Shown here: positions 1 to 64,000 of the stretch, one piece after another
Position numbering within the stretch: the stretch's first letter is position 1
Layout: each line of letters opens with the position of its first letter
IMG/VR virus record: IMGVR_UViG_3300029566_000004
Strand: one strand, 5' to 3'
DNA length: 64,000 bases
From: a virus
The notes under the pieces: model-generated
Seen by the model: only the letters and a program-made list of their open reading frames with translations
What the model was told of the DNA's origin: nothing
Databases searched by the model: none
Program-made: the position numbers and the translations under genes

Positions 1-1435
1 CTAAAATTGTTTGCTCTAAATTATCATCAGTACGATGTAATTCTAAATCAACAAAATAACAAGGAGAAAAATCAATATCAGCATATTTTTCATCTAAATA
101 ATTAATTAATTTAGTGAAATTTTCATCTTTAATACTGACACCACCCGCATTTGCATGACCTTCGCAATATTCAACCAATCCACTATCTAAAAACATTTGC
201 CGCGTATCGGTGATGGGAATATGGGGTGCGCCACGCATTGATCCTTCCCAATACTTCACGCCATCGCGCTCTACCTCATTCAATATTGCTGTTGGATGCC
301 TCCAATAGTTAGCAATTTGTGTAGCAATTAAACCTGTCAAATTTTTATCTGCTGCTTTTTCTTTTGGCATCTTAACTGCAATTAATACATGGTCATAAAG
401 GCAATTGTCAGCAATAATTTTTTCAACAATCGCTTTAATATCATCACGGTCTTTTTCTTGATGACGTTTAACATTGCCGCAAGTGCGCACCGCCTGTTCG
501 ACACGCATTTCTGTCATTCCCTTTTCGCCGCGCTTAGTGGATGGAATTTGTTCATATGCGCGGAAAGTTAACATGGATTCAAATAACAATAGGCGCTCTT
601 GTGCATTACCAGAACGGTTAATTGCATTAATAAATGGCGCAATATAAAATGCCACTTTAAAAGGATTTAAAGAACCTTGCACTTTAAATTCTTGCTTCTT
701 TACCATTTCTTTTAAGAACGGATTTGTGATATTTTGTAAACCTTGTTCAATAATAAAACGCACTTCATATGAATTTAAATCCATAATATCAGCAATAATA
801 CCAACAGCAGCTAAATCCATAAAGCTTTCAGAGTAATCAATACCTAATAATTTATCTAAATAAGCACAAAACTTATATACCACTCCGGCGCCTGACAATG
901 ATTTAGTAGGATAATCACACATTTGATTATTTATAATACAAGCATATTCTGAAACATGGTCAGCTAAGTGATGGTCGATAACTAATACATCACAACCACG
1001 TTCAGCAAGTTGTTTATGCACATCATAGTCATTGCTGCTGGAATCGGGCGCAATTACAAGTTTGATATCCTTAGGTATAGTATTTAATTTAAGTCCATGA
1101 GATTTATCATCATGTACTCGATAAGTAATATTATTTTGAACATATGCAGGGAATAAACAATTTAAATAATTAATTAACAAAGCCGCAGAAGTATAACCAT
1201 CACAATCTGAATCAACTTGAATTAAAATTTTGTCTTGCGCTTTAATATGTTTAATTAACATTGTTGCCCCTTCACGTACATTCATTAAACACTCAGGCGC
1301 AATTAAATCATCTTTAGTCGTATGTAAATAATGATTTATATTTTCTTTTCCAATTATTCCTCTATTAGCAAAAATTTGCTCAATCGGACTCAGCTTCGGA
1401 TTCCTTGGTTGTATCAACTGATATTGTAGACTCAT
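1..1435 (-). CDS. RecJ-like DHH-family exonuclease/phosphoesterase (C-terminus runs off the left edge)
   Basis: Minus-strand frame is open from ATG 1435 to the window edge. N-terminus reads ..PIEQIFANRGIIGKEN.., and a DHH motif (..CDVLVIDHHLADH) reads at ~960-1000. It is missing from the ORF track only because it is partial. Confidence 0.7.
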   Translation of the reverse strand, partial: MSLQYQLIQPRNPKLSPIEQIFANRGIIGKENINHYLHTTKDDLIAPECLMNVREGATMLIKHIKAQDKILIQVDSDCDGYTSAALLINYLNCLFPAYVQNNITYRVHDDKSHGLKLNTIPKDIKLVIAPDSSSNDYDVHKQLAERGCDVLVIDHHLADHVSEYACIINNQMCDYPTKSLSGAGVVYKFCAYLDKLLGIDYSESFMDLAAVGIIADIMDLNSYEVRFIIEQGLQNITNPFLKEMVKKQEFKVQGSLNPFKVAFYIAPFINAINRSGNAQERLLLFESMLTFRAYEQIPSTKRGEKGMTEMRVEQAVRTCGNVKRHQEKDRDDIKAIVEKIIADNCLYDHVLIAVKMPKEKAADKNLTGLIATQIANYWRHPTAILNEVERDGVKYWEGSMRGAPHIPITDTRQMFLDSGLVEYCEGHANAGGVSIKDENFTKLINYLDEKYADIDFSPCYFVDLELHRTDDNLEQTIL

Positions 1436-1739
1436 CGATGGTTTCCTCCTCTGCTGTTATAATTGGATTTGTGATAGGATCGTAGTTATCACTTATATCA
1501 ACATGACACATATTTTTTAATTTACGACGACCTTCACGATTATTTACTCCATGATTAATCACTTTTAAGAATGCTTTTGCGAGTGACTCATTTTCTTCAC
1601 GAGCCTCTTTTAACATATTTTCTACATCGACGAGATAATCTGTTAAAATTCCTACATTCTTATTATATTCTGCGTCTTTTGGCGCATATAAAGTAACCGC
1701 CATCAGAGCATCAATTACTTCTTGTTGTTTATGTTTCAT
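1380..1739 (-). CDS. hypothetical acidic protein
   Basis: 119-aa ORF packed tightly between the primase and RecJ-like genes. TGA stop. Confidence 0.5.
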   Translation of the reverse strand: MKHKQQEVIDALMAVTLYAPKDAEYNKNVGILTDYLVDVENMLKEAREENESLAKAFLKVINHGVNNREGRRKLKNMCHVDISDNYDPITNPIITAEEETIDESTISVDTTKESEAESD

Positions 1740-2839
1740 AATATTATTCTCTCCTTAAATAATTGCATAAATTTTTCTGGGCCTTCATCGGTTGGGCTCG
1801 CTTTATATGAAGTAATTAAATGTTTATCAAAAATAAAGGATATTAATACTTCATTTTTATATTTTTTATGTAAACCTAAAAGTTTTGCTTTTAAACGTTT
1901 AAATTCACTATCACCTAACTCTTGGAATTGTCGGTCAAAAGCAATAATAATTTCTTGCACTCTATCTTCAATCAATAACTGTATTTGATATGATGATACA
2001 CTGCTACCACAGCATGCAACCGATATATCATTTTCCAAACCAAAATAACTTTGAAATTGTAGAGTGGATTTTTCACTTTCAAAAACAATAGCTTTACCCA
2101 TACGCTTTATATTGTCTTTTGAATTATTAAGGTTATATAAATTTAATCCAAGAGAATGATTATATTGTTGTTTATTAATAATCATTGGACGATATTTACC
2201 AAATCGTTCTGCATCTTCTTTGACCATCGTTCGTCCGCGCAGGCCTATAAATCGACCATCTTTATCAAAATGAGGAATACTAATTTGATCAGTAGAAAAA
2301 TTATATCCTATTTGCGCATGCGCTAATATCTATGGTTTAATATGATCATTAATCCAAGGCGTTAAATAATTCGGATTAATTGCCAATGGTCCCAATATGC
2401 GTTTATCATATTCTTTTAATTGCGGTACTTGATTTACTGTTGGAATATCATTAATCTTATCATATGCAATTAAATATTGCCAATCTGTTAAACCAAGATC
2501 TTCTGTATCACCTAAATCAATAACTATATTAAATTTAGCAGCAAGATAACGCACCGCATCATTTAAATCCATTTTGCGATTAGATTGAATTTGAGCAACT
2601 TTAATTGTTAATTCAAATATATCAAAAGCGCAATCACAATCAGTATAACATTTAAATAAATCACTATTTTCGTAAAAATAGAGTTTTCTACTTCCTTCTC
2701 CAGGCGGATTATGACAGATGGTATCAGAGATAAAACCAAAAGGGGTGAACTCTGGATTGCCACCCCATTCAGTTACTAATTGAAAGTAGTCATCAATGGA
2801 TAACTCTTCTCGAATTGCCTTCTTATCATAATCTTGCAT
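1736..2839 (-). CDS. dnaG: DNA primase (zinc-finger + TOPRIM), one in-frame TAG at 2330-2332
   Basis: ORFs 2330..2839 (CHNP..C..C zinc-finger region) and 1736..2227 (TOPRIM-like ..AIVFESEKS..IIAFDRQ..) share one frame. They are joined through ..HIKP-TAG-ILAHAQIGYNFSTDQISIPHFDKDGRFIGLRGRTM.. Confidence 0.8.
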
Positions 2840-2841
2840 AC

Positions 2842-3117
2842 TTAACCTTCAATGATGACTTTGCAACACCAGCCGAGAAGACCAAATTCTTTTGTGACAA
2901 CTTCACATAAAAATTCCATAGGTTTCATATTTGCTGGTTTTTGTTTGATATAAAATTTTGCCATATCTTTTGGCATCTTATATTCATAAGGATGACCATT
3001 TGCGTATGTGGGCATTGAAATTGAATCATCAACCCTGGGTGTTAATTTCTTTTTTGTAAATTTCTTTTGTGACGTACTCTTAGACTTTCGAGTAATAATA
3101 TTTTCACTAAAATTCAT
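2842..3117 (-). CDS. hypothetical protein
   Basis: 91-aa ORF in operon-like packing. TAA stop. Confidence 0.5.
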   Translation of the reverse strand: MNFSENIITRKSKSTSQKKFTKKKLTPRVDDSISMPTYANGHPYEYKMPKDMAKFYIKQKPANMKPMEFLCEVVTKEFGLLGWCCKVIIEG

Positions 3118-3126
3118 ATATCCTCC

Positions 3127-5696
3127 TTAAAAAGCACTTGGCTCTTCTGTAAATATTTTTAAATCTTCTATCGATTGAATTGCATAATCATATGAAGTGC
3201 AAAACATTGGCTTAATACGACAACAGCCCAAATCTGCTTTACACCACAGATATATTCCTTTCCATCGTCCACGCCTATTTTTATATACTGATAATTTTAA
3301 ATTCGGTGTATCAAACGTATTAGAGCTTAAAATTGTCTGTAATGCTTCTAAATCTTCTGATTTAACTGGAAGATAAATACCACCCCAGTCAACTTTATCT
3401 GCAATAGCTTTTGCACCACGCAATAAGTTTTGGTCAGGAGTTGTAGCTTGTTGATAATCCATATTTAACTGCGTTGCAGACATTATAAAGATTCCATACT
3501 TATTACATATATCTTTAAGCCGAATGGAAAGCATGTATAAGATATTATCTTCTCGAAGTTTAATTCCGCCACTTCGACGAGTGATTTCTTCCAATATTTT
3601 AAGGGAAGTATGAATATAGTCGTGACACGTTATTCTCATATTTCTATGAGCGCTGACTATCTCTTACTACATAAAAATTTTTATGTAGGACACCTTTTCG
3701 GCATTTAACTGGCTTCGTTTCCTAAAACCAGACTACGTATCAATAGTAGCCCTACTCCCCCGTCCAGAAGACCTGGGGGATAGTCGATACAGCTTCTTTT
3801 TTTAGACGTTATTCCAAGTTCTATTTTTTATTATATCAGCGACTGTTGATCTAGAACATTTATATTCTTCTGCTAATTTACTATAAGATATTTTTTCATT
3901 TTGATATCTTTTTCTAATTTCATTAGCTATTTCCTAATTCATTTTTGTATGTCTTCCTTTTTCAATATAGTCTGGCATAATATTTTTATATCTTCTTCCA
4001 GACCAAATATTTAAAAATGAATTATAATGTAGTCGTTCTGAATATTTTTCTTTATAAATTTTACTTGGACTTTCTCCATTTTTATAAGCAATACGTAATT
4101 CTTTTATCTCGCTTGGGGTTAACTCTGCTTGCCCCCAAGTTAATTTTTCTTTCTATTCCAATGTTTTTGGCTTAGAAGCGTTTTTTCCTCCAATTTCAAT
4201 ATTATATCCATTTGGAATTAATGTATTATACTAAATAATATAATATTTTTCTAATTGATTTAATATATCTATATCGGGAATATCTTTAACTAATATTTCA
4301 TAAGTAAAATTTTCAAATCCATATTTTCTAAACGCTCTATGCAATGGTGAATTATATTCACTACTGTTTTCATTTTTATATGAACTTTTATGATTATTAT
4401 ATCTTTCATTTTTTGGACTAATTGATTGTCCTATATATTGCTTATTATTAATTTGATTTATAAATCGGTAAATAATTCCCATAAAATCAACTCCTTTCAA
4501 TATCGTATGAAAATAGTCAATTATATTTTAATTACTCCCGTCCAAAAAAAGTTTGCCACGGGATTCCCATGCATTACTGTTTAGGGTTCCCCGTTAGCCA
4601 CAATTGTGACCCCGCTGATTAGCGGAAAAGTGTTTCACTGTCCCGTCACCCTTTCAATAGGGTCGAACACGTATTTAATGTCATGATCACGGATATTTTT
4701 CTTAATTTTATCCTCAACGTCTTGTAGGGAGAAGTCAGGCAACTGTTCAATATATAGCGGGGCACTCGCAAGTACTGTGGCGGCTTCGCGGACTCTATCC
4801 TCTTCATCACCTTGATATTTTCCATTAATAATATGCTCCTCATTTACATTTGCTAAAAACGCAAGCATCATTGTTTGCAATTCTTCTATATCTTGCTCTG
4901 TACTTATATACAAAGTCGGTTCACAAGTTCCATTTTTAATCCATCCAAAAATTTCATCATAAATTTTATTACAAGAAATGAAACAAGCATCTGCAATCAT
5001 ACTACGAGATTTACCAACGCCAGTAGGAGCTGAACGCAGATAAAATTTCTTTAATCGTGCGCCTCTTGTAACTGTGTTGATAAGTGGACCATATAATGGT
5101 ACTCCAACTTCTGGATATGCTTTCAAGCGGTCAATTAATTCTAATGCCCCTTCTCCAGCTTGTGTTGCTTCGCCAAATTCATTATCTACATATTCAGCGC
5201 GAATAGACTCAATTTTCCCATCAACCTTGTTTGCAATATCTTCTAAGGTTGAATTATCTAACCATTCTTCTTGCATTTGTTTGCGTTTAGTATCTAAAAT
5301 ATTATCTGGGTCATAGATATCTGATACATCAATACCATATTTATCATATGCTCGCAATAATGACATTTTCTTCATTCTGCTATAATAATAATCAAATGCA
5401 TCAGGGATTGCCGCTTCAGATACTTTAGCTAACCATTCATTTCCCTTATTGTTTTTAAATACTGCTTCTGCCTTGGGGCGACTACTAAAAAAGTCAGCAA
5501 TATTTTCTAATGTAATTTTTTGTGCACCCAATTCATAAATTTTATATATAGCACCAAAGGTAACACGATGAAATTCATCAGGAAAATCTTCATCTGTGAT
5601 AGTATATTTATCTGTGAAGTCCAATAGACTAGGATTATTATAAACGCATCCAATAACTTGCATTATACTTGGAACATCAACATACTTACTTGCCAT
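3127..5696 (-). CDS. dnaB: DnaB-like replicative helicase, split by a group I intron (exon 1 4666..5696, exon 2 3127..3625)
   Basis: Exon 1 has an N-terminal DnaB-like domain and Walker A RSAPTGVGKS. Exon 2 continues ..HDYIHTS..SATQLN..GAKAIADK... The proposed junction gives ..DIKYVF|HDYIH (Walker B region), with the 5' exon ending in U and the intron ending in G. ATG 5696 has an AGGAG RBS. Confidence 0.8.
3626..4665 (-). mobile_element. group I intron (T4 td-like core) in the helicase gene, carrying a GIY-YIG ORF
   Basis: Contains GCTAACGGGGAACC...GGAATCCCGTGGCAAAC and CGACTATCCCC...GGGGGAGTAGGGCTAC. As I recall the T4 td intron core, it has closely similar elements (CTAAACGGGGAACC / CAATCCCGTGCTAAA / CGACTATTCC..GAAGTAGGG). 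The same blocks recur in the intron at 8787-9381. Confidence 0.7.
3802..4482 (-). CDS. GIY-YIG homing endonuclease (intron-encoded), three in-frame TAGs
   Basis: MGIIYRFINQINNKQYIGQS.. GIY-YIG motif with an AGGAG RBS. The frame stays open to TAA 3802 only if the TAGs at 4231, ~4150 and ~3934 are read. The C-terminal ..TVADIIKNRTW.. looks like a helix-turn-helix. Confidence 0.75.
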
Positions 5697-6198
5697 CAAT
5701 ATTCTCCTCATCTAAAAATGTAAAAACTTTTCTTTTTTTCATTGGTTCACGCTGTGGAGATTTTATAACTACCACAACTTCATTAGGTTTCTCAATTACC
5801 TTACCCTCATTTAATTTTTTAGCTAAATATAATTTATAATAATACTCTTTAGCTGCAGGATAAACATATGGTACAATACCAATAGTTGGATTAGCGAGAG
5901 TAGGACGATTATGTAAAATTTCAAAATAATAAAATAATGTGCGATATATGCCAGAATATGAAAAACCTAAACGGCTGATATATTCAGTTATTTGTTTTTG
6001 AATATTTGGATGAACATAATCCATTTTGAAAAGTTTTTTTACATATTCTTCTAATTCAATTTGTTCATGACGTTCGACAGGAATATTATTAATGCTACAT
6101 TGTTTGTGTGCATATCGTTTTGTGTTTTCAATCTTAATACACTCTTCTTTGTCCCTATCGAACATTTGACCGCAATAGTAACATTTTACTCGATGCAT
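5686..6198 (-). CDS. hypothetical zinc-finger protein
   Basis: 170-aa ORF. N-terminus reads CYYCGQ...HKQC. Confidence 0.5.
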   Translation of the reverse strand: MHRVKCYYCGQMFDRDKEECIKIENTKRYAHKQCSINNIPVERHEQIELEEYVKKLFKMDYVHPNIQKQITEYISRLGFSYSGIYRTLFYYFEILHNRPTLANPTIGIVPYVYPAAKEYYYKLYLAKKLNEGKVIEKPNEVVVVIKSPQREPMKKRKVFTFLDEENIDGK

Positions 6199-6216
6199 AC
6201 ATCCTCCTTCATTATT

Positions 6217-6245
6217 ATTATAACATAATTTTATAAAAAAATCAA
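6217..6245 (-). promoter_or_regulatory. sigma-70-type promoter cassette (-35 TTGATT, 17-nt spacer, -10 TATAAT)
   Basis: Plus strand reads attata-N17-aatcaa. Part of a conserved ~45-nt repeat. Confidence 0.65.
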
Positions 6246-6268
6246 CTCACAGTTATAATAACCGTGAG
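6246..6268 (-). terminator. intrinsic terminator
   Basis: CTCACGGTT..AACTGTGAG hairpin followed by a T-run on the minus strand. Confidence 0.6.
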
Positions 6269-6285
6269 TTGACCGAAATTATCTG

Positions 6286-7281
6286 TTATGAAAGCTGCTT
6301 TAAGTCGTATATAATAAGGTCAAGTTCTGCAGCCTGTGCCGGTGTGCATTCTCCAACCTTCTTTCCAACTCCAAGATGACTCTCTACAATTTTTGTAATT
6401 TTCTGAGCCATAGTTGGACTATTGGTCTGCATTAAATGTCCAACGATGGACTGGAATTCATCCATTAATGCATTAAAGTTATAAGAAGTAGTTGGGGCCT
6501 CACGATTTGCTTTTTCATCCGTAACAAAATTGTTACTATGTTCAGCAGCTTCTTTATCAATTGCTTCACCAATTGCATTCACTAGTGAATCATAATTAAA
6601 ATCAATTACTGCAGGGATATACTTAAAACGAGAACCAGCGATAAAGCGAGGAGTTCCACGCATAAAGAGTTTAGTTACAACTTCGCCATTTTCAGCTTGA
6701 ACTTCACGAGCATAACCAATGATATCACAAGTACGTTCACAAACTAAACGACCACGAGTATCCAGAGTGGGAACCATCTGATTAAACTCTGTACCAGTTT
6801 CATCCTTAAATGTCTTATCAACATCGTGACTAATTATAACAAGACCGTAATCCATCTGAATAATCTTACGAAGACATTCATCAAATTCTTGCATAACGAG
6901 CTTATATCCTTTACCATAGGGGATATCACCGATTGCTTCATAAGTAACTTTTTCATTACTCTCTTGTGAGCAAATAGCCTTTTCGCAATAACCATATGCG
7001 ATATCTGCAGTATCAATAATAACTGTTTTGAACAGCTCTTTGACTTCTGGGTCATTTAATTCACGTAAAGTTTTCTTAAATTCAGACCAAGAATTAATAG
7101 GCTTTACCATAATTCCGGGAATTGCATTATAGCCTTTTTCGAAAGCAAGCAATAACGCACCAGGAAATTTAGAGGCAACAGTGGTCTTTCCACTCTTTGC
7201 AGCGCCATAGAAAAATACTGAATACCCTCTTAAATCTCGACTAACTTTATGTGGTTTAATACTCAATAATGAATTTGCCAT
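6286..7281 (-). CDS. AAA_24/Sak4-like phage ATPase
   Basis: Walker A GAAKSGKTT and Walker B-like VIIDTADIAY. This architecture is typical of phage RecA-like NTPases. Confidence 0.7.
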   Translation of the reverse strand: MANSLLSIKPHKVSRDLRGYSVFFYGAAKSGKTTVASKFPGALLLAFEKGYNAIPGIMVKPINSWSEFKKTLRELNDPEVKELFKTVIIDTADIAYGYCEKAICSQESNEKVTYEAIGDIPYGKGYKLVMQEFDECLRKIIQMDYGLVIISHDVDKTFKDETGTEFNQMVPTLDTRGRLVCERTCDIIGYAREVQAENGEVVTKLFMRGTPRFIAGSRFKYIPAVIDFNYDSLVNAIGEAIDKEAAEHSNNFVTDEKANREAPTTSYNFNALMDEFQSIVGHLMQTNSPTMAQKITKIVESHLGVGKKVGECTPAQAAELDLIIYDLKQLS

Positions 7282-7301
7282 AATTTACTCCTTTTCTAAA
7301 A

Positions 7302-7318
7302 AGGCAAGAAACTTGCCT
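7302..7318 (-). terminator. intrinsic terminator
   Basis: AGGCAAG-NNN-CTTGCCT followed by TTTTT. Confidence 0.65.
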
Positions 7319-7326
7319 CTATTTCA

Positions 7327-8280
7327 TTAGAACTTAAAGTCACCAGTTGCAGGAACAGTGGTTGTCTTAATCGCATTAGCTTGATTGGCTCTCCATTCAG
7401 CCGTACGCTGTTTCTTTGCTGCAAGTTCCATTTCTCTATCACTCATTGCCTTTTTGAGTTCATTTACAGTAATAGTATCTTCACTATCCCATTCATAAGC
7501 TTCGGCACGCGCGCCAGTGATAACCCAGTCCTTACGACTGTGACTAATTTCACGAATAGAAGGCTCGCCAAATGCAGATTCCTCTGTAATTGTGCGAGTT
7601 ACTGTGGCAGATACTTGATTACCCCAAATATTAGTAAATACGGGTTCTTTAGAGCTAGCGCCTAAACTAAGGAAATAATTAATTGCATTAGGATTGGTTG
7701 CAATAAAATCTACAGGGAGCAGAACATTACGGAAATCAAAAATACAACCCTTAACAATAAGACCATCAGGAATATTTTTATCGGGGTCGCCTTCGCGCTC
7801 AGTAGTTCCTGTGATAATCATATCAACTTTGAAAGTATTACGACGCTTCTCATCAGCATCAAGATTATTATCAGTAATAATATGGATAAAGCCACCTTCA
7901 TTACGCTTTGTACTTACCAAAGTTTCCTCATCTTTAGTAGTAGTATCATACCATTCATTTAAACCGATTGCAGAATCAATACGAATACGTGCAGCTTCAT
8001 TCCAATCAGAATCCATAACAGTTTTAATCTTACCGTTAAGAATATCCATAAGAATAGGATAATTTGGGTTTTTCTTAGTCTTATTGGGATAAGTGGGTGC
8101 AACATAGGTAAAATGAACAGATACAATATTAGTATGATTATTATCAGTAGCAATATCAATAGTGCCAGTTACATATGGGGTGCCAGGGTTTTTAGATTCT
8201 TTACTAGATTCCTTAGCCTCAAGTTTATGTGCATATAAAATTCCTTCAATATGTGTCTAATTAATCATATTTTTCTTCAT
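7327..8280 (-). CDS. putative ssDNA-binding protein, one in-frame TAG (8257-8259)
   Basis: ATG 8280 has an AGGAG RBS (MKKNMIN-TAG-THIEG..) and runs in frame into ORF 7327..8049. It sits after the ATPase and ends ..GDFKF. The SSB assignment is tentative. Confidence 0.5.
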
Positions 8281-8323
8281 AATTATCAGCTTCTCCTTTA
8301 ATTTATTTTCATTCTGTATTATT

Positions 8324-8352
8324 ATTATAACAAATTTTTTATTTTTTTTCAA
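8324..8352 (-). promoter_or_regulatory. promoter cassette (-35 TTGAAA, -10 TATAAT)
   Basis: Same repeat family, 17-nt spacer. Confidence 0.6.
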
Positions 8353-8355
8353 TCT

Positions 8356-9772
8356 TTACTTAGATATTTCATCTCCAAAAAGCAGAACATCCGCATAAGG
8401 TAACTGTCGTGCAAACTTCATAAAATCTTTCGACCATTCAGTTAATTTATGGTATCTACGCTGAGTTGGCAAACACATTTCATAAAGATTTTCATAATTC
8501 ATAGTGACTGTACGAGTTTGCAAAAAACTTTCTGGCAACCAACGAATCAATTCTTTCCAATATTTCTTATCTTTTGTTTCAAGATATTTTTGACGTAATG
8601 ATTCACAAATATTAATTATAGTTTTTGCTGCTGATTCATTTAATCCAGTTTCAATTTCATGCATTACATCAGAATGATAGTCATCAATTTCAAAACAATC
8701 TAATGTAATTGGTTTACTTGTAAGTTTATGCATAGTAGAAGTCGAGTTAGCAGTAGTACCTACTTTATAAGTATCAAATTCTTTCCCATTTATGGACTAT
8801 CTTTTACTCTCTAATGAGAGGATACCATTTCGGCATTTAATTAGCTTCGTTTCCTAAAACTAAACTACGTATCAATAGTAGCCCTACTTCCCTGCCCAGA
8901 AGGCCTTGGGAATAGTCTCTACAGGTTCATTTCAAACACACATTTTAAATATAAAACTTTACTCTACGTCTAAACTATAGCCTTCAATCTCGGCTTTAAT
9001 TTCAAGCTGGTACAAATATTGCCCCATAGCACTTGCTTGTGACTTCCACTGCTCCATAGGGCAATTTGGTTCAAAATCAAGCTTACCAGCTTCTCTCTTT
9101 ATAATCATTGAATGGAGTTTATTATACTTGTCCTTAACAAAATAATACTCTCCAATCGCCCTACTCTTATAATCATCAGATTTTAGTAATTCAATAATCC
9201 TATCAAACGTCATAGTAATTGCCTCCTTAAAATAACAAATCCTTAGTTTACAAGTTATATGTGTGTGTTTGAAATGTTTCCCACGGGATTCCAATGGGGG
9301 GTTCCCCGTTAGCTATATTTTACAAAAAATATAACCCTCGCTGATAGACGAGAAAAGTATTTCATTGGCAGAAAGAATTCTACCAGTAGAGTGGAGCAGT
9401 AATATCAACAGATACTATAATTTGTCGCATAAATTTACGATGCTCTGGACCAGCCATAATAAGCTTATGAGCAAGATTTAAATCATCAGGACACAAAGCA
9501 GCATATTCTACATAACTACCATCAGTATGAATAATAGAACGCTGTGTAATATCTTTTACAGTCTTGGCATATAAAGTATCATAATCGGGATCGAGCATAT
9601 TTAAATGAGCTGCTTCCAACCATTTTGTCGCTAGACTCTATACAGTCGCACCGAATACAATAATAGGCTTAGTTCCAAATTCGCTTAAAGATTTATTCCA
9701 GCTATTATGAGGATTTCGCATTCCTCGAAATGCCCCCTCAAAATTAAACACTCTTATATTTTCAAATTTCAT
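8356..9772 (-). CDS. thyX: ThyX-like (FAD-dependent thymidylate synthase family) protein, split by a group I intron (exon 1 9382..9772, exon 2 8356..8786), one in-frame TAG at 9638-9640
   Basis: N-terminus MKFENIRVFNFEGAFRGMRNPHNSW... The junction ..ITAPLYW|WKEFDTYKVGTTANSTSTMHKL restores a motif I recall from ThyX-like phage proteins. The 5' exon ends in U and the intron ends in G. Confidence 0.6.
8787..9381 (-). mobile_element. group I intron (same td-like family as 3626-4665) in the ThyX-like gene
   Basis: Shares GAAAYACTTTTC..ATCAGCGRGG..GCTAACGGGGAACCC..GGAATCCCGTGGSAAAC at the 5' side with the helicase intron. It also shares ..GGGAAGTAGGGCTACTATTGATACGTAGTTTAG.. at the 3' side. Confidence 0.7.
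8959..9213 (-). CDS. intron-encoded small protein with no recognisable endonuclease motif
   Basis: MTFDRIIELLKSDDYKSRAIGEYYFVKDKYNKLHSMIIK... with an AGGAGG RBS. I see no GIY-YIG, HNH or LAGLIDADG motif. Confidence 0.5.
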   Translation of the reverse strand: MTFDRIIELLKSDDYKSRAIGEYYFVKDKYNKLHSMIIKREAGKLDFEPNCPMEQWKSQASAMGQYLYQLEIKAEIEGYSLDVE

Positions 9773-9995
9773 TTTTTAAATCTCCAGCATTTTCTATTAT
9801 TAAATTAATACCGCTATCAGAAGGTGAAGACATAGTTGTATAAGTGGAAGAAGTCCAGTTCGGATTTGTCAATATATAACTTATTCCCTTACTATGATAA
9901 CCTTCCTAAAAAGCTTCATATAATAACTATTTTAATTCATCGACTGTAAATGTAATTTTACCATCTTTGTCAGCTGTAAAAATTTTAATCATCAT
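9762..9995 (-). CDS. hypothetical small protein, two in-frame TAGs
   Basis: MMIKIFTADKDGKITFTVDELK-TAG-LLYEAF-TAG-EGYHSKG... The TGA stop overlaps the ThyX-like gene's ATG. RBS is GAGGT. Confidence 0.5.
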
Positions 9996-10004
9996 AATTT
10001 TACC

Positions 10005-11045
10005 TCATTTAATACTATAACCAAATTCTTTTGCTCCAAAATAATTTTGCCAATAGATTTCTCGTTCATTTAAAAGTTCTGGAGGACATTCCTCGATTAC
10101 TTCAAACATAAAATTCTCAACACCATCGGCTTGCATAGCTGGATACAACTTATTGCGAGTTTGCGCTTCAGCGCCTAACCCGCGTTTTATGTGCTGGCGC
10201 CAACGGTCGGCAAAACGCACGCATTGACCTACATAGCACATTCCATTTAAAGTATTTGTAATTTTATAAATGCCCCCTACTTTATCACCAATTACACGAC
10301 CAATTAAATCGGTTGTAGGTTTTTCATAGTAACATTTATAAATTAATTTATTGAGAGTTTCTGGATTGTGTAAATACGGAGTGATACTTCGTAATTTTTC
10401 AATCTCCAATAGGTCAGTAGAAGGAATTTGTAACATATAGAAACTTTGCTGTTGCGCGTCAAGCATCATGCGTTTATAAGATTCAATGGCTGCCCGAGTT
10501 TTCTCTTGACATTCATTTAATCTATGGCGCTCTGATATAAATTGTTTGCGTAATTCTTTAATTTCATTTGCAAATTCTTCTTTTACTATTAAAAAATCTG
10601 ACCGATATTTATCAATTTCTTCTTGATAATTTTCGGCTTCTCGTTGAGCACTTTCCTCAAAGGAAGTTTCCATTCGCGCTTTAGCTTTATCATAAATTGC
10701 GCTGACGGCTTCTCTTGCCATTTCTTCAGTTGTTCGTGCATTAAAATCTAATTGACTAATGCGAGCATTAAGTTCAGCTTCTTCTGACTATAAAAAACCA
10801 ATGCTAAGATTAAGTGCATCTTCTCGTTCTTGTAAATCTCGGATAGTATTATTTTCCTGCTCAATGAGTTGAGAAGCTTCAAGCGCCTCAAGGCGCAAAT
10901 TGTCTCTCTATTCTTGTAGAATAGCAATCGACTTCTTCTATCGAATAATTGAGTGCTTTCTACTAAAATAAATATAAAAGTGTGCGCCGATGGAAATCAG
11001 ACTTATTGTTCCAAATATTATTAAAAGTGATAGTTCAATCGGCAT
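10005..11045 (-). CDS. TM + coiled-coil + C-terminal GIY-YIG nuclease-domain protein, three in-frame TAGs
   Basis: ATG 11045 (MPIELSLLIIFGTISLISIG.. is hydrophobic). Three TAGs lie in the heptad-like region. The C-terminus reads GGIYKITNTLNGMCYVGQ..RWRQH..E..W (GIY-YIG). Confidence 0.65.
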
Positions 11046-11060
11046 AAGTTAAAAAATTAA

Positions 11061-11083
11061 GGGGCAGAAACTTGCCCTGCCCC
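11061..11083 (-). terminator. intrinsic terminator
   Basis: GGGGCAG..CTGCCCC followed by a T-run. Confidence 0.7.
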
Positions 11084-11104
11084 TATTTGAAAGACTTTAT
11101 TCGA

Positions 11105-11371
11105 TTACTCTTCCTCAGCATCGGGATCGAAAGCCATACCAGCATCATTAAGAGAGAGGAACTTGACTTGCTTATGGGTTCCATCCTCAAGCTCAATCTC
11201 AGCAACGGTACGAACACCCAGCTTCTTGCGCTGAATAGCAGAAGTAAAAATACCATCAACCTGACGCTTTTCGAGACCGAGAGCCTCAGCAACATCAGCA
11301 GCAGTAAGGTTAACACCCTTGTTTTCCTTTAGATAATTAAGAACATTCTTTGAATTCTCTTTCATAGCCAT
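11105..11371 (-). CDS. hypothetical small (winged-helix-like) protein
   Basis: 88-aa ORF followed by a terminator hairpin. Confidence 0.5.
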   Translation of the reverse strand: MAMKENSKNVLNYLKENKGVNLTAADVAEALGLEKRQVDGIFTSAIQRKKLGVRTVAEIELEDGTHKQVKFLSLNDAGMAFDPDAEEE

Positions 11372-11439
11372 AATACATTTTTCTCCTTTAGATTAAATAA
11401 TTTTTTATTATTTGTAGCATTTCTTTTGCTTACATTATT

Positions 11440-11468
11440 ATTTTACAAAAAATTTTTAAGAAAATCAA
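11440..11468 (-). promoter_or_regulatory. promoter cassette (-35 TTGATT, -10 TAAAAT)
   Basis: Same repeat family. Confidence 0.6.
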
Positions 11469-11656
11469 GATTGATTGAGTATTTTTAAAACTTCTTCGTC
11501 AATCTTTTCCATATCTGCAAGATCACTATATCGATTGCAAATATCTATTATTTCTTTTTGAGCAGCATATCGCGCATTGGGGTCATCAGAGTTTCGCATA
11601 ATTAACTCAAGTTCAGCTAGCCGTTGCGCAATGCGCTTAATTTCGCGTTTCGTCAT
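11465..11656 (-). CDS. hypothetical protein
   Basis: 63-aa ORF between two promoter cassettes. Confidence 0.4.
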   Translation of the reverse strand: MTKREIKRIAQRLAELELIMRNSDDPNARYAAQKEIIDICNRYSDLADMEKIDEEVLKILNQS

Positions 11657-11679
11657 ATTTATTCCTTATTTATATACTT

Positions 11680-11708
11680 ATTATACAATAAATTTTTTAC
11701 AAAGTCAA
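11680..11708 (-). promoter_or_regulatory. promoter cassette (-35 TTGACT, -10 TATAAT)
   Basis: Same repeat family. Confidence 0.65.
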
Positions 11709-13673
11709 GAACTGCTGCTTAAAGTCGTCCTCAGAGATAATAGGAATATTCAACTTTTTCGCTTCAGCATTTTTAGTTGAGGTTGATGTAATATCATTGT
11801 TAATAAGATAGTCTGTCCGAGAAGATATGGTAGAAACAACCTTGCCTCCGTGCTTCTCGATATCCTTTTGAAGAGCGACGCGATTAGGGTATTGCCGCAG
11901 CCGCCCAGTAATTACGATTATTTTTCCTTCCAATGATTTCTCCACTTGCTGTTCTATTGGAGATTCCTCAAATATTATATAATTTTTTGCGAGATTATCT
12001 GCTTCATCATAATTAAATTTCATGATGGCATTATGTTTCTCCCATCCGTAATTAGGCAACGTAAAAAACTGGAAGTTATTTTTAATCGCATCTCTAAAAT
12101 TATTATACGTTTTAAACCGAATTGCTAAATCTCGTGATGCGGTTGCTCCAATTAGAGGAATCCCAAGAGCACATAGGAAACGCTCAAAGGTAGTGTGAGA
12201 ACTAGTTTTAATAGCGGTTAAAACGTTCTCTACGGATTTAGGTCCGAATCCGTCCTTTTTCTCCCATATGCTAGCATAGTCATCTAAATGATAGATGTCG
12301 GTGATAGAATTAACCCATCCCCATTCAATCAGTTGACCTAAAGTGGCTACTGATATACCCTTTGCATCTAATCCTTTTTTGCCAAGATAATGATCTAATC
12401 GATTAATTAATAAACCGGGGCAATAAGAATTAGTACATACCAGTACTTTAACTCCTTCATTCTCCTTGATTTGAGTTTTATGAGCGCAAATAGGACATGT
12501 TTTAGGAATTGTCCATCTGATTTCAAAGTCTTTACTGCCATCATTTGGACTTTTATATACTTGTGGAATTATCATATTTGCTTTATATATGCGTATCGGC
12601 TGTCCTGTATATGACGGACGTGGACCTAAAAGGTCTTCCATTACGCTAATATTATGCAAACTGGCTCGTTCTACAATAGACCCATCGGCATCAACTGGCT
12701 CAAATACTGCTACTGGTGTAAGAACTCCAGTACGACCCATTGTCCATTCAATAGACTTTAAAGTCGTATCATATAATTCGTCTTCAAACTTATACGCAAT
12801 AGCATTATTAAAATGATGTGCGGTTGAGCCAAGTGTATCACGCAAACTTAAATCATCATATTTGAATACAACGCCGTCAATTGGATAGCTCATTTTTTCG
12901 GAACGAACTTTAATGAGTTCAATTGCTGCCTTTAAATTTTCATCCTGCTTAGAGCAACACCAGTATGGAACAATCTCAAAACCATACATATCAGCTGCTT
13001 GTAACTGTGCAGAAAGTGTATTTTCGGCAGTATTAAATGGTTCAATTACGTCCCAAACCACAAATGTTAATTTGCGATTGTATGATACTTTTGCATCTAA
13101 TAATCTTATACTACCAGCTGCAAAATTTCTTGGATTTTTAAATTCACTTTCAAATTCTTTAAAATCCTTATAAGTACAAATAATTTCACCATCTAATACA
13201 ACACGTTGCTTATATGAAATATGTTTAGGAATAGTTGGATTGATTTTCATATTATGAAGAATATCCTCTCCAACATTTCCATCGCCACGTGTCTCAGCTT
13301 TTACCAACACACCATTTTCATATGTAAGAGAACAAGTAAGACCATCCATCTTTGCCATAGCTACCCATGGGACACTATTAGACCGGCCCAAGAAATCCTT
13401 AACTTCCTCTACGCTCTTAGTCTTTGCTAAAGAGAGCATAGGATGATCGTGTTTAACTTTAGAGAGGGATGTTTTTACTTCAAAATGGATTTTAGCTGTG
13501 GGTGATTCGGGCAAAATTATACCACTTAAGCGCTCCATGCGCTCAAGTTGAAAATAATTTTTATCCCAATCTGCATCGGACATAATAGGTTCACCCTTAT
13601 CATAAGCTTCCGTCGCTTGATTCAAGAAGTCTATTAAATTGTGCATTTCATTGATGATATAATCCTTACCCAT
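11697..13673 (-). CDS. ligA: NAD-dependent DNA ligase
   Basis: LigA architecture is readable: adenylation motif ..AKMDGLT.., Cys4 zinc finger CPIC..C..C, HhH region and C-terminal BRCT-like ..GKIIVITGRL... ATG 13673 has an AGGAG RBS. Confidence 0.9.
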   Translation of the reverse strand: MGKDYIINEMHNLIDFLNQATEAYDKGEPIMSDADWDKNYFQLERMERLSGIILPESPTAKIHFEVKTSLSKVKHDHPMLSLAKTKSVEEVKDFLGRSNSVPWVAMAKMDGLTCSLTYENGVLVKAETRGDGNVGEDILHNMKINPTIPKHISYKQRVVLDGEIICTYKDFKEFESEFKNPRNFAAGSIRLLDAKVSYNRKLTFVVWDVIEPFNTAENTLSAQLQAADMYGFEIVPYWCCSKQDENLKAAIELIKVRSEKMSYPIDGVVFKYDDLSLRDTLGSTAHHFNNAIAYKFEDELYDTTLKSIEWTMGRTGVLTPVAVFEPVDADGSIVERASLHNISVMEDLLGPRPSYTGQPIRIYKANMIIPQVYKSPNDGSKDFEIRWTIPKTCPICAHKTQIKENEGVKVLVCTNSYCPGLLINRLDHYLGKKGLDAKGISVATLGQLIEWGWVNSITDIYHLDDYASIWEKKDGFGPKSVENVLTAIKTSSHTTFERFLCALGIPLIGATASRDLAIRFKTYNNFRDAIKNNFQFFTLPNYGWEKHNAIMKFNYDEADNLAKNYIIFEESPIEQQVEKSLEGKIIVITGRLRQYPNRVALQKDIEKHGGKVVSTISSRTDYLINNDITSTSTKNAEAKKLNIPIISEDDFKQQFLTL

Positions 13674-13703
13674 AGCTTTCTCCTTTATTTTTCTTACATA
13701 TAT

Positions 13704-13732
13704 ATTATACAAAAATATTTTTATAAAGTAAA
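13704..13732 (-). promoter_or_regulatory. promoter cassette (-35 TTTACT, -10 TATAAT)
   Basis: Same repeat family. Upstream of the ligase gene. Confidence 0.55.
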
Positions 13733-13764
13733 GAAAGAGGGGAGAGACAAGCTCTCCCACTATC

Positions 13765-16113
13765 TTATATTTTGCTAACTGATTTAATCTGTTTATTCTG
13801 TATCATTAAATTGCCTTGCGCCGCACGTCCCATTAAAGGTATCTCCGTAGCCTCCAAAAGAATGGAATTTTTATCACCAAAAATAAGGACCTGGTCTCCA
13901 TCTTGAATTAAAGTAGCAGCTACAATATTATTTTCTCCCTTTGAAACCATTATACCACGTGTGCGGCGATTTTGCTTGGGAATTTCATTTAAGCGAACAC
14001 GTTTACCGTATCCACCATCAAAGAATAAGCCCAAATCATCAGTATCATTATGGATAGGCAAGACGCACACAACTTCATCATCTTCTTTAAGATTGATTGC
14101 AATATTTCCAACAGTCAATCGACTACTTGCAGCCCAATCTGTTGTAGATAATCTGAGCGCATACCCCTTCTTAGTAACTACAATTACATCTTCATCTTTT
14201 AATAATACTACATTGGCAAGTTGGTCGCCTTCGCGCAAAGTAATAGCACTTAAACCTGTCTTTTTACGCGTTCTTATATATTCTGACAGCTCAGTTTTTT
14301 TCATATAACCCTGTTTGGTAATAAAGCAAACATATTCAGAATTAGTATTTCTATATAACGAATAAATAACTTGTGCGTGTTCGCCATGTTCCATTGCAAC
14401 TAAACCATCTACTGGAATACCTTTACTCTTATTATCACCATTTGGAATATCAGCAACAGGCAAACGATACAATTTACCGCTGTCACTAAATATCATCAAT
14501 GAATCGGCAGTTGTAGTACGAATAATCATTGAAGTTAATTCTTCTTGTATCTTTACCCCCTTACCTTTACGCTTTTGAGGCTTATAGATATCAGAAGGAA
14601 TGCGCTTTATGGTATTGCCATGTGTTAATATAATCATACAATTTTCAGGAGTTATTGCTTCATCATCAGTATTTTCTAAACTAATATCAAGAATTTGAGT
14701 GCGGCGAGGGTCACCATACTTTTTAGCAATAGCACGCCATCCTTCAATTAATTGATTATTAAATTTAATTGTATCATTTAGAACATCTTCAATACGAGCG
14801 ATTTCATTTAATAAATTATTTTTTTCTTGTCTTAATTTTTCAACTTCAAGATGCGCTAAACGACTTAATTTCATATCAAGTACAGCTTGCGCCTGTTCTT
14901 CATCTAATATGAAATTTTTTATTAATGCCATTTTTGCATCAGCTACTGAATTAGCCTGTTTAATGGCAGCAATAACTTCATCAATATTAGCTAAACAAAT
15001 CAATAAACCATCAATAATATGAATTCGATGACGATATTGATTAATATCATATTCAAATCCTCGACGATATACATCTTTTTCATGGTCAATATGTGCTTGA
15101 AGAAGTTGTTTCCAAGTAAATACTTTCGGGAATCTTCCAGCATCCAAAAGTGTGAAATTAATACCAAAATAATATTGTAAAGAAGTTTCTTTGTAAAGAT
15201 AACGAATTACTTTTTCTGGTATTACGCCTTTATGCAAATATATTTTAATTAAAACAGTTTTCTTTGTTAAATCATTATGACGCTCAATGCCGGGATTATC
15301 TTCCCGTTGTTCAATTTCTTCCAACTCTTTACAAATTGTGTTTGTGTAAACACCATATGGAACTTCGGTTACTTCTAAACAATTCTCTTTCGCATCATAA
15401 TTTATAACTGAACGCAATTTACAAGAGGCTCCATGTCCATTTTTAATTGCTTCTTTTACTTCACTTGCATTTACCAGAATTGCACCAGTAGCAAAGTCTG
15501 GAGCGCAATAAATATCATCAAAAGTACAATTTGGATTTAAGGTTAACTTTTCTAAAGCTAAATTGATATCTTTAATATTAAATTGAGGTACACTAGATGC
15601 CATACCAATACCAATTCCAGTAGTACCATTAACTATATTATAAAAGCCCTTAGAAGGCAAAACTGCGGGATACTGTTGTGTGTCATCATAATTGTTGCGC
15701 CATTCCGCAATTGTATCTTTTTTGATATCAGTAAAAAGATAATTAGAAAATTCACTTAAACGCGCTGATGTATAACGCATAGCTGCCCAGTTTCCACTTT
15801 CTATTGGAGAACCTCCATTGCCTTCTACTTCAATTAGAGGATAACGCATGGCAAAAGGCTGGCCCGCACGCATAATAATGCCTTCCGCAGAAGTATCACC
15901 ATGAATATAAAAATCAACCATTGCCATACCAACAGCATTAACAGTTTTCTTAAATGAATTAGTATGGGTTAATTTATGTGAATGCATTGAATAAAAGATC
16001 TGTCGTGCAGAAGGTTTTAAGCAATCTCGCGCATCTACAAGCGCACGAGACTGCAAAACAGCTCCGCTATATTGTACGAAAGAATCACTAATTACTTGTT
16101 TTAAATCACTCAT
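13765..16113 (-). CDS. type II DNA topoisomerase subunit A (GyrA/ParC-like)
   Basis: 782 aa. N-terminus ..YSGAVLQSRALVDARDCLKPSARQIFY.. and ..AAMRYTSARL.. (active-site Tyr region). C-terminal repeats. Confidence 0.9.
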   Translation of the reverse strand: MSDLKQVISDSFVQYSGAVLQSRALVDARDCLKPSARQIFYSMHSHKLTHTNSFKKTVNAVGMAMVDFYIHGDTSAEGIIMRAGQPFAMRYPLIEVEGNGGSPIESGNWAAMRYTSARLSEFSNYLFTDIKKDTIAEWRNNYDDTQQYPAVLPSKGFYNIVNGTTGIGIGMASSVPQFNIKDINLALEKLTLNPNCTFDDIYCAPDFATGAILVNASEVKEAIKNGHGASCKLRSVINYDAKENCLEVTEVPYGVYTNTICKELEEIEQREDNPGIERHNDLTKKTVLIKIYLHKGVIPEKVIRYLYKETSLQYYFGINFTLLDAGRFPKVFTWKQLLQAHIDHEKDVYRRGFEYDINQYRHRIHIIDGLLICLANIDEVIAAIKQANSVADAKMALIKNFILDEEQAQAVLDMKLSRLAHLEVEKLRQEKNNLLNEIARIEDVLNDTIKFNNQLIEGWRAIAKKYGDPRRTQILDISLENTDDEAITPENCMIILTHGNTIKRIPSDIYKPQKRKGKGVKIQEELTSMIIRTTTADSLMIFSDSGKLYRLPVADIPNGDNKSKGIPVDGLVAMEHGEHAQVIYSLYRNTNSEYVCFITKQGYMKKTELSEYIRTRKKTGLSAITLREGDQLANVVLLKDEDVIVVTKKGYALRLSTTDWAASSRLTVGNIAINLKEDDEVVCVLPIHNDTDDLGLFFDGGYGKRVRLNEIPKQNRRTRGIMVSKGENNIVAATLIQDGDQVLIFGDKNSILLEATEIPLMGRAAQGNLMIQNKQIKSVSKI

Positions 16114-16279
16114 TTATTATTACCTCTTTCGCCTTTAAACAAACGCGATATGGATGACCGCCAGTAGGATAAAATACTACATTATGTGTTTTTGCGGTAA
16201 AAGTAAAGTCAGCTATTCCTATTCGATTAATATATTGACCAGCTATAACTTTTACATGTTTAAATATACGTTCACTCAT
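16109..16279 (-). CDS. hypothetical 56-aa protein between the topoisomerase subunits
   Basis: ATG 16279 overlaps the subunit B stop, and TGA overlaps the subunit A start (translational coupling). Below the ORF-track size cutoff. Confidence 0.35.
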
Positions 16280-18138
16280 TCTGCTACCTCCGTAAAGTCA
16301 ACATTGTTAAATATAAAGTCGCGACGTGGAACAATATCTGTACCCATTAAATCATAAAGTAAATCAATTGCTTCTGGAGAATACTCCATTTGTTCAAAAC
16401 GTTGGAATTCATCAGTAAACATAGATTCCTGTGCTTCCTCAGGCTCCAATGTGCCCAATCCTTTACAACGCTTAATTTCACCTTTTATTTGTCCACGTAC
16501 TACATTAAATTCGTCATCATCAAAATAATAACTGCGCTTTTTACCAGTAGATACAACCCAAAGAGGTGAACGCAACCAATATAAACGACCTTCTTTAATG
16601 AATTCTGGAGCTAAATATGTCAAAGCAGACATAATTAATAATCCAATATGATATCCATCACTATCAGCATCGACGCAGATACCAAGTTTACCGTAACGCA
16701 ATTTTGAAGCATCATAGCGTCCGGGAATAATATTCATCGCACTTAAAAGCAATTTAATTTCCTCGTTTTGATAAATATCTTCCTCACTATTAGATAAGCA
16801 ATTAATAATTTTACCCCGAATAGCTAAAAGTCCATATTTCTTATAATCACGAGCTTGTGCCATACCGCCCATAGCCGAGTTACCCTCTACTATTAGAAGT
16901 GTGGAGTTTGGGCCTAAATATTCTGCATCTTTTAACTTATCAGATTGGAATACTTTGCGCTTTTGATTGCGTTCAATATCTTTTGTCGTTTCTAAAGCCT
17001 GCTTACGAGCTTTTTCTGCGGCTGCGTCGGCTTTAGTAACTCGTTTGACTAAATTAGCTACTGTAGCAAATTCATCACGATATGCTTTTTCCATCATCTT
17101 TAAAGCATTGGAAAATGCTGTTGAGGCCATGGCTCTTAAATTAGCATTATTAATTTTAGTCTTAGTTTGATTAGCAAAACTAGGCTGCGCGACAGAGCAA
17201 TTAATTACATAAAATAAATTTGCACGAATTAATTCTCCATCATAAGTTTCACCTGTTAAAGTGTTAAATGTACGGGTAATTGCCATTTTTGCGCCTGTAA
17301 TCGGGGAACCTCCTTCAGGACAACGTAAACCATTTACGAAAACGTATGAGGTTTCATGCTTACTACCCCATTGAAATGCTATTTCTAACTTATCGGTACC
17401 GTCAGTTACAGTTTCATGAATAATATGCGGGTGAATCGGGTTTTTTAGATTATCTTTTACAAAATCTATTATACCATTTTTAGCATAATGCGTTATTTTT
17501 TCACCTGTGTTTGAATTATATAAATTAAAAGTAATTCCGCTATATAAGTAAGAAATATTTTTAATATCTTCGCATATGCGTTGAAAGCTGTAATGAATAG
17601 GTTCATCTTTAAAAACTTCTGGGTCTGGAGTAAAGCGAACGCATGTTCCATTAGCGTGTTTAGTTGGATATTCATGATAATCAATTAAATCGCCTTTGAA
17701 AAATATAGCTTTTGCCATTTTCCCATCACGGCAACTTTCAACAACAAAATCATTAGAACTTAAACAGACACATTTTGCTCCGATACCATTTAAACCTGAA
17801 ACATTTTTATATACGCCTTCTTCAAATTTACCACCAGTGTGAGATTTTGAATAAATAGATACTAAAACATTTTCTCCATTTTCACGGATACCAAAAGGAA
17901 CACCACGACCATAATCTTGGACTTCAATGGTGTTATTGTCTTCATCAACGCTAATATCAATTTGATTTCCATATCCACAGAGGGCTTCATCGGTTGCGTT
18001 GTTAATAATTTCTTTGAATGCTTGATATGTGCCTTCATTATCTGCGCTACCGAGATACATTTGAATACGAGTTCGAACGCCTTCTTTAAAACTTAATGAT
18101 TTTATGTCGTCGATACCGTAATTATTTTTTCTTTCCAT
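16276..18138 (-). CDS. type II DNA topoisomerase subunit B (GyrB/ParE-like ATPase + TOPRIM)
   Basis: 620 aa. GHKL ATPase motifs (..EIINNATDEA.., ..GLNGIGAK..) and TOPRIM ..LLIVEGNSAGG... Confidence 0.9.
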   Translation of the reverse strand: MERKNNYGIDDIKSLSFKEGVRTRIQMYLGSADNEGTYQAFKEIINNATDEALCGYGNQIDISVDEDNNTIEVQDYGRGVPFGIRENGENVLVSIYSKSHTGGKFEEGVYKNVSGLNGIGAKCVCLSSNDFVVESCRDGKMAKAIFFKGDLIDYHEYPTKHANGTCVRFTPDPEVFKDEPIHYSFQRICEDIKNISYLYSGITFNLYNSNTGEKITHYAKNGIIDFVKDNLKNPIHPHIIHETVTDGTDKLEIAFQWGSKHETSYVFVNGLRCPEGGSPITGAKMAITRTFNTLTGETYDGELIRANLFYVINCSVAQPSFANQTKTKINNANLRAMASTAFSNALKMMEKAYRDEFATVANLVKRVTKADAAAEKARKQALETTKDIERNQKRKVFQSDKLKDAEYLGPNSTLLIVEGNSAMGGMAQARDYKKYGLLAIRGKIINCLSNSEEDIYQNEEIKLLLSAMNIIPGRYDASKLRYGKLGICVDADSDGYHIGLLIMSALTYLAPEFIKEGRLYWLRSPLWVVSTGKKRSYYFDDDEFNVVRGQIKGEIKRCKGLGTLEPEEAQESMFTDEFQRFEQMEYSPEAIDLLYDLMGTDIVPRRDFIFNNVDFTEVAE

Positions 18139-18614
18139 TTATCATGCTCCTTATCGCCATCGGCTGACGCTAAACGATCTGCAACTTCATTCCATTTAAC
18201 GCCGCTATGACCTTTTACTTTTTCTAATTGTATACGATAACCTTTTTTATATAATTCATAATATTCTTTTACAATATCAACATTTTCGGCTATCTTTCCA
18301 GAACTATTTTTCCAATCATTATTAGCCCATTGAAACATCCATTGATTAAATGTGTTAACCGCGTATGCACTATCACTAAAAACAATTGGAAAGTTAAAAA
18401 GAAAACTATCTAATGTAGTTGCTTCATAGATATTAATTCCATAATTCTTTAAGCAATACAAGACAGCTTTCAGTTCTTCGCGATTGTTTGTTGTGTTTTC
18501 ACATCTCTCTCTATATATATTATAGACAAAATTTTCGTGATTGTCAACTGCGATTACTCCGAAGCCACCTGGACCGGGATTTGGATAGGCACTTCCATCA
18601 CAATATATCTTCAT
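18102..18614 (-). CDS. rnhA: ribonuclease HI
   Basis: MKIYCDGSAYPNPGPGGFGV..NNREELKA..SDSAY..KGHSG..NEVADRLA. RBS AGAGGGTGA. Overlaps the topoisomerase subunit B start by 37 nt. Confidence 0.85.
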   Translation of the reverse strand: MKIYCDGSAYPNPGPGGFGVIAVDNHENFVYNIYRERCENTTNNREELKAVLYCLKNYGINIYEATTLDSFLFNFPIVFSDSAYAVNTFNQWMFQWANNDWKNSSGKIAENVDIVKEYYELYKKGYRIQLEKVKGHSGVKWNEVADRLASADGDKEHDKWKEKIITVSTT

Positions 18615-18867
18615 TTTTATCACCCTCTTCAAGCCAGGCTAATTCCATTTCTAACCATTTCTTATAGTCCGCTCGAGAGACGGCATCAAGATATACACCT
18701 GAACGCACAGCAATTACCAAATGTTCATTAAACTGCTGATGAAGAGCTTCAAAAACTTTACGAGCTTCTTCATAATCAATTTCATCAGTAAAGCGTACAA
18801 GAATAATATCGTTTTCATTAACGGGGAAAGATGTTATTTCATATTGTTCATTAGCTGTCATATACAA
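18598..18867 (-). CDS. hypothetical protein
   Basis: 89-aa ORF directly downstream of a promoter cassette. Confidence 0.5.
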   Translation of the reverse strand: MYMTANEQYEITSFPVNENDIILVRFTDEIDYEEARKVFEALHQQFNEHLVIAVRSGVYLDAVSRADYKKWLEMELAWLEEGDKNEDIL

Positions 18868-18885
18868 TACCTCCTTTACTATATA

Positions 18886-18914
18886 ATTATATCATAAAAT
18901 TTAATTTTTTGCAA
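18886..18914 (-). promoter_or_regulatory. promoter cassette (-35 TTGCAA, -10 TATAAT)
   Basis: Same repeat family. Confidence 0.6.
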
Positions 18915-18921
18915 TAAAAAT

Positions 18922-18953
18922 AAGCCATAGGATATTAAGACATCCTATGGCTT
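18922..18953 (-). terminator. intrinsic terminator
   Basis: AAGCCATAGGAT..ATCCTATGGCTT followed by a T-run. Confidence 0.75.
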
Positions 18954-18968
18954 ATGTAATTATTATTA

Positions 18969-19364
18969 TTAATTTTCTTCATAGTCTTCATTCATTTTTT
19001 GCTCAATATTATCAGATGTTGTATAATTATATTTTAATGCATTTGCTTCTTGTTCGAGTCGAGCGTTTAATTCTGTCATGACAGATTCATATTTAACTCC
19101 ATCTTTTGTGTTTTCTTTGGTGGATTTTCTATAGTAAAAACCTTGACTAACACCGTAAGCAGTCCAAGGGAGACCAACCATTGCAGTTAACCAAGGCAGT
19201 TCACCAAAATATGCATTTTTAACACATATATAGGCTAAAATAATAAAAGAAAGACTAATTACCCAAATTAGAGCTGACTCTTGGATTAAAAGAACTTTAG
19301 AAAATTCTTTTTTTGGCTGTGCTTTTTTCTTTCTTTTGGTTTTGACTTTCTTGTTTTTATCCAT
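18969..19364 (-). CDS. hypothetical membrane protein
   Basis: Lys-rich N-terminus followed by two hydrophobic segments. A terminator follows. Confidence 0.5.
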   Translation of the reverse strand: MDKNKKVKTKRKKKAQPKKEFSKVLLIQESALIWVISLSFIILAYICVKNAYFGELPWLTAMVGLPWTAYGVSQGFYYRKSTKENTKDGVKYESVMTELNARLEQEANALKYNYTTSDNIEQKMNEDYEEN

Positions 19365-19390
19365 AACTTTAATCCTTTCGAGAAAATAAA

Positions 19391-19411
19391 AAGGGGGCTT
19401 TTAGCCCCCTT
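19391..19411 (-). terminator. intrinsic terminator
   Basis: AAGGGGGCT-AAA-AGCCCCCTT followed by TTTTATTTT. Confidence 0.8.
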
Positions 19412-19416
19412 ATATA

Positions 19417-19878
19417 TTAGTGACGAAGTTTATTTACTTCATCCAAATTAATCCAACAAGGTTTATTAAAAATTTTACCGAAATGATCCCATTCTGTTTC
19501 AATGAGTAAACGATCCCCAGGATTGCATGTTCCTACCTTATTGCTCTCCACCGTAGGATTATCGTAAACTGTTATTTCGCCCTCTTCATGAACAAGCACT
19601 GAATAAGGAAGTGCAGTATACATAATATAATTACCATGAGATTTTTTTACATAACCAATTTTATTTGGTTGATATCTTAAAATAACTTTAAAATATTCTT
19701 GATTAAAATCATCAATAATATATACACTTTGATGATAGCTTAAAATATCAAGTACGTTAGGACTCTTTGTCTCTGTATCAGGACTATCCATTACAGAAAC
19801 AGTCTTAGTCTGAGCGGTATAAATACCAATAATTCTAGAATGCTCAGGTGCTTTAGTTTTGTTCTTAAATAAACTCAT
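19417..19878 (-). CDS. hypothetical protein
   Basis: 153-aa ORF followed by a terminator hairpin. Confidence 0.5.
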   Translation of the reverse strand: MSLFKNKTKAPEHSRIIGIYTAQTKTVSVMDSPDTETKSPNVLDILSYHQSVYIIDDFNQEYFKVILRYQPNKIGYVKKSHGNYIMYTALPYSVLVHEEGEITVYDNPTVESNKVGTCNPGDRLLIETEWDHFGKIFNKPCWINLDEVNKLRH

Positions 19879-19892
19879 TACATTTTTCTCCT

Positions 19893-22430
19893 TTAAGTTA
19901 ATTTTCTTGCCAAATCGGCAACTTTACTACGATGAACATATCGTAATTCAATTTCGCCATATATATCAGTATTGCGGAATACTTTTGACACTCTTTTCAT
20001 TCCATTATGAATACCAGCATATGCGGGTGAATCAACTTGTGTTTTATCATCACCATCAATAATACATATTGAATTTTCACCAATGCGAGTGAGCGCAAGT
20101 TGCATCATATCTATATCCAAATTTTGAGCTTCAGAAATATATACACCACTATTATCAGGTGTTTCATATCCACGAATATCAGATAAAGGCAATAAAATCA
20201 ATTGTTCATTATCAATTAATGCCTCTACCTCCATACGACTACCTAATTTACTAATTAATAAGTTACCAATTTGTGAATCAAGTAATTTTTCATCACGAGT
20301 ACCGGGATAATCATTTTAAAGCCTTATATTTTTCAATATAAGATAGACTATATCTTAATTTCGGTTTAATAAAGTTTTATATAAATCATATTTTCTTTGT
20401 ATATACATAGTAGAATCGTTATAAAGAATATCTAAAATTTTTGTTACCTATTTATATCCTCTCCACTGACAATGCCAAGCGGTAGTATAGAAAGGCTTAT
20501 TATGTTCTGTTTTATTTATTAAATTATCTATTAATAAAACAAGTTCATTTGCTATACCTTCATGGTAACTTGTAAAATTTAAAGTAACATCGCTACTTTT
20601 ATTTTCACTGAAACTTATACTACCATCTCCATCAATTAATCCACGTATAAAATCCCTTAAAAATTTTTGTGGAATATTTTTAGGAAGAGAATTAATTTCA
20701 TAGGTTTTATTTGGTACTATATTATATTTTTGTAAATCTTGATATATTTGTTCATCACAAAATTCTAAACTATAGCATTGATTTCCTCTATTATCTAAAA
20801 TTAAATCACTATCAATCTAAAGAACAGTTTTTAATTTATCTAAGATATCTCTATCTTTAGCCTATAACGATATTCTAATTCGCCCTTGCTTTCCAGGAAT
20901 TTTACTAACATTACCATCGGTAAAAAGTAAACCTATGAAATAAGCTTTATCTGGAGAGTCTATACAAGAAAAATAGTCACTAATTATTCTTTTGTTAACT
21001 CGATTGGTTGTCTTTTTAGTTAAACCCAATTCTTTTATTAAATTTCTTAAGGTTTCTTTATCCCAACCAAATTCTTGAGCCAATGTTTTTAAATCTTCAC
21101 TCTCTTCGCAATAGCGTTGTTTCAAAATTTTTAACTGTTCATTAGTTAAAGTTTTCTTTTTTCTTCCGCCTCGGATAGGAATATTAGCCTAAACTATAAA
21201 TTCTCTAACTTGTCGATAGTTATACTTTGAATTTTGTGATAACCAAGTAATGGATTTACCGTTTACATATTCTTGAATAATTTCTTCTTTTGTCATTTTG
21301 ATTTCCTTCTTTCTTAAAATATTTTCTATTATATATAATTTTTAAAGAAAGAAGTTTTTCTTTTTTTGTCCCGAAATTTCCTGCGCTTCGAAAAATAATT
21401 ATATTTTTCTACTCCCTTGCGGGATAGTCGTTGAACCTTCCTCTATTCGAGGCTTGGCTGCTGATTGCCCAATCTTTTTAATTTTCATACTTTCACACTT
21501 AGACTTATTTCATTCTTATGTTGTAGTTTAAAAAGCTTAAGGGGTTTCCAGCAATTCACAGGATTTTACTAGAGCTTATCCCTTTGTTAACCCTAGCTTT
21601 GCGCTATTCCTAGTCGCAACAGTATTACAAAATATTACAATTTTACTGATTTGTCCTTTTTCCAATTTGGAAAATAAATAACCGAGTGCAAGAGTAGTTT
21701 TACCAGAGCCTGGCGCCCCCTTAAGCATTGTGACTTGATTTTGTAAAAGACTATCAACCGCACAAGCTTGATATATATCTCCGCGAATTGATTTAATATC
21801 GCCAAATAGTCGTGAAGAAAATACACCATACTTTAAATGCCTATGCGACATTCCAGTCCATACTACTGTATCTATTGGTTTATGATTTTTATCACATATA
21901 ATTAAATATTGTCCGATATTTAAATTATATATATTTACATTTTGATTTGAATAAAAATAACTTAATTCATCATCTGATAAAGTTTTTTCCATATAACCAG
22001 TATACTCTGGTTCTTGGTCATATCCAACCATTTCGATTGAATCATTACCAAAAATTAAATTAGATAATATAAATAAAGACATGTCATTTGTTACAAATAC
22101 AACTTCATCAGGATGATATTTTATATCATAATAAGTTGCGCAAGCTAAAATTCGCATATCGTTATTATCTAAATATAATCCAACTTTCTGTAAAGGCTCA
22201 AGCATTTCTGGTTGATAATTAATTACATCGTATTTATCAATATTATGGTATAATTGATTTAATAATTGTCTTGCCGTATATTTTATATCAGAGTCTTTAT
22301 TGGCAGATACTTTTATCAATTCCAGCTCTTCTAAAGTAATTGATGAAATGGCAAATCGATTATTAAATAACTTACTTCCCATCACTAATAGACTGCTGGT
22401 ATCATAAAATTTAAAAGTTGTCGTCCTCAT
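19893..22430 (-). CDS. phoH: PIN-PhoH-like ATPase, split by an intron (exon 1 21590..22430, exon 2 19893..20311)
   Basis: Exon 1 has an N-terminal PIN-like region and Walker A LKGAPGSGKTT. Exon 2 reads ..YPGTRDEKLL..SEAQNL..IIDGD... The proposed junction ..NSAKLGY|YPGTRDEK restores the PhoH (I/L)G(F/Y)LPG motif. The 5' exon ends in U and the intron ends ..AAAATG. Confidence 0.75.
20312..21589 (-). mobile_element. intron (probable group I, different family) in the PhoH-like gene with a LAGLIDADG ORF
   Basis: A 1278-nt insertion interrupts a conserved motif. Its boundaries obey the U / terminal-G rule. I did not fold the core. Confidence 0.6.
20316..21296 (-). CDS. LAGLIDADG homing endonuclease (two motifs), five in-frame TAGs
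   Basis: MTKEEIIQEYVNGKS.. N-terminal HTH. Motifs ..AYFIGLLFTDGNV.. and ..FIRGLIDGDGSI... The frame is open from 21296 to TAA 20316 only with TAG read-through. I checked it codon by codon over 20750-20864. Confidence 0.75.
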
Positions 22431-22464
22431 CTAACTCCTCCTCATAAGTGTTGGGTCTTGGTGA

Positions 22465-22671
22465 CTAGAACCCAATCACATTATGAACAATTTCACCACT
22501 TTGTTCATCTGTGATTTTTATAATTTCACTTTTTATTTTGGTAATTTTTATCATTATTTGATATTTCCATTTTTCAAAAACCACCTGTATCAATTCAGTG
22601 ATACCTACTAATAAAGGGTATGCTATGGTTGTAAATATAATACCTAAAATAAAATTAATCAAAATAGTCAC
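22465..22671 (-). CDS. hypothetical small membrane protein
   Basis: Hydrophobic N-terminus. The start codon is uncertain (non-ATG in the ORF track). Confidence 0.35.
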   Translation of the reverse strand: MTILINFILGIIFTTIAYPLLVGITELIQVVFEKWKYQIMIKITKIKSEIIKITDEQSGEIVHNVIGF

Positions 22672-22717
22672 CTCTTTTCATAGCCTTCATAAAATTATAG
22701 ACGATAGACTAAATTGA

Positions 22718-23152
22718 TTAATTTGATTTGGCCTTTCTTAATCTGCGAATTGCAGTGTAAAAATGATTCTTTGCTTTTAAATAAGCAGCTAATTCAAGTC
22801 TTTGTTGTGCAACTAATTTTTGAATTTCATGTAAATCATCTTCAATTTGTTTAATTTTACGTAAAAGCATTTTAGATTCATAATTATTTGGATTATGCTT
22901 AGAACTTTGATCTATATTATGTAAAAATTTTTTTAATGTATATAATTCAGGTTTTATAATATAATCACGAATATGTTTATTTAAAGCGATAGTGGCGCGC
23001 ATTTGTGCAATAGTGCATCCAGTTTTCTCACTCATCATATCTCTGTCTTCTTCAGCACATTGTGCAGTTTTAGTTATTGTAATTCCATCAGGAGCGATTA
23101 AAGTACAAGTTGCTATGCCTTTTTCTGCGTCCCAATTAATAAAATCTTTCAT
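22718..23152 (-). CDS. hypothetical protein
   Basis: 144-aa ORF downstream of a promoter cassette. Confidence 0.5.
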   Translation of the reverse strand: MKDFINWDAEKGIATCTLIAPDGITITKTAQCAEEDRDMMSEKTGCTIAQMRATIALNKHIRDYIIKPELYTLKKFLHNIDQSSKHNPNNYESKMLLRKIKQIEDDLHEIQKLVAQQRLELAAYLKAKNHFYTAIRRLRKAKSN

Positions 23153-23185
23153 TAAGAAACCTCCTTTGTTCTCAATACTACTATC

Positions 23186-23214
23186 ATTATACCAAAAAAA
23201 TATTTTTTAAGCAA
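23186..23214 (-). promoter_or_regulatory. promoter cassette (-35 TTGCTT, -10 TATAAT)
   Basis: Same repeat family. Confidence 0.55.
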
Positions 23215-23289
23215 GTTTAGCCTTTTTGGTAAAAAATTTTCCATATGCGATTTTTGGTTCAGTTTCGGTCGAGTTCGAGTATAACAAAA

Positions 23290-23310
23290 AGCCCAGCACT
23301 AAGCTGAGCT
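23290..23310 (-). terminator. intrinsic terminator (one mismatch)
   Basis: AGCTCAGC..GCTGGGCT followed by TTTTT. Confidence 0.55.
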
Positions 23311-23358
23311 TTATTGGAATGAATCAATATGGTAAAAAATAATAAAAATCAATGTTTC

Positions 23359-23910
23359 TTATCCAGAAGTGATACAATTGCGCATTTGTTGTTCCATATC
23401 GGCAATTATTTCATCTAATGATATCGGCTTGCAATCATGTGCATCTACCGATACATTATATACATATGGCAAATCATTATAGAATTTGCGTTTGTCATGT
23501 GTATGGCCCGAAAGATTGAGCGTCATCTGCTTAAGTGATTCACGCTCAAGGTTGCCTGTCATACAAGGGTAATGGGTCATGAAAAAGTGATGTTTATTAT
23601 ACTTGAGCTTAATCGCAAGCGCAACTTCAACCACATTCGGGCAAGTGCGGTAAAGCGCTTCGCGTGTATCAGTATCATGATTACCTAAAACAATATGTAC
23701 TCGGCAAGGAATTTGCAGAAGATATTCCAATCCCTTCTGGTTATCTCCAAGCATTACATCGCCGAGAATATAAAGATCATCATCGGGTTGAAGTTGAAGC
23801 AGATTATGAAGAATAACCCCATTCATTTCTTCTACGTTATTAAAACCACGTGGTTCATATAAAAATGCGCGGTCATGATTAAAATGGAGGTCAGAAGTTA
23901 CATAAATCAT
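23359..23910 (-). CDS. calcineurin-like metallophosphoesterase
   Basis: SDLHFNH..GDV..GNHD..GHTH motif series. Confidence 0.75.
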   Translation of the reverse strand: MIYVTSDLHFNHDRAFLYEPRGFNNVEEMNGVILHNLLQLQPDDDLYILGDVMLGDNQKGLEYLLQIPCRVHIVLGNHDTDTREALYRTCPNVVEVALAIKLKYNKHHFFMTHYPCMTGNLERESLKQMTLNLSGHTHDKRKFYNDLPYVYNVSVDAHDCKPISLDEIIADMEQQMRNCITSG

Positions 23911-23932
23911 TTTTTACCTCTCTTTTCTGCGT

Positions 23933-24487
23933 TTAATACACTTTATTTTCATAAGGCGATTCTAAATATAAAACCTTTACTGATATTTTCGTATCATTTT
24001 CTGGACGTTCAAATGAATTCCACATACGAGTAACAATATCATCTGGTACAATAGCATGGTAAGCGCGCTGATGATTACGCTTTATCGTTTCTTTTAACGA
24101 GGCTCTGATAACAAGCACCGTTACTTCAACATTGGACAAATCCAAACGCTTTAACACTTTTAAACGAGATTTTTCAGTTAAATGAGTTGCATCAGCATAT
24201 ATACGAGTAGGCCCTTTGGCATCATTCAGATAATTCTGAATAGTTTCAATAAATTCATTGAAAACTTCGGTTTCATGAGTAAAATAATGGTCGTCTTTAG
24301 ACTGCATATAGCTAAAGCGAATTTCATCGCGAGATACTACAGCGCAATCAGAACCGATAGCATTTGCTCGCAACCAGGTGCTTTTCCCAGAGCCAGGAGC
24401 GCCGCACATCAAGAAAAGCTGTTTCTTTTCAGGCTCTTTATTAATCTCCACAGGTTTTTTTGATTTCTTAAAAAGATTAAATTCCAT
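23933..24487 (-). CDS. polynucleotide 5'-kinase-like P-loop kinase (T4 Pnkp kinase-domain pattern)
   Basis: CGAPGSGKSTW..SRDEIR..ADATHL..KSR..IKRNHQR..VP..V parallels T4 Pnkp GCPGSGKSTW..NRDDYR..SDTNL..RR..KRNSKR..VP (recalled from memory). Confidence 0.65.
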   Translation of the reverse strand: MEFNLFKKSKKPVEINKEPEKKQLFLMCGAPGSGKSTWLRANAIGSDCAVVSRDEIRFSYMQSKDDHYFTHETEVFNEFIETIQNYLNDAKGPTRIYADATHLTEKSRLKVLKRLDLSNVEVTVLVIRASLKETIKRNHQRAYHAIVPDDIVTRMWNSFERPENDTKISVKVLYLESPYENKVY

Positions 24488-25214
24488 AGATATTTCCTTT
24501 CACACGGTCATAAAACGGTATATGCTCACAAGTGTCTAAATTTAATAGTATCGCTCCACCAGACCAAAAAGAACCATTATCGATATCGATTTTATGGTCA
24601 TCACCATATATAAGCAGAGTAGGCTCATGCGGCACATCCATATGTAACTCATCGACTACAAAAGGAATTGGAGTATGACCATGGACGCATACTTCATCGG
24701 GTCGCTCACCGTTATCTTCTGGCACAATCACCTTATCACGAAAATGATTTCTGTCCCAAATTAAATCTTCACGGATAGGCAAATCTTTACGATATGGAGT
24801 ATATCCCGCATGCGATAAATGCCAAATTGTGTTATTTTTTTCACTAAAATAATCCATATGTATAGGCAGTGTGCGCAAACGATCCAACCATACTTTGCGC
24901 TCTTCTGGGGTCTCTTTTAACCAGCCCCTATATGTATCATAGCCGTCATTCACTATTACTAATTCAAGAGATTCATTGAAAGGATAGCCAGCAAGACACT
25001 CTTCCATGGCATTTATAAGCATATCTTCATGATTGCCCATCAGATAGATAAACTGCGGATTAGTGTATACAGCTTTGATTAATTCCCAGTTCTTATAACC
25101 ACGATCGCCGCAATCGCCTAAACAAATTACTTTATCTTCTGGTTTAATATAATCGAGAATTTGCTCATAAATATCATACATACCGTGTAGATCTGAACAC
25201 ACATACATCGACAT
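24477..25214 (-). CDS. Ser/Thr-phosphatase-family metallophosphatase (lambda PP / ApaH-like)
   Basis: SDLHGMYD..GDCGDRG..GNHE..HAGY..GHT motifs. Confidence 0.75.
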   Translation of the reverse strand: MSMYVCSDLHGMYDIYEQILDYIKPEDKVICLGDCGDRGYKNWELIKAVYTNPQFIYLMGNHEDMLINAMEECLAGYPFNESLELVIVNDGYDTYRGWLKETPEERKVWLDRLRTLPIHMDYFSEKNNTIWHLSHAGYTPYRKDLPIREDLIWDRNHFRDKVIVPEDNGERPDEVCVHGHTPIPFVVDELHMDVPHEPTLLIYGDDHKIDIDNGSFWSGGAILLNLDTCEHIPFYDRVKGNIYGI

Positions 25215-25245
25215 GTTAAATTTCTCCTTTTATTTTTCTATATAT

Positions 25246-25274
25246 ATTATAACAAATTTTTTTATAAAAATCAA
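25246..25274 (-). promoter_or_regulatory. promoter cassette (-35 TTGATT, -10 TATAAT)
   Basis: Coordinates checked base by base. The -35 abuts the terminator hairpin. Confidence 0.7.
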
Positions 25275-25275
25275 A

Positions 25276-25293
25276 GGCGGCTGTTATGCCGCC
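25276..25293 (-). terminator. intrinsic terminator fused to the next promoter's -35
   Basis: GGCGGC-N6-GCCGCC. Confidence 0.7.
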
Positions 25294-25299
25294 TTTTTC

Positions 25300-25473
25300 T
25301 CAATCCTTTTTCTTATTATCTAGCAGAAGTGAAATGTTTAAGCCGCAGCATTTATATTCTGAATTATATAGCATACATTTCTCTTCAAAACATTCTTCGA
25401 CCTTTTCGTTACCAGTAAAGGGATCTGTACGAGAACGCAATGGACAAAGTTTTATTTCTACAAGTCTACCCAT
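25300..25473 (-). CDS. hypothetical Cys-rich small protein
   Basis: MGRLVEIKLCPLRSR..CFEEKC..CCG.. GAGG RBS. Confidence 0.4.
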   Translation of the reverse strand: MGRLVEIKLCPLRSRTDPFTGNEKVEECFEEKCMLYNSEYKCCGLNISLLLDNKKKD

Positions 25474-25480
25474 ATATACC

Positions 25481-26911
25481 TCACATTTCTGATGCGATAT
25501 CTGCATCGGCAACATCAATTGCCTCTTCAGTTATAATACCAGATAAACACTTAAATGTGAAATTCTTGTGTTTATAGGCAGTAAATGAAGGACGATTTAC
25601 AATACGGACCACTACACCTTCGCGCACATGGGTTTTACCTATTGGGTCTGGACCGTCGCAGTAAGTTTCAGCAGCTTCCATTACCCATTCTCCGGGAGTT
25701 TTAGTAACATAATCAATAATTCCTTCACTATTTAGATATAGAATATTGCGGTCATTACTATCTGGAATGCGGAGCTGCTCAAACACAGGAACAGTTTTAC
25801 AACCCATTTGCTCACAACGATAACGCATATAGTCAGGAGTATATTCTACGACATTGCCATCCTCATTAGTCATAGTCATACGATATACATAGAAATCAGA
25901 CTGAGACACAGGCTCTGGGATGCTAAATACACTGATTTCATCACGATAGAATTTTTTGCGCTGACCAGTTGGCTCACAGCCATATGAGAATACAGTAGTA
26001 GGACCATACTGACGCTCAAATTCTTTATCGTTTAACTTTTTATTACTTACTGATCCCATAATAGGCGCACCAGAAGTAGTAAAACCAACAACTTCGTAGA
26101 ATACTTCTTCACCCTTATGAAGTTTGCCTTCGAAGAACTTTGCGTGTGGCTCACGGAATTCATTAGAGCCATAGAAACCGCCATCGAAATTGTCAAGTAC
26201 AGTACGACGAGTACCAGTTACATAACCCCAATCATAAATTGGCTTGCCGGGACGACGGAATAGTTTGTCCCAAAAAGTGCGCTTCATACCCTTAAACACT
26301 GGCAGATAACCGGTGCGCTGAGAGGTGCCATGCAATTTGAGTGTAATCTCAATCTCGTCACCAGGCTTAAAAGCGTTAAGATTATACGCAAGTTGTTCAG
26401 TATCGGCGTGCTCGTTAAATAAAGGCGCAATAGGTATATTCTTAGGCTTATTCTTACGAGTGCGGTTTGGGCTATTAAATTCATTATGAGCCTTTACCTT
26501 AGGAATATATTTATCACAAATCCCGTGGCCATTAAGCTCATGGATAACAGCGCCTTCAGTTAAGAGAGACATATCTACACCAGTATATGCTACTGAGTCA
26601 AGAGCCATAAAGATACCATCAGAAGGTTCTCCGCGCAAACGAATAGTCTTGATGTTGCGCTTATCAGGCTCAAGATATCCACCAACATTTTTACCAGTTT
26701 CATCCTTGCGACGTACAAGATTATTCTGTGCGCAAAACTCTTCGCTTAACTGAAGCCCAGATGGGAAATAAATACCCATATCACCAAGTTTTACATCCAG
26801 ACCAACGCAAGTTTCACAGTCAAAGAACTTAGCGATTTGTAACTTATTGGCGTTCATATGTGGACGCAACTCTTTTACTTTCACTACATAACCACAGTGA
26901 GTAATACTCAT
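25481..26911 (-). CDS. ATP-dependent RNA ligase (DraRnl/NgrRnl-like: N-terminal OB-like domain + nucleotidyltransferase)
   Basis: Candidate motif I ..ITLKLHGTS.. (KxHG, as I recall for DraRnl KIHG). N-terminus ..GYVVKVKELRPHMNANKLQIAKF... AGGAG RBS. ATGA overlap with the upstream exonuclease gene. Confidence 0.6.
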   Translation of the reverse strand: MSITHCGYVVKVKELRPHMNANKLQIAKFFDCETCVGLDVKLGDMGIYFPSGLQLSEEFCAQNNLVRRKDETGKNVGGYLEPDKRNIKTIRLRGEPSDGIFMALDSVAYTGVDMSLLTEGAVIHELNGHGICDKYIPKVKAHNEFNSPNRTRKNKPKNIPIAPLFNEHADTEQLAYNLNAFKPGDEIEITLKLHGTSQRTGYLPVFKGMKRTFWDKLFRRPGKPIYDWGYVTGTRRTVLDNFDGGFYGSNEFREPHAKFFEGKLHKGEEVFYEVVGFTTSGAPIMGSVSNKKLNDKEFERQYGPTTVFSYGCEPTGQRKKFYRDEISVFSIPEPVSQSDFYVYRMTMTNEDGNVVEYTPDYMRYRCEQMGCKTVPVFEQLRIPDSNDRNILYLNSEGIIDYVTKTPGEWVMEAAETYCDGPDPIGKTHVREGVVVRIVNRPSFTAYKHKNFTFKCLSGIITEEAIDVADADIASEM

Positions 26912-27783
26912 TTTATATCTCCTTTCTGAACAACAGTCCAATTTAAATTTTGATAAGTCAATTTATTCATATCTGACCAAATAATTTTTTTTGCAAGTGC
27001 TTTGTTGTCACGCTTATACTTAGGCATTGTTTTACGAATATGATTACACAGCCAATCACAAGCCTCTGTAAAAGTATTAAAACTATGTTTAAGTGCTTTA
27101 GTATCAGCATCATAAGCATATATGCATTCAGTATTATTGATAATTGCTTTGCGTGCTTTAGGATCAAGGCCCAAACGTGTAACTGCGGGCTTTGTTCCTT
27201 TCGCTACGAGTGCAGATTTATTTATTTCTGTTTTAGGCTCATAGTCCGGGAAAGGATGACCTTTTACCGTACCTCCTTGGTTCACCTCATCAAAAACAAT
27301 TTTGAGAAATTCGGCATCTTCAAGAGCATTATGCGTCTGAACGAATTCCTCTTTTTTATAATAATTTACAACTTTAATAAGAGCAATTTCTTTAATTAAT
27401 CCAAAATGATTTTTAACAGTAGGAGCATAATTCACAAGGTTAGCCGCAATCAAAGAAAGTGACATTTGTGCGGTTATGCTAGTAGCTTTTTTAATTGCTT
27501 TACGCACAAATGTTAAATCTGTATTGCCATAACAGAAAAAGCGGCAAGGTGTGCCATCATTATGTTCTAATACCCAATAGAAAAAATGAGTAAATACATC
27601 ATCTAAACTGGGCGCCGCTTTATTCATTCCATCAGTAATACCAGTTAAATTAGTAATAAAAGAAGTAATTTTCTTATCGGTATAAACCATACTGGAAAAT
27701 TTTGCATCTGTCTCACTAACGCAACCAATTGAAATAATTTCATTGGAAAATTGTGTTGCTTCAAAGTCAATAAAATAATTCAT
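26908..27783 (-). CDS. DEDDh 3'-5' exonuclease-domain protein
   Basis: Exo I ..FIDFEAT.. and Exo III ..HNALEDAEFL... Confidence 0.7.
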   Translation of the reverse strand: MNYFIDFEATQFSNEIISIGCVSETDAKFSSMVYTDKKITSFITNLTGITDGMNKAAPSLDDVFTHFFYWVLEHNDGTPCRFFCYGNTDLTFVRKAIKKATSITAQMSLSLIAANLVNYAPTVKNHFGLIKEIALIKVVNYYKKEEFVQTHNALEDAEFLKIVFDEVNQGGTVKGHPFPDYEPKTEINKSALVAKGTKPAVTRLGLDPKARKAIINNTECIYAYDADTKALKHSFNTFTEACDWLCNHIRKTMPKYKRDNKALAKKIIWSDMNKLTYQNLNWTVVQKGDIK

Positions 27784-27784
27784 T

Positions 27785-28627
27785 TTATACCTCTAAGAAA
27801 CTTTTAAGTTTATTACTTCTTATAGGATTACGCAGTTTAGTCAATGCTCGCTCTTCAATCCGACGAATCCATTCTCGACTATAACCAAGTATTGTACCCA
27901 CTTCTTCAAGCGATCTTTGAGAATGCCCATCTATGCCAAAACGCAATTTAATTACTTCACGCTCTTTTTCAGGAAGGGTATCTAAAACGGTTGAAACCAT
28001 GGTCTTTAATTCAATAGAATAAATAGCATCAATAGGATCAACAGAATTTTCATCTGCAATTAAATCTCCAATGGTTGTTTCATCTTCATCAGTAAGAATA
28101 GTATTAGTTGAAATAGGTTCTATAAAAAACGAAGTAATTTCTTCTACTTCTTTTGAAGTCAATCCCATTGCTTTTGCAATTTGATGCTTGGTTGGCTCAT
28201 GACCAAGAGCTTGACGCAATGCTTCTGTGGTTTTACGAATTTTATTATAAGTCTCTTGAACATTAGCGGGAATGCGTGCAGTGCGATTCTGATTAACAAT
28301 TTCACGTCTAATCGCTTGTTTAATCCAATAAGTAGCATAAGTTGAAAATTTATTCGTAGAAGTCAAATCAAATTTTTCAATTGCTGGAATAAGTCCTATA
28401 CTACCGATAGAAATAAGATCATCATTATCAAGCCCAGAGCATGTATAACGTCCAGCAATAGATTTAACAAGACGCATATTATGCATCATCAATTCATTAC
28501 GTGCTTCAATGTCGCCAGTTTGAGCGCGCTTAAGTAATTCGCGTTCCTCTTCAAATGTTAACAAGTCATAACTGTTCAGTTTAGCACGATAAGCATGTGA
28601 ACTATTGATGTCATTAATTGTACTCAT
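27785..28627 (-). CDS. sigma-70 family RNA polymerase sigma factor
   Basis: Region 2 ..FSTYATYWIKQAIRR.., region 3, and region 4 ..EREVIKLRFGIDG..SLEEVG..SREWIRRIEERALTKLR. Confidence 0.9.
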   Translation of the reverse strand: MSTINDINSSHAYRAKLNSYDLLTFEEERELLKRAQTGDIEARNELMMHNMRLVKSIAGRYTCSGLDNDDLISIGSIGLIPAIEKFDLTSTNKFSTYATYWIKQAIRREIVNQNRTARIPANVQETYNKIRKTTEALRQALGHEPTKHQIAKAMGLTSKEVEEITSFFIEPISTNTILTDEDETTIGDLIADENSVDPIDAIYSIELKTMVSTVLDTLPEKEREVIKLRFGIDGHSQRSLEEVGTILGYSREWIRRIEERALTKLRNPIRSNKLKSFLEV

Positions 28628-28674
28628 TGACTTCCCCCTTATTTATCTTTATCTTTCTTTGATTTTCTATATAT

Positions 28675-28703
28675 ATTTTATCATATTTTTTTTTAAAAAT
28701 CAA
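28675..28703 (-). promoter_or_regulatory. promoter cassette (-35 TTGATT, -10 TAAAAT) upstream of the sigma-factor gene
   Basis: Same repeat family. Confidence 0.6.
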
Positions 28704-28721
28704 AAAAGGTATATACACTAG

Positions 28722-28764
<43 letters not shown>

Positions 28765-28775
28765 TCGTATAGTTG

Positions 28776-29613
28776 TCATGTACAGAGCATACATGGAGCA
28801 AGATTACGCCCAGTATTTAATATCTGCGTTTTATTATATTCACGCCAACGTTTAGCAATATTTTCAATATTTTCTATATCATAATAGAAATACTCAAAAT
28901 GCAGATCTTCAATACGATCAATGTGATAATGACCCATAAGCCAAGCATATCTAATTTTGATTTTATGGCGTAATTCCTCGAGCCATTTTTCCATAGTAGT
29001 ATCAACTTCACTTTGTTCAATAAAGCTAAGGAATTTATCGAAGGGGCGCATAGTAAAAGGTGCAGTATGAGACATTACAAAATCAAATTCTGGAGAAGTT
29101 TCAAATAGCAGCTCTGCGTCTTTCATCTCTTCTGGAGTTAATTGCTCATCAGAGAACCAACCACTTATTTTTGGATCATTATTTCCCTCGCACAAGCCAG
29201 CTCTTGCGAGACGATACCATTTATCTACAGAATAAGCACCACCAATTATTGCAACACGATAGCCGCCAATCATATATATGCCATAGTCAAGAAAATATCG
29301 AATGCGAGGATATTTTGGCTCCATATAAATCCAATTTTGGACATTCTCGTCATAGATTTTTTGCATCCCATTAATGGATTGCGGTCTTGCTTCATGATTG
29401 CCACGTAGACAGTAATAATAACATTGCGTAGTATTTATAATAATTTCCTTGGTATCTACATCGCGTTTGTTGAGATAATAATTGAATCCTACATCACCCA
29501 ATATGATTACTGCGGCCTCGTCGTCGAACACGCATGGCACACTTTGCATTGCATAAAGGCTACCATGAACATCGCTAACCCATAACAAACCATTTTTTTA
29601 GTTTGTTACTCAT
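28776..29613 (-). CDS. metallophosphatase; apparent frameshift in an A7 run near the 5' end
   Basis: ..VSDVHG..LGDV..RGNHE... A good ATG/RBS at 29613 is one frame off the body. The frames meet at the run of seven A (T on plus, 29593-29599). Confidence 0.6.
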
Positions 29614-29646
29614 ATTATATCACCTTCTTTACTATTTTCTATATAT

Positions 29647-29675
29647 ATTATAACAAAAAATTATAAAAAAATCAA
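29647..29675 (-). promoter_or_regulatory. promoter cassette (-35 TTGATT, -10 TATAAT) at the divergent early/late junction
   Basis: Same repeat family. Confidence 0.65.
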
Positions 29676-29754
29676 ATTATTGCTTTGGACAAACACAGTT
29701 AAATCTTATAGGTATTTTTTCAAAGTAAATGACCGTATGAAGGAGGTGCTAGAT

Positions 29755-29934
29755 ATGATTACATTAATGTCAACTAATGGTCAGGTTCAATATGACCATG
29801 ACGAATGGGTTGTTGACAAAGAAGAAGACTTAAAATTATTGCCGAGGAAAAGCGGTATGGGAAGTGTCGCTATTGTCATATCTACCGGAAAAGTGTATAT
29901 GAAGGATAGCTCCGGCGAATGGAAGGTAATCTAA
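29755..29934 (+). CDS. hypothetical small late protein
   Basis: AAGGAGG RBS plus ATG 29755. First gene of the plus-strand module. Confidence 0.5.
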   Translation: MITLMSTNGQVQYDHDEWVVDKEEDLKLLPRKSGMGSVAIVISTGKVYMKDSSGEWKVI

Positions 29935-29935
29935 T

Positions 29936-30184
29936 ATGGATTTAATAACATATGCTTTATTAAAGCGATAGATAGCTGAAAGCGGAGTTGATATTGAAAC
30001 TATCATTCCCCATATAGGTGAAAATGGGAATTGGTACATCGGTGATAAAGACACAGGCGTTTCTGCGTTGCCCCCAGACGTAACTAACGTAGACATAGCT
30101 GACATCCAATAGGAAAAAGATGTTACTTTATATATTTTTGGTGGGTCTGCCTCCCAAGTTTTACCAAAGGAGGAAAATGAATAA
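29936..30184 (+). CDS. hypothetical tail-fibre-associated protein, two in-frame TAGs (29969, ~30107)
   Basis: MDLITYALLKR-TAG-IAESGVD...DIQ-TAG-EKDVTLYIFGG... Ends at TAA 30182-30184. Frame verified. Confidence 0.5.
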
Positions 30185-30708
30185 TGTCCAAAGTATTAAA
30201 AGCGGTCGTTTAGCTGCGACGTGATAATGAATTTAATTTTGAACCTATTGCGAATTCATTCGTTCCCGCCAATGGCGAAGTAGTTCTAATAGATACACGT
30301 CGAGATGGTTTGCGTGCAAAAGTAGGAGATGGTAAAACTCCCTTGGCCAATCTTATTTGGACTGATGCACGTTATCGCGATACCGTTGTGACGGGGTATT
30401 ATGATGAATCTGAAGATGTTTTTTATGAAACAGATGCCAAAGAAGTAACTTTATCTGCCTATACCAATCGTCTTTATATTGACAGATGGCGCAATAAAGT
30501 TTATTATTTTAATGGATTAACTTACGTATTAGTGGATGGGACTTGTCCCCCCGCATCCGCTACAATACCTGGCATAGTTAAATTATATTCTACTACTGGC
30601 CAGAACACAGATGGCACAATGACTCAGAAAGCAATTACTGATGCATTAGACACAAAGTCTAAAGCTTCTGTAGATTTGCAAGATGAGCTTTTAGTTTTTT
30701 CAATTTAA
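30184..30708 (+). CDS. tail-fibre protein with Mtd_N/HylP-type N-terminal motif, one in-frame TAG (30211)
   Basis: MSKVLKAVV-TAG-LRRDNEFNFEPIANSFVPANGEVVLIDTRRDGLRAKVGDGKTPLANL resembles the recurrent (I/V)Q(L/F)(R/K)R..W....L..GE...DT...K.GDG motif. Confidence 0.65.
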
Positions 30709-30723
30709 GGAGGAAAAATTTAT

Positions 30724-32019
30724 ATGACATATACTTATGCAAATGCTCCCGTTCTTTCTAAAATTAAAATCGGTGATAATTATTATTATATGAAAGATGC
30801 CGATGTACGGGCAATACTTGATACGTTTAATAATGCGATCGTAACTGGTACTATTGCCGCAAACGCAAGCGATGGTAATACTACAGATTTAGTTACTTTA
30901 GGTGTTGTTAAAGATTATGTTAACGCACAAGTTGGTACTATTAATAAGTTTGACGTCGAAGTTGCAAATCCTGATAAAATTTTAACTACTCCTACCGCTG
31001 ATGATATGTATATTCTTTATTTAGTTCCATCAGAGAATGCTGCTGCTGGTAGTTATGTTGAATATATTGTATTACGTTCCGGTACTGAAGGCAATTATAC
31101 TTATGCTTGGGAGCAGATTGGCAATACAACTATTGACTTAACAGGTTATCTCTCTACTGATGCAACTGTTGCTGGCGTTAAATTCACTAATGGTAATGTT
31201 TCAGCCACAGCCTTAAAAACTGCATTAGACCTTGATAGCCTTGGCGCTTTTGCAAAAGCGGATACTGGTACTGCTACTGTTGTAAATGGTGTTGAGGATC
31301 ATTCGTATCAACCTGCTGGTAATGTATCAGTAGTTCCTGGTTCTACTACTGCAACTGTTACATCTACTGGTACATATACTCCTGCTGGTAATATAACGGG
31401 TAGTGTTGTAGCTAGTGGTAATGTTTCAGCTGCTAAGAATAATGAAAGTGGCGCATTCCAGCTTAGTGGCTCTGTCGCTGCTCCAACAATTAGTGTTGTT
31501 CTTTCAAACGATAATTTTGTTAAGACTGCTGATGCTGGTTCATTACCTTCTTTCACAGAGGGTGCTTTTACAGCTGCAACATTAACTTACTCTAATAGTA
31601 ATTTTGCTACTAATGGTTCTATTGCTTCAATTGGTAGTGGTGAAGATGCTGAAACCTTAATCTTCACTGCGGCAAGCACCGGTTCTGCAAGTAATATTAC
31701 CGCATTTAATGGTGGTTCTAAGGCTGCTGACACTTTTAGCGCAGGCGCGCTTCCCACTTTCACAACAGGCAGTGCTGCGATTGGTGTTACTAGTGCTACC
31801 GCAACCGCTCCATCCTTTACCGGAGATAAATTTGACTTTACGTTTATTGGCACAGCTGCTACTGTTTCTGCCAACTTTGAAGGCACAGCAGCTACTATTA
31901 ACGTAAGTGGTAATTATGACAAGACTACGATTGAAAGTGCGTCCTTTACTGGTACCACTGCAACTCTGTCTCATAATGTCACTACTGGTACAGTTACTGT
32001 TACTCCAGCTACAAAATAA
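30724..32019 (+). CDS. tail-fibre-like Ala/Thr/Gly/Ser-rich protein
   Basis: 431-aa ORF, low complexity with repetitive ..TGTYTPAGN.. segments. Confidence 0.6.
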   Translation: MTYTYANAPVLSKIKIGDNYYYMKDADVRAILDTFNNAIVTGTIAANASDGNTTDLVTLGVVKDYVNAQVGTINKFDVEVANPDKILTTPTADDMYILYLVPSENAAAGSYVEYIVLRSGTEGNYTYAWEQIGNTTIDLTGYLSTDATVAGVKFTNGNVSATALKTALDLDSLGAFAKADTGTATVVNGVEDHSYQPAGNVSVVPGSTTATVTSTGTYTPAGNITGSVVASGNVSAAKNNESGAFQLSGSVAAPTISVVLSNDNFVKTADAGSLPSFTEGAFTAATLTYSNSNFATNGSIASIGSGEDAETLIFTAASTGSASNITAFNGGSKAADTFSAGALPTFTTGSAAIGVTSATATAPSFTGDKFDFTFIGTAATVSANFEGTAATINVSGNYDKTTIESASFTGTTATLSHNVTTGTVTVTPATK

Positions 32020-32084
32020 CTAATAATAAGGATAAATTAAGTAGGGGTTGAACTTCCCCTACTTAATTTTAAAAGGAGATAAAT

Positions 32085-32426
32085 ATGGCAGATACTTTAC
32101 GCATTAAAAAAATAAAATTAAACGATGGATCTGTCTATGCGATCTTCGATGAAGGTTCATTACGTTTAAATGACAATAATGTTTTAATTACGGGTAATAA
32201 CATAGTTGACAATATGATTATTAAGGGGTCTTTACAAATTACTGAAATTGATGATATTCCTGTTAATAAATCGCTCGAATATGTTTTAACCTGGGATGCC
32301 TCAATTGGGGCATTTTATAAATGTACCTTAGCAGATTTATTTAGTAATGATATTTATGAATTATCTGTGGATAATAATAACATTCTTACATTAAATAATT
32401 TATATGCTAATACAACTATTCAATAA
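32085..32426 (+). CDS. hypothetical late protein
   Basis: 113-aa ORF with a GGAG RBS. Confidence 0.5.
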   Translation: MADTLRIKKIKLNDGSVYAIFDEGSLRLNDNNVLITGNNIVDNMIIKGSLQITEIDDIPVNKSLEYVLTWDASIGAFYKCTLADLFSNDIYELSVDNNNILTLNNLYANTTIQ

Positions 32427-32452
32427 ATTTACAAAGAAAAGAGGACAAATTT

Positions 32453-33661
32453 ATGGCATATGATGCTAATGATTTGGTTATAAAATAGATTCAAGCATCA
32501 AATGGTTTGCATGAATTAGATGCAAAATATTTTGATGGTCATAAGTGGTCAGATGTAACAGAATTGGTAGAAGCGGGTTTTGAAGCTACCATTATGACAA
32601 CTCTTCCCACGATTACTAGTGAAAATTATAATACATATCGTAATACCTTAGCTTTAAAGGCAGACGAAAATGCTGAAGCTGGTACGTATTTGGAATATAT
32701 TGTAGTTAAAGAGGGTAGTACTCAAACTCCCACTTATACTTGGGAACAAATTGGTAGTACAAAAACTAATTTTACAATTCCAACAGAACCGTCAATTACT
32801 TTAACTGTTAGCACAGCTTCTACTACAGTCCATACTACTAATAATGGTAGTCAAACCGCTACTGGAAATGCAAGTATTGTATATGATAAAGCAACCAGTA
32901 TTGGCTCTGCGGGTGGAGCTACTGCTACTGTTGAAATTACAGTTGACAAGTTAGCGCCTACTATCACTGAGAGTACTGGCGGAGCCAATATAAAGAATAC
33001 GAGTTAGCTGGCAGCATCAACAGTTGATACTACTGAAGATGGCAGTCATACCCATTCTGTTACCACTACTGCGCATAGTCATACAGTTTATTTAAGTTCC
33101 AGTTCTAAAACTGTTGTTACTAATGTAACTAAAACTGGTGCAGCTGGTGCTCATACACATAGCATATCAGTTAGTAGTTCTAGCACTCCTGTTATAATTT
33201 CCGCAAGCGTTAATAATAATATCCTAAGTTTTGGCACAGCTAACGTCATTTCTTCTATTAATGCAGCTAGCGCAACTGGAGAAGCCGGTGGTCATACTCA
33301 TAGTATTACTCCTATTACTGCAACCATCAATCATATTACAGGTGCCACTTTAGCTGCTAGTGCTCCTAATGGAACTGCAACCTCTGCCGGCACTCATAGT
33401 CATAATGTTACGATTGCAGCTCATAGTCATACTTATGTTGAGCTTAAAGCGCATACTCACGCTATTGCTACTATCAGTGCAACATATAGCGGCGATGCTA
33501 CAATTAGTGAACATAGTCATACTATTAATTATACTACTACAACTGTTACTGGTACTGCTAGTGTTGCGGTTGCAAGTCATACTCATAGTGTTGTTATACC
33601 TGCGCATACTCATACCGTAACCGTACCTGCTCATAATCATAGTACAGCTGCTGGTTTATAA
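32453..33661 (+). CDS. tail fibre with C-terminal HxH-repeat domain, two in-frame TAGs (32486, 33005)
   Basis: MAYDANDLVIK-TAG-IQASNG... After TAG 33005 the frame stays open to TAA 33659-33661. That stretch has no Met (so it is absent from the ORF track) and 11 HxH motifs (HTHS, HSHT, HNHS...). Confidence 0.7.
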
Positions 33662-33729
33662 AAAATTATTTAATGAAGGGAGAGGATTTAATCCTCTCTC
33701 TTTAATTAATTTAAAGGAGATAAAGGTGT

Positions 33730-34884
33730 ATGAATTATAAGATTTGTATTTATGCAATTTGTAAAAATGAAAAAGAATGGATTAATCGGTGGATAGATAA
33801 TATGTCTGAAGCTGATTATATCGTTGTTTTAGATACAGGTTCAACCGATGGATCTTATGAAATGTTAAAAGAAGATTCTCGTATAACTCGTGTTGAATAG
33901 AAAATCATTAATCCTTGGCGTTTTGATGTAGCACGCAATGAATCAATGAAATTGGTTCCAGAAGATACCGATATTTTTGTTTGTACTGACTTTGATGAAG
34001 TGTTTGAATAGGGATGGGCGCAAGTATTACGTGATAATTGGCAACCTGAAGATACAAGATGCTATTATACATATGCATGGTCACATAATGCTTTAGGTGA
34101 GCCTCAAGATGTATTTAAATATGATAAAATTCATGCAAAAAATTATCATTGGGTATTTCCAGTGCATGAAGTATTAGTTCCAAACGATTTAAGTAAACCA
34201 GAAGTTGCTTTAGACGCAGGCGAACATATTTATTTACATCATTTATAGGATATAAGTAAACCGCGCGCCTATTATTTTGATTTGCTTAAAATTGGCGTAG
34301 AAGAAAATCCTGCTAATTCGCATTGTTAGATGCTATTAGCGCGGGAATATTTACTTAAGCAAGAATATGATAATGCGCTTGAAGCTTATGAAAAATGTTT
34401 ACAATACGCTGATATTTATGAGCCTAACAAAAAAATGGTTTTATGTGAGACATATGGAAGATTAGGTGATTTATATTATTGGCATAAGCACAACTTGAGC
34501 GAATCTGTTAAATATTTTAATAAATGGATTGAAGTTGACCGCACGTATCGTGAACCTTATTTTTGTTTGGCTGATATATATAATAATCAGGAACTTTATC
34601 CCTTAGCAATTGGATTAGTTACTACTGGATTAATCGTTGGTCAGCGTCATTATGATTGGGTTGAGCGCAAGGATAATTGGATTGCTAAAGGCGAAGAACT
34701 TTTATGCTATTCTTATTTAGGTTTAAAAGATTATTCTAATGCAATTGTACATGGTAAATTAGCATTAGCACATGACCCAAACAATGTAACGCTTTTACAA
34801 AAATATACAATGGCTCTTGAGGGTTCGATTGCAGGAATGACGCAATCAAATAATAATAGTAACGAATCATTGCAAAAACTTTGA
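33730..34884 (+). CDS. family-2-like glycosyltransferase fused to TPR repeats, four in-frame TAGs (33898, 34009, 34246, 34327)
   Basis: MNYKICIYAICKNE..VVLDTGSTDGS..NPWRFDVARNES..CTDFDE.. followed by TPR-like ..LLAREYLLKQEYDNALEAYEKCL... All four TAGs are in frame by coordinate arithmetic. Confidence 0.7.
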
Positions 34885-34935
34885 AAATGATGGATGCGGG
34901 CGAGGATCGTTAAAATAAAAAAGGAGGATGATTGA

Positions 34936-36930
34936 ATGAATGAAATTTCGAAAATAATTATTCCAGGAAATACTGTTCCTTATGACTTACGTGATGATTA
35001 TGCGCGCGAAAGAATTAATAATAGCCATTTATTTATTGTTAGTCCGTTAACGACGAGTATAATAAATATATATACTTTATTAGGACGGGTGGTAGAACCT
35101 TATGAAGGATTAATGCTACATATTTTATGCACAAATAATAATAACGACTCGATTACCCCCACATCTATTCGATTAGCAGCGAACGAATTACCAATTGAAA
35201 TTGAGTATTCTAATTTTATTCGCCGCCGCCCAATAAATGGTGGGATTTACAGTTTTGTTTTACATTATATACCCGAAGAAGAGACGACTCCTGCGCATTG
35301 GAATTTTTATCCGATAGATGACACATTAAAATCAAAAGGTGTTGAAATTATTGAGTATACTACCGAAGCCGATGCAGCTCATGCACAAGTAAAAAAAGCA
35401 TTGAGTCAAAATATATTACCAGTTGTGCACTATATTGATACAAATGCTGACAATTATGAATATTGGCTACCATTATATGAATATGCTACTGATAAAACTA
35501 GTTTTATTTTTTCAGCATCTACGGCATATACTTCCAGTGAAGATATTTCGTTATCTTATATTAGAATAAATTTAGACTCTACGACCTGGGCTATTGATAA
35601 CTGTGGAACTAATACGGTTAATATTCCCACAATGGCTTAGGCAAAAGGATTATTTTATGGGACTTGCTAGACCAGCAATGCCACAGCTGCAAAGACTGTT
35701 ACAGGAGTTGCTGATTGGCCAGAGGCTTTTTTTGCCGGTTAGACAATTTTAATCAAATTTCAACATGGTAATAATGTTAAAGAAAATCTTACTTTAAGTA
35801 TAAATGGATCAACTCCAGCTCCAATAGTAGCTTATGATGGTGTTAGCCCTGCGACGATATGGGCAGCTGGCTCAATTTTATTATTTATTTATAGTGGTAC
35901 GGATTGGCGTTTAGTCGATGGTCATAATAATGTTAAAATTTTAGGTGATTTAGGTATGGGGTATGGCTCTTGTGCCAATGCATTAGAAGCAACTGCTAAA
36001 AATGCATCTATTCAAGATTATGTATTAACAACTGGAAGTCTTGTAGCAATTAGATTTACATATAGCGTACCTGCTGGTTCTACTTTAAATATTTCTGGCA
36101 CTGGCGCAAAAGCAATTTATTATAAAGGTGCGCCTATTCAATCTAATATAATTAAAAATAATGATACTGCGCTATTTGTTTATACTGGTTCCGTATATGA
36201 ATTATTGACTACTACTTCAAAAAATTTATTGCCATTAACAACAAGTACTGATTATATTGTATGTACTACATCTGCTAATAATAGTATTAAAATAGCAACA
36301 TTAAGTGGATTTACATTACCAACTGCAGCAAACCCCTCTGGACATAGATTTGCGGTTAATTTTAAGAATTCAGTGCCCGCTAACGCACAATTAAATATTT
36401 CTAGCACTGGAGCTAGACACATTATTTGTAATAATGCAAATATTAGCGCAAATACTATTCAAGCTAATGATGTTGTCATATTAGAATCTTCTTGGAATGC
36501 TTCGTTGGCTACAGCTCAATATATTGTGCGTGCGATTGATCGCAATAATATACGACATGTTTATGAGAATTCAATACGTATACGCAATACTACTATAAAC
36601 AATGCTAACGGACATATCTACGAGTCACCGACAGATATTAAAGGGTACTGGAGTGCCACAACATCAACAGGTAGTACGACAGCTACCAATCCTACAATAT
36701 GTTTATATAATAATACAAATGGTTTCACAAATATTGCACCTGACATGGTACATTAGATAATAGGATCGGCATATATAGAAATTGGCTCGCGAAAACATAT
36801 AACTCCTATTATTTTAGATCAAATTGATGTATCACGCACTGCTTTTTTACAGGCTCATTTGGCGAATTTTTCAGCGCCCGCTAATAGCACTCCTACTTAC
36901 TATTTGCAAATAATATGTCCTAAAAAATGA
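34936..36930 (+). CDS. receptor-binding/tail-fibre-like protein with repeated ..C.T..TAAK..G..V.(I/V)(K/R)F..N..LN(I)..TGAK.I.Y.. modules, four in-frame TAGs (35638, 35668, 35740, 36754)
   Basis: ORFs 34936..35640 and 35956..36756 share one frame and are bridged by three TAGs. The module repeats are continuous across the TAGs. The true stop is TGA 36928-36930. Confidence 0.65.
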
Positions 36931-36941
36931 GGTGATTAATT

Positions 36942-37823
36942 ATGGCAAAATATTATCCTGAAAATTTTATTAAATGGGCTTTAACACATGTTAAACGCTC
37001 CACTATTCCTTCAGATGCAAAATTACCATTACCTATTGCAAAATGTGGTACTGAACCTTGGAATTATTTATTTGGCAGTGTTCGTGTAATGACAACTCAA
37101 GCGACTATTGACTATTATTTTAACAATCATTATAAAAATAAAATGACACGTATTGAATATAATGCAATTACTGATGCTTGGAGTCGTACAGGTTACGCGA
37201 CTGATTGTCAAGGTCTCTTGGATGCCTGGATGACTCATGAGATGAACAACAAGACGGATATCAATGCCCAGATGAATTATGCAAACTGGTGCACAGATAA
37301 GGGATCAATTGCAAGCATAAATCGTCCATATGTCATTGGAGAAGCTGTTTTCATGTATTCAGCTAGATCTAAAAAAATGACACATATCGGATGGATTTGT
37401 GGATTTCGCGCAAATGGTGAACCTCTTGTCGTTGAGGCACGGGGCATTGCGTATGGCGTAGTTGTAACTGAATTGTCAAAACGCAATTGGACTCATCGCG
37501 GTTTAATGACTGCAAAATTTGATTATACTAAACATCAGGAGGAACCTAAACCTATGTCTACAATTAAATTTGAAAAAACAAATCCAATGAAAATTGGAGC
37601 ACCTTATTTAGCCATGCAAAAAGCCTTAAACGCAGCTGGTTATACAGACGCTACTGGTAAAGTATTAGTAGAAGATGGAAAATGGGGTACTAAATCTTAG
37701 CAAGCATTTGAGAAATTGATTAATGCACATATTACAATTCCTGAACCAGAAAAAGTAAATCGTATTACTACATTTTTTTCTCCAGATGGCAAATATAAGT
37801 TCTCTGTTATTTTAGAGAAATAA
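36942..37823 (+). CDS. cell-wall hydrolase (Cys/His NlpC/P60-like) with C-terminal peptidoglycan-binding repeat; putative endolysin; one in-frame TAG (37698)
   Basis: ..TDCQGLLDAW..THIGWI.. then ..LQKALNAAGYTDATGKVLVEDGKWGTKS-TAG-QAFEKL.. (PG_binding_1-like). Stop is TAA 37821-37823. Confidence 0.55.
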
Positions 37824-37861
37824 ATTTAATAATAAAAATAAGAAAGGAAAGGAAGAATAAT

Positions 37862-38635
37862 ATGTCTTCAAGTCCAATTATTTTAACTACTACAAATTTT
37901 AGCACTTTATTTAGTGAAATTTATAGTGTAGTACATCCCGGCACAGGAGAAAATAATAATAATATTGGCAAAGTTTTATAGGTGGGTAATGATGGTAAAG
38001 TTACTTTTACTAATGATATTGTTACTAGTACTGGTTTAAACGCTTTAGAAGCGCGTGTTACGAATAATGAAACGGCTTTAGCCAATAAAGTTACTTTAGA
38101 TGATATAACAACCGCACTTAATACAGCTCGTCCAGTAACCAATAGTGCAAGTGCAAAATTGCAAACTGCAATTCTTAATCAAGCCGATGTAGCCATTGCT
38201 GCATAGTTAAATACTGGCGCTATTGGCGCAGCTATAATTTCAGCAACAACAAATATGGTAACTACAAGTGATGTTACAACAGCTATTAGTAATGCTAAAA
38301 AAGAACTATCTGCTGTTAAGGCTAATAGCGATTTAGCAAATGTATTAGGTTTTGCTAAAGGTAATAATACTAATCTTATAGCTCCTGACGGTACAGCATT
38401 AAATAAAACTAGTGTAACTACTATTAAAGAATATATTGATGTTAATGATGCTGAATTATCTACAAAAATAGGTAGCGCACCAAATAGTACTGTTGCATTA
38501 AATACATTAAAAGCTAATTTAGGTATTACAACTAGTGGTGATATTAATATTTGGCAAGCTATTGAAGCAATTTCCAATAAAATCGGTAATACAGTTACTG
38601 TTAGACCTTCCGATTTAGGCATATCTACTACATAA
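37862..38635 (+). CDS. tail-fibre/structural protein, two in-frame TAGs (37979, 38204)
   Basis: MSSSPIILTTTNF...GKVL-TAG-VGNDGKVTFTND...AIAA-TAG-LNTGAIG... Three ORF-track pieces lie in one frame. Confidence 0.6.
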
Positions 38636-38651
38636 AATTAATAAAAAAAAT

Positions 38652-38680
38652 AAGGGGAACCGAATATTTGGTTCCCCTTA
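38652..38680. terminator. bidirectional intrinsic terminator between the convergent late module and the vWA gene
   Basis: AAGGGGAACC-N9-GGTTCCCCTT, flanked by an A-run and a T-run. Confidence 0.8.
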
Positions 38681-38702
38681 TTTTTTTTATATTTTTTTAG
38701 TT

Positions 38703-40232
38703 TTATTTAATTCGTGTATACATTTCTCCGTCGAGAACATCAAGCATAAGCTCAAACGCAGTTTTACCTTTCATAATCTGCTCAAATAGTACAGGACTGA
38801 AGCCGCTAACGAAGGTGATACCATCTTTTACAGTCATAGGAATATTATTCTGACGAGCTTGCACATTCCAAAAGATGAGATTAGGCATCTTTAGACCCCA
38901 TGCACGCCATTTATCAGCAATATGTTCCATGAGAGCACCACTATTATTATCACTCCATAGACGCGCAGCATCAAATTCCATATCTGAGATGATGATTATA
39001 TTCTGAGGAATATCTTCCTTCTTCACATCAGGACGAAGTGCTATTTTAAGAAGAAGATCAAAAGTAGCTTCAATATCAGTGTTTTCACAAAGATTAGTAC
39101 GGTAAATACGTGCAACCTTATCACAGAAGTCAACACCTTCAGTAGCTATCCACTGAGGACGACTAGAGAAGCTAATGTAATGTCCTGCAAAAGGTCCTTT
39201 GTTGTGTTCGGCGCAATAAAGACCAAGAGAAATAGCAACATTAATAGGTGCAGATGCCTCACTGCCCCTCATAGAACCAGAAGTATCAACAACTGCAATG
39301 CCATTAAAGGTTGCGCCTTTAAAGTAATCAGTCAAATTCTCCCAATATTTATTAACTGCCAGACGATTTATATCATCAAGAGCAGGCTCAAAGTCACTAC
39401 CAAAGTCACTACACCAACCTAAACTTTTCCGCATAACATTTGTGGCGGCTGCAACGCATTCATAAGGATGAAGCGCCTTAGCATTAACCTTAGTTTTAGT
39501 ATCCTTCATGAAGTCTTCATAAGTGGTTTTGCCGATTTTCTGACGTTCAATATCGTGACGAGCAAAAGCATTGCGATAAATCATACCGGCGCGAGAAGGA
39601 ATTTTGTCAAATTCAATTTCATTCCAACGTTTTGCAGACATCAGTCTTTCAAGAACACGAATACGTTCACGAAGGCTAGAAAGTGCTTTACGATACTCAC
39701 GAGAAGTAAGATTAAACTTTTGGCGAGTAAGGGTTGCAAGCTGACGGCTCTCATGGCTAGAAGTATTTTCAGATTTAAGCCATTTAGCAAGCAAAGAGGG
39801 GGTCTTGCTCTTAAGATCAAGAACAAGCTGTTGCTTCATCAGGTAGAACATCTTATCCTCAACAGGAGTTCCTACAAGAGCATAAAGATCGTCCCAGCGA
39901 CCATAAAAAGGAATGTTCTCAAGATTACGAATTACATCTTCAGGATGATTTTTTGCAAGCCAGTTAAGGACAACGCGGAAGTAACGACGCTCACCCTGGC
40001 CACCGCGTACGGAGCGCAAATAAAAAAGGCACTTAAGCGCACGAAGCGCATCTTCTTCATAAGCCTTCTTAAAGAGCAGAATGCAATCTGCGTTGGAGCG
40101 GGTACGGTACGCGCCACCGAGTGCAAACATATCAAGTAGACCGCTCATAGTAGACTTGTGAGTCAGAGCACCATTCTCGGTAACAGCATAGTTGTTCGCG
40201 TTATTCATTACGTTCATAAAAGTATTAGCCAT
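38703..40232 (-). CDS. helical N-domain + C-terminal vWA (MIDAS DTSGSM) protein, DUF2828-like; architecture resembles Ro60/TROVE
   Basis: ..TENGALTHKSTMSGLLDMF..YLRSVRGGQGER.. then ..AVVDTSGSM... ..FVSGFSP... Confidence 0.5.
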   Translation of the reverse strand: MANTFMNVMNNANNYAVTENGALTHKSTMSGLLDMFALGGAYRTRSNADCILLFKKAYEEDALRALKCLFYLRSVRGGQGERRYFRVVLNWLAKNHPEDVIRNLENIPFYGRWDDLYALVGTPVEDKMFYLMKQQLVLDLKSKTPSLLAKWLKSENTSSHESRQLATLTRQKFNLTSREYRKALSSLRERIRVLERLMSAKRWNEIEFDKIPSRAGMIYRNAFARHDIERQKIGKTTYEDFMKDTKTKVNAKALHPYECVAAATNVMRKSLGWCSDFGSDFEPALDDINRLAVNKYWENLTDYFKGATFNGIAVVDTSGSMRGSEASAPINVAISLGLYCAEHNKGPFAGHYISFSSRPQWIATEGVDFCDKVARIYRTNLCENTDIEATFDLLLKIALRPDVKKEDIPQNIIIISDMEFDAARLWSDNNSGALMEHIADKWRAWGLKMPNLIFWNVQARQNNIPMTVKDGITFVSGFSPVLFEQIMKGKTAFELMLDVLDGEMYTRIK

Positions 40233-40310
40233 TTTTAATTCTCCTTTATTTTTTTGATGTTCTCTTGGACAAGAGAATTTTTATTTTTGAACTTTTTAAT
40301 TTACATATAT

Positions 40311-40339
40311 ATTATATCATAATTTTTTTACTTTTTCAA
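40311..40339 (-). promoter_or_regulatory. promoter cassette (-35 TTGAAA, -10 TATAAT)
   Basis: Same repeat family. Upstream of the DUF2828-like gene. Confidence 0.6.
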
Positions 40340-41544
40340 AAAAGTAATTTATGCAACTTTATTGAATTTCGAGTATAGCCATCAGATACATAAACTCTCT
40401 CAGCCGCTACTTCTTTATATTCATCTATGTGTTCATATTCATTGAGATGCGTTAAAACTAGGCTCGTAGTAACTGGATAGTCAGACTTTTTGCTCTCAGA
40501 GGCTATTCTAGTCGCAAATTCTTTATAGTCTAAAATACCATAACGTAGCGTATCCTGGAACATATTCGGAACATTTGTTCTATCCCACATGAAGAAGTTA
40601 ATATCTTTTTTCTCGCACTCTGTATCAAAACGACCGGCACCATGACGAGTCATATATGTTCTTGAAACGTAGTAAGTATTAATATAGCCGGTAAAATAAC
40701 ATTCTTTGAGAATTTCATTGATGTTATATAAACCAGTATGGCTAGGTGTAAGATGCGGATAATATTCCATATTATCCTGGTCTAACAGCAAGCCCTGACC
40801 ATTCTCAAAAATGACATCATCATATGAGTGTAAAAAGTCTGGACTGTCTACCAAAGCGCACTTTTTCATCATGAATTCAAAATCTGAAATGTAATTCTGA
40901 ATTGCAATTTCAGATTCTAGCGCTTTCTCTAATTCTATCGGCATTTTATGAATTTTTGTCTGGTCAATACGCTTTTCAGTATAATACTTCTTTAGCGATT
41001 TAAGATAGTCATATTTACCCAGATAAGACAAAGCCGCAAATTCACCGATAGAAATCCCATAGGGACTAATGACTTCCTGCTGAAAAACGAATTCTTTATC
41101 TCTATAGCGGCATATGGTTTCATAAATACCTAAACCGCACGAGCCATGTTTTGCTACGCCGCGTTCAATTTCTCGAGCCTGATTAATAATCATATCATAA
41201 AAGGTAGTAAATTTACACCTTTTATCAATATAAATCTTCGGGCGATTGAATAGTTTAGGCATTAACTTTTCATACTCTTCTTTGAATATCATTGGGTTAC
41301 AAATGAAAGATTTGGCAATATAAGTAGATGCGCCCACAAAAGTACCCGCACCAATATGGCGAAAGATATGTTCTCTGCCTTCTGGAGTAGTCACAGTATG
41401 TGCACGCTGAGGTCCACCATTGTGCAATACAACTATAGCGTTGTCACTTTTGGAAGCTAACCAATCGGTGACTAGTCCTTTACCTTCATCACCAAAGTTT
41501 GCTCCAATAACTGCGGATACCTTAAATTTATAAACTTCAAACAT
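40336..41544 (-). CDS. adenylosuccinate-synthetase-family protein (PurA/PurZ-like, divergent)
   Basis: ..GANFGDEGKGLVTD.. P-loop, ..GGPQRAHT.., ..FENGQGLLLD.., ..TRHGAGRF.. parallel PurA GDEGKG / GHNAGHT / FEGAQGTLLD / TRVGAGPF. Confidence 0.65.
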   Translation of the reverse strand: MFEVYKFKVSAVIGANFGDEGKGLVTDWLASKSDNAIVVLHNGGPQRAHTVTTPEGREHIFRHIGAGTFVGASTYIAKSFICNPMIFKEEYEKLMPKLFNRPKIYIDKRCKFTTFYDMIINQAREIERGVAKHGSCGLGIYETICRYRDKEFVFQQEVISPYGISIGEFAALSYLGKYDYLKSLKKYYTEKRIDQTKIHKMPIELEKALESEIAIQNYISDFEFMMKKCALVDSPDFLHSYDDVIFENGQGLLLDQDNMEYYPHLTPSHTGLYNINEILKECYFTGYINTYYVSRTYMTRHGAGRFDTECEKKDINFFMWDRTNVPNMFQDTLRYGILDYKEFATRIASESKKSDYPVTTSLVLTHLNEYEHIDEYKEVAAERVYVSDGYTRNSIKLHKLLF

Positions 41545-41564
41545 ACCTTTCACCTTTCTGTCAA

Positions 41565-42482
41565 TTAAAATTCAATCAATCCAGTAGAATTCGAATGCTC
41601 ATATCCGCCATTTTTGGCTAAATCTTTCAGAGCATCTTTTACTATTAGCTGTACAGTACCGTCCCAACTATTAATTACATCAACTGCACTTTTACCGCTA
41701 TGCAACTCCAAAATTGAGACAATAATCTCAGGAATTTTGTCGATAGCTTCAACCACTATCGCATTATTGCCAAGAAGCTGTTTCCATTCATTATATACAG
41801 GCTGATAGATTACAGGATTAACAATGAGGTGATAAACCTCATATTTACGAGATACTTCAGTAAGAAGTTCAGTAGCACTCAAGTCACGCTCAACATCGTC
41901 ACCGAGAAACTCTTTAATCTGTGCTTTAGTCAATTTAGGCAAGCAGCACTCATCGCCAACAGTAAACAGGAAACCTTTCTTGTGATGCTTATCCCATGCG
42001 TCAGTCTTACACCTACGAGAAGCTACATACCAAGGGAATGCATAACTTTCGCCGCCGTTACCACCGCCACCGCGCTCAAAGTAAATATCATTGAGTTGCT
42101 CAGCGATACGAATATCAGACTCAAACTGCGTCACCTGGATAGGAGAAGAGTCGCATTCGCCATCGCCGAAAGCCATGAAGCACACCTGCGGGTCGGATAC
42201 AGGATTGCGTTTATAGATTTCGCTCATAGTATCGCCAAGACGCTTACTGACCGTCTCAAGTACAGAACTCATAGAGCCAGTTACGTCAAGAGCAAGCACG
42301 ATAGGAGTAGAGTTAGGGTGTTCTGCACTATCACAACTCTCTCTGAATTTAAACTGTGTGGGATCAAACGCATCCTTCATTCTACGCGCAGTATACATTT
42401 CACTTGCAGAACTGGAAGCTGTATAGCCCTTAGATATCGTGTAATTTGTCCAACTTGAGGACGTCCAACTACCATAACCCAT
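41565..42482 (-). CDS. vWA-domain protein
   Basis: MIDAS ..LALDVTGSM.. and a Gly-rich ..ERGGGGNGGES.. loop. Confidence 0.6.
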   Translation of the reverse strand: MGYGSWTSSSWTNYTISKGYTASSSASEMYTARRMKDAFDPTQFKFRESCDSAEHPNSTPIVLALDVTGSMSSVLETVSKRLGDTMSEIYKRNPVSDPQVCFMAFGDGECDSSPIQVTQFESDIRIAEQLNDIYFERGGGGNGGESYAFPWYVASRRCKTDAWDKHHKKGFLFTVGDECCLPKLTKAQIKEFLGDDVERDLSATELLTEVSRKYEVYHLIVNPVIYQPVYNEWKQLLGNNAIVVEAIDKIPEIIVSILELHSGKSAVDVINSWDGTVQLIVKDALKDLAKNGGYEHSNSTGLIEF

Positions 42483-42485
42483 ACA

Positions 42486-43487
42486 TCATTCCTCCTTTGG
42501 ATAGATTTCATTTTCTTTGGGTTCAAGTTTTATAAATTTGCGTTCACCATATGCTGTCTTTAAAGCTTCATCCCATTTACTCCACTCTTCGATCGGGTCT
42601 TCACTGGAGCCACTCATATAGAAATCAGTCATAGCCTTCGGGCAGTCAGTATCTAAAGTGCGAAGCATTAATTTGACACTTTCTATATCTGTTAAATAGT
42701 TTGAAACTTTATCGGCTTTTACTTTTGGAGGCATAACCGCATATATATCAGAAGTAGTACCAATCATGGGCTCGCCTTCTTTTGCAGCAAACCACCAGCC
42801 ACCGTAGATGCTAATTGCATGATACTTACAACTTATAAAACAGTTATCAATATCAATGCCATTAACTGTATAGCCTTCGTGATTAATGAAAGTAATATTC
42901 TGCATTAATCGACTCGTTATCCAAGCCAAATGGCGACCTGGTACTTTATTATGCCAATAATTCTCAATAAGTGCACGCAACGGATACATATCTTCATTTT
43001 TCTGGATTGAAATAATATATTTATCACCAGACGTATAGTAATGAATATCTTGTGGAATTATTACATCAAAAATTTCTTTTTTCATTTTCGCGTCGGAACA
43101 ATTCCAAGAAGCAAAAATATGCCGGAAATTCTCATAAAATCTTTTGTGAGCTGCATCGAATATGTAAATAAGTCTTGTTTTACTTACATAATATTCGCAT
43201 ATGTCAAGAATACGATGATATTTATATCTGATTCTTAAGGTAGAGCCATTGTCTAACTTAAATGACATTATTCCTTTCTCATGCCAAGAGCCATTTGCTA
43301 AAGCAGCTAAAGCTTCATCTTTTAACTCAGTTAAACGACGAAAGGCTACTTCGGCATTAGCATCTTTGTTGATATCAGGATGGACTTTTTTCGCATAAGC
43401 GCGATATTGCGCTTCAATCTCATTTTTGTCATGCGAAAATAAGTCACCATATGTGCAGGTCAAAATTTTATTAAGAAGTTCCGGCAT
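42486..43487 (-). CDS. J-domain (DnaJ-like) protein
   Basis: ..YRAYAKKVHPDINKDANAEVAFRRLTELKDEA.. (HPD motif). ATG 43487 has an AGGAG RBS. The longer ORF-track start overlaps tRNA-Ile. Confidence 0.65.
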   Translation of the reverse strand: MPELLNKILTCTYGDLFSHDKNEIEAQYRAYAKKVHPDINKDANAEVAFRRLTELKDEALAALANGSWHEKGIMSFKLDNGSTLRIRYKYHRILDICEYYVSKTRLIYIFDAAHKRFYENFRHIFASWNCSDAKMKKEIFDVIIPQDIHYYTSGDKYIISIQKNEDMYPLRALIENYWHNKVPGRHLAWITSRLMQNITFINHEGYTVNGIDIDNCFISCKYHAISIYGGWWFAAKEGEPMIGTTSDIYAVMPPKVKADKVSNYLTDIESVKLMLRTLDTDCPKAMTDFYMSGSSEDPIEEWSKWDEALKTAYGERKFIKLEPKENEIYPKEE

Positions 43488-43505
43488 ATAATTCTCCTTA
43501 TATAA

Positions 43506-43582
43506 TGGTGCTGGTGGGTGGACTCGAACCACCGACATTCACCTTATCAGAGTGACGCTCTAACCAACTGAACTACACCAGC
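43506..43582 (-). tRNA. tRNA-Ile(GAU)
   Basis: Acceptor GCTGGTG/CACCAGC, anticodon loop CUGAUAA, T arm GGTGG-TTCGAGT-CCACC, encoded CCA. Confidence 0.85.
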
Positions 43583-43586
43583 GAAT

Positions 43587-43663
43587 TGGCACTCCGGAGA
43601 GGACTTGAACCCCCAACACCTTGATCCGTAGTCAAGAGCTCTTTCCAATTGAGCTACCGGAGT
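43587..43663 (-). tRNA. tRNA-Arg(ACG)
   Basis: Acceptor ACTCCGG/CCGGAGT, loop CUACGGA, T-loop TTCAAGT, encoded CCA. Confidence 0.85.
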
Positions 43664-43801
43664 AAAAAAAATAAGGTGAAATAGCAGGCACAGGAAAAGT
43701 GGAAGTGAAAACCGTGTCAATAAACTATTTCACCTTAAAAATTACAAGACTCATTAAAAATAATATCCATATTTCTATAAAATTGCTGTTTGAGTCTTAA
43801 T

Positions 43802-43875
43802 TGGAGCACGATATGAGATTTGAACTCACAACTTCGGTTTGGAAGACCAATATGTTACCCTTACACTAATCGTGC
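43802..43875 (-). tRNA. tRNA-Gly(UCC)
   Basis: Acceptor GCACGAT/ATCGTGC, loop CUUCCAA, encoded CCA. Confidence 0.8.
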
Positions 43876-43878
43876 ATA

Positions 43879-43952
43879 TGGTGCGGGGCTGCGGATTTGA
43901 ACCGCTTTTTCAGCTTTTTAAAGCTGAGGGTATACCTTTAGCCTAACCCCGC
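43879..43952 (-). tRNA. atypical tRNA-like gene with an 8-nt anticodon loop UUUAAAAA
   Basis: Acceptor GCGGGGT/GCCCCGC, A73, CCA. Perfect 5-bp stem TCAGC/GCTGA encloses 8 nt. The D stem is weak and the variable loop short. Confidence 0.5.
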
Positions 43953-44073
43953 AATATAAAACAAAACGTATTTTTCTTCACTCACTCAAAATAATTCATT
44001 TATTGCTACATACGTTTTTATATGGTGCGGATGGAGGGATTCGAACCCTCAAGGATTTCTCCCGACGGATTTT

Positions 44074-44808
44074 CTTACTACTCTATGTTACCATAGCCGC
44101 ATTATTGCGTTGTAGTCTGGATCATGTCTTCTCCATATCTTTCGACTTAGGAGGCTGGTGTATGATCTCTACACATTTACAATCTAAATGATTGATTTAG
44201 CTCGGCGTTATCCCAGTAGGACTTTCGCCGAATTAGCCAGCATTCACTCAGAAGATTTCTCACTCTGGTGCTCTATTTGCAGAAATAGTATTTTTTCTTC
44301 TACGCCAATTTGGAGTATAAGAATGACAGTTTGGACATAATAATTGAAGATTTTCTAAACGATTGTCTGTCCTATCTCCATTAATATGATGGATTTCAAG
44401 AGTAATTGGTTGTCCTAACCACTCTGTTAATCCACAGCATTCACATTTACGTCCTCTCAATTTAATTAAAGGATTTAATGTTGTGCTGCCATTCTTTTTA
44501 ATTGAATTTACTGTAAATAATGTGTAATCATAATTCTCATGATTCCATGCTTGTCCTAAAAAATGTGAGGTATCAAGTTGAAGTTCTTGACACATTTTAT
44601 TTAATGAAGTTAATGCTCCGCCACTGTCTCTTGCATATCCAAGGGCTATTGCAACTTCACGCATAGACTACGCATTTTTTACAATTTCTTCAATTTGTTC
44701 TTTTGAAAAAGATTTCCATTTTGGTTCTCTTGCCATAATATAGACCTCCTTTTTTCTTGTCTATTTATTATGGCAGAGGCGATAGATATTTTAATCTACT
44801 CTGCCCAA
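44074..44808 (-). mobile_element. group I intron in tRNA-Leu(UAA) carrying an HNH endonuclease ORF
   Basis: The 5' exon ends in U and the intron ends ..GTAAG. A candidate internal guide GAGU pairs with exon ACUU. About 257 nt are non-coding, including ..TCCAGACTA.. / ..TAGAGTAG... Confidence 0.7.
44260..44735 (-). CDS. HNH homing endonuclease (intron-encoded), one in-frame TAG
   Basis: MAREPKWKSFSKEQIEEIVKNA-TAG-SMREVAIALGY.. and C-terminal ..CECCG..HHINGDRTDNRLENLQLLCPNCH... Confidence 0.75.
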
Positions 44809-44876
44809 AAGTCCGTTGTGTATGCCATTCCACCACATCCGCACAGTAAGTTTTCATTTCTTTTTCTTACATATAT

Positions 44877-44905
44877 ATTTTATCAAATTTTTTTATAAAA
44901 ATCAA
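44877..44905 (-). promoter_or_regulatory. promoter cassette (-35 TTGATT, -10 TAAAAT) upstream of tRNA-Leu(UAA)
   Basis: Same repeat family. Confidence 0.6.
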
Positions 44906-45037
44906 AAAGATAAAATCAAACTAGACGCTATAATAATTCACAAAGGATTCTAACCACCAATTAGAAAAAATTAAAAATATTAACATAATTGCTGTAAGCG
45001 TCTTATCTGGTTTTTATTTTCCCTTTTCCGATTAATA

Positions 45038-45126
45038 TGGCTGGGGTGGAGGGATTCGAACCCCCATCTTTCGCCTCAGAAGCCCGGCATTTAGAGTGCC
45101 GTGTGTTGCCATTACACCACACCCCA
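45038..45126 (-). tRNA. amber suppressor tRNA, anticodon CUA (reads UAG)
   Basis: TGGGGTG-TG-GTGT-AATGGCA-ACAC-A-CGGCA-CUCUAAA-TGCCG-[19 nt]-GGGGG-TTCGAAT-CCCTC-CACCCCA-G-CCA. All stems are Watson-Crick apart from one G-U pair in the T stem. Confidence 0.85.
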
Positions 45127-45271
45127 GCGTATTATTTAAGGAAAAAGATAAAACATTTGTCAAAAATTATTCGTTAAGTTATCAAGACCTCTAGTATAAT
45201 ATTTTATCAGAATATCACTTATAATAATTGCGGAAAAGGTCTTTCTTTATTTATATTATATTATAAATTTT

Positions 45272-45799
45272 TTATTTTTTCAATTCTTCAATAATTAAAT
45301 CTTTTGGCAAAAATTTTTTACATAAATAACAAGAGCCAAAAGACACACCATCTTGCGTTTTTGACATTGAAGGATCTTTATAATAATTAATTCTCTTATC
45401 AAAACCAAGGTATTGTATATTTTTCAAATAAGGGAATCGAGCTTGTCCCTGCAAAGTAGGAACAGGTAATAACATTGCATAAGGTTTCCCTAATTCGTCA
45501 AGTCTCTTTAAGACATTGTCTTTCTGAGAAAAAGGAGGATTAGAAATAATTATGTCATAATGTTCTTTTGGTTCCCAAAAGAAAAAATTTTTCCCTTCGT
45601 CTATGTGAGAATGTATTACTTTAAAGCCATTCTTTACAAATACCTAAACATACTTAGATGTCTCCAAGTCAAAAGGACACCAAATAGTTTCATTCCCTTG
45701 TAAGTATTTAATAAGAGGAATTACTGCATATTCAGGTGTAAATACTTCATCACTTGCTTTGTCAGTTTTAGCCTACAAATAACCGACATTAAGAGGCAT
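45272..45799 (-). CDS. DNA (amino) methyltransferase-like protein, two in-frame TAGs
   Basis: MPLNVGYL-TAG-AKTD..VFTPEYAV..SKYV-TAG-VFVKNG..DIIISNPPFS.. (NPPF motif IV). ATG 45799. Confidence 0.6.
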
Positions 45800-45878
45800 T
45801 GTATTTCCTCCTTTTATTTTATTTCTGGATAATTAGTAAAAACAGTTACACCACGAGAAGGTTTATCCAAAGTAACCG

Positions 45879-45950
45879 AGCCCGTGGACGGAGTCGAACC
45901 GCCAGCCCTTTCTTTACAAGAGAAACGCTCTACCATTGAGCCACACGGGC
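45879..45950 (-). tRNA. tRNA-Thr(UGU)
   Basis: Acceptor GCCCGTG/CACGGGC, loop CUUGUAA, T-loop TTCGACT, no encoded CCA. Confidence 0.85.
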
Positions 45951-45964
45951 AAATTCAAGACGAT

Positions 45965-46033
45965 TGAAATTTATAGGAATCGAACCTACTCAAACAAGGA
46001 TACAGCCTGTTTTTAAACCATATATAAAATTGC
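45965..46033 (-). pseudogene. degenerate AT-rich tRNA-like sequence (loop CUGUAUC, GUA)
   Basis: GTAGG-TTCGATT-CCTAT T arm, anticodon stem ACAGG/CTTGT, weak acceptor and D stems. Confidence 0.3.
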
Positions 46034-46063
46034 AGAAATCGTCTTTCTTTTTCTTACATATAT

Positions 46064-46092
46064 ATTATATCAAAAATTTTTATATTTTTCAA
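46064..46092 (-). promoter_or_regulatory. promoter cassette (-35 TTGAAA, -10 TATAAT)
   Basis: Same repeat family, inside the tRNA array. Confidence 0.6.
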
Positions 46093-46524
46093 ATAAAAAA
46101 TATCTGACATAGGACTTGAGCGCATCTACTCCACAAACACTAACTACTGTTGTCTTGTGCCACCCACCCATACATACATACGTAATGTATTATTACAACA
46201 AAACGCATACAATCCATCGACTTGCTGTATTCCTATGTCAGAATATTTTCCCTTGCCTCTACTGCCATCCAGAAGAGTTGGAGCGTCTAGTTCGCAAGTA
46301 AAACACAACTAATAACAATTAATAAATAAATAAATAAAACCTACAATCTCTTCTCTTATAGGACGACCGATTTATAGTTATCGGCCTAACTCGAGTAGTA
46401 TGTCTTTACGACCAAAGAACCACGCCGCGGACGTAGTCCACTTTTTAAATGATGGACACTTTTAATCCTACATCCTACTCAACAATAGACTTACATATGG
46501 ATTTTGCCATAAAGCTATTGGTAC

Positions 46525-46598
46525 TGGCAGGGGTGCAGGGACTTGGACCCCAATCTGCGCCTTTGGAGAGCGTTATGCTGCCGTTACACCACACCCCT
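46525..46598 (-). tRNA. tRNA-Trp(CCA)
   Basis: Acceptor AGGGGTG/CACCCCT, G73, CCA, loop CUCCAAA. Confidence 0.8.
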
Positions 46599-46601
46599 AT
46601 A

Positions 46602-46692
46602 TGGCAGAGGGAGAGGGATTTGAACCCTCGGAACAATAAACTTGTTCGGTAATTTAGCAAACTACTGCACTCAGCCACTATGCGATCCCTCT
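46602..46692 (-). tRNA. tRNA-Ser(GCU)
   Basis: Acceptor AGAGGGA/TCCCTCT, G73, loop UUGCUAA, long variable arm (GAACAA/TTGTTC), CCA. Confidence 0.85.
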
Positions 46693-46698
46693 ATAAAA

Positions 46699-46775
46699 TG
46701 GTAAGTCTGATGGGAGTTGAACCCATAATAAAACGGTTTTGAACCGTTCGCGTCTGCCTATTGCGCCACAGACTC
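46699..46775 (-). tRNA. tRNA with Leu anticodon CAA and Leu-type D arm but only a 5-nt variable loop
   Basis: GAGTCTG-TG-GCG-CAATAGGCAGA-CGC-G-AACGG-UUCAAAA-CCGTT-TTATT-ATGGG-TTCAACT-CCCAT-CAGACTT-A-CCA. Confidence 0.65.
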
Positions 46776-46781
46776 ATAAAA

Positions 46782-46868
46782 TGGTGCGTGTAATAGGACT
46801 CGAACCTATAAAGTGTTGCCACCATAGCGCCCTCAACACTACGCGTTTACCAGTTTCGCCACACACGC
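46782..46868 (-). tRNA. tRNA-Leu(GAG)
   Basis: Acceptor GCGTGTG/TACACGC, A73, loop UUGAGGG, 15-nt variable arm, CCA. Confidence 0.8.
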
Positions 46869-47015
46869 ATAAAATAGTCGGGATTGTATTACCATATAGC
46901 GCTATTAAGTAATAGAACTGGGCCATCTAACCCGACGGAGTGCCCCAAACCCTTGCTCATGCATTAGCTTAACAGATCGCTGTATGTTTATTATTGCGGA
47001 GGGAACAGCAACCCT

Positions 47016-47089
47016 TGGTGGAGACGCTAGGAGTTGAACCTAGTTTTCATCGGCGGTACCATTTTCGAGCTCTTTCCGAAGTCATCCCC
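47016..47089 (-). pseudogene. tRNA-like sequence with good acceptor/T arm and CCA but no foldable anticodon arm
   Basis: GGGGATG...CTAGG-TTCAACT-CCTAG-CGTCTCC-A-CCA. I could not form a 5-bp anticodon stem in the central 39 nt. Confidence 0.35.
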
Positions 47090-47092
47090 ATA

Positions 47093-47167
47093 TGGTGGGC
47101 CAGGGTGGGATTGAACCACCGACGAACGAATTCTTAGTCCGCCACTCTACCTCTGAGTTAGCAGCCC
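47093..47167 (-). tRNA. tRNA with anticodon AAG (Leu codon family), class I shape
   Basis: GGGCTGC-TA-ACTC-AGAGGTA-GAGT-G-GCGGA-CUAAGAA-TTCGT-TCGTC-GGTGG-TTCAATC-CCACC-CTGGCCC-A-CCA. Two G-U pairs in the anticodon stem and one acceptor mismatch. Confidence 0.55.
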
Positions 47168-47170
47168 AAA

Positions 47171-47246
47171 TGGAGCTTGCAATGCGACTTGAACGCATGA
47201 CCTCACCCGTACCAAGGGTGTGCTCTACCAACTGAGCTATACAAGC
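47171..47246 (-). tRNA. tRNA-Thr(GGU)
   Basis: Acceptor GCTTGTA/TGCAAGC, loop UUGGUAC, CCA. Confidence 0.85.
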
Positions 47247-47267
47247 ATATTAAAATCAACCTTAAAG

Positions 47268-47352
47268 TGGTGCGAGCGAAGAGACTCGAACTCATACACC
47301 CTGCGGCACCGGAACCTAAATCCGGCGCGTCTGCCAATTCCGCCACGCCCGC
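47268..47352 (-). tRNA. tRNA-Leu(UAG)
   Basis: Acceptor GCGGGCG/CGCTCGC, A73, D arm GCG-GAATTGGCAGA-CGC, loop UUUAGGU, 13-nt variable arm, CCA. Confidence 0.8.
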
Positions 47353-47418
47353 TGATGCCCTCTGCAACGCAATGTCTCGTTTAAATTGATAAATGAAACA
47401 AAAACCAAATGCAAAGAT

Positions 47419-47494
47419 TGGTAACCCGTCGGAGATTCGAACTCCGGACACCTTGATTAAAAGTCAAGTGCTCTACCGACTGAGCTAACGGGTC
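47419..47494 (-). tRNA. tRNA-Lys(UUU)
   Basis: Acceptor GACCCGT/ACGGGTT, loop CUUUUAA, CCA. Confidence 0.85.
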
Positions 47495-47499
47495 AAATC

Positions 47500-47649
47500 T
47501 GGCTGAGGTGGCAGGATTTGAACCTGCGAATGCGGGAGTCTGGCAGGCGGCTAAGGATTTGAACCTTAATCTTTAGTTTTGGAGGCTATTATGTTACCGT
47601 TACACCAACCACCTAAAGTCCCGTGCCTTAACCTCTTGGCTACACCTCA
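47500..47649 (-). tRNA. tRNA-Gln(UUG)-type gene split in the anticodon by a nested tRNA (5' half 47615..47649, 3' half 47500..47540)
   Basis: The halves join to TGAGGTG-TA-GCCA-AGAGGTTAA-GGCA-CGGGA-CUUU|GAC-TCCCG-CATTC-GCAGG-TTCAAAT-CCTGC-CACCTCA-G-CCA (76 nt). All stems are Watson-Crick. It is close to E. coli tRNA-Gln as I recall it. Confidence 0.75.
47541..47614 (-). tRNA. tRNA-Trp(CCA)-like gene nested inside the Gln-type tRNA
   Basis: AGGTGGT-TG-GTGT-AACGGTA-ACAT-A-ATAGC-CUCCAAA-ACTAA-AGAT-TAAGG-TTCAAAT-CCTTA-GCCGCCT-G-CCA. It is a paralog of 46525-46598. Its anticodon stem has only 3 of 5 pairs. Confidence 0.65.
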
Positions 47650-47679
47650 ATTTTATAATCCCAAGTGTTTTGATGAAAA

Positions 47680-47756
47680 TGGTCGGGGTGGAGGGATTCG
47701 AACCCCCGACTTTCTGCTCCCAAAGCAGACGGACTACCAAACTGTCCTACACCCCG
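47680..47756 (-). tRNA. tRNA-Pro(UGG)
   Basis: Acceptor CGGGGTG/CACCCCG, A73, loop UUUGGGA, CCA. Confidence 0.85.
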
Positions 47757-47759
47757 AAA

Positions 47760-47836
47760 TGGCGGTACCAAGGGGATTTGAACCCCTGTCTCCGGCGTGA
47801 CAGGCCGGCATTCTAGGCCAACTGAACTATGGAACC
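47760..47836 (-). tRNA. tRNA-Asp(GUC)
   Basis: Acceptor GGTTCCA/TGGTACC (one mismatch), G73, loop CUGUCAC, CCA. Confidence 0.8.
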
Positions 47837-48163
47837 ATAAAGAAAGGAGAATAGAGAGAAGAAAGAAGAAAAATGTGATGAAAAATTAAAGAAATCACAT
47901 TTCCAGAGCTAAAAGACTCTCTCTATGAGGATAGTCTTTTCTTTCTGCGGCAAGCAATATATTCAGGATTTTAACCTGCAGCCCAAAGTTCAATAGTATG
48001 TTTATTAAGCACTCAATAAACAAAATACAAGAAGGATCCAAAATAATTAACTTTGGGATTTCCGTCGCAGGCCTTTATAAAAGCTTGTCAGGGAAAATTA
48101 TCTTAATGACAATAATTTTATTTTTTATTAATTATAAGCTATTCACTCATTTTTTACAATATA

Positions 48164-48192
48164 ATTATATCATAAATTTTTTGAAAAATCAA
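48164..48192 (-). promoter_or_regulatory. promoter cassette (-35 TTGATT, -10 TATAAT)
   Basis: Same repeat family. The -35 abuts the tRNA-Cys 3' end. Confidence 0.6.
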
Positions 48193-48272
48193 TGGAGCAT
48201 TCGGTTGGATTCGAACCAACGACATATACGGAGGTTGCAGCTCCGCCTCTTAAGCCACTTGAGTACGAATGC
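48193..48272 (-). tRNA. tRNA-Cys(GCA)
   Basis: Acceptor GCATTCG/CGAATGC, U73, loop CUGCAAC, 8-nt variable loop, CCA. Confidence 0.75.
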
Positions 48273-48347
48273 ATAAAAGGCAAAAGACGCATAGGGTCTA
48301 CCTTGGTCTTTCGAAACTTTTTCTACACATGGTAGATAAGCAAAACT

Positions 48348-48407
48348 AGACACTTGGATTTTTTCAGAATGTAGCGAAAAAAATTCTAAAATTTGCTGTG
48401 CGTGTCT
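48348..48407 (-). ncRNA. stem-loop element sharing the AGACAC..ACAGCAAAT...A-run-GTGTCT ends with the element at 52118-52234
   Basis: AGACAC (48402-48407 on the RNA strand) pairs with GTGTCT (48348-48353). An internal AGAAT/ATTCT hairpin is present. The 5' segment is nearly identical to that of 52118-52234. Confidence 0.35.
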
Positions 48408-48506
48408 AAATTTGGTGGGAATGCCTTACGAGATATATATTGCAATACGGTTTAACTTTTGCATGCCGTAGCACGTGATACTGACATATAAGTTTCTCTC
48501 GCTCCT

Positions 48507-48581
48507 TGGTACCTCGAGGTGGATTTGAACCACCGACTTCCGGAATATGAGTCCGTCGTTCTACCGCTGAACTATCGAGGC
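48507..48581 (-). tRNA. tRNA-Met/Ile2(CAU)
   Basis: Acceptor GCCTCGA/TCGAGGT, loop CUCAUAU, CCA. Confidence 0.75.
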
Positions 48582-48747
48582 ATATATAACTAAGTTTTGC
48601 TTTCGTTGTCTTTTTATTTTTGTGTGCTGCTAAATGACAATGCCACATATGGATTATATCCCCGGTGGTAGTTGAAACTTAGAAAATCCATCCTTTCCGC
48701 ACACTTTGGCGCTCCCGGTAGGACTTGAACCTACGACGCGGTGGTTG

Positions 48748-49215
48748 CTTACACATCAGCTTACCAATTCTTTACTACTTCCTCCAATTCATAATTTTTC
48801 GCCCAAGTAATACCTCTTACTTGACCATTTTTTGTAGGAAGAATACGAAGTCTTTTATCTGCTCCGCACTCCTCAACTGGAACTAAATAACATTTTCCAT
48901 TAAAAGTAGTTACGAAGTAATCAATTTCCTCGTTTGAGTATGTATGATGCACAATCTTACCATCTTTTCTATTACAACTTCTACAAGAAAATTTGAATGA
49001 TGCACCATCATCTTCGGTATTTGATGTTTTAGCTTGAACTCGAATAAACTTTCCATTAACATCTACTACAAAGTCATATCTCTCACAATCTCCATATGGA
49101 GTTAAAACATTATAACCAAGTTTTAGAAATGCTAACATTGTTTCAAGTTCTGTAATATTTCCTTTTTGTTTACTATTCATTTATCTTTTCATAAAGAATA
49201 GATAAGGTCAGGTAA
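48748..49215 (-). mobile_element. 468-nt insertion in the tRNA anticodon loop, almost entirely a PD-(D/E)XK endonuclease ORF
   Basis: Only about 35 nt lie upstream and 13 nt downstream of the ORF within the insertion. With the terminal-G rule the loop becomes CUGU|CAA (Asp). An Asn loop CUGUU|AA would need an intron ending in C. Confidence 0.55.
48761..49180 (-). CDS. PD-(D/E)XK endonuclease of the I-Ssp6803I-like (tRNA-intron) type
   Basis: MNSKQKGNITELETMLAFLKLGYNVLTPYGDCERYDFVVDVNGKFIRVQAKTS.. fits the ..KG...E......L..G..VL.P.GD..-YD.V.D..G...RVQ(V/A)K pattern. Confidence 0.6.
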   Translation of the reverse strand: MNSKQKGNITELETMLAFLKLGYNVLTPYGDCERYDFVVDVNGKFIRVQAKTSNTEDDGASFKFSCRSCNRKDGKIVHHTYSNEEIDYFVTTFNGKCYLVPVEECGADKRLRILPTKNGQVRGITWAKNYELEEVVKNW

Positions 49216-49256
49216 ACAGCCACCTGCTCTGCCAGCTGAGCTACAGGAGCATATAT

Positions 49257-49333
49257 TGGCGGTACCAAGGGGATTTGAACCCCTGTCTTCGGCGTGACGG
49301 ACCGACATTCTAGGCCAACTGAACTATGGAACC
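49257..49333 (-). tRNA. tRNA-Asp(GUC), second copy with C33
   Basis: Same acceptor and T arm as 47760-47836. Loop CCGUCAC, i.e. C instead of U at position 33. Confidence 0.7.
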
Positions 49334-49491
49334 ATTCGTGATTACGCCGCAAGTTCGCGTCACTTGCTTTTACGGAGGGCGTAGGCTCCGCCTCAAATCT
49401 GGTGCTTATGAGGATATCACCCGGACGCCGTAGCGCCACTTTAAAGTTGCCTTAATTTAACGAGCTGGTCGAGCTCTTAAAAACTAGTCCC

Positions 49492-49563
49492 ATTTTAAGA
49501 TTGGAGTCGAACCAATGACCTTCAGTTTTGCAGACTGATGCTCTACCTCTGAGCTACTCTCCC
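49492..49563 (-). pseudogene. tRNA-Cys(GCA)-like with a non-pairing acceptor 3' strand
   Basis: GGGAGAG-TA-GCTCAGAGGTAGAGC-A-TCAGT-CUGCAAA-ACTGA-AGGTC-ATTGG-TTCGACT-CCAAT is followed by CTTAAAA instead of CTCTCCC. Confidence 0.45.
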
Positions 49564-49600
49564 AATATGCGGAAGCAAGATTGCTGTATAGGACTATAAA

Positions 49601-49676
49601 TGGTAGCGTCATGGGGATTCGAACCCCAGTTGCTGGATTGAAAGCCCAGTCTCCTAACCAATTAGAGGATGGCGCC
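49601..49676 (-). tRNA. tRNA-Glu(UUC)
   Basis: Acceptor GGCGCCA/TGACGCT (one mismatch), Glu-type D arm, loop CUUUCAA, CCA. Confidence 0.75.
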
Positions 49677-49682
49677 AAGTTA

Positions 49683-49949
49683 TTAATTCATTGGGAGAAG
49701 AACTTTCCATGCGCCATTAGGCTGCATTTCCATTCGCCACCAAGAATCATTTTTAAGCAGATATACTGCAGTATCAGTATATTTATCAATAAATGCCTGC
49801 CGCAAATTTTCTGCTGCATCGAGGTCTTTTACAGGCCCCAGAAATTTCCCTTGAACAGGAGGAATATCCTCATACATGTTTTTAAATGTCTTTTCTACAT
49901 AAACGGTATCAATAGGATAATGTTTGCGACATACAACATAAAATTTCAT
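49683..49949 (-). CDS. hypothetical protein inside the tRNA array
   Basis: MKFYVVCRKHYPIDTVYVEK.. AGGAG RBS. Confidence 0.5.
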   Translation of the reverse strand: MKFYVVCRKHYPIDTVYVEKTFKNMYEDIPPVQGKFLGPVKDLDAAENLRQAFIDKYTDTAVYLLKNDSWWRMEMQPNGAWKVLLPMN

Positions 49950-50153
49950 AGATATCTCTCCTTTGGATTTATTTAATGAAGGGTGGAATTCAAACCCTCG
50001 CGCTATTATATAGCTTCTTTTCTTTAACGACAACAAGTAAGCTAAATGTCGCTGGTCTTACATCATTTATTTAACGTCGCTGTTGGATGGCAGCAAACCT
50101 GCGACGAAAAGAATGCTTTGTTTTATGGTATAGAACCATAATATTGGTTTAGT

Positions 50154-50224
50154 TGCTCAAAATAGGATTTGAACCTATATCTAACGATATATAGAATCGC
50201 TGCTTTGCTATTAAGCTATTGAGC
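50154..50224 (-). tRNA. tRNA-Ile(UAU)
   Basis: Anticodon stem GCGAT/ATCGT, loop UCUAUAU, T arm ATAGG-TTCAAAT-CCTAT, no encoded CCA. The acceptor/D junction is slightly irregular. Confidence 0.55.
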
Positions 50225-50636
50225 ATCATGACCTTCGCCTCTAAAACCTTTTACGGCAAACTCAGCAAAGGATAAAGTTTTTCAAAGAGCCGCCAAACTC
50301 TTCTATTCTCAGCGCTCATCATTTAGACAATCAAGTATTGGCGCACTATCCAGTCATCTTAGAGCAAGTTTTTCACCGCTTCGTATTTGTTCACCTTGGA
50401 ACGCCTGCCAGCATTTTATGCCAGCAGCCTGCCGGGGGTCGAACCCGCTATACGAGCAGCTTCATTTTTGAGAATAAGGTTATATGTAATTACTAGCAAA
50501 CCTTTGGAAACCAGCTTAGCATGAGTTTATTGACATCTCTAAGGGTGGTCATTGGTCGCAACCAAAATTTTTAGTTCCGTCGTTAGTTTAAACAGAGCAT
50601 ACCATCGTGAAGGTGTACGGTAACATTTTATGCTCC

Positions 50637-50709
50637 TTGCGGGGGTGGGACTCGAACCCACAACCTTCAGATTATGAGACTGACAAGCTACCTATTGCTA
50701 TACCCCGCG
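50637..50709 (-). tRNA. initiator-like tRNA-Met(CAU)
   Basis: Acceptor CGCGGGG/CCCCGCA has the C1xA72 mismatch typical of bacterial tRNA-fMet. Loop CUCAUAA. It lacks the three G-C pairs in the anticodon stem and has no CCA. Confidence 0.65.
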
Positions 50710-50781
50710 ACGTAAAGGCAGTTTAAAGAGACGTGCCTAGGTCTCACAAGAAAGGAAAGATACATAACGGTTTCGCACCGC

Positions 50782-50858
50782 TGGTGGCACCCGCCGGGCA
50801 CGATCCGACATTACCAGCTTGAGAAGCTAGCGTCCTAGTTCAATTAGACGAGGAAGCC
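50782..50858 (-). tRNA. tRNA-Glu(CUC)
   Basis: Acceptor GGCTTCC/GGGTGCC (one mismatch), loop UUCUCAA, non-canonical T-loop ATCGTGC, CCA. Confidence 0.6.
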
Positions 50859-50867
50859 ATATTAAAA

Positions 50868-51497
50868 TTATTTAGAAAATTTCCAAATATATCCATAAGC
50901 AGTTTTTCGTTTTCCTTTACAAACATCTGAAATATGACTAATTCCGCCTCTAGATGTTGATTCTGGACAAACTGTTTTATAGGCTTCAGATAAAGAAGGA
51001 AAAGTTCTTAAATATTTACCATTTTTATCATATTGATTAATGATACATCCAAATTTTTCTTGATTAATTTTTTCTTGAGATTTTATCTCAATATTATACT
51101 TTTTCAAAATTTGACTTAAATAGTTTCTATCACAATGATATATTTGACTTATTTCTTCTAAGTTAGGATTTTCTTTATAAGCAAAAATTAAAACATCATA
51201 ATCTAAATAGCGTTTTCCATCGCCCCCTAAAGTGGCATTATATCCATTTTTAAAAGAACGATAATGTTCAATCCAGTACTTTTCTCTTTCTTCTGGATTA
51301 TTTGTTTCTTCTATCTGCTCGATATGAAAATGTTCAATTCCATATTTGCGCATCGCCGCATATAGCGGTCTTTTTTCATTTCTATCTCGAAAAGCATCTT
51401 GACAATGTTCTTTAAATCTTTTTTCAATAGAAAATTCTGTTTTGCCAATATAAATTTTCTAATTTATATCATTAACAATTTTATAAATGTATGCCAT
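50868..51497 (-). CDS. free-standing GIY-YIG homing endonuclease, one in-frame TAG (51459-51461)
   Basis: MAYIYKIVNDIN-TAG-KIYIGKTEFSIEKRFKEH...YWI..Y....GYN...GG. AGGAG RBS. Confidence 0.75.
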
Positions 51498-51582
51498 AAT
51501 TAAACAGCTCCTTTTTATTTTTTTGAATTAGTATTAGTTATAACAGAAGAAACCACGTGAAGGTTCTAATTCATTTTCTTCC

Positions 51583-51655
51583 TGGCGCCACGAGGATTCG
51601 AACCCACGATTACCAGATTGAGAAACTGGTTGCCTAGCCATTAGCAGATGGCGTC
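51583..51655 (-). tRNA. tRNA-Glu(CUC)-like, second copy
   Basis: Acceptor GACGCCA/TGGCGCC (A2xC71 mismatch), loop UUCUCAA, imperfect T stem, no CCA. Confidence 0.5.
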
Positions 51656-51762
51656 ATTTTACTAGACCGTTTTTTATCATTTCTAAATCACAAATTTAAT
51701 GATTAAACATTTGCTGTATCGGTCTATAATTTTCATTTCTTTTCTTTTCTTCTTACATATAT

Positions 51763-51791
51763 ATTATAACAAAATTTTTTTAATTTTTCAA
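51763..51791 (-). promoter_or_regulatory. promoter cassette (-35 TTGAAA, -10 TATAAT)
   Basis: Same repeat family. Confidence 0.6.
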
Positions 51792-51813
51792 ATACCCGTT
51801 CTTGAATAGAGTC

Positions 51814-51899
51814 TGGTGCTGGTGAAGAGATTTGAACTCTTACGCTACCATAGCATTACGTTCTAAGCGTAACATGTCTGCCTATTCCATCACACCAGC
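51814..51899 (-). tRNA. tRNA-Leu(UAG), second copy
   Basis: Acceptor GCTGGTG/CACCAGC, A73, loop CUUAGAA, 14-nt variable arm (GCTA/TAGC), CCA. Confidence 0.8.
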
Positions 51900-52091
51900 T
51901 TACTGCTCTATTTTATCTTTAATAACAAGGAATTCATCGACATCTGGATCAACTGCCAAACCACCCCATGTACCATGAAGTTGTCCAATATCATCAATGT
52001 ATTTAATTATGCCTTCTTTATCATGGTAAGGACTATTGATAGGCTCGCCGCACAGGCGTAGAATTTTAATTTTATCGCCGATATGTGCCAT
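51900..52091 (-). CDS. DUF4314-like small protein
   Basis: MAHIGDKIKILRL..GIIKYIDDIGQLHGTWGGLAV... AGGAG RBS. Abuts tRNA-Leu. Confidence 0.5.
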   Translation of the reverse strand: MAHIGDKIKILRLCGEPINSPYHDKEGIIKYIDDIGQLHGTWGGLAVDPDVDEFLVIKDKIEQ

Positions 52092-52117
52092 TAACATACT
52101 CCTTTGATTAAATTTAC

Positions 52118-52234
52118 AAGACACTTTTTTGTTATTATTACTCTGCCAACTGAGCTACCAGTCCAAATGAACTGGATAGGATTCAAACCTGCGGCAACGA
52201 GAAATAATTTAATCTTATTTGCTGTTAGTGTCTT
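52118..52234 (-). ncRNA. circularly permuted tRNA-like element (Y-RNA/YrlA-like candidate)
   Basis: The 8-bp basal stem AAGACACT/AGTGTCTT encloses four parts in order: a hairpin, the T-like arm GCAGG-TTTGAAT-CCTAT, the closed acceptor-like hairpin CCAGTTC-ATTT-GGACTGG, and the D arm TA-GCTC-AGTTGGCA-GAGT. It lies about 12 nt downstream of a promoter cassette's predicted start. Confidence 0.5.
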
Positions 52235-52253
52235 TCCTTTTTCTTACATATAT

Positions 52254-52282
52254 ATTATAACAAAATTTTTAATAAAAATCTA
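52254..52282 (-). promoter_or_regulatory. promoter cassette (-35 TAGATT, -10 TATAAT) driving the permuted tRNA-like element
   Basis: Same repeat family. Confidence 0.55.
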
Positions 52283-52422
52283 ATAAGTAAAATAAAGTGG
52301 GAACTCTTTTTACAAATTTTGCGAACAATAAAAAACAAATAAATCATCAAAAGAAAACCTGTTTTAATTTTTGATAATTTTAATTGCAATTTAATAATAT
52401 CGCCAGTATCATCTGAATAAAG

Positions 52423-52737
52423 TTATAAACCAAGAGCCTTCATTAAATTTTCTACTGTTTGTCGCTCTTCGGGAGTGTATTCAGCAGGTGTAAATTTAGT
52501 AGGGGCTACTTCCTGTAGCGTAGTATCTTCAAAATTGATATTATCTGATTTTCCTACTGCGCCCATGGGAATTTTGGGGCAAGTTAATGAAATCGCAATT
52601 TGAACAGGTGAACCGTCCTTTGTTATATTTATATATAGCTTTTTGTCATAAATTCCGACGGTATCTGTACCAAATTCTTTTGCAATACGTTGAAATACTT
52701 CTTCTTTAGCTGCTATTTCAGCTGCTCGTGTTGCCAT
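52423..52737 (-). CDS. hypothetical protein
   Basis: 104-aa ORF. Confidence 0.5.
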   Translation of the reverse strand: MATRAAEIAAKEEVFQRIAKEFGTDTVGIYDKKLYINITKDGSPVQIAISLTCPKIPMGAVGKSDNINFEDTTLQEVAPTKFTPAEYTPEERQTVENLMKALGL

Positions 52738-52765
52738 ATATTTACTCCTTAAAAATTAAATTAGT

Positions 52766-53989
52766 TTATTCAGATTCATAATAATCGTCTTCAAATTCAT
52801 CAGGAGGGTCAGGGTCAATTATCTCCATGTCAATTGCACAGCTTTTACATAACATACTGTCACTTTCTCCATAGATATAATCCTGCCCGCAATGCATACA
52901 TTTTACATCTGCTCCAATCTCCAATAGAGGTATATTGTCATCATTATGATATACATATCGTGAGCTATACATTGGCTCATAGCGATGAGAAAAAAGTAAA
53001 TCATTAAAATGTAAAGAATTGTCTGGATTAGCATCACGCACCAAAGTACGTAATGGAACTAATTCACTTCCCCTATACCTTTTAATACAATAATATTTTT
53101 CATTTAAAGGCAATATATCATTTTTTGTATGAAATGAAGACACATATGAATCCGTAAAACGTGTCCATGTGTAAGATAAACTAGTTAGTAATTTATCATA
53201 AATTAATTCATCTATATGATTAAGTTCATATGGATACTGACGACCTAAAAAACATACTTGATCAGTAGGATCCATATGTACAAGCATGCGCCATTTCTTA
53301 GAATTCCAACTTATACCATGAGGTAAGAAAGGATATTGTAATTTAGCTTCGCCTTTAATATAACACATAAACGTTACATTATCAGCCATATAACTTAAAT
53401 TACCCGCACGATATTCACCATCAAGAGCATGACATGAACGCCAATTGTAAGTATTTACACTTGACGTTAAAAAATCTAAAGGATGAATTGATATGCAAAA
53501 ATCACCAGACATTTTGTCTTTTTGAATAATTGAACTCGCACACTCTTGCAAATGGCGCAAAACCGTGTTGTCACTAATAAAAAATTTAAATGCTTTTACT
53601 AATTTCATTCCAAGTTTAAAATCGGCGCAGTTAGGCAAAGTAACACAAGAAACAATATTATCAAAAAAACTGTGTTCATTGCTTCGAATAAATTGTTGAA
53701 AATTCATCCATTGCGCATCTGCTAATTTACATTTAGCTATATAAAGAAATTCATTAATTAATAGCTCTTTTTCTTTATCTGAAAGATGAAAGGAAACATG
53801 ACCTAAGTTTTTAATTAAATTAGAACCAAAACGAATTCGAAAACGTTCTTTATTTTTCCACCATTGCTCAAATAGTTCATCACTTACAATTGAATATCCT
53901 TGCGTATATTCTAAAATATGATTAAATTGATCTTGTATTTCAGAAACAGAAGTGCTCATGATCTCTATGGACTCTTGTGTGAACGGCAT
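52766..53989 (-). CDS. hypothetical protein, paralog of 56530..58404 (shared ..C(I/L)SIHPLD(F/Y)(L/M)T.S.N...W.SC.. core, C-terminal CxxC clusters)
   Basis: The motif is read in both ORFs. It is possibly PcfJ-like, but I cannot verify that. Confidence 0.55.
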   Translation of the reverse strand: MPFTQESIEIMSTSVSEIQDQFNHILEYTQGYSIVSDELFEQWWKNKERFRIRFGSNLIKNLGHVSFHLSDKEKELLINEFLYIAKCKLADAQWMNFQQFIRSNEHSFFDNIVSCVTLPNCADFKLGMKLVKAFKFFISDNTVLRHLQECASSIIQKDKMSGDFCISIHPLDFLTSSVNTYNWRSCHALDGEYRAGNLSYMADNVTFMCYIKGEAKLQYPFLPHGISWNSKKWRMLVHMDPTDQVCFLGRQYPYELNHIDELIYDKLLTSLSYTWTRFTDSYVSSFHTKNDILPLNEKYYCIKRYRGSELVPLRTLVRDANPDNSLHFNDLLFSHRYEPMYSSRYVYHNDDNIPLLEIGADVKCMHCGQDYIYGESDSMLCKSCAIDMEIIDPDPPDEFEDDYYESE

Positions 53990-54938
53990 AAGCAAAATCC
54001 TCTCTTTCTTTATTTTTGCAATTTAAACATATAGTCTCTTTCTCTGCTGGAATAAAATAATTGAAACAATGTTCACAAATATCAACATTCATTCCATAAT
54101 TTGTTATGCAAGTATCGCAAATGTTCCAAGTACCTGTTTCAGTTACGATTTTGTCAAGAGCACGAGCTGGTAATTTTGTTCCACAAAAACAACAAAAATC
54201 TGTAGATGTTGTATAGTCCTGCGGATAATGTTGTTCTATGTACTCAAATTTTGGTACTATTGGTTCTGATAACATTTGTGCTACGGCGCTTAATGTATTC
54301 ATAAAACTATTTACTTTTAAATACTCATAGGAGGTATGCTCATATTCATATCCAATAGATAAATTAACAGAACAAATTTTCCAATAATGAGAAAGTATGC
54401 GAATGTCAGTATATGAGCCAATAGCCGTATGAAAGCCAAAACTTTCAATATATGCTTGAAACTGTTCATTAGCTACATCATAAAAAACGCAATCATTATG
54501 ATGCGCCCTATCAAGCTCAATCATATAATTAATATTTTCGAGCTTTGTCATTATTCCTGTTAATTCATAAGCGCCTGCGCAACAATCTTCTTCATCGCGC
54601 ATAAATAAAATTGTTGGACGATATCCCTGTTTTAGAAGATAATAAATGCCATATATCCCTGCTCTGTCATCTGCGCCAAGACCATGTGGACTCCAAATTA
54701 CTTGCTCTTCTCTATCATAAAAAATTTCTGTAGGAGGAGCATGAAATACTGTATCCATATGGGCTACTAATGCAATAGGAATTGTGCCATGCGCTATAAT
54801 ATTACCTTGACAAATTTCAATTTTATCTTTCTCATAATACTTTTCCAAGACTAGCTGAGAAGTATGACTCAGCTGTTCTTGCGTCTGCTGGGCAACTACT
54901 TTAAATGCTTTATAGTCTTGTTCTGTAAATTCAAACAT
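53940..54938 (-). CDS. M28/M20-like zinc peptidase-domain protein with C-terminal Cys clusters
   Basis: ..IALVAHMDTV.. and ..HGLGADDRAGI... Confidence 0.5.
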   Translation of the reverse strand: MFEFTEQDYKAFKVVAQQTQEQLSHTSQLVLEKYYEKDKIEICQGNIIAHGTIPIALVAHMDTVFHAPPTEIFYDREEQVIWSPHGLGADDRAGIYGIYYLLKQGYRPTILFMRDEEDCCAGAYELTGIMTKLENINYMIELDRAHHNDCVFYDVANEQFQAYIESFGFHTAIGSYTDIRILSHYWKICSVNLSIGYEYEHTSYEYLKVNSFMNTLSAVAQMLSEPIVPKFEYIEQHYPQDYTTSTDFCCFCGTKLPARALDKIVTETGTWNICDTCITNYGMNVDICEHCFNYFIPAEKETICLNCKNKEREDFAYAVHTRVHRDHEHFCF

Positions 54939-54969
54939 TATAGATACTCCTTTTATTTTCTCTATATAT

Positions 54970-54998
54970 ATTTTATCATAATTTTTAATAAAAAACCA
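54970..54998 (-). promoter_or_regulatory. promoter cassette with a weak -35 (TGGTTT) and -10 TAAAAT
   Basis: Same repeat family. Confidence 0.4.
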
Positions 54999-55055
54999 TT
55001 AAACCGATTGTAGTTCTGAATCAAAATATTCACTTATACTATCACGATTAGCTAT

Positions 55056-55805
55056 CTATAATGCGTGCTCACAAATATGACAGCCATCTCCATTTGGAAA
55101 TGTCTCACAATTTTGAGAACAATTGCAACGAGCTTTACCAAATCCAGGAGGAATCAAATAATTTGCAACATTCATACCTTTGAACTCTAATAACAAAAGA
55201 CCTAAATCTTGCTCCCAAACGCCTGACTTATAAATTTTAAATAATGCTTGCTCGGCGCGCGAACCATTTACATCGGGAAATTCAACTATACATCCCTCAA
55301 TTATATCATATAATTGTAAATCTTCTGGGCGTATCCATGTGCCGTGCTCTAATTTAGATAAAATATTATGCATAGACGCATCAACCACATTAGGAGTCCA
55401 GCGCACTGGAATACCAAAACGTTTTATTTTATCGTGTGAACTGAATAATGGCTGATTAAGATAAACATATGCAAGTCCTTCACGGCAAGCACGATTTAAT
55501 TCAGCATATGTATTTAGATACGAAAGAAAATAAGCTTTAAGCCCATAACTTTTTGCTATTGGTATCATATTAAAATTAACCACGCCAATTGTAAAGCCTT
55601 TAGGAAATAATGGAGCCATATTTTTTAGCCATTTCCAATCAATATCAGCAGCAGTTTCTTCATAACATTGAATAGTAACCGCCACATTTGGATATAGTTC
55701 AGGATATTCTAATATACGTTCTTTTTCATTATATTTAACTATAATTTCATCTGCTTGCGCTAAATATTCTCTATCACACCAAGCATGTAATGCAAATTTT
55801 ATCAT
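55056..55805 (-). CDS. hypothetical protein with a C-terminal Cys-rich tail
   Basis: 249-aa ORF ending ..CNCSQNCETFPNGDGCHICEHAL. Confidence 0.5.
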   Translation of the reverse strand: MIKFALHAWCDREYLAQADEIIVKYNEKERILEYPELYPNVAVTIQCYEETAADIDWKWLKNMAPLFPKGFTIGVVNFNMIPIAKSYGLKAYFLSYLNTYAELNRACREGLAYVYLNQPLFSSHDKIKRFGIPVRWTPNVVDASMHNILSKLEHGTWIRPEDLQLYDIIEGCIVEFPDVNGSRAEQALFKIYKSGVWEQDLGLLLLEFKGMNVANYLIPPGFGKARCNCSQNCETFPNGDGCHICEHAL

Positions 55806-55950
55806 ATAATTATCACTCTCCTTCTTATTTTATTGTATCGAAAATTTTTATAAATTGCAACTAAAATTTCCCAGAGGCTTTCATCATTCCGGATGACGAA
55901 GCTGCCCGCCGCTCGCGCTGCATTCCGCACGATTTTAAAAATAAAATAAA

Positions 55951-55970
55951 AGTGACCGCTATAGGTCACT
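55951..55970 (-). terminator. intrinsic terminator
   Basis: AGTGACC..GGTCACT followed by a T-run. Confidence 0.7.
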
Positions 55971-56005
55971 TTTATTTGATCAAAGGCAAGAAATCAAATT
56001 ATATG

Positions 56006-56449
56006 TTATTTATCGATTGCTTCATTGGCAGGCTTATCTGAGAGCCGATAGCCCATCACAATGCGCTTCTTACCATCGGCACCAGTAACCTTCAGCTCCT
56101 GCTTTTCAGCTTCTCCAGCTTTAACGAGAGAGTTAAGACGATACTGAATTTTTGCGGTGGTTACCTCTGCGCCCTCAATACAATCAGTAACTTCAGCGAT
56201 GGTCTGAAACTCATCCGTCAGAACAGACGCAACTGCATTGAGCAGCTCATCAGCAGCAGCTTTATCAGCTGCACGTTTTCTAGCGGCAACATTCTTTTTC
56301 TCGAGCTGAGCTTTTTCATTCGTAGCGAAATTCAAAAGTTCTTCAGAAGTGATGGTGTGCTTTTCTTCACCAATAGTGCATTCCATAGCCCCAGAATTAG
56401 CGAAGTTGATAAGAGCATCATAGATATTTTTTTTCGTAAGTTTAGACAT
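56006..56449 (-). CDS. hypothetical protein
   Basis: 147-aa ORF followed by a terminator. Confidence 0.5.
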   Translation of the reverse strand: MSKLTKKNIYDALINFANSGAMECTIGEEKHTITSEELLNFATNEKAQLEKKNVAARKRAADKAAADELLNAVASVLTDEFQTIAEVTDCIEGAEVTTAKIQYRLNSLVKAGEAEKQELKVTGADGKKRIVMGYRLSDKPANEAIDK

Positions 56450-56511
56450 GGTGGTTTTCTCCTTTAAGAGCTCATTTTTTTATTTTTATAAGAACTTTTT
56501 CTTACAGCTAT

Positions 56512-56540
56512 ATTTTATCAAAATTTTTATTAAAAATCAA
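56512..56540 (-). promoter_or_regulatory. promoter cassette (-35 TTGATT, -10 TAAAAT)
   Basis: Same repeat family. Confidence 0.6.
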
Positions 56541-58404
56541 GGTCATGAGGGTCGGCCGCATCTAAGAGGCCGCTATGGTTAAACCAATCATATACAGATG
56601 CATTATTAAAATTTCTCTTGTTCGCATATACATAGCGATCAGTGTAGAAAAATGCATCACGGCAAGCTTCTTTAAGACGAGAATCCATAGCCGCTGTATT
56701 AATGACTAAATAACCTTTATAAAGGAAAACACTTTTTATGGTTATTCCTTCTATACTGGTGAGGCCCAGGTCTGCGCCATGATTGTTAGTATATCTCTTT
56801 TTAATCGCAGCCCAACACAGAAGAAAATAATTCATTGCATACTGACTGCCGCATCTTTCTTTCTTCCAAAGTTTACAAAGTTCTTCAAATGAATAATAAG
56901 AATGAGTCATCATAAAATCATATATCTCTTGGCGCTCATGTCCATAATGAACATCCCAATTTATATTTATACCATTTACGGGGGATGTAAGATATAGTGA
57001 CTGGACGTCATACGCTTCGCGCAAACGAATATAGTCATCAAGATAAGCTATCGCATCTTTATATGAATGATTCATTAGACTGGCGGGCATATAAATAATA
57101 GGAATCATTTCGTTACGCCAACCGTCTTCGTGAGTTACACAATCATGTGCGCTATATTCCTGATAGCAATCACTGCAAAGAGGAATATCGCCATCATTAA
57201 TAAAGAAAATCTCATCTTCAGTTAAACGGCATCCGCACTTGTCGCAATACCAAATATCGGCATCTGGTTCGCATACTTCACATGCCAGGCTATCTCCCTT
57301 AAGACTATCCCTATCGGTATTGCCGCAAATCATACACTGAGCGTCACCCGAATAATTGACAAGAAGAGAGTCGCCGATGCCTTTACGACGAAAACCCCAA
57401 TGTTTAGTATTCGAGCAACAGTCATTATACATTAAATCAGTTTCAAAACGTACACGAGTTGAACCTATCATAGGATATTCAAAAGTATAAGGCTTTTCAT
57501 AGATATTATTCGGGCAAGCCGTTACCATTAATTCATAAAGCCAATTTGTAACAATCTTATCAATAGAACTATCGTAATACGGATAAGATTTAACATTAGC
57601 AACAATATCTGGAGTAACAATATAGAGGGAGCGCCATTTTTTGCTATTCCAAGCGGCCTCACGACTAATATACATCGGATGAGAAGACTCAAGATAAGCT
57701 ACAATAATACAAGGGCTATTCATCATTTCTACAGTACCCATACGATAGCAGCCATTTTCTTGCCAAGACATGCATGAACTCCAATCACAAGCATTATCAC
57801 TCATGGTCATATAGTCCAAAGGATGAATAGACAAACAAAGCTTACCTTCGAGAGCAGTAGTGTTTGTACACATTGATTGACAAATACGAAACTCTTCAAA
57901 TTCATCATCATCCATAAAGTGAAGAATGCCGTTTAACTGCTTAAGAGCTTTCATTAATCTACAACCGTGATTAAGACGATAACCACCAATTTTTACATTA
58001 GCTCCACTATATTCATTGGCAAGAAGAGCGTCAGGAGTTACAAGATGACGTAATATGTGAAATTCATCAGTAGTAACAGTGTTGTTAGCGTAAAGCGCAC
58101 GGAAACTTTTATCAATCTGATAAATAAATTGATCGAGACGATAAACGTGCTCATAAGTAATTTCATCATCACACAATTCATCATACGATTTGTGCAGAGA
58201 AACTTCACGCGAGAGAATCAGCTGATTGCCGAAAAGAGTGGTCAAAAATTTACTCTTTGCTTCAGACCAAGGAGAGAGTAGATTGAAACTGGGAATCATA
58301 TTGTCGCCAATATGATAACACTGTTCATCAGAAGCATAAATTTCACGATACTTATCGATTAATGAATAATCCTTAGCTGTCAACAGATTACGAATATCGC
58401 TCAT
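56530..58404 (-). CDS. hypothetical large protein, paralog of 52766..53989
   Basis: ..KLCLSIHPLDYMTMSDNACDWSSCM.. plus multiple CxxC pairs. The start was chosen at the ATG with a GGGAG RBS. Confidence 0.55.
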   Translation of the reverse strand: MSDIRNLLTAKDYSLIDKYREIYASDEQCYHIGDNMIPSFNLLSPWSEAKSKFLTTLFGNQLILSREVSLHKSYDELCDDEITYEHVYRLDQFIYQIDKSFRALYANNTVTTDEFHILRHLVTPDALLANEYSGANVKIGGYRLNHGCRLMKALKQLNGILHFMDDDEFEEFRICQSMCTNTTALEGKLCLSIHPLDYMTMSDNACDWSSCMSWQENGCYRMGTVEMMNSPCIIVAYLESSHPMYISREAAWNSKKWRSLYIVTPDIVANVKSYPYYDSSIDKIVTNWLYELMVTACPNNIYEKPYTFEYPMIGSTRVRFETDLMYNDCCSNTKHWGFRRKGIGDSLLVNYSGDAQCMICGNTDRDSLKGDSLACEVCEPDADIWYCDKCGCRLTEDEIFFINDGDIPLCSDCYQEYSAHDCVTHEDGWRNEMIPIIYMPASLMNHSYKDAIAYLDDYIRLREAYDVQSLYLTSPVNGININWDVHYGHERQEIYDFMMTHSYYSFEELCKLWKKERCGSQYAMNYFLLCWAAIKKRYTNNHGADLGLTSIEGITIKSVFLYKGYLVINTAAMDSRLKEACRDAFFYTDRYVYANKRNFNNASVYDWFNHSGLLDAADPHDLDF

Positions 58405-58436
58405 TGGTTTTTCTCCCTTTTTCATTTTCTATAATT

Positions 58437-58465
58437 ATTTTATCATATTTTTTTATAAAAATCAA
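58437..58465 (-). promoter_or_regulatory. promoter cassette (-35 TTGATT, -10 TAAAAT)
   Basis: Same repeat family. Confidence 0.6.
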
Positions 58466-58537
58466 AGAAGGTAAATTATTCTAGCATACTCATTTCGATT
58501 GCTATTGCTTTATTTGCGTTTTCTTCTGAATATTCCC

Positions 58538-58918
58538 TTATTCACACTCATTTGCAATATTTAATGTTTCATCGTAATAAGCTGAAGCAAGTGTGCCGCC
58601 ATTCATAATATCCAACGCAGACGCTATTACTCGCGGATGGTGAATCCGACATGTCGGAAAAATAATTCTTTCAGAGAACTCTAACTTTGTGCCGTATTGA
58701 ATGAAAGTTTCAGTTGAACGGCGAGCTCTCATAGATTCCTCTTCTGGTATCATTCGCAGAACAGATCCATCAAGGAAATATGCTGACATTTCGGATTTAC
58801 CTTTTCTAACTGCAAGTATGCATTCTGGCGGCGATACATCTATAATATCCTCAAAGACTTTTTCTGCCCATGCTCGATCCCAATACCAAATATGAATTAT
58901 TCGACTCAGATAATTCAT
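58538..58918 (-). CDS. hypothetical protein
   Basis: 126-aa ORF. Confidence 0.45.
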   Translation of the reverse strand: MNYLSRIIHIWYWDRAWAEKVFEDIIDVSPPECILAVRKGKSEMSAYFLDGSVLRMIPEEESMRARRSTETFIQYGTKLEFSERIIFPTCRIHHPRVIASALDIMNGGTLASAYYDETLNIANECE

Positions 58919-58986
58919 TTATTACCCCCGAATAATATAGTAAAATAATTTGTTGCAAAGCATATCTACATCAATCAGTCTCATAA

Positions 58987-59403
58987 TCATTCTCCTTCCA
59001 CTGACTGCTTAAGCCATTCCATCGTCCATTCAAAACTGTTGGTTCGTTGTCCCCATTCATATGCAACGGCATCTTCTGCGCCTGCATTATAAATATCGTG
59101 AAACAGCTCATTCAACTCGTTATCAGTCATTGATCGGATGCTATCGGCGTTGGTCTTTTCTTTGGTAAGCGGCGTAAAATATTTGTTCCAAGTAGAAGTA
59201 GGACAGTTGCAACGATTCAGATCAATATCATTGTTCCATTTAACATTTTGCCCGATTTGACCGTCTGCAAAATGGCAAACACAATTCACAGATATACCAT
59301 TGAGCGCATCTCGCTCGATTAAAGTTTCAATTTCATCCAGTGACAAGCTATCTTCCAAATCGCAGATATATAAAGTCATTTTATAGAGCTGTGCCATAAT
59401 CAT
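58987..59403 (-). CDS. hypothetical protein (first gene of the higher-GC island)
   Basis: ORF coupled to the upstream gene's stop (GAATGATTATG). Confidence 0.5.
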   Translation of the reverse strand: MIMAQLYKMTLYICDLEDSLSLDEIETLIERDALNGISVNCVCHFADGQIGQNVKWNNDIDLNRCNCPTSTWNKYFTPLTKEKTNADSIRSMTDNELNELFHDIYNAGAEDAVAYEWGQRTNSFEWTMEWLKQSVEGE

Positions 59404-59705
59404 TCTCCTTTCGGCGGCTGTGGCAAATATTGCCAATGGGTGACTTTGTATGACAAACCCATCTGGAATTTCTCGCCGTCATAAAAACAAATTCCAATTG
59501 CCCAATAATCATCATCGTCGCAATAAGCGTGCCTATAATGCACAATACAATTCACTTTTTCTTCCGGCAACCTATCCTTGACCGAAATCCACTCCTGCAC
59601 CGTCACACCATTGCGGATAAGGTAATCTGCAATATCTCCAAGCGTTTTCTGACCGGGCTGAATAATTATATCCAGTAACTCCACCAGCTTTCCCTTAACA
59701 TCCAT
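59400..59705 (-). CDS. DUF551-like protein
   Basis: ..EWISVKDRLPEE.. and ..THWQYLPQPPKGE. Confidence 0.6.
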   Translation of the reverse strand: MDVKGKLVELLDIIIQPGQKTLGDIADYLIRNGVTVQEWISVKDRLPEEKVNCIVHYRHAYCDDDDYWAIGICFYDGEKFQMGLSYKVTHWQYLPQPPKGE

Positions 59706-60016
59706 CAGTCAGCACCTCCATCCATAATTGCGCCGCAGTTGGGGCAGTAGTTATATCTGTGTCCCCAAACCGTTCTGTATCCACACACAGAGCAGTCTTC
59801 GCATTCATTCATAAAGGGTGCTTCTGTCGGAACCCACCGCCCATGCCGAACTGGGGCAACGTCGGCGGCTGGAGCGTCGAGTATTGCTCTTTGCGCTCTA
59901 TCAAGACCACGGTCAAAACCTTCCTCATAGGAAGAATTCGGAGGATTCTTGTAATAATATTTTCTTATTCCTTCACTTATCGCTTCACGCTCGATATACT
60001 CAGCCATTGTCATCAC
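59705..60016 (-). CDS. hypothetical zinc-ribbon protein (paralog of 61677..62024)
   Basis: ..CSVCGY...YNYCPNCGAIMDGGAD. Confidence 0.5.
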   Translation of the reverse strand: MMTMAEYIEREAISEGIRKYYYKNPPNSSYEEGFDRGLDRAQRAILDAPAADVAPVRHGRWVPTEAPFMNECEDCSVCGYRTVWGHRYNYCPNCGAIMDGGAD

Positions 60017-60230
60017 CTTCTTCCAGTCCCAAATGCTTTACTGTTTGCATTGCAGGAATACCGTCAACGAGATACGAAAGTTCACATAGTGCTTCAAGGC
60101 AGAACTCATAAGATTTAAAATCCTGCTCAAACAGTTGCACGTTGTTCCTGTGAATTACTCTTGTAAGCCCAACCAGATAGGCTATGTACTTTTTCTGCTG
60201 TTTCTTTGTCAGGAAGAAAAGCCGCATCAA
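60000..60230 (-). CDS. hypothetical protein
   Basis: 76-aa ORF with overlapping couplings on both sides. Confidence 0.4.
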   Translation of the reverse strand: MMRLFFLTKKQQKKYIAYLVGLTRVIHRNNVQLFEQDFKSYEFCLEALCELSYLVDGIPAMQTVKHLGLEEGDDNG

Positions 60231-60655
60231 TTAGCACCCCCTTTCCGTTCTTCTCCTTTCGGTGGATTTGGCAGCGGCATCCAGTGTGTCACGGAGAATA
60301 AACCATTGTGTTCAGAAAGCCAGCCATATGTTTCCTCAAACCAATCATTTTTTGCTTGCCTATATTCCATAACTCTTGGAATGTGCATAAATCCGTTATC
60401 CTCAACAACCTGTGCAAGCACCCAATCGTGTTCTTTATTGTCCGGCAACCTATCCTTAACCGAAATCCACTTTGTTTTTTCAAGCGCAAAAATTGCCATT
60501 GCCAAAGCGTCAAGACCTACTTCTTCGGCAGGATCACCCTTTCCACCGTGCTCCAAATATGTGGTATAACTATCTGTCCGCTGTCGATGTTCTTCTCGCA
60601 AGATAAGAAGTGCGTCCTCAATAGGTAACTCCACCAGCTTTTCTCTAACATCCAT
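60227..60655 (-). CDS. DUF551-like protein
   Basis: MDVREKLVEL.. ..KWISVKDRLPDN.. ..THWMPLPNPPKGE... Confidence 0.6.
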   Translation of the reverse strand: MDVREKLVELPIEDALLILREEHRQRTDSYTTYLEHGGKGDPAEEVGLDALAMAIFALEKTKWISVKDRLPDNKEHDWVLAQVVEDNGFMHIPRVMEYRQAKNDWFEETYGWLSEHNGLFSVTHWMPLPNPPKGEERKGGAN

Positions 60656-60657
60656 TG

Positions 60658-61128
60658 TTATGCCTCCTCCGGAAATTTTCTTGTCAAATCGGTCAACTCA
60701 AGCCATTTCAAAATGAACTCGCACAGACCTTCTTGATAATCTTCCAAAAACCTTGTGCCAACACTTTCAAACTCCCAGCAAGGTTCTTTGTCATTCCACC
60801 AAATCTGCGCAACCGAATAGCAAGAACGAGTGGAAATCTTTTTTTCTCCGGTTTCCAAATCCGTAACCTCAATTGGATTATGGCATTGCCACTTTACCAC
60901 ATCCCATTTTTTAGGGTCTGTATGTCCATCGATGAAACAAGTTGGTCTGATTTCAAAATCCTTAAATTTCATTCTTCTTTTGCCTCCGTAAATTTTCGTG
61001 TCAAGCGGCTTTTCCATTGTAATTTTACAAGAAACGCCATTGATGCAAACAAATTCTCTGTCTTTTCCTGCATGTATACATAGACTATGGCAATTTTTGC
61101 AGTTATCATATTTTATGGCCATATTCAT
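60658..61128 (-). CDS. hypothetical Cys-containing protein
   Basis: 156-aa ORF. Confidence 0.45.
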   Translation of the reverse strand: MNMAIKYDNCKNCHSLCIHAGKDREFVCINGVSCKITMEKPLDTKIYGGKRRMKFKDFEIRPTCFIDGHTDPKKWDVVKWQCHNPIEVTDLETGEKKISTRSCYSVAQIWWNDKEPCWEFESVGTRFLEDYQEGLCEFILKWLELTDLTRKFPEEA

Positions 61129-61528
61129 TCTCCTTCGGCGGATGTGACATAGCGGTCTGCCTTTCTTCTTTCAACGGAACAAGTCGCCTTCCGCAGAACG
61201 GGCAAACTTCAATATAAAAATCTCTGCATTCTCCACGAAAATGTACAGTTGCCCACCACGCTTGGCTTTGATATCCGTTTTCTTTCCTTGTTGATGGATG
61301 AATGCTCATTTCCATTCCATCTTCATCATCATAGCTGTGCTTCAACATTCTATGCCCTTCGTCATTATCGCAACAATATGGGCAACCGGATTCATGCACC
61401 GTTACGCCATTGCTGATAAGGTGGTCGGCAATTCTCTTAATCTTTTCTTCCCACCACCATTCGTCAAGCACTTTCCCCTCAAAAGGTGCTTGCTTCAAAA
61501 TCTCCACCAGCTTTTCCCTAGCATCCAT
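61106..61528 (-). CDS. hypothetical protein sharing the MD(V/A)REKLVE..ADHLI.NGVTV N-module with the DUF551-like paralogs
   Basis: The shared N-terminal module reads directly in the translation. Confidence 0.5.
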   Translation of the reverse strand: MDAREKLVEILKQAPFEGKVLDEWWWEEKIKRIADHLISNGVTVHESGCPYCCDNDEGHRMLKHSYDDEDGMEMSIHPSTRKENGYQSQAWWATVHFRGECRDFYIEVCPFCGRRLVPLKEERQTAMSHPPKENEYGHKI

Positions 61529-61677
61529 CAGTCAGCACCTTCTTTCGCGCACTGTCCTTCGCAGCAGTGTAAATATATGCAATGGTAGCATGAACAATCT
61601 GAACAGCAGAAGTACTCCGGATCTATTGGGTCATAGTCTCTTTCTGGAAAGTCACAAGTAGCGCATAAATCTTTCAT
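61528..61677 (-). CDS. hypothetical 49-aa Cys-rich protein
   Basis: MKDLCATCDF...CCSDCSCYHC..HCCEGQC... It shares 1-nt TGATG overlaps with both neighbours. Below the ORF-track cutoff. Confidence 0.4.
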   Translation of the reverse strand: MKDLCATCDFPERDYDPIDPEYFCCSDCSCYHCIYLHCCEGQCAKEGAD

Positions 61678-62024
61678 CAGTCAACACCTCCGTCCATTTT
61701 TGCTCCGCAGCTTGGGCAGTAGTCTGTCAAACACACTTCATATAAATCGCCACCATAAAGGTCGTCTTTCTTGAACGATAGTGCATCCGCATCACAAGCT
61801 GAGCAGAAATACTTTCCGCTTCCGCCATCGTACAGCCATTCTGCGTGAACCACTTCCACGGCATCCACGGTTGGAGCTTCTCGCAGTATAAGCGTTGCGT
61901 AGTTGGTTAGATGATATGCATTTGGGTGTGCAATTCCTTGATCGCGAACAATTTCCATCGCTCTATCGGCATCAATCAGTCTCATAATCATTCTCCTTTC
62001 GGCGGATGGGGCATTTCGCGCCAA
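61677..62024 (-). CDS. hypothetical zinc-ribbon protein (paralog of 59705..60016)
   Basis: ..MRLIDADRAMEIV.. ..FCSACD...YCPSCGAKMDGGVD. Confidence 0.5.
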   Translation of the reverse strand: MARNAPSAERRMIMRLIDADRAMEIVRDQGIAHPNAYHLTNYATLILREAPTVDAVEVVHAEWLYDGGSGKYFCSACDADALSFKKDDLYGGDLYEVCLTDYCPSCGAKMDGGVD

Positions 62025-62383
62025 TGCGATACTGGATGTATATCACCCAGTGCTGGGAAGAAAAACACGTTCCCAACTGTATAACATTCTCGCACCGGTG
62101 GAAATTCTCCCGCATCCGTCATATATCCCAAAACGCTGATAAAATTTTGTGGAAGTTTTTCATCAACCGAAATCCACTCCTGCACCGTTTCAATTGACGG
62201 TTCTGATTTGCAAAACGTGATTGGTGCATTTTTTAATTGCTTCAAGAGTTCATCGCTCATTTTCACATTTTCATGTACCGTTACGCCGTTTGCGATAAGG
62301 TGATCTGCGACATATTCAACGTCTTGCTGTGTGTCAATCGAGTGTCCCGTGAGTAAATCAATCAGCTTTTCCCTAACATCCAT
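61988..62383 (-). CDS. DUF551-like protein
   Basis: MDVREKLIDL.. ..EWISVDEKLPQN.. ..SHWREMPHPPKGE. Confidence 0.6.
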   Translation of the reverse strand: MDVREKLIDLLTGHSIDTQQDVEYVADHLIANGVTVHENVKMSDELLKQLKNAPITFCKSEPSIETVQEWISVDEKLPQNFISVLGYMTDAGEFPPVRECYTVGNVFFFPALGDIHPVSHWREMPHPPKGE

Positions 62384-62469
62384 TGTTATGCCTCCTTATC
62401 GTTTGATAGTATAGTCGTTAATTCGTCATTTCTGTCTTGCAACTGTCTGCGGCGGTTGTAAGCCACCCC

Positions 62470-62814
62470 TTACCATTGGCCTTGATATACTTTATATAGG
62501 ACTTTCAACCCCTTGTTAGTCAAACACCAATATTCTGTTTGATTGAGTTGACGTGCTTGCCAGTTGCTATAATAGCTATACTTAATAAAACCTTGTTCTT
62601 GCGCTTCTTTTAATTGTTGCCTTGTAATACCATCGGCTTCATAATGGTAAAGATAGCCACCGCCAAAATAGCGCTTGCTTAATTCTTTGAACCACTCAAA
62701 AGAACCTTTTTCATAACCATAAACATCAACGAGGTATTTACTATCAGCTTCAAAATGTTTTGCCGTTTCCTTTGCATTATCAAACTGTTTTTTGAAGAAT
62801 TCACAAAGTTTCAT
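62470..62814 (-). CDS. hypothetical protein
   Basis: 114-aa ORF downstream of a promoter cassette. Confidence 0.5.
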   Translation of the reverse strand: MKLCEFFKKQFDNAKETAKHFEADSKYLVDVYGYEKGSFEWFKELSKRYFGGGYLYHYEADGITRQQLKEAQEQGFIKYSYYSNWQARQLNQTEYWCLTNKGLKVLYKVYQGQW

Positions 62815-62882
62815 ATCTCGTTGCCTCCTAATTAATATCAGGTGTTACCATATTTTTTCTTCTTTTCTTATTTTCTATATAT

Positions 62883-62911
62883 ATTTTATCAAAAATTTTT
62901 ATAAAAATCAA
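62883..62911 (-). promoter_or_regulatory. promoter cassette (-35 TTGATT, -10 TAAAAT)
   Basis: Same repeat family, fused to a terminator hairpin. Confidence 0.6.
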
Positions 62912-62912
62912 A

Positions 62913-62930
62913 GGCGACCAAAAGGTCGCC
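62913..62930 (-). terminator. intrinsic terminator fused to a promoter cassette
   Basis: GGCGACC-AAAA-GGTCGCC. Confidence 0.7.
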
Positions 62931-63008
62931 TTAAAATTAGCTATTTGGTTGCGCTTACTCTGCCTTGGGCGCATCTAATATATTTCCACAAATTCCACTT
63001 GTCTGAAA

Positions 63009-63287
63009 TCATTGAACAGCCTCATAAGTCTTCTCAAAGATGTCGCACTTACACGGATAGATTTCCCCGTTTACGCCGCGTATAATATAATCTCCAGCTT
63101 TGGCAACCATTGTTCCTTCGAGTGTTTTTATTTCGCACCATGCAGCACCTTGGTGGAACTTCCCGAAGTCATGAGTAATGATTGTGTTTTCCGAAACCGC
63201 GTCCCAAAACCAATCTTCTCCAACAAGCCCTCTCTCGTTTAACTGGAACGCGTCAATAACCACTGGCTTTTTTCTGTACTTACTCAT
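63009..63287 (-). CDS. hypothetical protein
   Basis: 92-aa ORF. Confidence 0.5.
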   Translation of the reverse strand: MSKYRKKPVVIDAFQLNERGLVGEDWFWDAVSENTIITHDFGKFHQGAAWCEIKTLEGTMVAKAGDYIIRGVNGEIYPCKCDIFEKTYEAVQ

Positions 63288-63618
63288 CGCGCTTCATCTC
63301 CGCCTTTTTAGGGTCAGGGTCAGGGTCGGGGTGTTCCTTTACCCAATTTTCAACAATTGCGACCATTTCTCTTGCATCTTCTCTGCTTTCAAGAAACCTT
63401 TTAAAGCCATATTCTTCAACCAGTTGACGCTCCTTCTGCCAAAGGTATTCTACGGCGCTCATCTCCTGCGGAAAAGTTGAGCAATGTTCAAACCATTGTT
63501 TCATTCGAAAAATGGGTACAAGTTCTATGCCATTGGAGTAGATTTTCTCAGTGTCAACAATTTTATATTGATCCATAAATTCTTCAACCGTTTTGGGAAA
63601 AGTCATTATATCACTCAT
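63280..63618 (-). CDS. hypothetical protein
   Basis: 112-aa ORF with a PDPDPDP tract. Confidence 0.5.
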   Translation of the reverse strand: MSDIMTFPKTVEEFMDQYKIVDTEKIYSNGIELVPIFRMKQWFEHCSTFPQEMSAVEYLWQKERQLVEEYGFKRFLESREDAREMVAIVENWVKEHPDPDPDPKKAEMKRDE

Positions 63619-63641
63619 TGTTTGTCTCCTTCATTATCGCA

Positions 63642-63908
63642 TTAAAATTTATACTGTTTACCTTTATTTGTTACCGTAAATGAGCGCAAATGAGCAATTG
63701 CTTCAGGACTAAGCTCAAGACAATCAAGACAATCAGATGCCTCAAGTTTATATAAAGTTACTTCAATGATGGTATTCTCACCATAGCGACGTTCAAGCTG
63801 TATCATAGCATCGGCGCAACTAGACGCACATGTGATACCCTGATTAATATTAGTTACCTTATCAAAATCATCATACCATCTTACTTTGTAAGTATAACAT
63901 CCACCCAT
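63642..63908 (-). CDS. hypothetical protein
   Basis: 88-aa ORF downstream of a promoter cassette. Confidence 0.5.
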   Translation of the reverse strand: MGGCYTYKVRWYDDFDKVTNINQGITCASSCADAMIQLERRYGENTIIEVTLYKLEASDCLDCLELSPEAIAHLRSFTVTNKGKQYKF

Positions 63909-63940
63909 ACTTTTTCTCCCTTCATCATTTCTTTATATAT

Positions 63941-63969
63941 ATTTTATCAAAAATTTTTATAAAAATCAA
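63941..63969 (-). promoter_or_regulatory. promoter cassette (-35 TTGATT, -10 TAAAAT)
   Basis: Same repeat family, fused to a terminator hairpin. Confidence 0.6.
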
Positions 63970-63970
63970 A

Positions 63971-63988
63971 GGCGGCCAAAAGGTCGCC
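63971..63988 (-). terminator. intrinsic terminator fused to a promoter cassette
   Basis: GGCGGCC-AAAA-GGTCGCC (one mismatch). Confidence 0.6.
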
Positions 63989-64000
63989 TTTAAGCCAAAT

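What the first reader, a model, noticed from the sequence alone, without database searches (positions are those of the whole stretch)
48707..49250. Second tRNA split in the anticodon loop by an insertion that is almost pure PD-(D/E)XK ORF
A tRNA with a B. subtilis Asn-like T arm and G73 is interrupted by 468 nt. Of these, 420 nt encode an I-Ssp6803I-type PD-(D/E)XK endonuclease, the family known from the Synechocystis tRNA-fMet intron.

Only about 48 nt of the insertion are non-coding. A ribozyme core would therefore have to overlap the ORF, or the element is not self-splicing.

The junction choice changes the tRNA's identity: CUGU|CAA gives Asp(GUC) and CUGUU|AA gives Asn(GUU). No intact Asn tRNA is seen in the array, whereas Asp is present twice.
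Basis: partly seen in the sequence, partly recalled or inferred. Interest (0 to 1): 0.65.

Follow-up and report, generated by a model that had tools for sequence, protein, structure and literature searches.

The report
Ribozyme-free endonuclease insertion splitting phage tRNA-Asn
A phage tRNA-Asn gene is split in its anticodon loop by a mobile endonuclease gene that has no self-splicing RNA and instead carries a conserved stem pairing its own end with the anticodon, so either bacteria-infecting phages have protein-spliced tRNA introns, or a selfish gene kills tRNAs and uses them as a scaffold.

Summary
On the minus strand, a complete tRNA (exons 49250-49215 and 48746-48707, CCA encoded) is interrupted by 468 nt. 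Of these, 420 nt are a PDDEXK_5 (I-Ssp6803I-family) endonuclease ORF.

The junction is 36|37, giving Asn(GUU), not Asp. Enterococcus phage EFP01 carries the same element, and removing it recreates exactly the uninterrupted tRNA-Asn gene of about 29 sister phages.

It is not a group I intron:
- no covariance-model hit here or in 20 related loci;
- no synonymous-site constraint in the ORF;
- the last intron base is C, A or U rather than G;
- no P1 or internal guide sequence.

More than 100 related loci share one design in at least 9 anticodon types, always at 36|37. The 5' UTR pairs with the intron's 3' end, and the last three intron bases pair with the anticodon. Covariation is strong. Free-standing relatives beside intact tRNA genes lack this stem.

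Best reading (0.45): a mobile, ribozyme-free, protein-dependent tRNA intron, resealed by phage RNA-repair ligases. Main rival (0.38): it is never spliced, the tRNA is sacrificed, and the stem and tRNA body serve the endonuclease mRNA. No transcript data were available, so this stays open. I found no description of it in the searchable literature.

The parts
49215..49250 (-). tRNA-Asn 5' exon, positions 1-36, ending with C32 U33 G34 U35 U36 (anticodon at 49217-49215).
   Evidence: Read directly. Found by ARAGORN with the intron option. Stem counts.
48747..49214 (-). 468-nt intervening sequence inserted between tRNA positions 36 and 37.
   Evidence: The junction is fixed by homology with EFP01 and EFDG1 and by the family-wide rule.
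48707..48746 (-). tRNA-Asn 3' exon, positions 37-76 (A37 A38, CCACC, variable loop, T arm, acceptor strand, G73, encoded CCA).
48761..49180 (-). Homing-endonuclease ORF, 139 aa plus stop, PD-(D/E)XK family PDDEXK_5 (I-Ssp6803I type). E11, D36, Q49 and K51 are invariant among 15 diverse copies.
   Evidence: (phrog_5018).
49212..49217 (-). Helix A, 5' strand: G34 U35 U36 plus the first three intron bases (U A C). The 5' junction lies inside this helix, after its third pair.
   Evidence: Covariation. Present in the MFE and centroid folds of the full 544-nt RNA.
48747..48752 (-). Helix A, 3' strand: GUAAGC, the last six intron bases. Its last three bases (AGC) pair with the anticodon, with a conserved U35·G wobble. 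The 3' junction lies directly after it.
49207..49211 (-). Internal loop, 5' side: CUGAC (box-D-like CUGA).
   Evidence: The loop pair C1'-G6 covaries (CG 7, UG 6, AU 1).
48753..48759 (-). Internal loop, 3' side: CUGAUGU (box-C-like UGAUG). It could form tandem G·A / A·G, U·U and G-C pairs with CUGA.
   Evidence: The k-turn reading is by eye only. Other subfamilies have a small 1x2 loop (A / CA) here instead.
49192..49206 (-). Helix B, 5' strand (CUUAUCUAUUCUUUA), in the intron's 5' UTR.
   Evidence: mini-construct folds of 25 loci. (9 of 15 pairs with changes on both sides).
48760..48774 (-). Helix B, 3' strand (UAAAGAAUUGGUAAG). It covers the last ORF codons, the stop codon and one further base.
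23359..26941 (-). RNA heal-and-seal gene cluster: metallophosphoesterase 23359-23910, P-loop kinase (AAA_33) 23933-24487, metallophosphoesterase 24477-25214, RNA ligase 25481-26941. These are candidate sealing enzymes; the link to the intron is inferred, not shown.
   Evidence: (phrog_968, E=4.4e-63).

Best explanation
WHAT IT IS
A mobile intervening sequence without a ribozyme. A tRNA-targeting PD-(D/E)XK homing-endonuclease gene has settled inside the anticodon loop of tRNA-Asn(GUU), exactly between U36 and A37. Its relatives sit as free-standing genes beside phage tRNA genes.

SHOWN
- It moves as DNA. There is a clean presence/absence polymorphism with no target duplication. Near-identical copies sit in very different tRNA-Asn genes, and diverged copies sit in at least 9 anticodon types.
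- It has no group I core.
- Its RNA ends form one long irregular hairpin stacked on the anticodon stem. The order is: anticodon stem, C32·A38, U33-A37, helix A, an asymmetric internal loop, helix B, then the ORF in the terminal loop. Helix A consists of the anticodon plus 3-7 intron bases paired with the intron's last bases. Helix B is 9-16 bp, formed by the 5' UTR and the end of the ORF.
- This hairpin covaries strongly and occurs only in the in-tRNA copies.

INFERRED
- The hairpin is a splicing substrate for proteins, as in archaeal introns.
- A structure-specific endonuclease cuts the two strands of helix A three base pairs apart. One cut is after U36. The other is before A37, which lies opposite U33. 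Both cuts flank the conserved U35·G wobble.
- The tRNA body holds the two halves together.
- A phage RNA-repair ligase reseals the anticodon loop. Candidates are the kinase/phosphoesterase/ligase cluster in this window and RtcB in phage EFP01. The product would be functional tRNA-Asn.
- The cutting enzyme is unknown. It could be a host RNase or the intron's own endonuclease.
For: - No ribozyme. There is no Intron_gpI or other ribozyme hit inside the element here or in 20 relatives at E<=0.1. A genuine group I intron 4.5 kb away in the same array is detected.
- Synonymous variation is uniform along all 139 codons in 28 distinct ORFs.
- Covariation in the anticodon stem plus helix A, over 32 loci and at least 9 anticodons: 94.9% paired against 58% when shuffled and about 40% when slid. 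All 11 pairs change on both sides.
- With helix B included: 91% against 78%, 17 pairs with double changes, 0 of 500 shuffles as high.
- The intron's last triplet tracks the anticodon: AGC/GUU, AAA or AGA/UUU, AUC/GAU, AUA/UAU, GCA or GUA/UGC, GGC/GUC, UCA/UGA.
- Many G·U pairs show that the structure belongs to the sense-strand RNA.
- The AGC triplet, with its U35·G wobble, is kept in all Asn subclades although neighbouring bases vary.
- The 5'/3' duplex has z = -2.8 to -5.8 in in-loop copies. It is about 0 in 12 of 13 free-standing relatives.
- The full 544-nt RNA folds into the cloverleaf, anticodon stem and helix A, with z = -5.4.
- Tested ORFs are full-length; their only in-frame stops are TAG/TGA, most read as recoded, and no ORF-less copy was found.
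- In-silico spliced tRNAs are as intact as 145 neighbouring tRNAs, and many encode CCA.
- Sealing enzymes are encoded by both phages examined.
Against: - No transcript evidence of a spliced product was available.
- No bacterial or phage enzyme is known to make these two cuts. RNase III would leave a 2-nt stagger, not 3 nt. There is no bulge-helix-bulge motif.
- RtcB, the ligase in EFP01, cannot seal the 3'-OH/5'-P ends that a PD-(D/E)XK hydrolase would leave.
- RNA-repair ligases are common in large phages whether or not they carry this element, so their presence is only permissive.
- Exon intactness may simply reflect recent homing into healthy genes. Exons differ far more than the introns do.
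- Some copies have defective exons but an intact ORF and stem. L029 has a broken anticodon stem. L029 and L256 have anticodon GCU, where U35->C improves helix A. L016 has a D-arm duplication. L004 has C33. L006/8/9 have two mismatches.
- Only 1 of about 30 sequenced Schiekvirus phages carries the element.
Confidence: 0.45

Rival explanations
1. No splicing. The endonuclease gene has simply landed in its own cleavage site, which gives it self-immunity, and the dispensable tRNA is sacrificed. The tRNA body and closing hairpin are kept because they serve the endonuclease mRNA. RNase P and 3' processing excise the unit from the tRNA-array transcript. The folded tRNA then acts as a protective scaffold, like the engineered 'tRNA scaffold' used to stabilise recombinant RNAs. 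Alternatively, the 25-30-bp stem is an RNase III site that releases the mRNA, as with bacterial rRNA intervening sequences that are cut out without religation.
For: - It needs no unknown enzyme.
- Phage tRNAs are individually dispensable, and relatives of this gene are ordinary free-standing tRNA-array endonuclease genes.
- Exons differ greatly between near-identical introns, so their intactness can reflect recent invasion.
- Decayed exons coexist with an intact ORF and stem (L029, L016, L256).
- U35->C arose twice. It strengthens helix A at the cost of the anticodon.
- The element is at low frequency in Schiekvirus, 1 of about 30 genomes.
- A long near-perfect dsRNA stem is a typical RNase III substrate (established knowledge).
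Against: - The strictest pairing is at the three anticodon positions, directly at the junctions. It has been re-established after jumps to new tRNAs. A stabilising stem would not need to reach the junction.
- The U35·G wobble is conserved where an A would make a stronger helix.
- Loop bases not needed for a scaffold (U33, A37) are kept in almost all copies.
- The lineage has spread through at least 9 anticodon types and many phage groups, which is easier for a cost-free element.
Confidence: 0.38
2. A small, so far unknown self-cleaving or self-ligating RNA motif is formed by the boundary hairpin (the conserved internal loop plus helix A). It cuts both junctions, possibly with ligation by RtcB-type enzymes.
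For: - The loop sequences are conserved: CUGAC / CUGAUGU in the Asn/Lys clade, and ACAAA / CAUUGU in the others.
- Small ribozymes leave 2',3'-cyclic phosphate and 5'-OH ends. These are exactly what RtcB in EFP01, or a kinase/phosphoesterase/ligase set as in this window, can seal.
Against: - The two subfamilies share no loop sequence.
- In the CAUUG subfamily the hairpin is almost fully Watson-Crick, with only a 1x2 loop, which leaves no room for a catalytic core.
- There is no Rfam ribozyme hit in the boundaries.
- The junction bases vary: N36 is U, C or A, and the last intron base is C, A or U.
Confidence: 0.05
3. A compact group I intron whose catalytic core overlaps the endonuclease reading frame.
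For: - The endonuclease family is known from the group I intron in Synechocystis tRNA-fMet, which is 655 nt with a 150-aa ORF (PMC1995217).
- With the alternative junction CUGU|...G|CAA, the window copy would obey the group I rule of U before the cut and a terminal G.
Against: - No covariance-model hit at E<=1 here or at E<=0.1 in 20 relatives. The same search finds the true group I intron at 44095-44292.
- No block of suppressed synonymous change in the ORF.
- The insertion site is 36|37 by homology, so the intron ends in C here, and in A or U in other tRNAs.
- No internal guide sequence lies near the 5' end. The 5' junction instead pairs with the intron's 3' end, which is incompatible with P1.
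Confidence: 0.02

Closest known systems
Group I intron with I-Ssp6803I in the tRNA-fMet gene of Synechocystis PCC 6803
   Same: - Same endonuclease family (PF11645; PDB 2OST, E=3.7e-9).
- Also sits in a tRNA anticodon loop.
- Also a mobile element whose enzyme targets the anticodon stem-loop DNA.
   Different: - The known intron is 655 nt with about 200 nt of ribozyme (PMC1995217). This one is 468 nt with 48 nt of non-coding sequence.
- No group I core, no terminal G, no P1.
- Its ends form a covarying stem with the anticodon.
- It lives in phages of Bacillota and of gut bacteria, not in cyanobacteria.
Archaeal protein-spliced (bulge-helix-bulge) introns carrying homing-endonuclease ORFs, for example in rRNA and tRNA genes (my own knowledge, plus PMC4090602 and PMC3984707)
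   Same: - The intron is almost entirely ORF.
- The splice sites are defined by a helix formed across the exon-intron boundaries, and the anticodon pairs with the intron.
- There is no ribozyme.
- The expected ligase type (RtcB) is encoded by EFP01.
   Different: - There are no two 3-nt bulges separated by 4 bp.
- The position is 36/37, not the canonical 37/38.
- The cuts would be 3 bp apart inside a continuous helix.
- The hosts are bacteria, which have no known splicing endonuclease.
Bacterial rRNA intervening sequences removed by RNase III without religation (Salmonella, Leptospira, Coxiella; my own knowledge; mentioned in PMC3984707)
   Same: - A bacterial setting.
- A ribozyme-free insertion replaces a hairpin loop.
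- Its ends form a long stem.
- Some carry an ORF.
   Different: - Fragmented rRNA still works. A tRNA nicked or gapped in the anticodon loop would not.
- Those sequences are not homing-endonuclease cassettes.
- They show no junction-precise pairing.
Free-standing homing-endonuclease genes in phage tRNA arrays: T4 SegB (PMC2330249), and this ORF's own relatives in Salmonella phage PM10, Halorubrum virus HSTV-4, Vibrio phage River4 and Pectobacterium phage My1
   Same: - Same protein family, at 27-35% identity.
- Same tRNA-array niche, often directly beside tRNA-Asn.
   Different: - Those genes lie between intact tRNA genes. HSTV-4 duplicates the tRNA 3' end after the ORF.
- They lack the 5'/3' closing stem.

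Membership tests
PDDEXK_5 / I-Ssp6803I homing endonucleases | Sequence match to PF11645 over the whole domain. | tested here: met
   E=5.9e-32, 111 bits against a cut-off of 26.1, residues 1-132 on profile positions 1-137 of 138. 2OST matches at E=3.7e-9.
PDDEXK_5 / I-Ssp6803I homing endonucleases | Conserved PD-(D/E)XK catalytic signature. | tested here: met
   E11, D36, Q49 and K51 are invariant in 15 diverse in-loop ORFs. They align with identical residues of 2OST. Catalysis itself was not tested.
PDDEXK_5 / I-Ssp6803I homing endonucleases | Mobility into a cognate intron-less site (homing). | tested here: met
   There is a presence/absence polymorphism at an otherwise identical tRNA-Asn locus, EFP01 against about 29 Schiekvirus genomes. 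Near-identical ORFs sit in unrelated tRNA-Asn exons. Enzyme activity was not assayed.
Group I intron | Conserved catalytic core (P3-P9) detectable by covariance model. | tested here: not met
   No RF00028 hit in 48707-49250 at E<=1 or in 20 homologous loci at E<=0.1. As a positive control, RF00028 scores 42.8 bits at 44095-44292.
Group I intron | 5' exon ends in U, paired to G of an internal guide near the intron's 5' end. The intron ends in G. | tested here: not met
   The last exon base is U, C or A. The last intron base is C, A or U. The 5' junction pairs with the intron's 3' end instead.
Group I intron | Enough sequence for a ribozyme (at least about 140-200 nt), either non-coding or constrained within the ORF. 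| tested here: not met
   Only 48 nt are non-coding. Synonymous variability in the ORF is uniform.
Archaeal/eukaryal protein-spliced tRNA intron (bulge-helix-bulge) | Two 3-nt bulges separated by a 4-bp helix that carry the splice sites. | tested here: not met
   The junctions lie 3 bp apart in a continuous helix. One is at the edge of a 2x2 loop and the other is inside helix A.
Archaeal/eukaryal protein-spliced tRNA intron (bulge-helix-bulge) | Anticodon-intron pairing and a boundary helix, with the ORF tolerated in the loop. | tested here: met
Archaeal/eukaryal protein-spliced tRNA intron (bulge-helix-bulge) | A splicing endonuclease (EndA/Sen) is present in the host or virus. | not tested
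   The hosts are bacteria (Enterococcus for EFP01). No EndA-like gene was seen among the 40 ORFs (all >=150 aa) scanned in the window. Whole genomes were not scanned.
RNase III-excised intervening sequence | The ends form an extended double-stranded stem that replaces a hairpin loop. | tested here: met
RNase III-excised intervening sequence | Excision by RNase III without religation. | not testable with these tools
   This needs RNA end-mapping. The 2-nt stagger of RNase III does not coincide with the 36|37 junctions (geometric reasoning).
k-turn / box C-D-like motif | Tandem sheared G·A pairs next to a 3-nt bulge and a canonical stem. | tested here: inconclusive
   CUGA / UGAUG could give G·A, A·G, U·U and G-C. 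The G-C pair covaries. But the bulge is 2+1 nt rather than 3+0, and the motif is absent from the Ile, Ala, Asp and Ser subfamily.

The most novel reading that the evidence does not exclude
The intron's own PD-(D/E)XK homing endonuclease doubles as the splicing endonuclease.

The pre-tRNA hairpin (positions 27-36 paired with 43-37 plus the intron's last three bases) is a double-stranded RNA copy of the left half and centre of the enzyme's DNA target. The two splice sites coincide with the top- and bottom-strand positions of a cut with a 3-nt 3' overhang around the anticodon.

I recall that I-Ssp6803I leaves this kind of overhang on DNA, but I could not verify it in the available library.

The enzyme is a tetramer with two active and two structural subunits (PMC3384342), as I recall for archaeal EndA. 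A phage RNA ligase would then seal the loop. This would be a third, protein-only kind of intron in the bacterial world, and a natural substrate for phage RNA-repair enzymes.
Probability: 0.1. Interest if true: 0.95.

Novelty: new variant of a known kind. Interest (0 to 1): 0.8.

Why it matters
All bacterial and phage tRNA introns described so far are self-splicing group I introns. A 2014 review states that no intron had been found in any phage tRNA gene (PMC3984707).

This is a widespread family, with more than 100 loci from human-gut, rumen and other metagenomes plus one cultured Enterococcus phage. It interrupts at least 9 anticodon types at one fixed position, has no ribozyme, and carries an archaeal-style exon-intron stem.

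If these elements are spliced, bacteria or their phages have a protein-dependent tRNA splicing pathway. That would also give phage RtcB and Pnkp/Rnl enzymes a housekeeping role beyond repairing damage from host defences.

If they are not spliced, this is a new strategy for a selfish gene: destroying a tRNA gene and reusing its fold as an expression scaffold.

There is also a practical consequence. Standard tRNA finders miss these genes, so phage tRNA repertoires are under-counted.

The question can be tested directly with the pair EFP01 (interrupted) and EFDG1 (uninterrupted).

Tried and rejected
- **ORF-less mini-introns.** CTGTTTACYTGACCTTA returned only known ORF-bearing loci plus one chance hit, L163. 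ARAGORN with short-intron settings on 1.45 Mb of held loci gave only merged neighbouring tRNAs. None was found; this is a weak negative.
- **Intron-less allele of the window's own tRNA** in IMG/VR. There was no exact match.
- **Hammerhead reading of CUGAUG...GAAA.** Rejected: there is no room for stem II and no three-way junction.
- **Standard k-turn.** Only partly fits, and it is absent in other subfamilies.
- **Bulge-helix-bulge motif.** Not present.
- **RNase III as the precise splicing nuclease.** Rejected, because its 2-nt stagger would leave one base too many or too few.
- **Internal promoter** (TTGACC/TTGACA just after the anticodon). Rejected: the -10-like elements are weak, transcripts would start at or after the AUG, and the variation follows RNA pairing.
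- **Hairpin as an ancestral feature of the endonuclease mRNA.** Rejected: free-standing relatives lack it.
- **RNA mimicry of the right half of the DNA target** (UACC against AACC). Seen only in the window's clade.
- **Link with one ligase family.** The window's ligase has no homologue in Enterococcus phages, which have RtcB instead.
- **DNA cleavage pattern of I-Ssp6803I.** I could not retrieve the primary papers, so that point rests on memory.
- **Literature.** Searches found no description of this element.
Full report
**Observation.** On the minus strand, bases 49250-49215 read as tRNA positions 1-36 (acceptor GCUCCUG, D arm, anticodon stem GGUGG, loop CUGUU). Bases 48746-48707 read as positions 37-76 (AA, CCACC, GCGUC, T arm GUAGG-UUCAAGU-CCUAC, CGGGAGC, G73, CCA).
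- The 468 nt between them hold a 139-codon ORF at 48761-49180. The ORF is flanked by 34 and 14 non-coding bases.
- Plain ARAGORN and Rfam miss the gene. ARAGORN with introns allowed finds a 76-nt tRNA with a 468-nt intron.
- The ORF is a full-length PDDEXK_5 domain (E=5.9e-32). It is related to I-Ssp6803I (2OST, E=3.7e-9).
- The array has two Asp(GUC) tRNAs and no intact Asn tRNA.

**Which tRNA.** ARAGORN's junction (Asp, 35/36) is arbitrary. Enterococcus phage EFP01 has a 70%-identical copy of the element in a tRNA with different acceptor and D stems.
- About 29 other Schiekvirus genomes have an uninterrupted gene annotated tRNA-Asn at the same locus.
- Removing 463 bp between T36 and A37 from EFP01 gives a sequence 100% identical to the tRNA-Asn(GTT) gene of phage EFDG1. 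There is no target duplication.
- The 36|37 rule also gives proper anticodon loops in every other tRNA type carrying the element.
- The window's gene is therefore tRNA-Asn(GUU).

**Not a group I intron.**
- An Rfam scan at E<=1 finds nothing in the element. It does find a real group I intron (42.8 bits, E=2e-8) at 44095-44292 in another tRNA of the same array.
- Twenty homologous loci have no ribozyme hit inside the element at E<=0.1.
- In a codon alignment of 28 distinct ORFs, synonymous variation is even along the whole gene. No conserved RNA core hides in the ORF.
- The intron ends in C here and in A or U elsewhere, not G. The last exon base varies.
- The 5' junction pairs with the intron's 3' end rather than with a guide sequence near the 5' end.

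**A large family with one architecture.** Protein-guided searches recovered the element in three collections:
- 30 of 31 IMG/VR loci;
- 9 contigs binned with Bacillota, Clostridia or Bacteroidales MAGs;
- at least 57 of 76 evaluable metagenome loci. These include 99%-identical copies on 147-155-kb human-gut contigs.

The element is always at 36|37. The interrupted tRNAs are Asn GUU (most), Ile GAU, Ile UAU, Lys UUU, Ala UGC, Asp GUC, Ser UGA (a class II tRNA), probably Thr AGU, and one with loop UUUUAAA.

In every case the 14-39-nt 5' UTR pairs with the last 15-25 nt of the intron. From the tRNA outward, the hairpin consists of:
- the anticodon stem;
- C32·A38 and U33-A37;
- helix A, made of N34-N36 plus 3-7 intron bases paired with the intron's last bases;
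- an asymmetric internal loop;
- helix B, 9-16 bp, which includes the stop codon;
- the ORF in the terminal loop.

*Covariation.*
- For the anticodon stem plus the first six pairs of helix A, 94.9% of cells pair in 32 loci. The figure is 58% in shuffles and about 40% in slid controls. All 11 pairs change on both sides.
- In the window's clade, with helix B included, 91% pair against 78%. Seventeen pairs show double changes, and 0 of 500 shuffles reach this.
- The intron's last triplet follows the anticodon. Exceptions such as L031 and L173 (AGC opposite GAU) look like recent jumps from Asn genes.
- Frequent G·U pairs place the structure on the sense RNA.
- The full 544-nt RNA folds into the cloverleaf, anticodon stem and helix A (z = -5.4).

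**The stem is an adaptation to living inside a tRNA.** Relatives at 27-35% identity are free-standing genes next to intact tRNA genes:
- directly 3' of tRNA-Asn in Salmonella phage PM10;
- directly 3' of tRNA-Asn in Halorubrum virus HSTV-4, where the tRNA 3' end is duplicated after the ORF;
- inside tRNA arrays in Vibrio phage River4 and Pectobacterium phage My1.

Their 5' and 3' ends do not pair (z about 0 in 12 of 13). The in-loop copies give z = -2.8 to -5.8.

**State of the exons and the ORF.**
- ARAGORN calls a tRNA across the junction in 35 of 36 in-silico spliced constructs.
- Stem integrity matches that of 145 neighbouring tRNAs.
- Exons differ greatly between near-identical introns. 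The element therefore moves between different tRNA-Asn genes, and exon intactness alone does not prove function.
- A minority of copies are damaged but keep the ORF and stem:
  - L029 has a broken anticodon stem.
  - L029 and L256 have anticodon GCU.
  - L016 has a D-arm duplication.
  - L004 has C33.
- Tested ORFs are full-length. The catalytic signature is invariant in 15 diverse copies.
- In-frame TAG or TGA codons in some copies fall on invariant Gln49 or Trp126. This fits recoded phage genomes.

**How it might work.** A tRNA with 468 nt between positions 36 and 37 cannot decode, so function requires two cuts and a ligation.
- The junctions lie on opposite strands of helix A, three base pairs apart, flanking the conserved U35·G wobble. 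That geometry gives a 3-nt 3' overhang.
- This fits neither RNase III (2 nt) nor a bulge-helix-bulge motif.
- Both phages examined encode enzymes able to seal tRNA breaks:
  - the window has a phosphoesterase, P-loop kinase, phosphoesterase and RNA ligase cluster at 23359-26941;
  - EFP01 and its relatives have RtcB.
- This is permissive evidence only, because such genes are common in large phages.
- The junction-precise, re-adapted pairing, the conserved wobble, and the restriction of the stem to in-loop copies point one way. I consider protein-dependent splicing the single most likely reading (0.45).

**Main rival (0.38).** The element is never spliced. The tRNA is lost, and the tRNA fold plus stem act as a processing and stability scaffold, or as an RNase III site, for the endonuclease mRNA.
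- This needs no new enzyme.
- It fits the damaged copies and the low frequency in Schiekvirus.

**Minor readings.**
- A hidden small ribozyme (0.05) is unlikely. One subfamily's hairpin is almost fully Watson-Crick.
- The endonuclease itself might cut the RNA, since the hairpin mimics half of its DNA site. This is attractive geometrically but speculative. It also conflicts with RtcB's end requirements in EFP01.

**Comparison and novelty.** The closest known systems are:
- the I-Ssp6803I group I intron in cyanobacterial tRNA-fMet (same enzyme family and niche, but with a ribozyme);
- archaeal protein-spliced introns carrying endonuclease ORFs (same logic, different motif and host);
- RNase III-excised rRNA intervening sequences;
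- free-standing tRNA-array endonuclease genes.

The element fails the defining tests for group I and bulge-helix-bulge introns. Seven full-text searches found no description of it. A 2014 review states that no phage tRNA intron was known (PMC3984707). I rate it a new variant of a known kind. It would become categorically new if splicing is shown.

Noticed in passing
window 44023-44700 (minus strand): Another tRNA in the same array is split by a genuine group I intron (Rfam RF00028, 42.8 bits, 44095-44292). The intron carries an HNH endonuclease ORF (motif around 44340). It is followed by a class II tRNA 3' half ending in CCA at about 44023. The 5' half was not located.
   Followed up: partly
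window 45038-45126 (minus); L022, L029, L282, L302-L304, L253, L242: The array has a tRNA with anticodon CUA (amber-suppressor type, long variable arm). In related phages the endonuclease ORFs carry in-frame TAG codons, including one at invariant Gln49 in L303, or TGA at Trp126 in L253. This suggests stop-codon recoding. L242 has TAG at catalytic Glu11.
   Followed up: partly
window 23359-26941 (minus): A compact RNA heal-and-seal cluster: metallophosphoesterase, P-loop kinase (AAA_33), metallophosphoesterase, and RNA ligase (phrog_968; best hit Bacillus phage PBC2, 46% identity).
   Followed up: partly
window 38703-40232 (minus) and 52112-52219 (minus); L228 41624-43156; L024 2430-3016: A Ro/TROVE-like 'RNA-binding protein' (DUF2828 + DUF7788, phrog_850) lies near the tRNA array, with a sub-threshold YrlA (Y RNA-like) hit at 31.6 bits. 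Schiekvirus phages have the same protein, plus a ROOL RNA next to the EFP01 array.
   Followed up: no
window 43879-43952 (minus): ARAGORN reports a tRNA with a four-base anticodon (taaa). Rfam scores it only 34.5 bits. Its loop is U/A-rich, and it could be a UUA/UAA-reading or frameshift-type tRNA.
   Followed up: no
window 50868-51353 (minus): A further homing-endonuclease-like ORF (NUMOD1 domain; PHROG GIY-YIG homing endonuclease families) lies free-standing inside the tRNA array.
   Followed up: no
L018 1973-2040; L011 717-782 and 1083-1140: There are sub-threshold hits to self-cleaving ribozymes in related tRNA arrays: HDV-like at 38 and 34 bits, and twister-P1 at 50 bits. One lies directly after the split tRNA in L018. 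They may process the array transcript.
   Followed up: no
L166 (Halorubrum virus HSTV-4) 493-1110: A homologous endonuclease gene sits 3 nt after an intact tRNA-Asn. It is followed by a duplicate of the tRNA's T arm and acceptor 3' strand. This is a different way of inserting without destroying the tRNA.
   Followed up: partly
L027, L286, L295: Copies of the element sit in a class I tRNA whose reconstructed anticodon loop is UUUUAAA. The anticodon would be UUA, complementary to the UAA stop codon. Here the hairpin is continuous with the anticodon stem, and the non-coding flanks are only about 14 nt on the 5' side and almost nothing on the 3' side.
   Followed up: no
JAZNWP010000048.1 (L170 and L176): One 176-kb contig carries two diverged copies of the element 22 kb apart, in tRNA-Ile(UAU) and tRNA-Asp(GUC).
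   Followed up: no

What the first reader, a model, noticed from the sequence alone, without database searches (positions are those of the whole stretch)
52118..52234. Circularly permuted tRNA-like RNA closed by an 8-bp stem: a Y-RNA (YrlA)-like candidate
On the transcribed strand the order is: AAGACACT, a hairpin, a T-like arm, CCAGTTC-ATTT-GGACTGG (an acceptor stem closed by a 4-nt loop), a canonical D arm (GCTC-AGTTGGCA-GAGT), an A-run, then AGTGTCTT.

The RNA ends are therefore where the anticodon stem would be. As I recall, bacterial and phage Y RNAs (YrlA) are built this way, with a basal Ro-binding stem plus a tRNA-mimic module.

The element starts about 12 nt after a promoter cassette's predicted start. 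A shorter element at 48348-48407 shares the AGACAC..ACAGCAAAT / A-run-GTGTCT ends.

The window also encodes a helical + vWA protein with Ro60-like architecture (38703-40232) and RNA-repair enzymes. This echoes the bacterial rsr-Y RNA-rtcB operons.
Basis: inference. Interest (0 to 1): 0.75.

Follow-up and report, generated by a model that had tools for sequence, protein, structure and literature searches.

The report
Phage Y-like RNA with tRNA mimic
The flagged 117-base stretch is a real, conserved small RNA that mimics the elbow of a tRNA. It belongs to a widespread and apparently undescribed phage RNA family that always sits beside the gene for a Ro60-like ring protein, so it is most likely that protein's partner RNA.

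Summary
On the minus strand, 52234-52118 folds as an 8-bp terminal stem, a T arm, an acceptor stem closed by a 4-nt loop, and a D arm. In 19 homologues, including two mycobacteriophages, 94.7% of cells pair against 68.6% in shuffles. 21 of 24 pairs change on both sides.

Rfam's YrlA is the only family it resembles. It scores 31.6 bits against a cut-off of 69, and it lacks the canonical GNCGAA Ro-binding motif.

Its ends form a conserved "handle": a 7-8 bp terminal stem, 1-2 nt, then ACAGCAA(W)U, with the 3' strand followed by G. The window holds six such handles. They carry different cargo: a permuted tRNA mimic, a tRNA body with no acceptor stem, or plain hairpins.

The same handle lies next to the DUF2828 gene, on the same strand, in gut phages and in phages of Mycobacterium, Staphylococcus, Listeria, Aeromonas, Salmonella, Vibrio and Fusobacterium.

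The window's DUF2828 protein (38703-40232) is Ro60-like by predicted fold. Its ten best PDB matches are all Ro60.

Best reading: these are Y-RNA-like partners of a divergent Ro60 paralogue. That makes it a new variant of a known kind. Binding and function are inferred, not shown.

The parts
52118..52234 (-). The flagged RNA (class A1): handle plus a circularly permuted tRNA mimic with no anticodon arm, 117 nt
   Evidence: Sequence read. Rfam YrlA 31.6 bits. Covariation on 19 homologues. Family model R1 scores 99.1 bits, but this sequence is in the training set.
52227..52234 (-). Handle 5' strand AAGACACU; pairs with 52118-52125
   Evidence: 8 pairs. 6 of 8 change on both sides; 96% of cells pair.
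52217..52225 (-). Conserved single-stranded motif ACAGCAAAU, the proposed protein-recognition element
   Evidence: One search finds 5 of the 6 window matches on the minus strand inside the tRNA region. The motif is invariant in the 19-sequence alignment. It is also present in phages of Mycobacterium, Staphylococcus, Listeria, Aeromonas, Salmonella, Vibrio and Fusobacterium.
52176..52192 (-). T-arm mimic GCAGG-UUUGAAU-CCUAU
   Evidence: Helix 2: 98.9% of cells pair and 4 of 5 pairs covary. The window copy has one C.A mismatch and U at position 56.
52158..52175 (-). Acceptor-stem mimic closed by a 4-nt loop: CCAGUUC-AUUU-GGACUGG
   Evidence: Helix 3: all 7 pairs change on both sides.
52140..52155 (-). 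D-arm mimic GCUC-AGUUGGCA-GAGU, preceded by UA (equivalent to tRNA U8-A9)
   Evidence: Helix 4: 96% of cells pair. The equivalents of U8, A14 and G18 are invariant, and those of G19 and A21 nearly so (at least 90%).
52118..52125 (-). Handle 3' strand AGUGUCUU, followed by the conserved G at 52117
   Evidence: Logo: G follows the 3' strand in 96% of members.
52247..52263 (-). Recurrent promoter cassette TTGTTATAATATATATG (extended -10 type). The likely transcription start is about 13 nt upstream of the handle.
   Evidence: 11 copies, all on the minus strand, against 1.7 expected. The two-hexamer promoter scan does not call this copy, so promoter function is inferred.
51663..51726 (-). Paralogous handle RNA with hairpin cargo (class C), 64 nt: UAGACCG-AU-ACAGCAAAU...CGGUCUA-G
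   Evidence: R1 scores 31.7 bits from the handle alone.
49485..49596 (-). Paralogous handle RNA whose cargo is a normal-order tRNA body with no acceptor stem (D arm, anticodon arm with GCA, T arm)
   Evidence: Rfam tRNA 55.3 bits over model positions 6-65 only. Handle found, sequence. Homologues L061 and L196 have covarying handles.
48347..48408 (-).
   Evidence: R1 scores 28.9 bits.
44922..45004 (-). Paralogous handle RNA whose cargo keeps a T-loop-like GGUUAGAAUCC
   Evidence: R1 scores 31.1 bits.
43746..43798 (-). Paralogous handle RNA with hairpin cargo, 53 nt. It is the handle nearest the DUF2828 gene: 3.5 kb upstream, same strand.
   Evidence: R1 scores 33.4 bits.
38703..40232 (-). DUF2828 + DUF7788 protein, 509 aa: a Ro60-like ring plus vWA domain by predicted fold. 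Inferred partner of the handle RNAs.
   Evidence: Pfam. phrog_850 'RNA-binding protein', E=1e-122. AF2 model with pLDDT 70.8. The ten best Foldseek PDB matches are all Ro60/TROVE.
25481..26941 (-). RNA ligase. Genomic context only; no direct link to the RNA is shown.
   Evidence: phrog_968, E=4e-63. Weak matches to Pfam RNA_ligase and TIGR02306.

Best explanation
The element is a small non-coding RNA of the Y-RNA kind.

Proposed mechanism:
1. It is probably transcribed from the extended -10 cassette at 52263-52247, as the first part of a longer transcript.
2. Its 5' and 3' ends pair into a 7-8 bp terminal stem. Next to that stem on the 5' strand lies an unpaired ACAGCAAAU, and a G follows the 3' strand.
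3. This "handle" is the part shared by six RNAs in the window and by hundreds in related and unrelated phages. I propose it is the binding site for the phage's DUF2828 protein, a divergent Ro60-like ring. This would parallel the way Ro60/Rsr binds the terminal stem and 5'-strand motif of Y RNAs.
4. The rest of the RNA is an exchangeable cargo. In the flagged copy the cargo is a tRNA-elbow mimic: T arm, closed acceptor stem and D arm, with no anticodon arm. This is the same module as in bacterial YrlA.
5. The cargo would present a tRNA-like surface to tRNA-binding enzymes or defence nucleases. That would tether them to the Ro-like ring, or gate the ring. The purpose would be quality control or repair of phage tRNA, or counter-defence.

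Shown by computation:
- the RNA structure;
- the family;
- its genomic linkage to DUF2828;
- the Ro60-like fold.

Inferred:
- transcription and trimming of the RNA;
- physical binding to DUF2828;
- the downstream effector.
For: Structure:
- All four helices are supported by covariation in 19 homologues. 94.7% of cells pair against 68.6% in shuffles and about 40% in slid controls. 21 of 24 pairs change on both sides.
- The tRNA elbow nucleotides are invariant or nearly so: the equivalents of U8, A14, G18, G19 and the T-loop GUUC..A..C.
- YrlA is the only Rfam family matched.

Handle family:
- 112 unique motif hits were found in the window and related loci, all on the gene strand.
- 102 of the 112 have a paired 3' partner of at least 6 bp. 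In controls the figure is about 10% (shuffled downstream sequence) and 16% (swapped 5' strands).
- The first pair covaries (A-U, U-A); the wider set of handles also shows G-C at this position. Position 4 covaries as A-U, G-C and U-A.

Linkage to DUF2828 in independent lineages, same strand in each:
- Three tandem handles lie directly after the gene in mycobacteriophages Moostard and GuuelaD. The middle one is a YrlA-like mimic scoring 37.9 bits on Rfam YrlA.
- Three lie after the gene in Staphylococcus phage SEP9.
- Five lie directly before it in Aeromonas phage 4_4572.
- Three lie before it in Listeria phage LP-124, and one in Fusobacterium phage FNU2.
- Four lie after it in Felixounavirus Si3. 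One of these is a permuted mimic scoring 51 bits with R1.
- KVP40 also carries handles.

Unbiased IMG/VR pattern sample:
- Of 24 paired matches, 23 lie in loci with tRNAs and 10 have DUF2828 within a locus of about 7.6 kb.
- Of 101 unpaired (chance) matches, the figures are 14 and 5.

Strand bias and negative control:
- DUF2828 loci carry 147 handles on the gene strand and 11 on the other.
- A 50-kb stretch of T4 that includes its tRNA cluster has none on the tRNA strand.

Protein:
- The ten best Foldseek PDB matches are Ro60 from Thermus phage phiLo, Deinococcus, Xenopus and human. E ranges from 1e-6 to 3e-3 over about 530 aligned columns.
- GenBank annotators already call homologues "Ro-like RNA binding protein".

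Literature:
- Bas63 gp130, a Ro60-like protein directly upstream of that phage's tRNAs, counters the ppl defence system. The authors only guessed that Y RNAs might hide among the tRNAs (10.1101/2024.10.10.617714).
- The Ro60 of phage phiLo binds phage-encoded Y-like RNAs and the host PNPase (PMC12135203).
Against: - There are no expression, binding or end-mapping data.
- The canonical Ro-binding motif GNCGAA(N0-1)G is absent.
- The Rfam YrlA score is less than half the gathering cut-off.
- DUF2828 shows no sequence-level match to TROVE or to Ro60 structures. The AF2 model has only moderate confidence: pLDDT 70.8, pTM 0.49, TM about 0.5 and rmsd 9-10 A against Ro60.
- In this window the flagged RNA lies 11.9 kb from the DUF2828 gene and has no terminator. 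It could be merely a 5' leader.
- Within the gut-phage clade, linkage could reflect conserved gene order in the tRNA module.
- In relatives, some handles enclose ordinary-looking tRNAs. That would also fit a processing or stability role.
- The window copy has a weakened T stem and U at position 56.
Confidence: 0.68

Rival explanations
1. The handle is a processing or stability cassette for transcripts of the tRNA cluster. In this reading the leader-trailer stem and the ACAGCAA motif are read by a host or phage ribonuclease, or simply protect RNA ends. DUF2828 would be only a neighbour within the same "tRNA module".
For: - Handles in the window, Si3 and KVP40 are interspersed with tRNAs and lack their own terminators.
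- In relatives, 7-10 handles enclose normal tRNAs that ARAGORN calls with sensible anticodons.
- 23 of 24 true handles in the unbiased sample lie in loci with tRNAs.
Against: - In Moostard, GuuelaD, SEP9, Aeromonas 4_4572, Listeria LP-124 and FNU2, the handles form tandem arrays that abut the DUF2828 gene. They are not interleaved with tRNAs, and the arrays in the two mycobacteriophages and LP-124 end in a terminator.
- The same single-stranded motif is conserved across hosts with different RNase sets.
- Most cargos are plain hairpins with nothing to process.
Confidence: 0.15
2. It is a cis-acting 5' leader: a tRNA-mimic riboregulator that controls the downstream small DUF4314-like ORF (52090-51900) and the tRNA-Leu gene beyond it.
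For: - The element lies between a promoter cassette and a ribosome-binding site plus ATG, with no terminator.
- In KVP40 a handle-like stem overlaps the ribosome-binding site and start codon of the DUF2828 gene itself.
Against: - Homologous class A elements sit in different contexts: before tRNAs, in tandem arrays, or before terminators.
- Six paralogues in the window have different downstream neighbours.
Confidence: 0.07
3. It is a decayed junction of two tandem tRNA genes: the T arm and 3' acceptor strand of one, followed by the 5' acceptor strand and D arm of the next. On this reading it has no function of its own.
For: A tandem-tRNA junction in T4 scores 38.9 bits with the family model R1. 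The spacing between T arm and D arm is similar to that at tight tRNA junctions.
Against: - The two acceptor strands are complementary to each other, and all 7 pairs change on both sides.
- The whole element is closed by the covarying handle.
- The architecture recurs from AT-rich gut phages to GC-rich mycobacteriophages.
Confidence: 0.03
4. It is a genuine permuted or split tRNA. RNase P and 3'-end processing would open the acceptor loop, giving a two-piece tRNA held together by the handle and used in translation.
For: - Relatives of subclass A2 carry complete anticodon arms with canonical loops such as CUGAUAA and CUUAAAA.
- M. smegmatis YrlA is cleaved by RNase P and receives CCA in vitro (section heading in PMC4201824).
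Against: The flagged copy has no anticodon arm, only an A-rich linker, so it cannot decode. The plain-hairpin members cannot be tRNAs.
Confidence: 0.05

Closest known systems
YrlA (Rfam RF02553), the tRNA-like Y RNA of Salmonella, Mycobacterium and TROVE-encoding mycobacteriophages
   Same: - Same module order: terminal stem formed by the 5' and 3' ends, V region, T arm, closed acceptor stem, D arm.
- Same conserved T-loop and D-loop nucleotides.
- Encoded on the same strand as, and near, a Ro-family gene.
- Often accompanied by shorter paralogues, comparable to YrlB.
   Different: - It scores 31.6 bits against a cut-off of 69.
- It has no GNCGAA(N0-1)G motif. The conserved 5'-strand motif is ACAGCAA(W)U instead.
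- It has a single short terminal stem, not the stem - internal loop - stem of YrlA.
- The neighbouring protein is DUF2828/DUF7788, not Pfam TROVE.
Yrl1/Yrl2 with the Ro60 of Thermus phage phiLo (PMC12135203; PDB 9KOP, 9L5Y)
   Same: - Phage-encoded small RNAs sit beside a phage Ro60-like ring protein.
- The phiLo protein is the best structural match to the window's protein.
- A counter-defence role has been proposed, through capture of host PNPase.
   Different: - The phiLo RNAs carry the CGAA motif and are not described as tRNA mimics.
- The phiLo protein is recognisable as Ro60 from its sequence.
Metazoan Y RNAs and Deinococcus Yrn1
   Same: A terminal stem made of the two RNA ends binds Ro60, mainly through the 5' strand. 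A variable module tethers another factor, such as PNPase.
   Different: The sequence motifs differ. Metazoan Y RNAs have no tRNA-like module, and transcription and end formation differ.
Circularly permuted tRNA genes (Cyanidioschyzon merolae) and permuted two-piece tmRNA genes
   Same: In both, the 3' half (T arm and 3' acceptor strand) is encoded upstream of the 5' half (5' acceptor strand and D arm).
   Different: - Those precursors are processed into functional tRNA or tmRNA.
- The flagged RNA has no anticodon arm or tag reading frame.
- ARAGORN, which detects permuted tmRNA, reports none here.
T4 species 1 and species 2 RNAs (rnaC, rnaD)
   Same: They are small stable RNAs of unknown function encoded inside a phage tRNA cluster.
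   Different: They have no ACAGCAA handle, and that stretch of T4 holds no DUF2828 neighbour.

Membership tests
YrlA (Rfam RF02553) | Scores at or above the Rfam gathering cut-off of 69 bits | tested here: not met
   31.6 bits, with E=4.5e-5 on 451 nt and 8.8e-4 on 8.9 kb. Absent from the gathering-threshold scan.
YrlA (Rfam RF02553) | tRNA-like domain in the order V, T arm, closed acceptor stem, D arm, with conserved T-loop and D-loop nucleotides | tested here: met
   The cmscan alignment covers model positions 1-114, and the T, acceptor and D parts align well. Covariation supports all three helices. The equivalents of U8, A14 and G18 and the T-loop bases are invariant; those of G19 and A21 are nearly so.
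YrlA (Rfam RF02553) | GNCGAA(N0-1)G motif near the 5' end, the proposed Rsr-binding site (PMC4201824) | tested here: not met
   The sequence has no such motif. The conserved 5' motif is ACAGCAAWU.
YrlA (Rfam RF02553) | Encoded within about 4 kb of a TROVE-domain Ro60 orthologue, on the same strand | tested here: inconclusive
   - The strand is the same.
- The flagged copy is 11.9 kb from the Ro-like gene. The nearest paralogous handle is 3.5 kb away.
- The protein is Ro60-like by predicted fold, but Pfam TROVE does not match it.
YrlA (Rfam RF02553) | Bound by Rsr/Ro60 in vivo, carries tRNA modifications (pseudouridine 55, dihydrouridine), and is a substrate of RNase P and the CCA-adding enzyme | not testable with these tools
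   Needs immunoprecipitation, modification mapping and enzyme assays.
Y RNA in the broad functional sense | The 5' and 3' ends pair into a terminal stem that carries a conserved protein-binding signature, joined to a variable module | tested here: met
   Handle logo and partner statistics. Covariation in the handle. The cargo varies: permuted mimic, normal tRNA, acceptor-less body, or hairpin.
Y RNA in the broad functional sense | Genes linked to a Ro60-family protein gene across lineages | tested here: met
   Handles abut the DUF2828 gene on the same strand in at least 8 phage lineages. DUF2828 is enriched in the unbiased pattern sample.
Ro60/TROVE protein family (for the proposed partner, 38703-40232) | Sequence match to Pfam TROVE or to solved Ro60 chains | tested here: not met
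   Pfam gives only DUF2828, DUF7788 and a weak VWA_2 match. Single-sequence and profile searches of PDB sequences find no Ro60.
Ro60/TROVE protein family (for the proposed partner, 38703-40232) | HEAT-repeat ring followed by a vWA domain, i.e. the Ro60 fold | tested here: met
   The ten best Foldseek PDB matches to the AF2 model are all Ro60/TROVE: 9kop, 2nvo, 9l5y, 1yvr, 9nfa, 9nep, 2i91 and 9nf8. They align over about 530 columns with TM 0.34-0.5. The model's confidence is only moderate.
Functional tRNA | Open acceptor stem and an anticodon arm | tested here: not met
   ARAGORN and the Rfam tRNA model do not call it. The acceptor stem is closed by AUUU, and an A-rich linker replaces the anticodon arm.

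The most novel reading that the evidence does not exclude
Phages across at least five bacterial phyla, and possibly giant viruses that also carry DUF2828, use a previously undescribed ribonucleoprotein system.

- A divergent Ro60 paralogue (DUF2828/DUF7788, phrog_850; found in at least 705 GenBank phage records) binds a portable RNA handle. The handle is a 7-8 bp terminal stem plus ACAGCAA.
- The handle is fused to interchangeable tRNA-shaped cargos: permuted, acceptor-less, or complete tRNAs with real anticodon loops.
- The RNAs act as adapters or decoys. They would bring tRNA-directed host enzymes or defence nucleases to the ring, or shield and repair phage tRNAs.
- This would explain why the Felixounavirus homologue counters the ppl defence system.
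Probability: 0.5. Interest if true: 0.88.

Novelty: new variant of a known kind. Interest (0 to 1): 0.8.

Why it matters
- Ro60 and its Y RNAs form a conserved RNA-surveillance system that is still poorly understood. The role of the tRNA-like module in bacterial Y RNAs remains an open question.
- DUF2828 proteins are very common in tRNA-rich phages, including Felix O1-like, Listeria P100-like and KVP40-like phages, cluster L mycobacteriophages, and many gut phages. No partner RNA has been described for them in the literature I could search.
- One homologue has a measured anti-defence phenotype.
- A simple sequence signature now points to the candidate RNAs in phages that can be grown and engineered: Bas63/Si3, SEP9, LeBron/Moostard, LP-124 and KVP40. 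This makes the question directly testable.
- The variety of tRNA-shaped cargos on one handle is a natural experiment on what the tRNA mimicry is for.

Tried and rejected
- **Nucleotide search.** A search of 51500-53500 against GenBank phages found nothing.
- **Sequence link to Ro60.** Single-sequence and profile searches of the DUF2828 protein against PDB sequences found no Ro60. Pfam at E up to 10 shows no TROVE match. Only the fold comparison links the two.
- **First motif pattern.** My first handle pattern had one base too many and matched nothing.
- **Degenerate collection scan.** I therefore scanned only the AAGAC....ACAGCAAAT variant.
- **First partner test.** The test used (6 pairs, G-U allowed, 365-nt range) was too permissive; I estimate about one chance match per site. 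I replaced it with scored partners and two controls.
- **Candidate handle at 46240-46105.** It has a 10-bp stem, but I set it aside because its CAGCAA motif reads CAGUAA in close relatives and nothing covaries. A 270-nt "frame" at 46994-46725 is low-complexity noise.
- **RNAfold on the window copy alone.** It does not recover the T and D arms. Relatives L001 and L002 do.
- **Weak hits with model R1.** Hits below about 40 bits include tandem-tRNA junctions, such as one in T4, so I did not count them.
- **RtcB.** None was found among the ORFs scanned.
- **Mobile-element reading (terminal inverted repeats).** I rejected it because of the strand bias (147 against 11), the G.U pairs, and the fact that the stem covaries instead of being conserved in sequence.
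- **Ribozyme families and CRISPR-repeat mimicry.** No ribozyme family turned up in the Rfam scans. CRISPR-repeat mimicry was set aside from my own recollection of repeat sequences, without a test.
Full report
**1. The observation**

I read the minus strand from 52234 to 52118. It runs:

AAGACACU-A-ACAGCAAAU-(24 nt)-GCAGG-UUUGAAU-CCUAU-CCAGUUC-AUUU-GGACUGG-UA-GCUC-AGUUGGCA-GAGU-(14 nt, A-rich)-AGUGUCUU.

- ARAGORN finds 25 tRNAs, all on the minus strand between 43506 and 51899. It does not call this element. The Rfam scan at gathering thresholds finds only tRNAs.
- In a permissive scan, the only family that fits is YrlA (RF02553). It scores 31.6 bits over the whole model, with E=4.5e-5 on 451 nt and 8.8e-4 on 8.9 kb. 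The T arm, closed acceptor stem and D arm align well; the basal stems align poorly.
- RNAfold on the window copy alone gives the terminal stem and the acceptor hairpin, with a z-score of -2.8. The close relatives L001 and L002 fold into the full four-helix shape.
- The cassette TTGTTATAATATATATG occurs 11 times, all on the minus strand, against 1.7 expected. One copy lies at 52263-52247. It has an extended -10 element (TGnTATAAT), which places a likely transcription start about 13 nt upstream of the stem.
- No terminator follows the element. Reading the sequence, the next features are a ribosome-binding site, an ATG at 52090 that opens a small DUF4314-like ORF, and then tRNA-Leu.

**2. It belongs to a family defined by its ends**

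I used the neighbouring 409-aa protein to fetch 43 related viral loci. A sequence search with the element then found homologues that share its ends. The shared signature is:

- 5' W-A-G-R-C-N4-ACAGCAA-W-U;
- 3' N3-G-Y-C-U-W-G.

The window holds six clear copies, all on the minus strand and all in or at the edge of the tRNA cluster:

| Coordinates | Cargo |
|---|---|
| 52234-52118 | permuted tRNA mimic (the flagged element) |
| 51726-51663 | hairpin |
| 49596-49485 | tRNA body with no acceptor stem |
| 45004-44922 | hairpin with a T-loop-like remnant |
| 43798-43746 | hairpin |

Across the window and 123 loci there are 112 unique motif hits, and every one lies on the gene strand. Of these, 102 have a contiguous 3' partner of at least 6 bp. 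In controls the figure is about 10% when the downstream sequence is shuffled and 16% when 5' strands are swapped between sites. The stem covaries, for example GACAC/GUGUC, GACCG/CGGUC, GGCAU/AUGCC and GACGG/CCGUC, and so does the outermost pair (A-U, U-A, G-C).

**3. Covariation of the flagged class**

I aligned 19 full-length homologues with MAFFT, including two from GC-rich mycobacteriophages.

- 94.7% of cells form standard pairs, against 68.6% in shuffles (0 of 500 shuffles reach the observed value) and 34-43% when the partners are slid by 1-3 columns.
- 21 of 24 pairs change on both sides.
- Each helix is supported:

| Helix | Cells paired | Pairs changing on both sides |
|---|---|---|
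| Handle | 96% | 6 of 8 |
| T arm | 98.9% | 4 of 5 |
| Closed acceptor stem | 89% | 7 of 7 |
| D arm | 96% | 4 of 4 |

- The bases that build the tRNA elbow are conserved. The equivalents of U8, A14 and G18 and the T-loop GUU..A..C bases are invariant; those of G19, A21 and the T-loop C after GUU are nearly so (at least 90%).
- A covariance model built from this alignment finds further full-length members that were not in the training set: 94, 91, 83, 80 and 70 bits in other viral contigs, and 51 bits in Salmonella phage Si3.
- The same model also scores a T4 tandem-tRNA junction at 39 bits. This sets the noise level.
- The window copy is slightly weakened. It has a C.A mismatch in the T stem and U instead of C at T-loop position 56.

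**4. The cargo varies while the handle stays**

The 98 unique members I collected first fall into these classes:

- plain hairpins of 53-96 nt;
- permuted mimics like the flagged one;
- permuted mimics that also keep an anticodon arm with a canonical loop (CUGAUAA, CUUAAAA), so the break point lies in the variable region;
- normal-order tRNAs that ARAGORN calls (Arg-CCU, Ile-GAU, Gly-ACC, Leu-CAA, Thr), framed by the handle;
- normal-order tRNA bodies with no acceptor stem, such as window 49596-49485. Rfam matches tRNA model positions 6-65 only, and the handle covaries in homologues L061 and L196.

A portable handle attached to cargo of differing topology argues that the handle is a tag read by some factor. 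It argues against the handle being part of a single fixed fold.

**5. The proposed partner protein**

- The ORF at 38703-40232 (minus strand) matches Pfam DUF2828 + DUF7788 and phrog_850 "RNA-binding protein" (E=1e-122).
- Sequence searches do not reach Ro60 or TROVE.
- I built an AlphaFold2 model from a 38-sequence alignment. Its confidence is moderate: mean pLDDT 70.8 and pTM 0.49.
- The ten best PDB matches to that model are all Ro60/TROVE structures: Thermus phage phiLo 9KOP and 9L5Y, Deinococcus Rsr 2NVO, Xenopus 1YVR and 2I91, and human 9NFA, 9NEP and 9NF8. They align over about 530 columns, with E from 1e-6 to 3e-3 and TM 0.34-0.50. The next matches cover only the vWA domain.
- Homologues occur in 705 GenBank phage records. 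Several are already annotated "Ro-like RNA binding protein". Homologues also occur in giant viruses.

**6. Linkage of handle and protein across unrelated phages**

| Phage | Where the handles lie relative to the DUF2828 gene |
|---|---|
| Gut-phage clade (80 loci) | 99 strict-motif handles, all on the gene strand, nearly all within the 10 kb upstream |
| Mycobacteriophages Moostard and GuuelaD | Three tandem handles directly after the gene, then a terminator. The middle one is a permuted tRNA mimic (Moostard copy: Rfam YrlA 37.9 bits) |
| Staphylococcus phage SEP9 | Three tandem hairpin-type handles directly after the gene |
| Aeromonas phage 4_4572 | Five tandem handles directly before the gene |
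| Listeria phage LP-124 | Three directly before the gene, followed by a terminator |
| Fusobacterium phage FNU2 | One between a promoter and the gene |
| Felixounavirus Si3 | Four within 1.2 kb after the gene, among the tRNAs; one is a permuted mimic |
| KVP40 | Several in the tRNA cluster, plus one stem that overlaps the gene's own ribosome-binding site and start codon |

Across these lineages the stem sequence is free. The constant features are a 7-8 bp terminal stem, 1-2 unpaired bases, (A)CAGCAA, and a G after the 3' strand.

Controls:

- DUF2828 loci carry 147 handles on the gene strand and 11 on the opposite strand in 1.56 Mb.
- A 50-kb stretch of T4 that includes its tRNA cluster and the rnaC and rnaD genes has none on the tRNA strand.
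- I took an unbiased sample of IMG/VR matches to AAGAC....ACAGCAAAT. The 24 matches with a paired partner lie in loci that contain tRNAs in 23 cases and DUF2828 in 10 cases, within loci of about 7.6 kb. For the 101 matches without a partner the figures are 14 and 5.

**7. What is known**

- Chen et al. 2014 (PMC4201824) defined YrlA. It has a tRNA-like domain in the order V, T, AS, D and a GNCGAA(N0-1)G motif near the 5' end. It is encoded within 4 kb of a TROVE gene on the same strand. They searched only genomes annotated as carrying TROVE, which included 22 phages.
- The phiLo study (PMC12135203) showed that a phage Ro60 binds two phage-encoded Y-like RNAs carrying a CGAA motif, and that it assembles with host PNPase.
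- The PhageMaP preprint (10.1101/2024.10.10.617714) found that Bas63 gp130 counters the ppl defence system. gp130 is Ro60-like by structure and lies directly upstream of that phage's tRNAs. The authors speculated that some of those tRNAs might be Y RNAs. That gp130 is a DUF2828 homologue is my inference, based on the identical position of the Si3 gene.
- Searches for DUF2828, for "Ro-like" with phage, and for Ro60 with phage and tRNA-like found no description of these RNAs.
- Rfam 15 has no family for the hairpin-type handles.

**8. Interpretation**

- The flagged element is a structured RNA under selection.
- It works like a Y RNA: a terminal handle joined to an exchangeable module, here the YrlA-type tRNA-elbow mimic. 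It is genomically coupled to a Ro60-like protein in many independent lineages.
- It fails two defining tests for membership of Rfam YrlA, namely the score and the GNCGAA motif. Its protein partner is a different branch of the Ro fold.
- I therefore class it as a new variant of a known kind.

The following steps are inferred and not shown:

- Binding of DUF2828 to the handle.
- The RNA's true ends.
- The role of the tRNA mimic. It could tether tRNA-binding enzymes or defence nucleases to the ring. It could act together with the window's RNA ligase (25481-26941), RNase T-like exonuclease (26908-27783) and phosphoesterases. Or it could serve quality control of the phage's own tRNAs.

The main rival reading is that the handle is a processing or stability cassette of the tRNA module. 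The tandem arrays that abut the DUF2828 gene, with no tRNAs between them, in six lineages make that reading less likely.

Noticed in passing
window 49485-49596 (-): A tRNA body (D arm, anticodon arm with GCA, T arm) with no acceptor stem. Rfam matches tRNA model positions 6-65 only. The body is enclosed by an ACAGCAA handle, and homologues in L061 and L196 carry other anticodon loops (GUU, UAU).
   Followed up: partly
L004:5927-6040, L016:6624-6735, L033:6197-6310, L112:7632-7744, L113:2697-2811: In related phages the same handle frames normal-order tRNAs that ARAGORN calls: Gly-ACC, Arg-CCU, Leu-CAA, Ile-GAU and Thr-UGU. It is unclear whether these mature into working tRNAs.
   Followed up: partly
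L058:2307-2429, L094:325-450, L063:6074-6200, L069:3688-3808: A subclass of permuted tRNA mimics that keeps a full anticodon arm with a canonical loop (CUGAUAA, CUUAAAA). The permutation break lies in the variable region. These could be split tRNAs.
   Followed up: no
window 43879-43952 (-): ARAGORN reports a tRNA with a four-base anticodon (UAAA), i.e. an 8-nt anticodon loop. Rfam tRNA scores it at only 34.5 bits.
   Followed up: no
window 45038-45126 (-): A tRNA with anticodon CUA, i.e. an amber suppressor (ARAGORN labels it tRNA-Pyl). It may point to TAG recoding in this phage.
   Followed up: no
window: 4958, 13697, 25239, 29640, 40304, 44870, 46057, 51756, 52247, 62876, 63934 (all -): A recurrent promoter-like cassette, TTGTTATAATATATATG, occurs 11 times against 1.7 expected. 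It is also shared with related phages. The window encodes its own sigma-70 family protein at 27785-28627.
   Followed up: partly
L126:5018-5569 (Listeria phage LP-124): A sub-threshold ROOL RNA match (87.4 bits; cut-off 99.1) lies inside the tRNA cluster, about 1 kb upstream of the DUF2828 gene. An RtcB-like ligase, an RNA ligase and a phosphoesterase lie downstream.
   Followed up: no
L127:7925-7968 (Vibrio phage KVP40): A handle-like element, ACGACAUU-UU-ACAGCAAUU...AUGUCAG, overlaps the ribosome-binding site and start codon of the DUF2828 gene itself. This could be autoregulation. The stem has only about 5 bp.
   Followed up: no
window 46105-46240 (-): A 136-nt element closed by a 10-bp stem, with ACAGCAAGU next to the stem. 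In close relatives the motif reads ACAGUAAGU and nothing covaries, so it is a doubtful member.
   Followed up: yes
window 50868-51353 (-) and 10005-10721 (-): Homing-endonuclease-like ORFs. One, with a NUMOD1 domain, lies inside the tRNA cluster. The other has a GIY-YIG domain.
   Followed up: no
window 38703-40232 (-); BFVD matches: DUF2828/DUF7788 proteins with the same predicted fold occur in giant viruses: Pithovirus, Marseillevirus, Mimiviridae and CroV. I did not look for handle RNAs there.
   Followed up: no
window 51583-51655 (-) and 45965-46033 (-): Two weak tRNA-like matches that only Rfam calls (38.8 and 29.6 bits); ARAGORN does not. The first starts 8 nt after the handle RNA at 51726-51663.
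   Followed up: no
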